Assembly (NCBI GenBank): GCA_964604715.1
Contig: CAZRZR010000001.1
Location: 10,197 to 34,196, forward strand
Direction of reading: 5' to 3'
Length of the DNA stretch: 24,000 nt
Source: Candidatus Woesearchaeota archaeon
Lineage (GTDB): Archaea > Nanobdellota > Nanobdellia > Pacearchaeales > GW2011-AR1
Part shown: positions 1 to 24,000 of the stretch, one piece after another
Layout: every line of letters begins with the position of its first letter
How positions within the stretch are numbered: position 1 is the first letter of the stretch
The notes under the pieces: model-generated
Told to the model about the DNA's origin: nothing
Database searches by the model: none
The model's input: the letters and a program-made list of their open reading frames with translations, nothing else
Translations under genes and position numbers: made by a program

Positions 1-1
1 C

Positions 2-2422
2 GGAAGCTCTTGAAATGATATTGTCTAAGAAATATAAATTCCTATTTCCAGAACCATAAGCAAAATAAGTAGCATGTTTTTTCTCCGTAGCTCCAGCATA
101 ACCCCCTGGACCGTTCAAATATCCGACCTGATTTCCATAATATACAGACCCACTAATGTCAGTCCCCGAAACGCCATTATGAGTGGTAACAGACAAAACA
201 ACAGGCTGATTAGTTGTCTGATTATACTGACTAAACAAGAAATAAGTTTGCCCATTTCTACTATAATAAAAGGCAGTTACATTAAGCAAATTATAGCCTG
301 CCTTTGTATTTACGGCATTCTGTATTTTAGCTGCAACATCTGCAAGCGATATACTTGTTGAGAAATCTAAGCCACTAATCAAATATGTCGCAATCTGTGT
401 GTTCCAATTAGGATCGCTTCGATTATAGAAAGAAATATTGAACTTTCCATTGGTAACTGCAGTCCATTCCGAAATGGTTTTATTAGGAATAAAAATAAGA
501 TCGTGAGAAGAAGGAATATCTGCATTCCATCCTCCAAAATCGTCCAAGTTCTCTTGATAAAGAAATCCTTGCGTGTTTGCAACAAACGTTCCCTGGGCAA
601 AATAGCCTGAATCAATAGACCAACTTCGGACAATCTGACTTCTTCGAAGAGTAAAGTTAACGCTTGACTGAACATTGAGACCGTGGCTATATCCTTCAAA
701 CTTACAATCTTCAATCAAAACGTTCTTTCCTCCTGCAATACTTACAAATCCGTCTGCAGAATCCAATCCCGTTCTATTAGAAATAAATTCAAGTCCATTA
801 AAGGCAAGATAATTACGTTGACCTGAATCAGGAGTAATCCCGCTAAATCCATTAGCCGTATGCAAAACTGGTCGCTTCGTAGACGATCCATACGTTGTCA
901 CAACCATCGGTTCGTTATAAGATCGTCCAGAGCGTAACCACTGATAAATAATTCCGCCCCACTCGCCAAGAGGAGTATGCCAACTATCTCCGCGTTTCAA
1001 AAGCAACCAATCAGGCATATCGCTACGTAGTTTACTTATGCCTACGCCAACGCTTGCACAAGGTACAACGCTTCCGCTTGGGTTATATGGATCGCCAACT
1101 TGCGCAAGCGTATACGCTTTACATACGTTATCATCTCCTGCGTTGCTAACATAAACAAACTGGCTATCACTTGAAGGCGTATAATTGGTCCAACCTTGTG
1201 CATCTCGTGGCAAGCAATAACCTACAGGGCATTCTAAATTAACATTTGTTTGAGCGCACACGCTCGGTTGTCCAGTGCAAGTATAGCCAGATTCAAGATT
1301 ACAACTAGAAGAACAACCATCGTCATTATTAGAATTAAGATCATCGCAGGTTTCCCCTACCTCAATAACGCCATTTCCACAAATAGATCCGGCAGATCCT
1401 CCAAACTCCTCATTATCCTGTGCGTTATCACATCCGCCATCTGCAGGCCAGTCAATCACACCGTTACCATCGTCATCAATACCATTTTTACATTGCGCTT
1501 TAGGATTAGCTTCATCGTTGTCAAAAAAAGAACCGCAGCTGAAATCGTGAGGATAATCAATAGCACCATCATTATCATTATCCAACTCGTCGGAACATTG
1601 GAATTTCAACTGATTCTCACCAACAATTGAACCTACTTTAAATCTAAGACATTTACTTGGTTGGCCTGAACATTTCCATCCGCCCTCTACTTGACAAATG
1701 TTCGAACAACCATCACCATTTACCACGTTCTGATCATCACACTTCTCTGCACCTTCAATAATACCATTTCCACAAACAGCAGAAGTACATGCACTAGTGT
1801 TAAAGATGCATTGATTTGTTAAACCAGGAGCAATACAACTTAAAATCCCGCCGGTAAATCCTTGTCCTAAAGTCATACACGTCTGGCTATTCAAATTGCT
1901 TCCGTCACATTGCTCTCCTTGTTCAATAAGATTATTACCACAAGTGACAGGCGCACCCCAATCAAAAGTAATAACATCAATCTTGCTAGGTAAGGCAGCA
2001 TTAGGCAATTTTACCCTGTAGCGAAAAGAACTTGTAGGTAAAGGACATCCTGGATTGTTGAGATATTGCCCATTAGTAGCATAGCAAGAAGACGCCCAAT
2101 TATTAGTAGAAACGAGCACTTGCACATCGCTCGTACCAACCCATGAAACCTTAAGATTTGAAGAAGATTGTCCCATGGAGATAGTCTTAGAAGTAAATGT
2201 ACCGTCCAGACTGCCCGTACCTGCCCCAGTTCTCACATAATTCGTCGACCCATCCCAGCCCACTTTAGCCCAACTATAGATATTAGAATTAGCACTGAGA
2301 TCTTTAGTATAGTCATCAGTGAAACTAGGAGGCGACAAAGAAACACCGGAATTAGTCAACGTTGAAAAATAAATGAAAAAAAGCGCAACTATTAGTCCAA
2401 AAATCCAATCCCTCTTAAGCAT
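2..2422 (-). CDS. Large secreted or surface protein, paralog A (5' end complete, 3' end beyond the window edge). Contains an N-terminal hydrophobic anchor or signal, a conserved ~130-aa N-domain, DUF4215-type Cys-rich repeats, Asp-rich Ca-loop motifs and a right-handed beta-helix-like region.
   Basis: Absent from the ORF track because it has no stop inside the window. I translated the minus strand by hand from the ATG at 2422-2420 to position 2 and found 807 codons with no stop. MLKRDWIFGLIVALFF...SLSPPSFTDDYT...CGNNLIEQGEQCDGS...CGNGIIEGAEKCDDQNVVNGDGCSNIC...CSDELDNDNDGAIDYPHDFSC...CKNGIDDDGNGVIDWPADGGC...CGNGVIEVGETCDDLNSNNDDGCSSSC aligns almost position-for-position with the 3809..6580 protein up to about residue 410. 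Beyond that it diverges. Confidence 0.85.
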   Translation of the reverse strand, partial: MLKRDWIFGLIVALFFIYFSTLTNSGVSLSPPSFTDDYTKDLSANSNIYSWAKVGWDGSTNYVRTGAGTGSLDGTFTSKTISMGQSSSNLKVSWVGTSDVQVLVSTNNWASSCYATNGQYLNNPGCPLPTSSFRYRVKLPNAALPSKIDVITFDWGAPVTCGNNLIEQGEQCDGSNLNSQTCMTLGQGFTGGILSCIAPGLTNQCIFNTSACTSAVCGNGIIEGAEKCDDQNVVNGDGCSNICQVEGGWKCSGQPSKCLRFKVGSIVGENQLKFQCSDELDNDNDGAIDYPHDFSCGSFFDNDEANPKAQCKNGIDDDGNGVIDWPADGGCDNAQDNEEFGGSAGSICGNGVIEVGETCDDLNSNNDDGCSSSCNLESGYTCTGQPSVCAQTNVNLECPVGYCLPRDAQGWTNYTPSSDSQFVYVSNAGDDNVCKAYTLAQVGDPYNPSGSVVPCASVGVGISKLRSDMPDWLLLKRGDSWHTPLGEWGGIIYQWLRSGRSYNEPMVVTTYGSSTKRPVLHTANGFSGITPDSGQRNYLAFNGLEFISNRTGLDSADGFVSIAGGKNVLIEDCKFEGYSHGLNVQSSVNFTLRRSQIVRSWSIDSGYFAQGTFVANTQGFLYQENLDDFGGWNADIPSSHDLIFIPNKTISEWTAVTNGKFNISFYNRSDPNWNTQIATYLISGLDFSTSISLADVAAKIQNAVNTKAGYNLLNVTAFYYSRNGQTYFLFSQYNQTTNQPVVLSVTTHNGVSGTDISGSVYYGNQVGYLNGPGGYAGATEKKHATYFAYGSGNRNLYFLDNIISRAS
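1256..1381 (-). repeat. DUF4215 / Myxococcus-type cysteine-rich repeat, copy 2 of paralog A (coding)
   Basis: CGNGVIEVGETCDDLNSNNDDGCSSSCNLESGYTCTGQPSVC from my hand translation. Confidence 0.6.
1649..1774 (-). repeat. DUF4215 / Myxococcus-type cysteine-rich repeat, copy 1 of paralog A (coding)
   Basis: CGNGIIEGAEKCDDQNVVNGDGCSNICQVEGGWKCSGQPSKC from my hand translation. Confidence 0.6.
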
Positions 2423-2443
2423 AATTTAACCTACTTTGTAGGA

Positions 2444-2451
2444 TTTAAATA
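2444..2451 (-). promoter_or_regulatory. TATA box of surface-protein gene A
   Basis: The minus strand reads TATTTAAA. Its upstream edge at 2451 is 29 nt from the ATG at 2422. The box sits directly after the protease A stop codon. Confidence 0.6.
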
Positions 2452-2458
2452 ATTACCG

Positions 2459-3748
2459 TTAACAAAGTTCAAGACCGCAATTTCCAGCAGTCGCCGAATT
2501 TACACTTGTTTTAGATAGCTTAGTAAGAAAAACATTTAATTTCCAGAATGTTCGTTCAAGATTAATCCGTTTAAGTTGTGAATTATCTTTTAAATCATCC
2601 CCATTCAGTGCCAGCAAAGTTTCAATCTGCTTGGGAGTCATAGATTTAGATTTTCCATCTAAAGCAATTTTCTGATTAGCAATAGCAAATGATCCAGCAA
2701 CCATCGGTGCAGCCATGCTGGTGCCACTCATCGCAATATAGCCTCCACCACGTTTCGTAGAAACGATTTCAGTGCCAGGAGCCACAAGTTTAACAAATGA
2801 ATTTACGTTAGAGTACGTAGCAAAACTATCGCTCTTATTACTTGCTGCAACAGGAATAGCGTTAGAAATGCACGAAGGCACCGAAATTCTATCAGTCTTG
2901 TAATTATTTCCTGTTGAAATAACAACAGAAATATTCTTTGCAGCAGCTGCATTAATAGCGTTTGCAATAGTAGGGAAGTTCACGTCACAAGCGCCAGTAA
3001 ACCATCCATTGGAGGCAATGCTCATCGAAATAACTGAAATATTATACCGTTCAGCAAGTTGAACAGCCTTATCAATAGAGCGCACAATAGGAACGGTGCT
3101 AGTAAATGTGCCACTAGAACCATTGAACATCTTTAAAGCAATCAAATTAACTCCAGGCGCAATACCCTTTATTCCTCCAGAAGCGCCTGCAATTCCAGCA
3201 ACGTGAGTACCATGACCATTCAAATCAGTCACACTAGTTGAGCCTTGACAATCAGCAAAATTATAACAATCAAACTCTACGCCTGCAATATTCTTTCCGA
3301 TCAAATCAGGATGACTAAAATCAATACCTGTATCAACAATAGCAATAGTCTGTCCAGTTCCAGTCAAATAAGCCCCTTTGTAATTCCAGTTCCAAACTGT
3401 GCTTGCCTTAGTAATACTGGCTGCATCAGTCATGCTAATGCTAAAATCAAGAGCAGGTTCTAATATAGCAACTTCGTCTTTATTAGCAAATTCATTAATC
3501 TGTAAGGCATTAAGTTTAACAACGATTGCCTCAGGATAAAACTTTTCTACAATATTGTCCTCTCCAACTTGAGACGCAATTTTATCGAATGCGTTAGCAT
3601 CGCTAACCCAAATAGTAACTTTAACAGACTCATCACTATCTAACCTCAATAAAGAAGGAGAAACTACTGCCTTTGAACTTACAAAGGCCAGGTTAAACAC
3701 GACCCCTATAGCGAGGCAAAATACCAATTTCATAACCTTATTTTTCAT
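2459..3748 (-). CDS. Subtilisin-like serine protease (peptidase S8), paralog A, with signal peptide and N-terminal propeptide-like region
   Basis: Catalytic triad motifs are present: IAIVDTGIDFSHPDL (Asp), NGHGTHVAGIAGA (His), MSGTSMAAPMVAG (Ser). The N-terminus is hydrophobic. The ORF-track start at 3763 is a TTG. The ATG at 3748 (MKNKVMKL...) aligns with paralog B's MKNKGLLL and lies 29 nt from the TATA box at 3770-3777. Confidence 0.9.
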   Translation of the reverse strand: MKNKVMKLVFCLAIGVVFNLAFVSSKAVVSPSLLRLDSDESVKVTIWVSDANAFDKIASQVGEDNIVEKFYPEAIVVKLNALQINEFANKDEVAILEPALDFSISMTDAASITKASTVWNWNYKGAYLTGTGQTIAIVDTGIDFSHPDLIGKNIAGVEFDCYNFADCQGSTSVTDLNGHGTHVAGIAGASGGIKGIAPGVNLIALKMFNGSSGTFTSTVPIVRSIDKAVQLAERYNISVISMSIASNGWFTGACDVNFPTIANAINAAAAKNISVVISTGNNYKTDRISVPSCISNAIPVAASNKSDSFATYSNVNSFVKLVAPGTEIVSTKRGGGYIAMSGTSMAAPMVAGSFAIANQKIALDGKSKSMTPKQIETLLALNGDDLKDNSQLKRINLERTFWKLNVFLTKLSKTSVNSATAGNCGLELC

Positions 3749-3769
3749 ATAATTTAGGGTCAAAACTAC

Positions 3770-3777
3770 TATATAAA
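3770..3777 (-). promoter_or_regulatory. TATA box of protease A
   Basis: The minus strand reads TTTATATA. Its edge at 3777 is 29 nt from the ATG at 3748. Confidence 0.65.
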
Positions 3778-3808
3778 CCTTTGTATATGTTACTACTTCT
3801 ATGTGACA

Positions 3809-6571
3809 TTAATGTGAAAAACCTTGTTTCATATAACTATTGAAACCATCAGTAGTAAATCTAGTATCCCAATTTTCCTTAGACAATCCTCTAACAGAAG
3901 TCATAAGATTTTCAATATTGTAACCCAATCCTAAAGATTGCGCGTAAGATTCAGGATTTCTTTCAGGATACATATACTGTATTTTCTCAATGACAGAATT
4001 ATCCCCAGTTAAAGAGTTCCATTGGGAAAGCGAATAAATTCCCCCCACCCCTCCAAGATAAAACTGGAATCCAGGTAAATCAGACCAATACTTATTTCCA
4101 GAGAAAACTCCAGGAAGCTGGCTATTAGTACCAAACCAAACGAGCAAAGCCTTTCCTCCAGGTTGCACATCGTTATCTTTGAAAATCAAAGGAGAAGCGG
4201 CTTGAGGTGCATTAAGAGCTACTGCAGGATCATGTAATTCATCTTCAAGATTACGATAAGTCCAATTATAGACGATATTATTATGGATATTAGTATTCGC
4301 AGCACTCCAAGGAATTACGAATGCCAAACTCGAGTCACCGTCAGTGGAATGAACAATTAAATTATGATCAATCTCCACATTCAAAGAATGAACTGGCCAT
4401 ATAGCAAAACCCTTAGGCTGATTGCCGACATTATAATTTCTACTATAAACAAAAGTATTATTGAATATATGTCCCGTAGATGCATCAATATTGTCATCAC
4501 TACCTACAGTTACACCAACATCATTTCTTATAAATACATTATTGTAAACATCGCAACCAGTCCTACATTGAACAGCCCCCCTTCCAGAATTTCTAAACCA
4601 GTTGTTTCTTATTATAATATTTGCCTCTGTTCCATGCTGACCATTATCCTGAGTAGAATAAACGTATTCCGACTGTCTATGTCCAGAATTTATCAAACTT
4701 GTTCGGATATCCATTACATTTCCGTCAACAAGTATCAAACCCTTAGTATTAGAAGTAAAGACTCCCGCCGCACCATTATTATCTTCATATGCCCTATTTC
4801 CATCTATGATAATATTTCTTCTAAAACTAATATCTGAAAAACTAACTTGGGGCGAAATAGAGATTCCGGCACCATAATTCTCAATCATATTGTCTTCAAA
4901 CAATATTCTATTTCCAGTGCTAGTCACATAATAAATTCCTCCAGGACCGCTATCATGACCATCCCACGTATCTGCCCAGAAATGCAAACCAACAATCGCT
5001 CTATCGTGTATATTAGAAGCAGCGGTATAAAAACCATTATTAGACCCTGTCTTAATCAAAGGTCTATTTCCAGTTCCATAAGAACCTATAACTTCAGGTT
5101 CTGAAGCCGAACGTCCGTTTGCACCATACAAACCATTCACTACAAAAGTATCTCCCTTCTTGAAAAGCACCCAGTCAGGATAACCATCTCGTATCTGAGC
5201 TAAAGCATCGACAACATTTGAATAAGCCTGTACACTTATAGATGGATGAGTTGGATCACTTCCAACTTCAGCCTTAGTATATGGTCTTGGATTAGCACTT
5301 CCACTAGAACTAACATAAATTATTCTGCTATCGGTAGATGGAGATAAAATAGTCCATCCAGAACTATCACAAGCAAGCCATTGTTCAGGACAGGCATTTC
5401 CTAGTTGCTGTGCACATGCACTTGGTTCTCCAGAACAAGTCCATCCTGCCTCAACAAAACAGCTTGATGAGCATCCGTCTCCATTATTCACATTAAAATC
5501 ATCGCAGGTTTCCCCTTCTTCAACAAAACCATTCCCACAAAATCCAGCAGTGCTTCCCCCAAATTCAAAATTGTCCTGCTTACTATCACATCCATTATCT
5601 TGAGGATAATCTGTAAGCCCGTTGCCATCATCATCAATACCATTCTGACATTGTGATTTAGGATTTGTCTCGTCATTATCACTAACATCAGAGCAACTAA
5701 AATCAGCCATATCTATCGCACCATCGTTATCATTATCTATCCCGTCATCACACTGCTTTGCAATTTTGTTATCTTTTGTACTACTAAAAATTCTAGAAAT
5801 AATACATTTACTAGGCTGCCCGGAACATCTCCATCCATCTTCAACCCTGCATATAGAAGAACATCCATCTCCATTATTCACGTTTGCATCATCGCAGGTC
5901 TCTCCAGTTTCCTTTATTCCATTTCCACAAACAGGAGGAATACAAGAAGAAAAATCAAAACGGCATTCATCAGATTGCCCAGGAGCAATGCAAGCAAGAT
6001 TACCAGAAGCAAAACCTAAGCTAGAACATGTTTGCCCATCCAAAGAAGTTCCATCGCATTGCTCTCCCGACTCTACAAGATTATTTCCACATACACTAGG
6101 GGGAGTCCAATCAAACCAAATCTTATCAATCTTACTAGGCAAGTTATTATCCGGCAATTTCACCCTATACTTAAAAGAACTGGCGGGCAAAGTGCATCCA
6201 GGAGCAGAAACAATGTAGACTCCATTTTGAACACTACACCAGGAAGCACCATTATTTGTAGAAACAGAAACCTGAACATCGCTGGTTCCAATCCAAGAAG
6301 CCCTTAAGTATTGTGAGCTAGAACCAATTGAAATAGACTTTGATGTAAATGTCCCGTCTAGCCCTCCAGTCCCAGCACCAGATCTCACATAATTCGTAGT
6401 TCCATCCCAAGCAACTTTGGCATAACTAGCAATGAAAGTATTTGAATTTATATTTACAGTATAATCATCAGAAAAACCAGGGGGAGATAATGAAATATTA
6501 GGAGAAAGAGACATAATATACGCAAAAACAAACAAAACAGCCAAAACAAGTAGCAAATCCCTCTTATTCAT
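3809..6571 (-). CDS. Large secreted or surface protein, paralog B (N-anchor or signal, conserved N-domain, Cys-rich DUF4215-type repeats, Asp-rich Ca-loop or MopE-like motifs, right-handed parallel beta-helix C-terminal half)
   Basis: This is the 923-aa ORF in the track. It carries CGNGIKETGETCDDANVNNGDGCSSICRVEDGWRCSGQPSKC and CGNGFVEEGETCDDFNVNNGDGCSSSCFVEAGWTCSGEPSAC repeats, plus CDDGIDNDNDGAIDMADFSC and CQNGIDDDGNGLTDYPQDNGC loops. The C-terminal half has periodic N-N-x-F/I/V turns (IIRNNWFRNS, VYNNVFIRND, HIFNNTFVYS, EIDHNLIVHS, NIHNNIVYNW) typical of pectate-lyase-fold beta-helices. The start is probably the ATG at 6571 (MNKRDLLL), which aligns with paralog A's M1 and is 29 nt from the TATA box. 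The ATG at 6580 is the alternative. Confidence 0.9.
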   Translation of the reverse strand: MNKRDLLLVLAVLFVFAYIMSLSPNISLSPPGFSDDYTVNINSNTFIASYAKVAWDGTTNYVRSGAGTGGLDGTFTSKSISIGSSSQYLRASWIGTSDVQVSVSTNNGASWCSVQNGVYIVSAPGCTLPASSFKYRVKLPDNNLPSKIDKIWFDWTPPSVCGNNLVESGEQCDGTSLDGQTCSSLGFASGNLACIAPGQSDECRFDFSSCIPPVCGNGIKETGETCDDANVNNGDGCSSICRVEDGWRCSGQPSKCIISRIFSSTKDNKIAKQCDDGIDNDNDGAIDMADFSCSDVSDNDETNPKSQCQNGIDDDGNGLTDYPQDNGCDSKQDNFEFGGSTAGFCGNGFVEEGETCDDFNVNNGDGCSSSCFVEAGWTCSGEPSACAQQLGNACPEQWLACDSSGWTILSPSTDSRIIYVSSSGSANPRPYTKAEVGSDPTHPSISVQAYSNVVDALAQIRDGYPDWVLFKKGDTFVVNGLYGANGRSASEPEVIGSYGTGNRPLIKTGSNNGFYTAASNIHDRAIVGLHFWADTWDGHDSGPGGIYYVTSTGNRILFEDNMIENYGAGISISPQVSFSDISFRRNIIIDGNRAYEDNNGAAGVFTSNTKGLILVDGNVMDIRTSLINSGHRQSEYVYSTQDNGQHGTEANIIIRNNWFRNSGRGAVQCRTGCDVYNNVFIRNDVGVTVGSDDNIDASTGHIFNNTFVYSRNYNVGNQPKGFAIWPVHSLNVEIDHNLIVHSTDGDSSLAFVIPWSAANTNIHNNIVYNWTYRNLEDELHDPAVALNAPQAASPLIFKDNDVQPGGKALLVWFGTNSQLPGVFSGNKYWSDLPGFQFYLGGVGGIYSLSQWNSLTGDNSVIEKIQYMYPERNPESYAQSLGLGYNIENLMTSVRGLSKENWDTRFTTDGFNSYMKQGFSH
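5414..5539 (-). repeat. DUF4215 / Myxococcus-type cysteine-rich repeat, copy 2 of paralog B (coding)
   Basis: CGNGFVEEGETCDDFNVNNGDGCSSSCFVEAGWTCSGEPSAC, matching the pattern CGNG-x3-GE-x-CDD-x-N-x3-GDGCS-x2-C. Confidence 0.6.
5804..5929 (-). repeat. DUF4215 / Myxococcus-type cysteine-rich repeat, copy 1 of paralog B (coding)
   Basis: CGNGIKETGETCDDANVNNGDGCSSICRVEDGWRCSGQPSKC. Confidence 0.6.
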
Positions 6572-6592
6572 AAAAAACATTAATTTCTGTAG

Positions 6593-6600
6593 TTTAAATA
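6593..6600 (-). promoter_or_regulatory. TATA box of surface-protein gene B
   Basis: The minus strand reads TATTTAAA. Its edge at 6600 is 29 nt from the ATG at 6571. The surrounding sequence is conserved with 2441-2456. Confidence 0.6.
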
Positions 6601-6606
6601 ATTATA

Positions 6607-7911
6607 TTAACACAAGCCAGAATCACAATTCTCTGTAATCGCTAAGTCTGCATTCGCACGAGACAACTTTTTAAATAAAACATCTAATTTCATAAATACT
6701 TTCTGAAGATTAATTCTCTTAAAACTAGCATCTTTAAGAACATCTCCGTTTTCAGCAAGCAATAATTCAATTTGTTTAGGAGCCATAGACATAGGTTTTC
6801 CATCTAAAGCAAGCTTCTGATTAATCATCGCAATTGAAGCACTAACCATTGGAGCAGCCATGGATGTACCGCTCATGATAGTATATCCTCCACCTTTCTT
6901 AGTAGAGTTTATACTTGTTCCAGGAGCTACCAATTTTACAAAATGGTTTCTATTAGAATATGTTGCAAGAGTATCATCCTTATTACTTGCTGCAACAGGA
7001 ATAGCAGAACTGATACATGACGGCACGGAAATCCGATCGGTTTTGTAATTATTACCTGTCGAAATTACTACCGATATATTCTTCGCAGCTGCAGCATTGA
7101 TAGCAGTCGCAAGGGTAGGAAAGTTAGCATCACATGCTCCAGTAAACCATCCATTTGAAGCAATACTCATAGAAATAACTGAAATATTATATTGTTCTGC
7201 AAGTGCCACCGCTTTGTTAATAGAGCGCTCAATAGGCACAACGCTTGAAAACGTGCTACTCGATCCATTGAACATCTTGAGAGCAATTAAGTTAACCCCT
7301 GGAGCAATGCCACTAATCCCGCCAGAGGCTCCAGCAATTCCTGCAACATGTGTTCCATGTCCGTTCAAGTCAGTCACACTAGGCGATCCAGCACAATTAG
7401 CAAAATTGTAACAATCAAATCCAACTCCTGCAATATTCTTAGCCGCTAGATCGGGATGAGTAAAATCAATACCAGTGTCAATTATCGCAATAGTCTGACC
7501 TACTCCAGTCAAGTTCTGACCATTGTAAACAATAGGCCATACATCTACGGCATGCGTTATCTTCACAGCATCATACATAGAAACACTAAAAGTTGGTGCA
7601 GTTTCAAGACCAGCAACGTTCGCATGGGTGCTTAAGCGATCCACGTCTACACTCGAAAGAGAAGCGACAACTGCTTCTGGATAGAAGCGATCCTTGACAT
7701 TATCTTGCCCTATAGAAGCGACAACTGCGTCAAAAGCTTCCTGAGAAGGGACATTACCTTGATAATCAACACGAACAGTTACTAGCACACTGTCAGTATC
7801 TGCTTTAAGCCCCTTAAGAGCGGGAGATACATATGTGGCAGAAGCAAAACTTACAAGCAACAGACAAGCTACAAAACCTATAATCCCAAGCAAAAGACCT
7901 TTATTTTTCAT
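6607..7911 (-). CDS. Subtilisin-like serine protease (peptidase S8), paralog B
   Basis: Catalytic motifs are IAIIDTGIDFTHPDL, NGHGTHVAGIAGA and MSGTSMAAPMVSA. By eye the catalytic core is roughly 85% identical to paralog A in protein. A 70-nt stretch I aligned by hand (around 2878-2947 against 7022-7091) had 57/70 matches. Confidence 0.92.
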   Translation of the reverse strand: MKNKGLLLGIIGFVACLLLVSFASATYVSPALKGLKADTDSVLVTVRVDYQGNVPSQEAFDAVVASIGQDNVKDRFYPEAVVASLSSVDVDRLSTHANVAGLETAPTFSVSMYDAVKITHAVDVWPIVYNGQNLTGVGQTIAIIDTGIDFTHPDLAAKNIAGVGFDCYNFANCAGSPSVTDLNGHGTHVAGIAGASGGISGIAPGVNLIALKMFNGSSSTFSSVVPIERSINKAVALAEQYNISVISMSIASNGWFTGACDANFPTLATAINAAAAKNISVVISTGNNYKTDRISVPSCISSAIPVAASNKDDTLATYSNRNHFVKLVAPGTSINSTKKGGGYTIMSGTSMAAPMVSASIAMINQKLALDGKPMSMAPKQIELLLAENGDVLKDASFKRINLQKVFMKLDVLFKKLSRANADLAITENCDSGLC

Positions 7912-7932
7912 ACAATCCCCTATGTTTCAAAC

Positions 7933-7940
7933 TATTTAAA
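7933..7940 (-). promoter_or_regulatory. TATA box of protease B
   Basis: The minus strand reads TTTAAATA. Its edge at 7940 is 29 nt from the ATG at 7911. Confidence 0.65.
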
Positions 7941-8020
7941 TCTATGTAATTGTTACTACTAGGTTATGACAAATAAGGCCATTTATCCTATTAGGAAGGC
8001 AAAAACCTTTCTCATGCATA

Positions 8021-8028
8021 CTTAAAAA
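8021..8028 (+). promoter_or_regulatory. A/T box (TATA-like) of the membrane-protein / cysteine-desulfurase operon
   Basis: CTTAAAAA, with its edge at 8021, 29 nt from the ATG at 8050. Confidence 0.5.
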
Positions 8029-8049
8029 CAACCTGTTCTTAAAAAAAGC

Positions 8050-8490
8050 ATGGTTTTATGCTGGATTGCATTGCCAATATTCCTTTTTCTTAGTATCTTC
8101 AGTGCAAAGTACAGAAGATTAACAATCGAATCAATTCAATGTCTTTGGAGAACAGCAACGCTTCGCCCATGCAAGAGCAGCCTAGATCAAAGACTGCGCA
8201 GCGATATTACGGCAAAGTTAATGAAAAGCAACCCTCGACTAGCTAAAGGTTTTTACAACAATTATAAGACAATAAGTTTTCTGATTCTTGTAGTTATGTT
8301 AATAAGCGCATATTTCACAGGTGCAGGGATTTATAATTACATTAAATATGGCAACTGTAATGGCGCAGATTCTACGGCGTTCTGTGTAATTAACGCCGCC
8401 CTTGGCAAGGAAACTCCAAATCAGGCAACAATAGTTAATAGCACACAATTGAATTGCTTCAACCAAACTTCTCCTTTGAAAATATCATGA
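8050..8490 (+). CDS. Small membrane protein with two predicted TM segments and several Cys residues; hypothetical
   Basis: 146-aa ORF with hydrophobic stretches VLCWIALPIFLFLSIFSA and ISFLILVVMLISAYFTGAGIY. An A/T box at 8021-8028 lies 29 nt upstream of the ATG. Its stop (TGA 8488-8490) overlaps the next gene's ATG. Confidence 0.6.
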   Translation: MVLCWIALPIFLFLSIFSAKYRRLTIESIQCLWRTATLRPCKSSLDQRLRSDITAKLMKSNPRLAKGFYNNYKTISFLILVVMLISAYFTGAGIYNYIKYGNCNGADSTAFCVINAALGKETPNQATIVNSTQLNCFNQTSPLKIS

Positions 8491-9695
8491 TGTTCGGATA
8501 TAATGTAGAAAAGATAAGAAAAGATTTTCCCTCTCTAAAAGGAAGTCAAATATATTTGGACAACGCATGTATGTCTCTTAAACCGCAAAGAGTGATTGAT
8601 AAATTAGCACAGTACTACACAGACTACCCTGCATGTGCTGGCAGAAGTTCTCATATGTGGAGTGAACGTGTCGAACACGAAGTTGAAGAAAGCAGAAAGA
8701 TAGTAAAAAGATTCCTTAATGCTAAAGCCGTAGAAGAAATAGTTTTCACACGAAATGCAACAGAAGGGATTAATATTGTAGCAAGAGGATTATCATTTCA
8801 AAAGGGTGATGAGGTCATAATATCGGATAAAGAGCACAATTCTAATTTAATCCCATGGCTAAGGCTAGTCAAAGAAAAAGGAATAGTCCTAAAAGTAAAC
8901 AGAAGCAACCCAGATAACACCTTTTCAATGAAAAATCTTCAAGAAAATTTTACAAAAAAGACAAAACTTGTTTCGATAGTGCATGTATCAAATCTAGACG
9001 GAATAACTAATCCAGTAAAAGACATAATAAAAGAAGCCCATAAAAAAGGAGCGATTGTTCTTATCGATGCTGCACAAAGCGCACCCCATAAAATAATAGA
9101 TGTGCGCGAACTTGATACAGATTTTCTAGTTTTCTCAGGCCATAAAACTCTAGGTCCAACAGGTACAGGAGTACTATACGGAAAAAAAGATTTGCTCGGT
9201 AAACTAACCCCTCTCAACTCAGGAGGAGGTACAGTCACTTCTTCCACATATGAAAGTTTTTCGGAAGAAAAGCTACCGGAAAGATTAGAAGCAGGACTTC
9301 AAGACTATGCAGGAATTATAGGATTAGGCGCTGCCTGCAACTATATCCAGCAGATTGGATTCAGTATGATTGAAAAACATGAGCAAAGGCTGAACAAAAT
9401 AGTTAGCGATGGACTTTCACAAGAACCAAGCATAGAGGTTATAGGTCCAAAAGACTGCAAAGAACGTTCAAGTATATTTTCATTTAACATAAAAGGCATA
9501 GATCCACTAAATGTAGCCAGAATGCTTTCAGCAAACCAAATATTTGTGAGAGGAGGAATGCACTGCGTACATAGCTGGTTTAACTCAAGAAATATGAAAG
9601 GAAGCGTTAGAGCATCGTTCTACATCTATAACACCCAAGAAGAAGCAGTAAAATTTGTAGAAGCTGTAAAGAATATAATAAAGATAATAAAATAA
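8487..9695 (+). CDS. Cysteine desulfurase / class V aminotransferase (SufS/NifS-like)
   Basis: FSGHKTLGPTGTGVLYG (PLP-lysine motif), RGGMHCVHSW (active-site Cys region) and NATEGIN. The start is set at ATG 8487 because of the ATGA overlap with the upstream stop. The ORF-track start at 8454 would overlap the upstream gene by 37 nt. Confidence 0.85.
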   Translation: MMFGYNVEKIRKDFPSLKGSQIYLDNACMSLKPQRVIDKLAQYYTDYPACAGRSSHMWSERVEHEVEESRKIVKRFLNAKAVEEIVFTRNATEGINIVARGLSFQKGDEVIISDKEHNSNLIPWLRLVKEKGIVLKVNRSNPDNTFSMKNLQENFTKKTKLVSIVHVSNLDGITNPVKDIIKEAHKKGAIVLIDAAQSAPHKIIDVRELDTDFLVFSGHKTLGPTGTGVLYGKKDLLGKLTPLNSGGGTVTSSTYESFSEEKLPERLEAGLQDYAGIIGLGAACNYIQQIGFSMIEKHEQRLNKIVSDGLSQEPSIEVIGPKDCKERSSIFSFNIKGIDPLNVARMLSANQIFVRGGMHCVHSWFNSRNMKGSVRASFYIYNTQEEAVKFVEAVKNIIKIIK

Positions 9696-9697
9696 GT

Positions 9698-11140
9698 CTA
9701 ATAACTTCTTCCTACATATACAACTTCGTTAGCCTTCTTACCACAAACTATGCATTCACCATGTATTTTTTCCTTCTCTAACTTTGTTCCTCTGACATCG
9801 GCACCAGAAGCCTCGTTTAGCTTCTCAGCGCATTTTGCACCATCTTTGCCAACAGAACAAAACCCACAGCGCACGACATTGCCTGATTCAATAAGTTTAA
9901 CTAACTCTTTCATATGTTTTGCATCCTTAATACGGCCTTCAAAGAGCTTGTCTGCTTGATTAGTCAAGTTAAAATCATACTCTCGCGCAATATTTTCTAT
10001 AGTCTTAAGAAAATCTTTTTCAGAGACCATATCTTTCTTATTTAGGTCGCGTCTAAAAATAACGACCTTTTTTTCAGCAAGATCTTTATCACCTACATCA
10101 ACACGTATGGGAACGCCCTTCATTTCCCAATGATTGAACTTTTCACCAGGGCTCTTGTCACTCGTATCAATTTCCCATGTAATCTCATTAGGCAGCCTCT
10201 TAGCTAATTCTTTAACTTTTTTTTCAGCTGCTTCACTTATAGGCACAAATACCACGTGAAGCGGTGCAATGCTCCAAGGCATTCGCAAGCCCTTATCATC
10301 GCCATGAACAGTAATAACGCTCGCAAGTATTCTTGAAATGGCAGGACCATAACACGTCGAGTAAGGCGTCTGTTCATTGCCTTCTGCATCTCTAAACTTC
10401 ACGTCAAAAGCCTTCAAGAAATCTTGTGAAATCATATGGGTGCTAGGCTGCTGAATGAATTTTCCATCAGGATTTAACACATCGGCCGCAAACGTTCTGC
10501 TCGCTCCAGGAAACTTATCCCATGCAGGACGTTCAAAGAAAATGAAAGGGAGCCCTAAAGTATTGTGTAAAATCTCTTCAGTAGTTTGCATGTCTTCTTC
10601 AACTTGCTCAAACGCCTTCTCTTCACTAGGGAATAAGCAATGAGTCTCTATCCAATGAAATTCACGTGAGCGTAAAAACGGTCGTGTCGCTTTAGTCTCA
10701 TATCGGAATACCTGTGCACGCTGATACGTTTTGTAAGGAAGCTGTTTATAACTACGTATCCACAGAGCAAACATCTGATAAAATGCAGTTTCAGACGTAG
10801 GTCTAAGTGCTAATTTTTCATCGAATTTAGAATCTCCGCCTTCAGTCACCCAAAAAACCTCAGGCGTAAAACCTTTCAAATGTTCAGATTCCTTCTTTAA
10901 ATTCTGCTCAGGAATGACTGTTGGGAACCAATGGGGCTTGTGCCCTTTTCTACGCAATGTGGTTTCCATATAATCATATATCTTTTCCATAGCAATAACT
11001 GACCACGGCTGAAACACCAAGAAACCCTTGACATTATATCTCAGGTCTGCCAACTCAGCCTTCTGCACAATCTCTGTAAACCATTCGGAAAAGTTTTCCT
11101 TTTTGCTTACTGAAAGCCCTTTATCGCCTTTAGATGCCAT
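9698..11140 (-). CDS. proS: Prolyl-tRNA synthetase, archaeal/eukaryotic type
   Basis: Class II motifs are present: VFRYETKATRPFLRSREFHWIETH and CYGPAISRILASVI. The C-terminal Cys-containing domain ends in ...VGRSY with a terminal Tyr, typical of archaeal-type ProRS. The ORF-track start at 11143 is a GTG. The ATG at 11140 is 29 nt from the A/T box at 11162-11169. Confidence 0.92.
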   Translation of the reverse strand: MASKGDKGLSVSKKENFSEWFTEIVQKAELADLRYNVKGFLVFQPWSVIAMEKIYDYMETTLRRKGHKPHWFPTVIPEQNLKKESEHLKGFTPEVFWVTEGGDSKFDEKLALRPTSETAFYQMFALWIRSYKQLPYKTYQRAQVFRYETKATRPFLRSREFHWIETHCLFPSEEKAFEQVEEDMQTTEEILHNTLGLPFIFFERPAWDKFPGASRTFAADVLNPDGKFIQQPSTHMISQDFLKAFDVKFRDAEGNEQTPYSTCYGPAISRILASVITVHGDDKGLRMPWSIAPLHVVFVPISEAAEKKVKELAKRLPNEITWEIDTSDKSPGEKFNHWEMKGVPIRVDVGDKDLAEKKVVIFRRDLNKKDMVSEKDFLKTIENIAREYDFNLTNQADKLFEGRIKDAKHMKELVKLIESGNVVRCGFCSVGKDGAKCAEKLNEASGADVRGTKLEKEKIHGECIVCGKKANEVVYVGRSY

Positions 11141-11161
11141 CACGTTTAGAAGAAAAACACT

Positions 11162-11169
11162 TTCTTAAA
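11162..11169 (-). promoter_or_regulatory. TATA-like box of proS
   Basis: The minus strand reads TTTAAGAA. Its edge at 11169 is 29 nt from the ATG at 11140. Confidence 0.5.
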
Positions 11170-11227
11170 CATTGTGTTTAAAACCTTAATGATAAAACTT
11201 ATATAGTTGTTCTCACTCCAGAATAGT

Positions 11228-11938
11228 ATGAAAAAGGCACTTAGTTTTATGGCTATTCTAGCAGGGGCAGCCGCCCTAGGAGGAGGCCTCATTTATATGG
11301 GGGAGAACGACAAAACAGAGGCTTTGAAAGCAGCCAGAGACTATAACGAAAACTCAAAGCAAGAGATTAAAGCAGAACCACAGAAAAAAGCCGAGCAAGT
11401 AGAGAGAGCAACGCCGAAATATACAATTGATGAGTATCGCGACTATGACATTTTCGCTGCAGAAAGAAAAGAATTCGATCCGACAGTGCCAAGATACATA
11501 ATGCTTAAAGCAGATTACCATAGACCGAAAGACGAGTCTTTAGAAGACAAAGAAGAGGACGTATTCTTGATAGGATATCCATTGTTAAATCCAGCGATAA
11601 GTGAAAGAATAAAGGCAGGAGAATCTCCTCGAGATGTATTACGCACCGAAAAAAACGGAGTAGAGCTTTATGCCACAAGAGAATTTGCAGATAAAGTAAG
11701 AAACAATAACAATTTAAAAAAAATATTAGAGTCAGACGTAGGCGAAAGAGAATACCACATATTAACACCGCAAAATGAACGAGAGGTTGCAAATAACAAT
11801 TTTGACCCCATTATGCCATATGATCTTTTCAAAGTAATGGCTGAAAAGCATCCAGGAGTGATACTTAAGTTTCTAAGAGAAGACCTTACACGATACTGGT
11901 CTGAACGAACAAATCTAATAGATAAACTAGATAACTAA
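11228..11938 (+). CDS. Hypothetical N-terminally anchored or secreted protein
   Basis: The ORF-track start at 11207 is a TTG. The ATG at 11228 (MKKALSFMAILAGAAALGGGLIY...) lies 29-30 nt from the box cttatata at 11198-11205. I recognise no motifs in the charged soluble part. Confidence 0.65.
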   Translation: MKKALSFMAILAGAAALGGGLIYMGENDKTEALKAARDYNENSKQEIKAEPQKKAEQVERATPKYTIDEYRDYDIFAAERKEFDPTVPRYIMLKADYHRPKDESLEDKEEDVFLIGYPLLNPAISERIKAGESPRDVLRTEKNGVELYATREFADKVRNNNNLKKILESDVGEREYHILTPQNEREVANNNFDPIMPYDLFKVMAEKHPGVILKFLREDLTRYWSERTNLIDKLDN

Positions 11939-11956
11939 AAAAAGATATATTAAAAA
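11939..11956 (-). terminator. Oligo-T tract after the Cys-rich mini-protein gene
   Basis: The minus strand reads TTTTTAATATATCTTTTT directly after the stop codon at 11957-11959. Confidence 0.4.
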
Positions 11957-12319
11957 TTAAGGATATTTCTTACAAAGAGAAGTTCCAGTGTCACAACCAG
12001 AAGTACAAATATTACAAGACCAACCATACGTATTAGCCCCAGTCTTACCACAGGTGCAAGCGCAATCTCTGTTTGACCCATCATTCGATTTAGAACAATG
12101 CTTGTCCTTATAGGTGCCAGCATTACAGGTCTGACCTTGAGGATCACTGCAGAAAGAAGCATCATGATCTCCACCAATTCCAACTAGACCATCGCCAATT
12201 CCAATAAAGCCGATTGAAACAGGGCCATCAGCACTAGCAAAAGAAGTCAAAGAAAGACTATAGCCAAAAGCAGCTAAAGCAACCAAACAAATTACTCCAG
12301 GAGTAATCCACTTATTCAT
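11957..12319 (-). CDS. Small secreted Gly-rich, 10-cysteine protein
   Basis: The signal-like N-terminus MNKWITPGVICLVALAAFGYSLSLTSFASA is followed by DG. Next comes the Gly-rich GFIGIGDGLVGIGGD, then 10 Cys within about 65 residues (FCSD..TCNAG..HCSK..DCACTCGK..SCNICTSGCDTGTSLCKKYP). It has its own TATA box at 12341-12348, 29 nt from the ATG. Confidence 0.7.
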   Translation of the reverse strand: MNKWITPGVICLVALAAFGYSLSLTSFASADGPVSIGFIGIGDGLVGIGGDHDASFCSDPQGQTCNAGTYKDKHCSKSNDGSNRDCACTCGKTGANTYGWSCNICTSGCDTGTSLCKKYP

Positions 12320-12340
12320 ATTAATTCAGTGCCTCGATTG

Positions 12341-12348
12341 TATTTAAA
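12341..12348 (-). promoter_or_regulatory. TATA box of the Cys-rich mini-protein gene
   Basis: The minus strand reads TTTAAATA. Its edge at 12348 is 29 nt from the ATG at 12319. Confidence 0.6.
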
Positions 12349-12360
12349 CTTTTCGCCATT

Positions 12361-13305
12361 TTACAAATCCTGCAAATCATCAACTTCATCAGCAGTCAAA
12401 GCTCGATCCCATAATCTCAATTCATCAAATGAGCCTTGGAAGTGAGCCATTTCTGCGAAGTTTCCAAAACCAGAACCAATTCTGATAGGCAAGTGAGATT
12501 CGAATACACCATCAATCTTGTTAATATTTCCTGTAGTGTCTCCAACACGGTTTCCATCAATATAGAGGTTCTGCTTCCCTGGTTCAAATGTGCCAACAAA
12601 TAAGTGCCATTGACCATCTTGATAAAATTCATTGCATTGTCTTGTATAAGCTCGATGATCATTGTTTCCACTAGTGCCGTCCTCAGAAACATATAAGTCA
12701 ATACCAGAGCATTTACCGCCTTTAGCAATATCTGCCTGCCAGCTCACTCCGTCTTTTCCATCCCAAGTACCAATAAAGAATTGTCCTGCTTCGTTCTTAG
12801 TTCCTTTGAACCAGAAAGCAACGCTAAATGCCTTGTCGAATGATAATGAAGATGTAGCTGGAATAGTTACTAGGTCGTTAACCCCGTCAAAAAGCAAACC
12901 ATTATTGTGTCGTCCCGAGACTCCGCTTTGTGGACACTCAGAGCCAGAGCATCGTGCTTCTCTGTTGTTTTCGTCATTTTCAAAACGTGTAGAGTTTGCG
13001 CCTTCATCAAATGAGAAGTAAGCAACAATTCCATCCTCAACACTACTTGTGCGATCATTATTGCTTGAGTGTGATGTTCCACGTTGTGTGTTAAACTGCT
13101 GACTGTAGAGGGATTCATAGTACAAAGGATCTTCAGCTTGACCCTGTACAATATAAACTGGTTCTTGAGGAGCAACCTTGACAACTTTCTCAGCCGTATA
13201 ATTAAAGTTATAGAAAACCATCAAAGACAACACTAGGCCTACAAGAATGCATCCGAGTAATACAAAAAATATAGCAAGTTCATTAGAACCTTTTCGTCCG
13301 TTCAT
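12361..13305 (-). CDS. LamG / concanavalin-A-like lectin domain protein (Laminin_G_3 type) with N-terminal TM or pilin-like signal
   Basis: FDGVNDLVTIPATSSLSFDKAFSVAFWFK ... LYIDGNRVG ... FQGSFDELRLWDRALTADEV is the characteristic Laminin_G_3 pattern. The N-terminus is MNGRKGSNELAIFFVLLGCILVGLVLSLMVF. Confidence 0.8.
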   Translation of the reverse strand: MNGRKGSNELAIFFVLLGCILVGLVLSLMVFYNFNYTAEKVVKVAPQEPVYIVQGQAEDPLYYESLYSQQFNTQRGTSHSSNNDRTSSVEDGIVAYFSFDEGANSTRFENDENNREARCSGSECPQSGVSGRHNNGLLFDGVNDLVTIPATSSLSFDKAFSVAFWFKGTKNEAGQFFIGTWDGKDGVSWQADIAKGGKCSGIDLYVSEDGTSGNNDHRAYTRQCNEFYQDGQWHLFVGTFEPGKQNLYIDGNRVGDTTGNINKIDGVFESHLPIRIGSGFGNFAEMAHFQGSFDELRLWDRALTADEVDDLQDL

Positions 13306-13327
13306 CTAATCCCTAGCAAATATCCCC

Positions 13328-13335
13328 TATTTATA
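13328..13335 (-). promoter_or_regulatory. TATA box of the LamG gene
   Basis: The minus strand reads TATAAATA, 29-30 nt from the ATG at 13305. Confidence 0.55.
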
Positions 13336-13373
13336 CTTTTCGTTTCTGTAACCATTTTATAATTACGGCAAGT

Positions 13374-13383
13374 AAAAAATAAA
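13374..13383 (-). terminator. Oligo-T terminator directly after the tRNA
   Basis: The minus strand reads TTTATTTTTT immediately 3' of the discriminator base. Oligo-T is the archaeal termination signal. Confidence 0.6.
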
Positions 13384-13455
13384 TGGGCCCAGGAGGAATC
13401 GAACCCCCGTCACCGGATCCGAAGTCCGATATTCTATCCACTAAACTATGGGCCC
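13384..13455 (-). tRNA. tRNA-Arg (anticodon UCG), 72 nt, CCA not encoded
   Basis: I folded it by hand: GGGCCCA-TA-GTTT-AGTGGATA-GAAT-A-TCGGA-CTTCGGA-TCCGG-TGAC-GGGGG-TTCGATT-CCTCC-TGGGCCC-A. The 7-bp acceptor stem is perfect. The T-arm is GGGGG/CCTCC with a TTCGATT loop. The anticodon loop CT-TCG-GA gives anticodon TCG. The discriminator A is followed by TTTATTTTTT. Confidence 0.9.
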
Positions 13456-13477
13456 TACTGAAATACTTCACGTTGAA

Positions 13478-13485
13478 CTTATAAA
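13478..13485 (-). promoter_or_regulatory. TATA box of tRNA-Arg
   Basis: The minus strand reads TTTATAAG. Its upstream edge at 13485 is 30 nt from tRNA G1 (13455), the same geometry as the leaderless mRNA promoters in this window. Confidence 0.6.
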
Positions 13486-13490
13486 CGTTA

Positions 13491-14090
13491 TTACTTCCTC
13501 ATTCGTTTTGAAGATCGCAACACAAAGTCTTCAACAAGTTTTTGCTGCTCCTCATCAGAAAATGAATTGTTCTTTCCTCGAGTTCGTGTTATTTCATACA
13601 AGAAAACGGCCGTTGCAACGCTCACGTTAAGACTCTCAACCATTCCGCGCATCGGAATCATCACATTCACGTCCATTAAAGCTAAGGCCTTTCGAGATAA
13701 ACCGCTATGTTCATTTCCAACGAATAAAGCAATGCGATCACAACCAAATACATTAGAAAAAATAGATTTGCACGTCACGTCCAAACTAGTACCTACACAC
13801 AAATAATTTTTTTTCTTCAGCTCGTTAATGCATTCTTCAACGTTTCTAAAAATGTGAAACGTCAACCATTTATGAGCAGAAGATGAACTCTGTTTTCCTA
13901 TTTTCTGAGGATTCCAAGCTTTCTCCTTGTCAAAAATCAAATACACGTTCTGCACACCAAAGGCATCGCAAGAACGAAAAATTGCCTCAGCATTATGAGG
14001 ATCATGAATATCCTCTAGCACAACAGCAAGACCTTGCTGACGTTGCGATACGACTGCATTTATTTTCCCAAGTCTTTTTTCAGAAACCAT
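13491..14090 (-). CDS. SpoU/TrmH-family RNA 2'-O-methyltransferase
   Basis: IPMRGMVESLNVSVATAVFLYE is the SPOUT knot motif, preceded by LFVGNEHSGLS. It starts 3 nt after the gatB stop and I see no TATA box of its own, so it is probably co-transcribed with gatB. Confidence 0.85.
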   Translation of the reverse strand: MVSEKRLGKINAVVSQRQQGLAVVLEDIHDPHNAEAIFRSCDAFGVQNVYLIFDKEKAWNPQKIGKQSSSSAHKWLTFHIFRNVEECINELKKKNYLCVGTSLDVTCKSIFSNVFGCDRIALFVGNEHSGLSRKALALMDVNVMIPMRGMVESLNVSVATAVFLYEITRTRGKNNSFSDEEQQKLVEDFVLRSSKRMRK

Positions 14091-14093
14091 GAA

Positions 14094-15437
14094 TTAAATT
14101 AACTTTTCAAGTAATGCTCGAGCAGTTTTATAATCGGCACGCCTCTCTGTTGCATTCATTATCTCTCCCATAAGAAAATTAATTCCCTTAGGATCTCCTT
14201 TCTTAATAGATTCTACGACTAGCTTATTAGAACGTACAACATTTTTAACAATAGTCTCTAGTTCTTTGGAATCTCCAAGCTTGCTCTCAGTATTTGAAGG
14301 ATCAAAACTCTTGGGTACAAATTTATTCAATAACTGCTTAGCTTGTAATTCTGTAATGCGTTTTTCCTTAACAAGCTTCAATAAGGCAACAAAATGCTCA
14401 ACATCAAGCTCTACTTTATCGAGCGTTGTCTTATTCCAATTAAGTACTCGCAATAACTCAATAGTAACCCAAGGAAGAGCAAAATGAGCATCAATCTTTG
14501 TAGCAACACGTTCAAAAAATTCTACTATTTCTAGATGTTTAGCTAAAATAGTCGCATTAGCCTCATCAATATGATATAAGTTAACTAATTTGCTCAATTT
14601 ATTTGCCGGCATCTCTGGCAAAGATTTCTTAAGCCCTTCAATAAGAGCGCGTTCAATAACGACTTGGACCAAGTCAGGATCTGCAATAAACCGATAATCA
14701 TCTTGAGCCTCCTTAGCACGCATAGATATGGTCTTCCTCTGAGCCTCATCATACCTTCGAGTTTCTCTTACAGAACCTTCGCTAGCTTGTCGTTCCAATT
14801 CATAATCAATGGCCCCTTTAACTGCTTCAAGCGAACTAATATTTTTTATTTCTACTCGTTCAGTCTTACCTGGGATATTAACATTCACATCTACTTTAAT
14901 TCCCGCATTAGTATCTGCAACTTTCAAATATGCTAACGCATGAACTAATTTAGATAGCCATTCAATAACTTCTTCCGCGAAGTGAAATTCAGGCGCAGTC
15001 ACAATTTCAACAAGCGGCAAACCAGACCTATTATAATCTACACAACCAGTCTTAGGATCCCAAGAGGCCGGATCCTCCTCGAGATGCATACTAGTCACGC
15101 TAATATTACCGAACTTTCCATTTACTCCAAGAGGCACTGCATGTGCTCCGCTCATTGTTGTCTGATAACCTTTGGGCAGATCAGGCCAGCTATAATGTTT
15201 ACGCATCCAGCGTATTCGCTCATTAACTTCGCACCCTAACATCAACGCAATCTGAATAGCTTTTTTCAGAGCTTCCACATTTGGTTCGCGAGGTTTAGCT
15301 CCAGGTTGTCCCGTACAGATAGGACATACCAGTACGTTAGGCTCGAGCCCCTTTTCGCGAGAAGCCTTGCAGGTACAGAATAATTTTTCCTTAGTAATAA
15401 GATACGTATGAATCTCCAGTCCGATCAAGCCTTTCAT
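14094..15437 (-). CDS. gatB: Asp/Glu-tRNA amidotransferase subunit B
   Basis: The N-terminus is GLIGLEIHTYL..CTC... and the C-terminal YqeY-like tail is GDPKGINFLMGEIMNATERRADYKTARALLEKL. The 447-aa length fits GatB rather than GatE. Confidence 0.85.
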   Translation of the reverse strand: MKGLIGLEIHTYLITKEKLFCTCKASREKGLEPNVLVCPICTGQPGAKPREPNVEALKKAIQIALMLGCEVNERIRWMRKHYSWPDLPKGYQTTMSGAHAVPLGVNGKFGNISVTSMHLEEDPASWDPKTGCVDYNRSGLPLVEIVTAPEFHFAEEVIEWLSKLVHALAYLKVADTNAGIKVDVNVNIPGKTERVEIKNISSLEAVKGAIDYELERQASEGSVRETRRYDEAQRKTISMRAKEAQDDYRFIADPDLVQVVIERALIEGLKKSLPEMPANKLSKLVNLYHIDEANATILAKHLEIVEFFERVATKIDAHFALPWVTIELLRVLNWNKTTLDKVELDVEHFVALLKLVKEKRITELQAKQLLNKFVPKSFDPSNTESKLGDSKELETIVKNVVRSNKLVVESIKKGDPKGINFLMGEIMNATERRADYKTARALLEKLI

Positions 15438-15458
15438 AATATTTGAAGAAAGAGATTG

Positions 15459-15466
15459 TTTTTAAC
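15459..15466 (-). promoter_or_regulatory. A/T box of gatB (and probably the SpoU gene)
   Basis: The minus strand reads GTTAAAAA. Its edge at 15466 is 29 nt from the ATG at 15437. Confidence 0.5.
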
Positions 15467-15471
15467 TGTTA

Positions 15472-16494
15472 TTACTTACCGAAGTTTCTCTTGCGTACTG
15501 CAAACTCTTCCAGAGCTAGACGCAAATCATCTGGGCTAAAATCAGGAAAATATTTATCCGAAAAGTAAAGCTCGGCATAGGCTGATTGAAACGGCATGAA
15601 ACCGCTAGTACGTTTCTCTCCAGACGTTCTAATAATTAAATCAACATCAGGCAAATCACTCGTATCCAGATAGCGCGCAAGATCTTTTTCAGTCACTTGT
15701 TTAGTTCCAGAGCCAATAACTCTATTCACAGCCCTAACCAGCTCGTCTCTCCCACCATAATCGAAACAAATTTGCAAATAATAATTATCAAAATTTTCTG
15801 TAGCCTTCTCTAAAGAAACAATTTCTTTCACAATATCTTTAGGAAGCCTATCAAGTCTTCCAAGATGTCTAAATCTAGTTCCAGTCCTTACAAGTTCCTT
15901 GCGCAATTGAGAAATTCCTTTTCTAAAAAGTGAAAAAAGCTCGTTCAATTCTCGTCTATCTCGGCCCCAGTTTTCTGTTGAAAAGGCCCAGAAAGTAGCG
16001 CATTTTACTCCACGCTTTTGGAGCTCACGAAAAAGAGAGACAAGCTTATCATAGGAAGCTCCTGAACGATGACCATACCACGGTTTAAACCCCTGTGCCG
16101 TTGCCCAACGCCTATTTCCATCTGGAATTATTGCAACATGACGAGGAATCTGTGCACGCCCTTCCAAAAGATTCTTTCCGAGATTAATAAAACTCTTACT
16201 CTGATCTTTTAGAAAACTATCATTTGTCACAATATCAAAAGAACTATACTGCTTGCTAGGTTTCCTCCAGCTGTACGAGAATTCTGATATCTTTGATAAT
16301 AATGAACCTTGCTGTAGCTTCACCAAAAACAAATCGAGATTTTTACGCGTGCCTTGAGCAACTACCGAAACATCACCAACAGGAGTATTGCGCACACTTC
16401 CTGTAAGTCCCAGTTTTTCGGCCTCTCTTTTGATGAATCTTCTTAACCCTACGCCCTGCACCCTACCGTATATATCCGCATTAAGTTCAATCAT
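15472..16494 (-). CDS. uppS: Fusion protein: N-terminal acylphosphatase-like domain plus cis-prenyltransferase (undecaprenyl/polyprenyl diphosphate synthase, UppS family)
   Basis: Residues 8-48 match both acylphosphatase signatures: IYGRVQGVGLRRF and GSVRNTPVGDVSVVAQG. From about residue 116 the UppS motifs appear: PRHVAIIPDGNRRWA, FSTENW and IIRTSGEKRTSGFMPFQSAYAELYFSDKYFPDF. Confidence 0.85.
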   Translation of the reverse strand: MIELNADIYGRVQGVGLRRFIKREAEKLGLTGSVRNTPVGDVSVVAQGTRKNLDLFLVKLQQGSLLSKISEFSYSWRKPSKQYSSFDIVTNDSFLKDQSKSFINLGKNLLEGRAQIPRHVAIIPDGNRRWATAQGFKPWYGHRSGASYDKLVSLFRELQKRGVKCATFWAFSTENWGRDRRELNELFSLFRKGISQLRKELVRTGTRFRHLGRLDRLPKDIVKEIVSLEKATENFDNYYLQICFDYGGRDELVRAVNRVIGSGTKQVTEKDLARYLDTSDLPDVDLIIRTSGEKRTSGFMPFQSAYAELYFSDKYFPDFSPDDLRLALEEFAVRKRNFGK

Positions 16495-16515
16495 ATAAGT
16501 GAGCTAAAAAAGTAA

Positions 16516-16523
16516 TTTATAAA
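16516..16523 (-). promoter_or_regulatory. TATA box of the acylphosphatase-UppS gene, overlapping the stop codon of the DHH gene
   Basis: TTTATAAA (palindromic). Its edge at 16523 is 29 nt from the ATG at 16494. The DHH gene's stop TAA (16517-16519) lies inside the box. Confidence 0.65.
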
Positions 16524-17572
16524 CTTATCACGCAATGCTCAAAACTCTTCCTAAATCGCTCCAAATCTTCAGTTCTAAGTCGCACACCCACTGCGTCCGC
16601 ATGCCCTCCTCCTGAAGATCCTTCAAACTCTCCTAAAAGAGATTGAACAATGCGATTCACATTCTTACCGCGTATAGAAAGGTTACTCATAGCTCCTTGA
16701 GCATAAGCAACAATAACCGGCAAAGTAGGATAAAGATAAGATAGTTCGTTAGCTAAATCTGCACTCATGCTCATACTGCCTCCGTAACGAAAAAACAATA
16801 TATTAGAATGATCTTCTAGTTTGGCTTTCTCAAGTAACTCGCAGTATTTTTCGCGTATTTCTTTATACTTCCTAGCAAAAGAACTATCGGACTCAAGTTC
16901 GTTTAGCATATCTTGAGGAGTTTTACATCCTATAATGAAATTCTGAAAGTAAACCACATGAGTTATAGAATCCTTCAGACCTGCACCGATCGCTCGAGCA
17001 AGCGTTCCAATTACAGATTTATAATATGCATCAAACGGTTTTTTTATATTCTTACCCCATAACTCTCGATAAATCTTCTCAAATTTCCTACTAAATCCAG
17101 GCAAGTAATGATCTGAAATGCACCCCATCATAGCAACCCACAAATCTTCTTCCCTTTTTCCAATCTCATAGACAAGCGCAGTTACTGGCTCATTACCTTT
17201 CGATTTCCCTTTATTTCTTACAGGATTAAATACCGAAAGTGAAGAGCTAGAGTAATTTGGTAAAGGAACATCGTGATGATCAATCCAAACGACAGGTATA
17301 TGCAGCTCCTCCAATTTTTCAACAAATTCATTACCTAAAAAAGGCCGATCAAGAACAAACACATAGTCGGCACCTAACTCATGGGCTCGTTTAGCATATC
17401 CTGCATCAATATCCGGGTGAGTCCTTACAGCAACGCCCTTTCCTCTTCCTAAAAACCTCCTCAGCAATACAAAGCTACACAGCCCATCAGCATCGTTATC
17501 ATAAAGAAAAACAGGATTTTGTGCTTTCTCAAGATGCTCGCGTATTTCTTTCAGCTGTTTAGCAGTTAACAT
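16517..17572 (-). CDS. DHH/DHHA1-family phosphoesterase (NrnA/RecJ-like)
   Basis: Motifs are LYDNDADGLCS, VFVLDRP, VWIDHHD and GGGHADAVG (the DHHA1 GGGH). The ORF-track start at 17575 is a TTG. The ATG at 17572 is 29 nt from the TATA box at 17594-17601. Confidence 0.8.
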   Translation of the reverse strand: MLTAKQLKEIREHLEKAQNPVFLYDNDADGLCSFVLLRRFLGRGKGVAVRTHPDIDAGYAKRAHELGADYVFVLDRPFLGNEFVEKLEELHIPVVWIDHHDVPLPNYSSSSLSVFNPVRNKGKSKGNEPVTALVYEIGKREEDLWVAMMGCISDHYLPGFSRKFEKIYRELWGKNIKKPFDAYYKSVIGTLARAIGAGLKDSITHVVYFQNFIIGCKTPQDMLNELESDSSFARKYKEIREKYCELLEKAKLEDHSNILFFRYGGSMSMSADLANELSYLYPTLPVIVAYAQGAMSNLSIRGKNVNRIVQSLLGEFEGSSGGGHADAVGVRLRTEDLERFRKSFEHCVISL

Positions 17573-17592
17573 CAAGAAAAACGTCCAAAGCG

Positions 17593-17979
17593 TTATTTAA
17601 ATCCTGCTTTAGAAGCATTCTTCTTAAGATCGTAATCTCGGAGAAATTGTTCTCTCAAAGTATGTCCTTCATCAGCATAAGGTTGTATAAACGAAAGCGT
17701 TGTACGAGAATTTCTTGGGATTTTTCCAGAGATATATGCTTCTCTAACCTCGGCAGAATCATATGAAAACTTAGTAGTAGGAATACGATAAACTGTAAAT
17801 TCATCATTACTATGTACCTCATCAAACTTACGAGCCATGAATGCATCAGCCCTTTGTTCTCTTTCCCTAGGATTTGTCGGTCCAAACTCAATTATACCGA
17901 TTCCTGCTAAAGTTACTGCGCCCAGAGCTACTAACAAACCAAGAACTCCTCTCCTTGTTCCACGACCTTCTTCAACCAT
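17593..17979 (-). CDS. Hypothetical small protein with N-terminal TM or pilin-like signal
   Basis: The ORF-track start at 18000 is a TTG. The ATG at 17979 (MVEEGRGTRRGVLGLLVALGAVTLAGIGIIEF...) lies exactly 29 nt from the box TTTAAGTA (18001-18008). Confidence 0.6.
   Translation of the reverse strand: MVEEGRGTRRGVLGLLVALGAVTLAGIGIIEFGPTNPREREQRADAFMARKFDEVHSNDEFTVYRIPTTKFSYDSAEVREAYISGKIPRNSRTTLSFIQPYADEGHTLREQFLRDYDLKKNASKAGFK
17594..17601 (-). promoter_or_regulatory. TATA box of the DHH gene, overlapping the stop codon of the upstream gene
   Basis: The minus strand reads TTTAAATA. Its edge at 17601 is 29 nt from the ATG at 17572. The upstream stop codon occupies 17593-17595. Confidence 0.65.
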
Positions 17980-18000
17980 AAAAAACAATAGATAGACCAA

Positions 18001-18008
18001 TACTTAAA
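18001..18008 (-). promoter_or_regulatory. TATA-like box of the 17593..17979 gene, abutting the ArsR gene's stop codon
   Basis: The minus strand reads TTTAAGTA. Its edge at 18008 is 29 nt from the ATG at 17979. The ArsR gene's stop codon is at 18009-18011. Confidence 0.55.
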
Positions 18009-18584
18009 TTATTTGTTCCAATTCCAAAATACAACAATTAAAAGTGCAACGAGTGAACCCAAGAAGAACCAAGCCCAGGAGTTAGGGGCACTTGCTAAGA
18101 AACTATAGAACGCGGAATGATCGACTACTGAGATCGCCGCGGTAGATCCGAGACTCGCGCTTGTACTTTCCGCACTTTTCAAAGCGCCACGAACAAGCAA
18201 ATCGCTATTCTGTTGCGCTTGAACAAGCATCTTCAATACAAGAGCAAACAAACCAGCTCCAATTAACGCAGGTACAACTCCTTTTGAAAACGTTTTAGGC
18301 GAGATAACAATCTTCTTTTCAGAAATACGATAAGCTTGTACCTTTCTTCCCCGAGAGCTCCAAAACGTCTTAGTTTTCTCAACAAGCCCTGCTTCAAACA
18401 ATTTCTTAACATTATAGTTTATAGTGTTCAAAGGCACCTTAAGATTATGAGCCAATTCGCTTTCGCTTAGTTCTTGTTCAGCTAATGCTCCAAGAATATG
18501 CTTGCACGTTTTGTTAGAAATAACATCTGCAAGTCTACTAGTCCTCGGATCATCTAAATCAATCATCACATAATTTCGAGCCAT
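18009..18584 (-). CDS. ArsR-type winged-HTH transcriptional regulator with C-terminal transmembrane segments
   Basis: The HTH region is SESELAHNLKVPLNTINYNVKKLFEAGLVEK. Two hydrophobic segments follow: VVPALIGAGLFALVLKML and WAWFFLGSLVALLIVVFW. Confidence 0.75.
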   Translation of the reverse strand: MARNYVMIDLDDPRTSRLADVISNKTCKHILGALAEQELSESELAHNLKVPLNTINYNVKKLFEAGLVEKTKTFWSSRGRKVQAYRISEKKIVISPKTFSKGVVPALIGAGLFALVLKMLVQAQQNSDLLVRGALKSAESTSASLGSTAAISVVDHSAFYSFLASAPNSWAWFFLGSLVALLIVVFWNWNK

Positions 18585-18605
18585 ACCCAGTTTAAGTAAA
18601 GTTAA

Positions 18606-18613
18606 TTTATAAA
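18606..18613 (-). promoter_or_regulatory. TATA box of the ArsR-type regulator gene
   Basis: TTTATAAA, with its edge at 18613, 29 nt from the ATG at 18584. Confidence 0.65.
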
Positions 18614-18623
18614 CGATTCTGAA

Positions 18624-18643
18624 ACTCCAAATGTCTTTGGAGT
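18624..18643. promoter_or_regulatory. Perfect 8-4-8 palindrome between divergent TATA boxes; candidate operator
   Basis: actccaaa-tgtc-tttggagt; the arms are exact reverse complements. It lies between TATA 18606-18613 (minus-strand gene) and TATA 18678-18685 (plus-strand gene). Confidence 0.45.
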
Positions 18644-18677
18644 CACTACTCCCAGTAGATTGTAAAGAAGAAAAAAG

Positions 18678-18685
18678 TTTATATA
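18678..18685 (+). promoter_or_regulatory. TATA box of the small membrane protein gene
   Basis: TTTATATA, with its edge at 18678, 29 nt from the ATG at 18707. Confidence 0.65.
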
Positions 18686-18706
18686 CCCTCCACGAATAAC
18701 ACGGAT

Positions 18707-19012
18707 ATGAATAAGTGGAGTGAATTATTCCTGGGTTTGGTGTTGATTATAGTTCCAATTGTAATTGCGTTCTATTCAATAACCTGGGGTGCATGGAACT
18801 TCTGGTCTGCAGCAGGCACATTCTTCAAAGGCGGATTATTCTGGTTTATAATTATGATCGGAGTATTATTCGTACTTCTTGGTATATCTGACTTGAAGGA
18901 AAGCGTTAATGCCCCAGCACATCATCATAAACCAGCAGCTCAAATGCCTCCTGTTATGCACAACACAGCTGAAAAAGAAACAGCTGCTCCTAAGAGAAGA
19001 AGCAAAAAGTAA
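18707..19012 (+). CDS. Small membrane protein (two TM segments) with a His-rich, basic C-terminal tail
   Basis: LFLGLVLIIVPIVIAFY and LFWFIIMIGVLFVLLGI are followed by the tail NAPAHHHKPAAQMPPVMH...KRRSKK. The TATA box TTTATATA at 18678-18685 is 29 nt upstream of the ATG. Confidence 0.65.
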   Translation: MNKWSELFLGLVLIIVPIVIAFYSITWGAWNFWSAAGTFFKGGLFWFIIMIGVLFVLLGISDLKESVNAPAHHHKPAAQMPPVMHNTAEKETAAPKRRSKK

Positions 19013-19051
19013 GTTTCATAATTCTTAAATAACTACTCGTTATCTCGATTA

Positions 19052-20206
19052 ATGCCCTATTGTAAAATCTGTAATGAATGGAATTGTGACGAACACGAGT
19101 TCTTCATTGGCAAGACACAATGGAAAAAAGAATTTACGGGCTCGTCTCCACCGGAAATCTTTGTAGGACGTTGGAATTATCCAAATGTCTATACGGGCGT
19201 GCTAGCACCTGAACAAGTCGGAGATACGGAAGCACACACGTCCTCTGAAATATGGCACTCGCGAAAGATGCAAATTCCAGACATCATGCGTCTAAGAAAC
19301 TCATTAATTTACGGCAGAACGCAGAGCAACATACATAAAACGCATCAATTCTCACACGTCTTTAAAGAAATTGCAATGACACATAAACCTGTAGCTACAT
19401 ACTTCCAATTAAAAAAACCAATTCAATCGCACAACGAAAATGAGCCTAACGTGCCTTTGATCAGTCGCGCTGCTCCAATAGAACGAGTCACATTAGAACA
19501 AAATGCCCCTGTGAAGCCTAAGATTGACTATCTAGTAAATGACATAGACGTCAAATCATCAACTGCTATGCAAGAGCTTTACAAAGCTAACACTTCAGTT
19601 TCTTCAATCACAAAATTGCTCTCAGCAGGACTCTTAGGAAAGAAATCTGCGCGGAAACTCGTTCCAACAAAATGGTCAATAACCGCAGTAGACAGCAACC
19701 TTTCTAAAGAAAAACTAAAAAAGATCAAGGGATTTCAAGAATTAAATGACATACGCGTGTTTCATGCCCAGTATTTAGGAAATCATTACGAGTTCCTCTT
19801 ACTCCCCGGAACGTTTTCTTTTGAAGTCATTGAAATTTCTATAGCAAGCGGAGGCGTTTGGCAAGACTATGAATCTCAATTTGATCGTAAGACCTATGCA
19901 GACTCAGTAACTGGAGCATATTATGCAAACCGCCTTGCACTCGCCGAGTATTTGGAAACAATTCAACGTCAGGCCCAGTGTCTAGTAATGCGAGAAGTTC
20001 GCCCAGAATATTACGCGCCTTGTGGAGTCGGAATCCTAAGAGAGACAAGCAGAGAAGCCTTCAAGTCGCATGAAACCTTCGGTACAAAAGAAGAAGCTTT
20101 CCAAGTCATACAATCCAGAATAAAACTGCCCATCTCAGCATTCTTATCAAAATCTAAACTACTGAAAGTTCACGGCAAGCAGAAAAAGTTACACGAGTTT
20201 TTTTAA
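19052..20206 (+). CDS. Nre-family archaeal DNA-repair-associated protein (Nre_N/Nre_C, NreA-like) with a C-terminal PIP box
   Basis: The N-terminus has a Cys cluster (CKICNEWNC) followed by SSPPEIFVGRWNYPNVYTGVLAP. As I recall, this matches the conserved Nre N-domain motif (SPP-x-VFVG-x-x-GYP-x-V). The extreme C-terminus QKKLHEFF fits the canonical PIP box Q-x-x-L-x-x-F-F. Confidence 0.65.
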   Translation: MPYCKICNEWNCDEHEFFIGKTQWKKEFTGSSPPEIFVGRWNYPNVYTGVLAPEQVGDTEAHTSSEIWHSRKMQIPDIMRLRNSLIYGRTQSNIHKTHQFSHVFKEIAMTHKPVATYFQLKKPIQSHNENEPNVPLISRAAPIERVTLEQNAPVKPKIDYLVNDIDVKSSTAMQELYKANTSVSSITKLLSAGLLGKKSARKLVPTKWSITAVDSNLSKEKLKKIKGFQELNDIRVFHAQYLGNHYEFLLLPGTFSFEVIEISIASGGVWQDYESQFDRKTYADSVTGAYYANRLALAEYLETIQRQAQCLVMREVRPEYYAPCGVGILRETSREAFKSHETFGTKEEAFQVIQSRIKLPISAFLSKSKLLKVHGKQKKLHEFF

Positions 20207-20824
20207 TTCTTCCAATTCTTCTAGACCTAATTGAGTTTTACCAAGCTCATTCACAAGCCACAGCCCGCTTTCACGTATTTTCTCTTTCGGAGAAAAATTA
20301 CCGAGCCATTCTGCAGAAGCCTTACACGATTCACATGCAGAAATAGAAGAAATAATTTTAGATTCGAATTCAAGCCTCTTGGACGCGTCATCGATTTCAA
20401 AAACTACGCAGCTAATGTTATTTTGAATATGTGTGCTCACTTCTTTTTCAATAGCTCGTTGTTTGTGCATATCGACTGTGTGCAGCAAATCTCTTTTCGC
20501 TTTTACCGTAGTGAGATCATATTCCCAAATCTTCAAAAAAGGATCATTTTCTCTATTCAGCAAAGCGCGCCCAATATTCTTCCTAAATATACTTCTATCC
20601 TTGTTCTCATCTATGAAATGTTGCTTCAAGCGAGAACGTAACTGTCCCTCTCCAGTATGCGTACCCACGCGCACAATTCGATCTCCTCCGTGAGCTTTCT
20701 CATTATCCTCGAACAAAACATAAATGCCGTTCTTAGGCACGTTACGTTCATTGAAGGGGAATCTCAGTCTAGGCAGACTATTGAATAACACGTGTAGCTG
20801 TTCACACACATTAATATGGGACAT
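20189..20824 (-). CDS. GIY-YIG nuclease-domain protein
   Basis: NGIYVLFE (GIY), RIVRVGTH (YIG-like) and LRSRLKQH...RSIFRKNIGRALL (conserved Arg/His region). Its 3' end overlaps the convergent Nre gene by 18 nt. Confidence 0.65.
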   Translation of the reverse strand: MSHINVCEQLHVLFNSLPRLRFPFNERNVPKNGIYVLFEDNEKAHGGDRIVRVGTHTGEGQLRSRLKQHFIDENKDRSIFRKNIGRALLNRENDPFLKIWEYDLTTVKAKRDLLHTVDMHKQRAIEKEVSTHIQNNISCVVFEIDDASKRLEFESKIISSISACESCKASAEWLGNFSPKEKIRESGLWLVNELGKTQLGLEELEELKKLV

Positions 20825-20840
20825 ACAAAATCAAAAAAGA
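20825..20840 (-). terminator. Oligo-T tract after tbp
   Basis: The minus strand reads TCTTTTTTGATTTTGT, downstream of the tbp stop (20857) and upstream of the ATG at 20824. Confidence 0.3.
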
Positions 20841-20856
20841 CCGCATATAAGTAGTT

Positions 20857-21420
20857 TTACTTCTTATCCGCAAGTCGCTTCAAAACAGCTTTAATGTTCT
20901 TATTGAGTTGTTCCATCGCATCATCTAGTTGCTGCTTGTTCTTTGTTCCAGTACATACAAGCTTTCCATTCGAGAACAATAAGAACGTTGTTGTAGGCTC
21001 ATCCAATTTATATACCAATCCTGGAAACTGTTCAGGTTCATATTCAGTATTTTCAAGTTCCAAAGCTAAAATGTTCAAGTTCAAATCCACGTTAATAGTG
21101 CCGGAGGCAACAATATTCTGAACGGTTATCTTAGGTTTGTCTGTAATCTTAACGCCTATCTTCCCTAGTTGTTTAATAACTTGTTCAATAACTTCCTTCA
21201 CTTGTGCAACGCTCTTTGTTCCTGTGCATACAAGATTTCCAGAAGAAAATACAAGTACGGCAGACTTAGGCTTCTTTACACGCAAGACAAGACCTGGAAA
21301 TTGCTCTGGATTGTATTCAGTATTGGTATAAGATTTAGCAAGCTTAGTCAAAGAGACAGGCTTCCCCAGCGAACTGGTAGCCACAATGTTTTGAATCGTT
21401 AAATTAGAATCCTTTACCAT
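20857..21420 (-). CDS. tbp: TATA-box binding protein
   Basis: It has two direct repeats: IQNIVATSSL...EQFPGLVLRVKKPKSAVLVFSSGNLVCTGTKS and VQNIVASGTI...EQFPGLVYKLDEPTTTFLLFSNGKLVCTGTKN. Confidence 0.95.
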   Translation of the reverse strand: MVKDSNLTIQNIVATSSLGKPVSLTKLAKSYTNTEYNPEQFPGLVLRVKKPKSAVLVFSSGNLVCTGTKSVAQVKEVIEQVIKQLGKIGVKITDKPKITVQNIVASGTINVDLNLNILALELENTEYEPEQFPGLVYKLDEPTTTFLLFSNGKLVCTGTKNKQQLDDAMEQLNKNIKAVLKRLADKK

Positions 21421-21449
21421 CGGCAGATGACCTTTTTAAAGGAAATAGC

Positions 21450-21457
21450 TTTATAAA
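21450..21457 (-). promoter_or_regulatory. TATA box of the tbp gene, inside a 14-bp perfect palindrome
   Basis: agctttataaagct (21447-21460) equals its own reverse complement. The box edge is 37 nt from the ATG at 21420, which implies a leader of about 8 nt, unlike most genes here. Confidence 0.5.
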
Positions 21458-21507
21458 GCTTCCTAGTAAGCGTTGAAGCTATAGATAACTAGATTTTAAA
21501 GAAGAGT

Positions 21508-22203
21508 CTAACTTCTTAATTCTACAAAAACATGTTTTTTTATGTCTAATTTTTTATGAAATTCCGGAAACAGTTCCTTATTTTGAATCTTTTCGACCAT
21601 TTGATTTAGAAGTCCATCGTAAGGATAAGTGTAACAATCATAAAAGGTGCCATAATAATCGAACCCGTGCAATAACTCAGGCAACTCTTCTAAAATATAG
21701 GTTCCAAGTTTTATTTTTTGTTCCTCGGTAAAATTGTTATCTGCAAGATGCAAATTAACTATTTTCAATATTTCCATCCTAAAAATAACGTTTTCTTCAT
21801 ATTCTTTATAGAAAATTGATAAAAACTCCTTATTAAACGACGACTTTTTTACTTCATCCCATCTTATTATATCAATTCGTCTTTGTTCTTCTAAAGGAAG
21901 TTCTTTTATTATTTGTTCGAGAACGATTACCATTTCATCTCCTTTCTTCAAAGCCTTCCTTCTAGCTTTCTCTGAAGAGTCGCCATTTCTCACTTCATAA
22001 TTAATAGAATGCAACGTGTCTCCAATAAGCAACCCTGCTCTATTCTTGGTATATTGTAAGCACCATAATAGATTTTCTTTCAAATGACTTTTAGTAAACC
22101 ATTTATTTCCCAAACTAATGCCTACATAAATATTAAATTTTTTATCTTGGACTTCCTTGAGAGAAGCTCCTCTAACCATCAACGCAATTGCTTTGCTTTT
22201 CAT
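21508..22203 (-). CDS. tRNA-dependent cyclodipeptide synthase (CDPS) family protein
   Basis: I aligned it by eye to AlbC and YvmC as I remember them. NIYVGISLGNKWFTK matches ALIGISAGNSYFS and VLVGISPFNSRFS (catalytic Ser in G-I-S). SSEKARRKALKKG matches RGKAERKVRKE. GTYILEELPELL matches NYVLAEAPLF and EYVIAELPFF (Tyr178/Glu182 equivalents). The 231-aa size fits. A possible alternative start is the ATG at 22179. Confidence 0.75.
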   Translation of the reverse strand: MKSKAIALMVRGASLKEVQDKKFNIYVGISLGNKWFTKSHLKENLLWCLQYTKNRAGLLIGDTLHSINYEVRNGDSSEKARRKALKKGDEMVIVLEQIIKELPLEEQRRIDIIRWDEVKKSSFNKEFLSIFYKEYEENVIFRMEILKIVNLHLADNNFTEEQKIKLGTYILEELPELLHGFDYYGTFYDCYTYPYDGLLNQMVEKIQNKELFPEFHKKLDIKKHVFVELRS

Positions 22204-22255
22204 TTATAGGTTTAATAGTCTAACTTAAGCACTTTTAATTTCTTTCTTTATAGTA

Positions 22256-23965
22256 CTAAAGACTATGCGCCCCAGTATTAGTCGTTCTCTGCTTCGTTAA
22301 CTCTTTCTTTATGTCTGCGAGTGAGGCAATATCTCCAGTTCCTCGTTCAGGCCGATAGTGTGAAATTCTAGGGAAACGCAATGCAAATCCTGACGAATAC
22401 GTCGGACTCGGTTGTATGTTTTGATAAGTCACAGAAACTACGACTTTAGGTTTGACATAAACAATATTACCTTCACGCTTAGTAACTATCTTCTGTAAAA
22501 TTTCGTCCAACTCCTTATAGGTCGTGCCCTCTTCACTGGTCTTTTCTTTCAACCCAGATGAGACACGACCAACTTCAACAAAATCATCTCCATCTCTGCA
22601 AGCTAAAATAAAACTAGTTAGTCCGCCAGCGCGCTTTCCTGTCCCGTATTCCGCACCTACAATAACCAAATCAAGATCTTGCTTAGCCGGTTTTAATTTA
22701 GCCATATATCCGACATATCTTCCAGCACGATAAGGCGCATCAAGTTTCTTGATCATAACGCCTTCTTCACCAATCTTCAAAGCTTCATGATAAAATTTCT
22801 CAGCCACATCAACCCTATCAGTAACTATCTGCTTCGCGAGTCGTATAACCCACGCTTTCTGTTTAACGATTTTCTCTATTAACTCTCTACGATCGCTAAA
22901 AGGCATATCCAATGTCGACTTACCGTCATAGTAAAGAATATCAAAAACATTAAGTTCAACAGGCAACTTAGCAGCCAATTCACTTATGTCATGCTTTCTC
23001 TTTATGCGTTGACTTATAGATTCGAACGGCAAGTACTTTTCAGTTTTATGATCAAATCCCACCGCCTCGGAATCAAGGATAAAACTTTCACCTTTAATAT
23101 GAGATTTAACAACACTAGTCACATCAGGAAACTGTTTAGTCACATCTTCCAGTCGTCTTGTAAATAATTTGATTTCCTTGCCATCGTAACTTATGACCAT
23201 TCTAAATCCGTCATACTTATGTTCAAACACACAAGGCTTTCCGCAAATTCTGAATCCATCCTCAAGATCCTCGGCCTTAGTAGCCAACATAACTTGAACT
23301 GGCCTTCCTGGCCGTAAATGAGCGCGATCAAAAGTCTTAGCCCCCTTAAACGCCATTCCTAAAATTTCCGCAAAATCATTAACGAGCGCATACGTTTGCT
23401 CAACTTTCTCAAGTATTGCCTTATCTCCCGAAAAGAAAGCAGATACAACCGCTTCCACTAAGATCGCATCAGCAACACCAACACGAAGATCTCCCATGAC
23501 AGTTCTGATCAAATAACGAGCTTCTTCAGGCCTAGCAGAGATAAGTAATTCTGAAATAATCGCAAGCTTCTTATCAACCGTTCCTTTTCCTTCTATAGAT
23601 GCGAGAGCTGAAAGCGAAGCAAACACGTGTTCAGCAGTCAAATCCCTTGCATATAACGCAGCCTGTTTCTTGTGAGCAAGCATATGAGCTGCGACGTCTC
23701 CAAGATCGCCCTTAGAAGAAAATTCCTTAGTTACCTTAGCACTATCAGCAGCAGTCGCCTTTGCAATTGATTTTATAACCAGTTGTGTGGACATTCCAAT
23801 TTCTCGTATATCGTAATCTGGAAAGACACGTCCACGAAGCAAATACACGAGTTCTTCCTGCCCCTTTAAATGCGGTAAAAATTCTGCAAGAATTTTAGTC
23901 TTCTCAAGTCTCTTAGTCGTACCGGAAAGCTTCTCATAAAGACTAACAAATGAACTATATTTCAT
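22256..23965 (-). CDS. lig: ATP-dependent DNA ligase
   Basis: EHKYDGFRM (KxDG adenylation motif), ILDSEAVGF, EGVMIKKL, DLVIVGAEYGTGKRAG and ALRFPRISHYRPE (motif VI). Confidence 0.95.
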   Translation of the reverse strand: MKYSSFVSLYEKLSGTTKRLEKTKILAEFLPHLKGQEELVYLLRGRVFPDYDIREIGMSTQLVIKSIAKATAADSAKVTKEFSSKGDLGDVAAHMLAHKKQAALYARDLTAEHVFASLSALASIEGKGTVDKKLAIISELLISARPEEARYLIRTVMGDLRVGVADAILVEAVVSAFFSGDKAILEKVEQTYALVNDFAEILGMAFKGAKTFDRAHLRPGRPVQVMLATKAEDLEDGFRICGKPCVFEHKYDGFRMVISYDGKEIKLFTRRLEDVTKQFPDVTSVVKSHIKGESFILDSEAVGFDHKTEKYLPFESISQRIKRKHDISELAAKLPVELNVFDILYYDGKSTLDMPFSDRRELIEKIVKQKAWVIRLAKQIVTDRVDVAEKFYHEALKIGEEGVMIKKLDAPYRAGRYVGYMAKLKPAKQDLDLVIVGAEYGTGKRAGGLTSFILACRDGDDFVEVGRVSSGLKEKTSEEGTTYKELDEILQKIVTKREGNIVYVKPKVVVSVTYQNIQPSPTYSSGFALRFPRISHYRPERGTGDIASLADIKKELTKQRTTNTGAHSL

Positions 23966-23986
23966 TTCAACGAGTAATAAACAAGA

Positions 23987-23994
23987 TATTTAAT
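23987..23994 (-). promoter_or_regulatory. TATA-like box of the DNA ligase gene
   Basis: The minus strand reads ATTAAATA. Its edge at 23994 is 29 nt from the ATG at 23965. Confidence 0.5.
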
Positions 23995-24000
23995 CCTTGC

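Follow-up and report, generated by a model that had tools for sequence, protein, structure and literature searches.

Pairing of a beta-helix surface protein with a subtilase is known from Bordetella, where the adhesin FhaB is matured by the dedicated subtilisin-type protease SphB1 (PMC6070651). The archaeal locus described here likewise encodes a beta-helix surface protein and a subtilase that could process it, but a TPS domain, an autotransporter and an outer membrane are all absent here. The Bordetella fhaB and sphB1 genes are not known to form tandem cassettes. In Nanohaloarchaeota, the SPEARE proteins are extracellular proteins of DPANN archaea that combine serine protease and adhesion (LamG) domains and have been proposed to act in host interaction (PMC6642349). 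Each is one polypeptide chain (about 650 to 8,500 aa; 5,998 aa for that of Ca. Nha. antarcticus) that includes a transmembrane segment and, inside the cell, a restriction-endonuclease region (PMC6642349), whereas the protease and the surface protein of the present locus are encoded by separate genes (430 to 1,120 aa) and a nuclease is absent. Near-identical flanks around surface genes of differing content and alleles are also described for the cell-wall island of Haloquadratum walsbyi (PMC4535781). Unlike such hypervariable islands, the one considered here is very small (4-8 kb), lies between housekeeping genes and consists of one repeated two-gene theme with a crossover inside the protease gene.

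At the level of single modules, the B-type head of the archaeal surface proteins is predicted to have the same fold as GH136 lacto-N-biosidase (Foldseek E 7e-7), PL6 alginate lyases, PfbA and phage tailspike depolymerases (E up to 1e-3). A local profile match to GH136 (E 8e-7) covers the N-terminal 'YVSS..G.D...GD.VLL.RG' region. These enzymes and adhesins are modular, with accessory beta-sandwich domains, as are the archaeal surface proteins. However, the TM-scores of the head against solved enzymes are low (0.34-0.50), sequence identity is 8-16%, no curated carbohydrate-active-enzyme family is matched, and the B-type has degenerate conserved polar motifs. The Myxococcus-type Cys repeat (DUF4215; TIGR02232, PF13948) is matched far above the cut-off by three archaeal repeats, and pappalysins contain the same repeat. 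Unlike in typical DUF4215 proteins, it forms only a stalk of ~230 aa between two other modules.

Organization of the locus

The window is the whole stretch of 24,000 nt that was analysed. All four genes were found by an ORF check on its minus strand, at the places given in a first-pass annotation, with surfA running past the window edge:

6607-7911, minus strand: protB, ORF for a secreted pre-pro-subtilase (S8) of 434 aa
3809-6571, minus strand: surfB, ORF for a surface protein of 920 aa from the ATG at 6571, identical to P0001
2459-3748, minus strand: protA, ORF for a second pre-pro-subtilase (S8) of 429 aa
1-2422, continuing beyond the edge, minus strand: surfA, ORF for an A-type surface protein, 807 codons inside the window

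The full length of surfA is 1119 aa (P0005); at this size and at 920 aa, the surface proteins are not "giant", as they had been called. The island is bordered by a prolyl-tRNA synthetase gene on one side and, in relatives, by gatD on the other, its right-hand end falling outside the window. Further genes for secreted proteins lie close by, coding for a LamG_3 protein (12361-13305) and a Cys-rich protein of 120 aa (11957-12319).

Overall, the first-pass observations were confirmed in part. The duplication of a ~4.1-kb unit holds for the proteases, at 66% identity, and for the N-terminal ~390 aa of the surface proteins, at 62-64%, but not for the beta-helix halves (23.5%). Direct DNA repeats are spaced by 4145-4158 nt with 70-73% identity. 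Saturation of synonymous sites between the copies (pS 0.62-0.71) shows that they arose long ago; dN/dS is about 0.09 for the S8 core and about 0.15 for the N-terminal halves of the surface proteins. The two cassettes are anciently diverged and both copies have been maintained. Between species, the B-type protein is more conserved than ProRS (dN 0.12-0.16 against 0.25); hypervariability does not extend to the whole island.

Architecture of the surface proteins

Over 634 aa, surfA shares 51% identity with surfB, and the N-terminal architecture is the same in both. An N-terminal signal/anchor helix is followed by a CBM-like beta-sandwich, then by a stalk that is acidic and rich in disulfides, and finally by a right-handed beta-helix head, a combination without annotation in Pfam or NCBIfam. 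The modules of surfB are as follows:

6092-6496, minus strand: N-domain (aa 26-160), all-beta sandwich with a conserved Cys pair, AlphaFold pLDDT 91.4
5390-6091, minus strand: stalk (aa 161-394), three myxo-type Cys repeats flanking two acidic loops
3812-5389, minus strand: B-type head (aa 395-920), right-handed beta-helix with a C-terminal helical cap

The N-domain weakly matches the folds of CBM6, CBM35 and CBM29 (E about 3e-3, TM 0.39-0.49). It had been regarded as private to these proteins; in fact it has matches in about 35 (at least 30) further representatives of clusters formed at 50% identity. It also occurs in other proteins bearing beta-helix and LamG domains, and stands directly behind a LamG_3 domain in nine of the ten best matches scanned.

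A profile search, which the first-pass annotation had proposed as a check, found S8, DUF4215 and TIGR02232. The Cys repeats scored 94-98 bits in three copies against a TIGR02232 cut-off of 20.8 (98 bits in three stretches for surfB), and the pappalysin repeat was the only PDB sequence match of the stalk. The two acidic loops of surfB follow the pattern C-x-D-G-x-D-N-D-x-D-G, as had been noticed, but NF033662 gave only 21-23 bits against a cut-off of 41, and Pfam MopE did not match them even at E<=1.

The proposed beta-helix is borne out by an AlphaFold model (pLDDT 86.7, pTM 0.91), the Foldseek matches of which are beta-helix carbohydrate-active enzymes. The B-type head has 65 homologues, most of which align over 98-100% of the module and which bear T9SS, CBM6, BACON or dockerin-like add-on domains; GH115_C also occurs among homologues of the heads. 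Such additions are typical of secreted glycan-active proteins, which suggests a glycan-directed head. The heads of surfA and surfB fall into separate clades and have nearer kin in other organisms (34% identity of the A head to P0311, 32.5% of the B head to P0061); they are different subfamilies of one widespread secreted family. The surfA head contains an insertion of about 120 aa with a weak DUF3383 match, and the protein ends in a C-terminal tail with C-x4-C and an amphipathic helix. Little is left in the B-type head of EENxxDHNGxxW and HNxY, the best-conserved polar motifs of the family, and the A-type has lost them in part, which fits binding without catalysis.

Subtilases and promoters

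The subtilase assignment is supported by the Pfam S8 profile (PF00082) with E of the order of 1e-41 to 1e-43 (3.9e-41 for protB, 8.4e-43 for protA). In the protB product, a signal peptide and an I9-like pro-region precede the catalytic core, which is followed by an amphipathic helix at the C-terminus with N-C-x5-C as its end. Asp145, His185 and Ser350 of its catalytic triad, together with Asn287, are invariant in the S8 alignment. The triad and the signal and pro-regions are intact. The two proteases are 66% identical overall, with 40% in the pro-region, 83% in the core and 57% in the tail; the similarity of the mature cores makes different specificities unlikely.

Each of the four genes has its own predicted TATA promoter, giving a leaderless mRNA. 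The elements are:

7933-7940, minus strand: protB TATA octamer TTTAAATA, -29 to -22 from ATG
3770-3777, minus strand: protA TATA octamer TTTATATA, -29 to -22 from ATG
6593-6600, minus strand: surfB TATA octamer TATTTAAA, within the conserved spacer from S8 stop to surfB ATG
2444-2451, minus strand: surfA TATA octamer TATTTAAA, within the conserved spacer from S8 stop to surfA ATG
7951-7959, minus strand: protB upstream element GTAGTAACA, part of TGTCAYA-N5-GTAGTAACA-N10-TATA
3788-3796, minus strand: protA upstream element GTAGTAACA, S8-specific, same composite motif

The TATA box reported before all four genes was found again at -29 to -22 in each. Such octamers are rare (15 in 48,000 positions), and one is present at the same distance upstream of many other window genes, so the four genes follow the leaderless promoter arrangement that is usual in this organism. 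The conservation of the spacers between S8 stop and surface-protein ATG also stood, and extends to a related genome. The composite motif occurs twice in the window against 0.1 expected, each time ahead of an S8 gene, and the GTAGTAACA element precedes S8 in L001, L002 and L168-171 as well. The promoter and position of protA match those of the single S8 gene in L002 and L004.

Linkage and a second haplotype

A survey of adjacency between S8 and surface-protein genes, suggested earlier, showed them co-localised in every related haplotype that was found: the window (twice), L002, L004-6 and L003/L168-171. All close S8 relatives (at least 58% identity) with readable flanks adjoin a surface-protein gene. 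None of the 80 loci of distant S8 relatives (at most 39% identity) has such a neighbour, and an S8 gene was present in none of 79 generic DUF4215 loci. The linkage is clade-specific. Four distinct arrangements were found, from at least two species (ProRS of the window and L002 being 68% identical). L002 has two surface proteins, of A and B types, and one S8 on a single 270-kb contig; its surfB orthologue, P0002, is 79% identical. Depending on the locus, the S8 gene stands upstream or downstream of the surface-protein gene.

The most important new finding is a second haplotype, 98-100% identical in its flanks to the window (98.2-99.8% nucleotide identity for L168, with 99.8% amino-acid identity of ProRS). 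It contains a single cassette, in which a B/A mosaic protease accompanies a surface protein of the A type, and is 100% identical across four assemblies. The first ~860 nt of its S8 gene are 99-100% identical to protB; the following sequence is protA-like (91-98%) for about 200 nt and then diverges. Its A-type protein is only 63% identical to surfA of the window, being nearer that of another species with a ProRS 68% identical (69% overall, 71-78% in two beta-helix segments). Thus, strains otherwise about 99% identical differ sharply at this locus. The island has been reshuffled by homologous recombination, with at least one crossover within the conserved S8 core.

Possible functions

The reading that we favour, at roughly an even chance, is a strain-variable island of glycan-directed secreted or surface proteins with a co-acting protease in a DPANN-type archaeon, reshuffled by recombination. 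The disulfide-rich stalk would hold the beta-helix head away from the cell, and the head, aided by the sandwich domain, would bind and possibly also cut a polysaccharide or glycan layer, either in the environment or on the envelope of a host cell. In the same extracellular space, the secreted subtilase would act either on the surface targeted by the head or on the archaeal surface proteins. Host association is suggested solely by the DPANN-like affiliation of homologues.

The interpretation offered by the first-pass annotation is partly supported. Its dedicated protease-substrate pairs, in which each subtilase would mature, activate or shed the surface protein encoded next to it, are rather doubtful. 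The strict, clade-limited adjacency argues for such pairing, as do the SphB1-FhaB precedent (PMC6070651), the short Cys loop with amphipathic helix common to the S8 tail and the A-type tail, and an S8 tail that co-varies with the downstream A-type allele (in L003/L168, 72% identity to protA and 53% to protB). However, physical linkage alone can explain this co-variation. One protease per surface protein fails in L002, with one S8 for two surface proteins, and in L168, with a B-type pro-region beside an A-type surface protein. The variable side of the S8 gene, the separate promoters with a different upstream element for S8, and the similar mature cores also speak against copy-specific partners.

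It is just as doubtful that the proteins are non-catalytic adhesins, the beta-helix being a rigid binding platform that attaches the archaeon to a host or surface. One of the best fold matches is the adhesin PfbA of Streptococcus pneumoniae (E 1e-4), the stalk-and-anchor architecture is adhesin-like, and both the degenerate motifs and allelic replacement among near-identical strains, typical of recognition proteins, would agree with this. On the other hand, other invariant charged residues are kept (e.g., D466, D474, E559 and R584-R585, surfB numbering), accessory domains of homologues such as CBM6 and GH115_C are enzyme-typical, and the lost motifs may or may not be catalytic.

Independent secreted hydrolases (protease and glycanase) for nutrient scavenging, uncoupled and adjacent only through clustering of secreted genes, are somewhat less likely still. 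Own promoters, the nearby LamG_3 and Cys-rich genes and the variable gene order and ratio are compatible with them, but the adjacency outlasts repeated rearrangement in the four arrangements found and is absent for more distant S8 genes.

That the tandem is an assembly artefact joining two strain variants is highly improbable: the same-species one-cassette haplotype in several samples makes mixed populations plausible, but L001, a Logan assembly made independently, shows 100% identity to the window across 6324-8008, a span from upstream of protB to within surfB. Moreover, the surfB-protA junction has a homologous counterpart between surfB' and S8 in L002 and L004, protA and protB are not collapsible repeats, given a DNA identity of only about 50% in the 5' part of protA, and A and B types share one contig in L002.

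Recombination leaves near-identical strains with different numbers and alleles of heads, and the locus is probably a swappable cell-surface toolkit of putative function.

Gene layout and age of the duplication

All four minus-strand genes reported in the first-pass annotation were recovered as open reading frames at the positions assigned to them:

6607-7911, minus strand: protB, S8 subtilase, ORF of 434 aa
3809-6571, minus strand: surfB, surface protein with a B-type head, ORF of 920 aa; the ATG at 6571 agrees with database protein P0001 and with the promoter spacing
2459-3748, minus strand: protA, S8 subtilase, ORF of 429 aa
2422 to beyond the window edge, minus strand: surfA, surface protein with an A-type head, 807 codons in the window; full protein P0005, 1119 aa

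The 4.1-kb unit had been read as duplicated throughout. The protease and the anchor, sandwich domain and stalk of the surface protein are indeed repeated, but the beta-helix heads differ. In the DNA, direct repeats are spaced 4145-4158 nt apart at 70-73% identity. The proteases are 66% identical overall and 83% in their mature cores, and surfA and surfB share 51% identity along the first 630 residues or so. The pS values are saturated in every protA/protB segment (0.62-0.67) and between surfA and surfB (0.66-0.71), and dN/dS is about 0.09 in the S8 core. Judged by these rates, the duplication is old and both copies are under purifying selection. Recent gene conversion as the source of the 83% identical cores was rejected because the core (pS 0.65) and the pro-region (0.67) are equally saturated at synonymous positions.

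That the organism belongs to the archaea is shown by TBP, Nre, an ATP-dependent ligase and archaeal-type GatB/E, all encoded elsewhere in the window. A DPANN affiliation is likely because the closest S8 relatives are labelled Nanoarchaeota, Woesearchaeota or Pacearchaeota.

Promoters and the element upstream of the protease genes

Each gene had been assigned its own TATA box 29 nt from the ATG, and a TATA-like octamer does lie at exactly 29 to 22 nt before each of the four ATGs. Such octamers are rare (15 in 48,000 positions). The same distance is found before many other genes of the window, so this placement is the organism's ordinary leaderless promoter layout. The four cassette genes are separate transcription units. 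The spacers between the S8 stop and the surface-protein ATG, described as conserved, are kept in the window and also in one related genome.

All S8 genes of the clade have in common an upstream block, TGTCAYA-N5-GTAGTAACA-N10-TATA, with another spacer length within the element in the copy of L004, a Logan assembly. The element is found at the following sites, exactly 10 nt upstream of the TATA box:

Window 3788-3796, minus strand: S8 upstream element
Window 7951-7959, minus strand: S8 upstream element
L002:12782-12802 (another species): S8 upstream element
L168:9941-9961 (second haplotype): S8 upstream element

The core GTAGTAACA matches the window at just two places, each of them upstream of an S8 gene; 0.1 matches would be expected. 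When 171 loci were scanned with the longer pattern, it occurred only upstream of the S8 genes of L001 (an independent Logan assembly), L002 and L168-171, and was absent elsewhere in the window and from 165 other loci. A transcription regulator probably binds this conserved archaeal promoter element, which is specific to the protease genes of the clade.

Proteases

Both proteases match Pfam PF00082 (141.7 and 147.2 bits, cut-off 21.8; E 1e-41 to 1e-43). The subtilase residues D145 (DTGID), H185 (GHGTH), N287 (TGN) and S350 (GTSMA) vary little or not at all across 17 sequences including both copies, and the Asp-His-Ser triad, in that order, and the oxyanion Asn are intact in both. By inspection, the proteins carry a signal peptide with an A-x-A-like end, an I9-like pro-region, four conserved cysteines and, in both copies, a C-terminal amphipathic helix ending in N-C-x5-C. 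They are predicted to be typical secreted pre-pro-subtilases.

Several specialised identities were considered and rejected. The Type VII secretion mycosin model (TIGR03921) scores 126-130 bits against a cut-off of 278.75, which reflects generic S8 similarity only. For the anti-phage subtilase system IetS/IteS, PADLOC gave generic subtilase matches and none for the surface proteins; NF042956 scores 15 bits against 900, and the proteins carry signal peptides. A phage reading likewise finds only generic subtilase matches in PHROGs.

In the S8 tails (window 2459-2530 and 6607-6680, minus strand), N/A/G-C-x5-C comes after the amphipathic helix. At the C-terminus of the A-type surface proteins P0005, P0004 and P0003, C-x4-C precedes an amphipathic helix, and the B type lacks such a tail. 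The S8 and A-type tails could be a shared anchoring or interaction signal.

Anchor, N-domain and stalk of the surface proteins

The surface proteins start with a hydrophobic signal or anchor helix followed by a domain of about 135 aa, which is modelled confidently as a beta-sandwich (pLDDT 91.4). Its best Foldseek matches are CBM6, CBM35 and CBM29, all weak (E about 3e-3, TM 0.39-0.49). This N-domain had been described as private, and an exhaustive search contradicts that, with about 35 other 50%-identity cluster representatives in which its position varies. Among the ten best-scoring representatives, which were scanned against Pfam, nine have the N-domain directly after LamG_3. Several N-domain proteins also contain beta-helix, DUF4215 or MopE-motif regions. 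It is an unannotated beta-sandwich module of about 100 aa, usually placed after LamG domains and widespread in secreted proteins.

The disulfide-rich stalk of about 230 aa contains three Cys repeats of the Myxococcus type, as first proposed: TIGR02232 scores 94-98 bits against 20.8, with three stretches per protein, and DUF4215 scores 30-42 bits against 27. It also carries two acidic C-x-D-G-x-D-N-D-x-D-G loops. For the suggested metal loops, the motif itself is present; the metal-binding family models are not reached (NF033662 21-23 bits against 41), and PF11617 (MopE motif) has no match in the stalk at E<=1.

Beta-helix heads

The heads measure about 530 aa in the B type and about 700 aa in the A type. 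The suggested beta-helix fold is borne out by the AlphaFold model of the B head (pLDDT 86.7, pTM 0.91), which has a regular strand pattern, a right-handed helix and a helical cap. All its top Foldseek matches are beta-helix proteins, and conserved Asn residues are spaced about one coil apart. Structurally it comes closest to GH136 lacto-N-biosidases (E 7e-7), PL6 alginate lyases, the adhesin PfbA and phage tailspikes, at TM of only 0.34-0.50. A sequence profile of the head family matches GH136 locally, over only about 100 residues (E 8e-7); TM to GH136 is 0.34-0.44, and the head is not counted as a GH136 member. Pfam Beta_helix (PF13229) matches 15 of 45 family members and neither window protein.

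The beta-helix halves were not duplicated with the rest of the unit, contrary to the original reading. Identity between A and B types falls from 62-64% in the N-domain and stalk to 35%, 25% and 24% along the head, and the heads are 23.5% identical in the trimmed family alignment. They fall into separate clades, and neither is among the other's 25 best matches within the collected proteins. The A head is 34% identical to P0311 and 33% to P0147, which has a T9SS tail; the B head is 32.5% identical to P0061. P0061 and P0311, the nearest non-orthologous homologues, sit on short contigs. The A-type subfamily has an insertion of about 120 aa with a weak DUF3383 match. The head is an unannotated beta-helix module of about 530 aa, widespread in secreted proteins.

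The heads are perhaps enzymatic and cut a glycan, as homologues carry CBM6, BACON, dockerin-like, GH115_C and T9SS modules and the heads keep many charged residues that are invariant in the family. Alternatively, they may only bind, consistent with the presence of PfbA among the fold matches and with the state of the most conserved polar motifs of the family, EENxxDHNGxxW and HNxY. The B type has DGNxxDIRTxxS and EYxY in their place, and the A type keeps them only in part. The replacements may indicate loss or change of catalytic activity. By family motif comparison the sites are:

surfB aa 616-638 (window about 4658-4726), minus strand: largely replaced motifs
surfA aa 623-632 and 783-786, minus strand: partly kept motifs

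Linkage of the two gene families

Co-localisation in relatives was found as anticipated: S8 and surface-protein genes are adjacent at every readable locus with an S8 at least 58% identical. P0188, on a 1,550-bp contig with unreadable flanks, was left out of the count. The related loci have the following gene content:

L002, 270-kb contig of another species (ProRS 68% identical): ProRS, A-type protein (P0003), 145-aa ORF, B-type protein (P0002, 79% identical to surfB), one S8 gene, GatD
L004-6, three Logan assemblies: B-type protein, S8 gene, GatD
L168-171 and L003, five assemblies: S8 gene, A-type protein (P0004), GatD

The surfB to protA junction of the window is homologous to the B-type to S8 junction in L002 and L004. 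The genome-collection scan by S8 alignment reached at best 39% identity and returned no close relative, and was used as a negative control: none of its 80 loci with an S8 of at most 39% identity has an N-domain or head-family gene within 10 kb. Of two further loci, each with a 40% identical S8, one lacks such a neighbour and the other offers no more than a faint DUF4215 protein at a distance of two genes. The metagenome scan by surface-protein alignment was swamped by generic Cys-repeat proteins and also served as a control, with no S8 gene at 79 loci with generic DUF4215 proteins (794 kb). Judged by gene neighbourhood, the linkage is genuine, though limited to a small clade.

Second haplotype and variability of the island

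A one-cassette haplotype of the same species was found:

L168:10001-14728; also in L169, L171, L003 and L170: one-cassette haplotype

L168 is collinear with the window; along the 10 kb that lie upstream of the island, identity in 500-nt steps is 98.2-99.8%, and among the proteins of that flank ProRS is 99.8%, LamG 99.7% and GatB/E 99.3% identical. It has one cassette against two in the window. Its S8 gene is a mosaic, 99-100% identical to protB until about 860 nt into the gene, then 91-98% to protA for about 200 nt, after which it diverges from both. Its A-type protein has just 63% amino acid identity to that of the window and is closer to the A-type protein of the other species in L002 (69% overall, 71-78% in two beta-helix segments).

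Four assemblies, each from a different sample, carry the one-cassette haplotype at 100% identity and the fifth at 99.7%, and the window from upstream of protB into surfB is exactly reproduced by the independent Logan assembly. Exact look-ups of surfB, surfA and P0001, aimed at extending the contig of the window, returned no record; the right-hand recombination boundary is expected near gatD. Both haplotypes appear real, since each was recovered in further assemblies, copies of which could in principle share read sets. The alignment pattern shows that homologous recombination has replaced alleles and changed the number of cassettes, and that at least one crossover lies in the conserved S8 core. 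A simple unequal-crossover deletion from window to L168 does not fully explain it, as identity to protA and surfA is only 56-88% everywhere downstream of the crossover.

With near-identical flanks and divergent content and alleles, this is a strain-variable (hypervariable) surface-protein island, similar in genomic behaviour to those of other microbes. Between the two species, the B-type protein has diverged less than ProRS (dN 0.12-0.16 against 0.25); only part of the island is variable.

Other genes of the window

A secreted LamG_3 protein of 314 aa (12361-13305, minus strand) and a Cys-rich secreted protein of 120 aa (11957-12319, minus strand) are encoded 4-5 kb away from the cassettes. 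Between the window and L002 the LamG protein shares only 37% identity, compared with 68% for ProRS. Fusion of the N-domain with LamG_3 in other organisms hints that the LamG protein and the surface proteins may work together.

An ORF of 231 aa (21508-22203, minus strand) matches Pfam CDPS, cyclodipeptide synthase (35.5 bits, cut-off 27), which is unexpected for a small archaeal genome. At 15472-16494 (minus strand) an N-terminal acylphosphatase domain is fused to an undecaprenyl-diphosphate-synthase-type prenyltransferase, and the fusion is kept in L168. An ORF of 211 aa (20189-20824, minus strand) has no Pfam match; a GIY-like motif near its N-terminus (…KNGIYVLFED…), seen by eye, suggests that it might be a nuclease.

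Known systems and possible function

S8 subtilases, TIGR02232/DUF4215 repeats and the pectate-lyase-like beta-helix fold are known kinds, and modular secreted proteins and variable surface islands are familiar phenomena. No annotated family covers the head or the N-domain. The architecture was initially not recognised from characterised archaeal proteins, and a literature search yields no description of it in archaea. A SPEARE protein is one giant polypeptide that has a transmembrane segment and, inside the cell, a type III restriction-enzyme region (PMC6642349). Identity with SPEARE was rejected, as the window has separate genes of 429-1119 aa without a nuclease domain.

The gene set, domains, folds, separate promoters, clade-specific linkage, old paralogy and strain-level replacement have been established. 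Beyond these, the surface proteins and the subtilase would be displayed or secreted, and the stalk would project the beta-helix head. The head and the sandwich domain would recognise, and perhaps cut, a glycan layer, with the subtilase acting in the same extracellular context.

A dedicated protease-substrate pair retains some support from the persistent adjacency and the FhaB/SphB1 precedent. Against it count the mismatched pairing in L168 and the near-identity of the mature protease cores, and the earlier notion of one protease for each surface protein fails in L002, where two surface proteins accompany one S8; gene order varies as well. A bolder idea, considered improbable, is a swappable DPANN cassette for host recognition and attack, in which the protease would activate or release its neighbour and also serve as a homology arm exchanging heads between strains and even species. 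If true, host range or virus evasion could change by cassette replacement.

DPANN archaea depend on cell contact, and the molecules mediating it are largely unknown. The locus is a compact and tractable candidate, with two proteins on a common anchor and stalk, different heads and an always-linked protease. Natural haplotypes of one species that differ only here allow a possible dependence of cassette content on host, habitat or virus pressure to be explored. With the function of its genes predicted, the locus is a testable candidate for DPANN surface biology and a natural experiment between strains.

Follow-up and report, generated by a model that had tools for sequence, protein, structure and literature searches.

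Cyclodipeptide synthases (CDPSs) use a pair of charged tRNAs to make a small cyclic dipeptide. An open reading frame (ORF) resembling these enzymes lies between two core informational genes on an archaeal contig, and the locus raises two questions: whether the ORF encodes a functional CDPS, and how the gene came to stand there. We analyzed the ORF together with the whole 24,000-nucleotide stretch of DNA around it, called the window below. The reading that we consider likely, given the protein sequence and the predicted structure, is that the ORF encodes a functional XYP-type CDPS that arrived recently, as a 769-bp cassette, in a DPANN archaeon. The gene and its two neighbors are as follows.

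21508..22203, minus strand: CDPS gene, 231 aa, assigned to the XYP subfamily; ATG start and TAG stop (ORF list and raw sequence)
22256-23965, minus strand: ATP-dependent DNA ligase gene, upstream flank outside the cassette (Pfam DNA_ligase_A_N, _M and _C)
20857-21420, minus strand: TBP gene, downstream flank outside the cassette (Pfam TBP, E 4e-58)

The host organism

The contig had been taken to be archaeal, and its gene content agrees. Genes in the window include those for TBP, Nre, an archaeal-type ligase, GatB/E and an archaeal-type ProRS, and the named proteins nearest to the ligase come from Nanoarchaeota and Pacearchaeota. This ligase is 100% identical to a protein from a JGI metagenome, 80% identical to proteins labeled 'Nanoarchaeota archaeon' and ~63% identical to proteins labeled 'Candidatus Pacearchaeota archaeon'. 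From this gene set and these identities, the host is a DPANN archaeon of the Pacearchaeota/Woesearchaeota kind (Nanoarchaeota in GTDB).

Family membership and predicted fold

We located the 231-aa minus-strand ORF and all four motifs quoted for it in the original prediction: YVGISLGNKWF (residues 26-36), KARRKALKKG (79-88), TYILEELP (168-175) and CYTYP (190-194). In profile HMM searches, the protein scored 35.5 bits against Pfam PF16715, above the curated gathering score of 27, and 61.5 bits against NCBIfam TIGR04539, for which the cutoff is 45. Its best match in the PDB is ParcuCDPS (7QB8, phmmer E 8.6e-32, residues 9-230), followed by other CDPSs. ParcuCDPS comes from Parcubacteria bacterium RAAC4_OD1_1 (ETB63777.1) and is CDPS 90 of Gondry 2018 (PMC5816076).

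We modeled the protein with AlphaFold2, using a family alignment of 40 sequences as input (pLDDT 96.9, pTM 0.92). The model is predicted to form a single-domain Rossmann-like fold related to class-Ic aaRSs, and all of the PDB matches listed by Foldseek were CDPS structures (50 out of 50). The top match is ParcuCDPS (7QB8/7QAX, TM 0.81, E 3e-15 for 7QB8), and AlbC, YvmC, Rv2275, Nbra-CDPS, Fdum-CDPS and Rgry-CDPS each match with a Foldseek probability of 1.00. HMM scores above the cutoffs and a CDPS-like predicted fold both uphold the identification originally proposed by eye, and neither result speaks against it. By sequence and predicted fold, the ORF at 21508-22203 is a bona fide cyclodipeptide synthase.

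Catalytic residues and subfamily

We mapped the functional residues through an alignment with ParcuCDPS and a family alignment of 58 sequences. Both alignments place the following codons.

22114-22116, minus strand: S30 (catalytic)
22105-22107, minus strand: N33, the equivalent of AlbC position 40
22018-22020, minus strand: D62 (catalytic)
21697-21699, minus strand: Y169 (catalytic)
21685-21687, minus strand: E173 (catalytic)
21622-21627, minus strand: Y193-P194

Ser30, within the motif G-I-S-L-G-N, is the equivalent of AlbC S37 and ParcuCDPS S26; all sequences of the 40-sequence alignment have it, as do all sampled members that cover this position. Asp62 aligns with an essential residue of ParcuCDPS, D58 (PMC7613923). 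Tyr169 and Glu173, the equivalents of AlbC Y178 and E182, are invariant in the family alignment. The Tyr-Pro pair had been placed by counting without gaps from the Glu182 equivalent; the count (E173 +20/+21) leads to Y193-P194, and both alignments support the equivalence to AlbC 202/203. Tyr193, the cyclization tyrosine, is nearly invariant. Of the 55 full-length family members that we examined, 53 have the complete S/N/D/Y/E/Y/P set, the window protein among them. The two exceptions are L051, with Asn at the Asp position, and L013, which lacks the Tyr-Pro pair. CDPSs bind tRNA through a basic patch on helix alpha4; in the window protein, six basic residues (K79, R81, R82, K83, K86 and K87) lie on a predicted helix spanning residues 77-100. 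Together they occupy the N-terminal half of the predicted alpha4 helix, whereas the important basic alpha4 residues of AlbC, R98 and R99, are C-terminal.

The XYP subfamily is defined by Tyr-Pro at AlbC positions 202/203, with position 40 free. The window protein, with Y193-P194, belongs to it as had been suggested. The Asn reported at position 40 is also correct, since S30+3 is N33 in both alignments. ParcuCDPS has the same N...YP pattern and is an accepted XYP member (PMC7613923). The NYH subfamily requires His at AlbC position 203, a place taken by Pro194 in the window protein, which has only the Asn40 equivalent in common with that group.

Following the ping-pong scheme established for AlbC and ParcuCDPS, a first aminoacyl-tRNA would place its aminoacyl group in the P1 pocket and then transfer it onto Ser30. 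Asp62 would polarize Ser30, and Tyr169 and Glu173 would hold the amino group. The aminoacyl group of a second aminoacyl-tRNA, bound in the P2 pocket, would then be added to give a dipeptidyl-enzyme, and Tyr193 would aid the intramolecular cyclization that releases a 2,5-diketopiperazine.

A recent insertion between the ligase and TBP genes

The setting of the gene among core informational genes was correctly described with respect to its flanks, the genes for DNA ligase and TBP. Comparison of strains shows that it has not long been part of this setting and was inserted recently. The features of the insert and its surroundings are listed below.

21486..22254 (no strand): insert of 769 bp, replaced by 8 bp (CGGAAATT) in L063 (blastn alignments of the window with L063, L064 and L065; sequences at the junctions)
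21449-21458, minus strand: TATA box of the TBP gene, CTTTATAAAG, conserved in L063, L064 and L065
22246..22254, minus strand: TATA-like box ACTATAAAG, putative cassette promoter (by eye; resembles CTTTATAAAG)
21494..21515, minus strand: weak hairpin GAAGTTAGACTCTTC followed by TTTAAAA, possible terminator (RNA fold -4.0 kcal/mol, 6-bp stem)
22217..22226, minus strand: 5' copy of the 10-mer AAGTTAGACT, 14-23 nt before the CDPS start codon (exact match)
21505..21514, minus strand: 3' copy of AAGTTAGACT, over the last codon and stop codon of the CDPS gene (exact match)

A near-identical strain is represented by L063 (JGI 3300045379), whose ligase protein is 100% identical and in which the ligase gene is followed directly by the TBP gene, with no CDPS gene between them. 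DNA identity between the two is 98.9% over the ligase gene and 97.0% over the stretch that runs from the TBP promoter to the end of Nre, and the flanks of the window continue the L063 sequence base for base up to the junctions. The ligase gene also adjoins the TBP gene, again with no CDPS gene, in L064 (ligase 85% identical) and in L065/L066 (ligase 80% identical; Nanoarchaeota GCA_964363815.1), and the ligase-TBP gap in these more distant relatives is 50-61 nt. The adjacency of the two genes in L063, L064 and L065/L066 indicates that the ancestral state lacked the CDPS gene and that it was gained in the lineage of the window. The CDPS gene is thus a recent, strain-variable, single-gene cassette, placed exactly between the stop codon of the ligase gene and the promoter of the TBP gene.

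The left junction of the insert is 1 nt past the stop codon of the ligase gene; from the right junction, the TBP TATA box is 27 nt downstream and the TBP ATG 65 nt downstream. Between them are the CDPS gene as the single ORF, the TATA-like box, and a weak hairpin with a T-run past the stop codon. The TATA-like box is found 43-51 nt before the CDPS start codon, at the left edge of the insert. By its resemblance to the TBP-gene TATA box, it is a putative promoter of the cassette. The hairpin overlaps the CDPS stop codon and is weak; at most it is a possible terminator.

We looked for a direct repeat at the insert junctions and found none. The 10-mer AAGTTAGACT occurs in just two exact copies in the window. 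We rejected it as a target-site duplication because neither copy is at a junction: they are set in from the edges of the insert by 28 and 19 nt. A shared word of at least 10 nt arose in 110 of 20,000 shuffles of the two flanks; this comparison is post hoc.

We considered whether a bacterial (CPR) CDPS gene had been wrongly joined to an archaeal contig by assembly or binning. The protein does have close relatives in Patescibacteria, and its best PDB match is ParcuCDPS. An independent Logan assembly (L001, run SRR16481182) is 100% identical to the window over positions 19894-22901 (3008 bp) and repeats both junctions. In addition, the nearest CDPS homologs are on archaeal-labeled contigs, and the flanks continue the L063 sequence up to the junctions. 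An artifact of this kind is therefore extremely unlikely.

The cassette could also be a non-functional passenger: recently transferred, unexpressed or inactive with archaeal tRNAs, and in the process of being lost. Its variability between strains and its lack of partner genes would fit such a passenger, as would its GC content of 0.309, the lowest of any gene in the window (gene mean 0.393, z = -6.2). The ORF, on the other hand, is intact, it retains every catalytic residue, and its model is very confident. GC3 is ordinary (z = -0.6), so the low GC does not point to foreign codon usage, and the cassette carries a TATA-like box. Members of the archaeal subclade to which the protein belongs share 44-68% identity, a diversity that argues for long-term maintenance in DPANN archaea. 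We regard a passenger as quite unlikely and favor a functional CDPS. We did not take the low GC content as proof of foreign origin, because GC3 is normal; the insertion is shown by the comparison of strains instead. Given the ordinary GC3, the low GC reflects the amino-acid composition of the protein, which is rich in L, K, E, I and N, and not its codon usage.

We examined the neighborhoods of the homologs and found that they differ in nearly all distinct genomes sampled, and that some CDPS genes adjoin an integrase or transposase gene. These varied neighborhoods and neighbors fit a mobile single-gene unit. We rejected viral carriage, since the family alignment retrieved no relatives from IMG/VR and a search of PHROGs gave no match. 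PADLOC gave no match to a defense system for the CDPS or for the SET-domain proteins described below. The presence or absence of the CDPS gene between two strains provides a datable polymorphism in an uncultivated DPANN archaeon and a tractable case of recent accessory-gene gain in a reduced genome.

Distribution and phylogeny of the family

A word-indexed search retrieved 47 homologs, all of which carry or match PF16715. An exhaustive search retrieved 313 representatives at E<=1e-3, including 45 at E<=1e-30. Among GTDB species genomes, relatives were found at 53 loci. The archaeal labels of these are Pacearchaeota, Woesearchaeota and Nanoarchaeota, and the bacterial side comprises many Patescibacteria/CPR groups; a few putative labels among the relatives (e.g., Gammaproteobacteria) come from co-assembly bins. 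The nearest homologs of the window protein form an archaeal subclade on contigs labeled Pacearchaeota, Woesearchaeota or Nanoarchaeota. We built a neighbor-joining tree, rooted at the midpoint without an outgroup. In this tree an archaeal clade with the P1 pocket motif YG[LV]AWELY, which includes the window protein, is sister to a CPR clade with the motif GGYAWE.Y, which includes ParcuCDPS. Other clades have the hydrophobic P1 motifs FGLAWILH, FGLAWTLI and FGLPWMLL.

CDPSs had been described in the original prediction as overwhelmingly bacterial. A 2022 review does attribute them mainly to three bacterial phyla, plus one archaeon. Archaeal CDPSs of the same clade were nevertheless already on record. 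Homolog AQS34941.1, labeled 'uncultured archaeon', was recorded in 2018 by Gondry et al. as the first metagenomic archaeal XYP CDPS (PMC5816076), and NCBI names homolog MCK4552604.1 'tRNA-dependent cyclodipeptide synthase [Candidatus Pacearchaeota archaeon]'. Since relatives were noticed in 2018 and homologs are annotated automatically today, the window CDPS is not the first of its kind. It adds, on the basis of its sequence, to an archaeal CDPS branch already known from sequence, and is a family extension whose homologs automated annotation pipelines already name. In our literature search, no paper dealt specifically with the CDPSs of DPANN, Woesearchaeota or CPR genomes, and we know of no archaeal CDPS that has been characterized.

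Substrate pockets and likely product

We compared the substrate pockets at the P1 and P2 positions defined in Table 2 of Gondry 2018 (PMC5816076), in which ParcuCDPS has the motifs GAYAWELY (P1) and FEWKYTR (P2). Both motifs were retrieved exactly from the 7QB8 sequence, which validates our column mapping. The P1 motif of the window protein is YGLGWELY (Y26, G28, L59, G61, W115, E176, L177 and Y191), and its P2 residues are I148, L151, H152, (D153), Y195, G197 and L198. The P1 motif differs from that of ParcuCDPS at four of eight positions, with W-E-L-Y at positions 5-8 in common. We did not find the ParcuCDPS type of P2 (FEWKYTR), which accepts Pro or Glu: the window protein is identical to it at only 1 of 7 positions. 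Judged by sequence, the P2 of the window protein is unlike that of any characterized enzyme, and YGLGWELY is new relative to the characterized CDPS motifs in Table 2 of Gondry 2018. Relatives on Pacearchaeota and Woesearchaeota contigs have a nearly identical P1 motif.

Sutherland et al. found that Y55, E174 and Y189 of ParcuCDPS select histidine and contact its imidazole, and mutation of Y55 strongly reduced the use of His (PMC7613923). The equivalents of E174 and Y189 are kept in the window protein as E176 and Y191. The equivalent of Y55 is L59, and there is an extra tyrosine, Y26, at P1 position 1. In the family as a whole, Tyr at P1 position 3 goes with G, A or S at position 1 in all 22 cases, and Y, F, W or L at position 1 goes with L, V, I or W at position 3 in all 35 cases. 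This covariation suggests a single space for the side chains of both positions, with Tyr26 as a possible substitute for Tyr55.

Because P1 keeps the two-Tyr-plus-Glu make-up of the His-binding ParcuCDPS, our tentative guess, to which we give somewhat less than an even chance, is that the product may be a cyclodipeptide with His or another polar residue. The product would probably be an unmodified cyclodipeptide, since no tailoring gene is nearby. A role for it in signaling or antagonism is speculation, as the original prediction itself said. If it is a His-type diketopiperazine, the enzyme would provide one more biocatalyst beside the two known His-accepting CDPSs. The window CDPS is a clean test case, with 231 aa, a very confident model and a crystallized sister enzyme.

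ParcuCDPS uses Pro-tRNA, and ProRS is encoded 10 kb from the CDPS gene in the window. We rejected a linkage between the two genes: ProRS was present in the fetched flank of only three loci, two of them closely related, and we judged the association to be chance-like.

Neighboring genes and partners

The original prediction reported no tailoring enzyme near the gene, and we agree. No cyclodipeptide oxidase, P450 or small-molecule methyltransferase is encoded in the window, which covers 21.5 kb on one side of the gene, and we found no tailoring enzymes in the 8 kb past the end of the window, as read from the syntenic L063.

Some homologs have a partner gene. At 7 of 57 loci, a gene for a SET-domain protein of ~150 aa lies downstream of the CDPS gene on the same strand, at a distance of -20 to +5 nt. 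These loci are both archaeal and bacterial and are spread across different P1 clades; three further loci have weaker SET-like neighbors. In five proteins (P0047, P0051, P0295, P0302 and P0427) the CDPS is fused to a SET domain, and in three others (P0353, P0358 and P0379) to a class-I methyltransferase. We also observed a single phosphoribosyltransferase-CDPS fusion (P0333). A six-frame search of the window with the SET HMM found no SET domain, and the window copy is the CDPS-only form.

We approached the pairing from the SET side as well. Among close SET homologs with enough upstream DNA, three of six have a CDPS gene, and none of the distant SET homologs do. We therefore rejected SET as a dedicated partner; the pairing is real but facultative. 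Our literature search found no report of a CDPS-SET link. SET enzymes are known as protein lysine methyltransferases, and to our knowledge a SET-domain enzyme in a small-molecule pathway has not been described to date. A broader reading is that the window CDPS belongs to a pool of minimal natural-product cassettes that move among DPANN and CPR organisms, with the CDPS alone or with SET or a class-I methyltransferase. Their products would be polar cyclodipeptides, some of them methylated and possibly with His, which these episymbionts would direct at hosts or competitors. We consider it unlikely in this full form. If it is true, the two-gene versions would include a SET-domain enzyme acting on a small molecule.

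Other neighbors raise the possibility that the protein has the CDPS fold and performs another reaction that acts on translation, such as aminoacylating another acceptor, making linear dipeptides or deacylating aminoacyl-tRNAs. A gene for an archaeal D-aminoacyl-tRNA deacylase (PF04414) adjoins the CDPS gene in L004 and lies within ~4 kb of it in L002 and L003, aaRS or GatB genes are near the CDPS gene in several loci, and the host genome is reduced and poor in secondary metabolism. Such links to translation genes are few, however (2-4 of 57 loci), and these genes make up a large share of small genomes. The residues of the full CDPS cycle are conserved, cyclization Tyr193 included, and the sister-clade enzyme ParcuCDPS produces cHP and cHE in vitro as well as in E. 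coli (PMC7613923, PMC5816076). We thus consider a different reaction very unlikely, and cyclodipeptide synthesis remains our preferred reading.

Comparison with characterized and recorded CDPSs

We compared the window CDPS with three named members of the family. AlbC of Streptomyces noursei (3OQV/4Q24), from the albonoursin cluster, shares the Rossmann-like, class-Ic aaRS-like fold according to the Foldseek match to our model, and the window CDPS has the same catalytic Ser, Tyr, Glu and Tyr; by analogy, it may follow the same ping-pong mechanism. The two differ in subfamily, as AlbC is an NYH enzyme with His203 where the window protein has Pro194, and their sequence identity is 13-16%. AlbC has hydrophobic pockets, makes cFL and shares its gene cluster with the AlbA/AlbB oxidase; the window CDPS stands alone.

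AQS34941 (P0032 in our dataset) is a member of the same DPANN/CPR family, with 42% identity (E 3e-41) and the same catalytic set. Like the window CDPS, it is archaeal and stands alone without tailoring genes. It belongs to another subclade with a hydrophobic P1 (FGLVWILH), from which a different first substrate would be expected, and its gene lies between a glycosylase gene and a restriction-modification gene.

ParcuCDPS makes cyclo(His-Pro) and cyclo(His-Glu) (PMC7613923, PMC5816076). Its host is bacterial (CPR), whereas the host of the window CDPS is archaeal, and the pockets differ at P1 positions 1-4 (GAYA vs YGLG in the window) and in P2 (FEWKYTR vs ILH(D)YGL). It is nonetheless the best solved relative of the window CDPS, with 28% identity in the Foldseek alignment at a TM of 0.81. 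Both enzymes are of the XYP type with Asn at position 40, the same catalytic S, D, Y, E and Y-P, and the same P1 positions 5-8, and both come from ultra-small, reduced-genome organisms.

A SET-domain methyltransferase recurs beside CDPSs of other genomes

We found that a SET-domain methyltransferase of about 150 aa is recurrent on the same strand directly 3' of the cyclodipeptide synthase (CDPS), at a spacing of -33 to +13 nt. The association is found among DPANN and CPR genomes alike and spans differing clades of first-substrate (P1) pocket specificity. The SET protein carries the motifs NHSCxPN and DY and a post-SET CxCx4C. The window copy of the CDPS has no SET-domain partner, and our literature search found no paper connecting SET domains to CDPSs.

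CDPS-SET loci and fusions
L002, 6001-7153: same-strand neighbours
L006, 6001-7156: same-strand neighbours
L019, L026, L027, L035, L044, L071, L072, L075: further CDPS-SET loci
P0047, P0051, P0295, P0302, P0427: proteins with SET fused at the CDPS C-terminus

Other fusions occur in the CDPS clade. Three proteins of 435-440 aa (P0353, P0358 and P0379) have at their C-terminus a class-I SAM methyltransferase, which occupies the position taken by SET in the CDPS-SET fusions, and P0333 (390 aa) has a phosphoribosyltransferase at the N-terminus of the CDPS. The additional regions of two long members of the clade, P0391 (716 aa) and P0407 (624 aa), matched no Pfam family.

Genes adjoining the CDPS in other genomes

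Two close relatives that carry the CDPS-SET pair have mobile-element genes beside it: in L002 (189-5875) a tyrosine integrase, small ORFs alongside it and a primase/AAA_25 helicase-like gene, and in L006 (4012-5547) a DDE transposase. These neighbours fit with mobility of the cassette.

Translation-related genes are also found near the CDPS. An archaeal D-aminoacyl-tRNA deacylase (PF04414) adjoins the Pacearchaeota CDPS of L004 and lies within about 4 kb of the CDPS in L002 and L003, and several CDPS loci have aaRS or GatB genes nearby. Such neighbours lie at 6704-7537 in L004 and at 10752-11612 in L002, and also in L017; the window itself encodes a ProRS (9698-11143). The cases are too few to separate linkage from chance, the background for these counts being small genomes rich in translation genes.

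Other genes of the window

At 15472-16494 (-), one 340-aa protein is an acylphosphatase fused to a cis-prenyltransferase of the UPP synthase family, a fusion also kept in the more distant relatives L064, L065 and L066. A series of probable surface or secreted proteins, to which a Laminin_G_3/ConA-like protein belongs, is encoded at 2459-7911 (-) and 12361-13305 (-). Two S8 subtilases of 434 aa each stand on either side of a 923-aa protein with a DUF4215 repeat. The surface and secreted proteins could serve an episymbiont in interactions at the cell surface.

The CDPS insert and the surroundings of TBP

The exact 10-mer AAGTTAGACT has two copies in the window, both within the insert. When both flanks were shuffled, a common word as long as this one arose in 110 of 20,000 shuffles; the 10-mer was rejected as a junction repeat.

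22217-22226 (-): 5' copy, preceding the CDPS ATG by 14 nt
21505-21514 (-): 3' copy, overlapping the CDPS stop codon

The GC content of the CDPS gene (21508-22203), 0.309, is the lowest among the 22 window genes (range elsewhere, 0.36-0.41). Its third-position GC is normal, and L, K, E, I and N are abundant in its protein.

20189-20824 (-): GIY-YIG protein, 211 aa, adjoining TBP

This GIY-YIG gene is also variable, with a copy in the window and in the near-identical strain L063 and none in L064 and L065; the surroundings of TBP therefore look like a hotspot for accessory genes. Over its full length, the GIY-YIG protein matches the PADLOC candidate defence protein PDC-M57B (E-value 2.8e-94).
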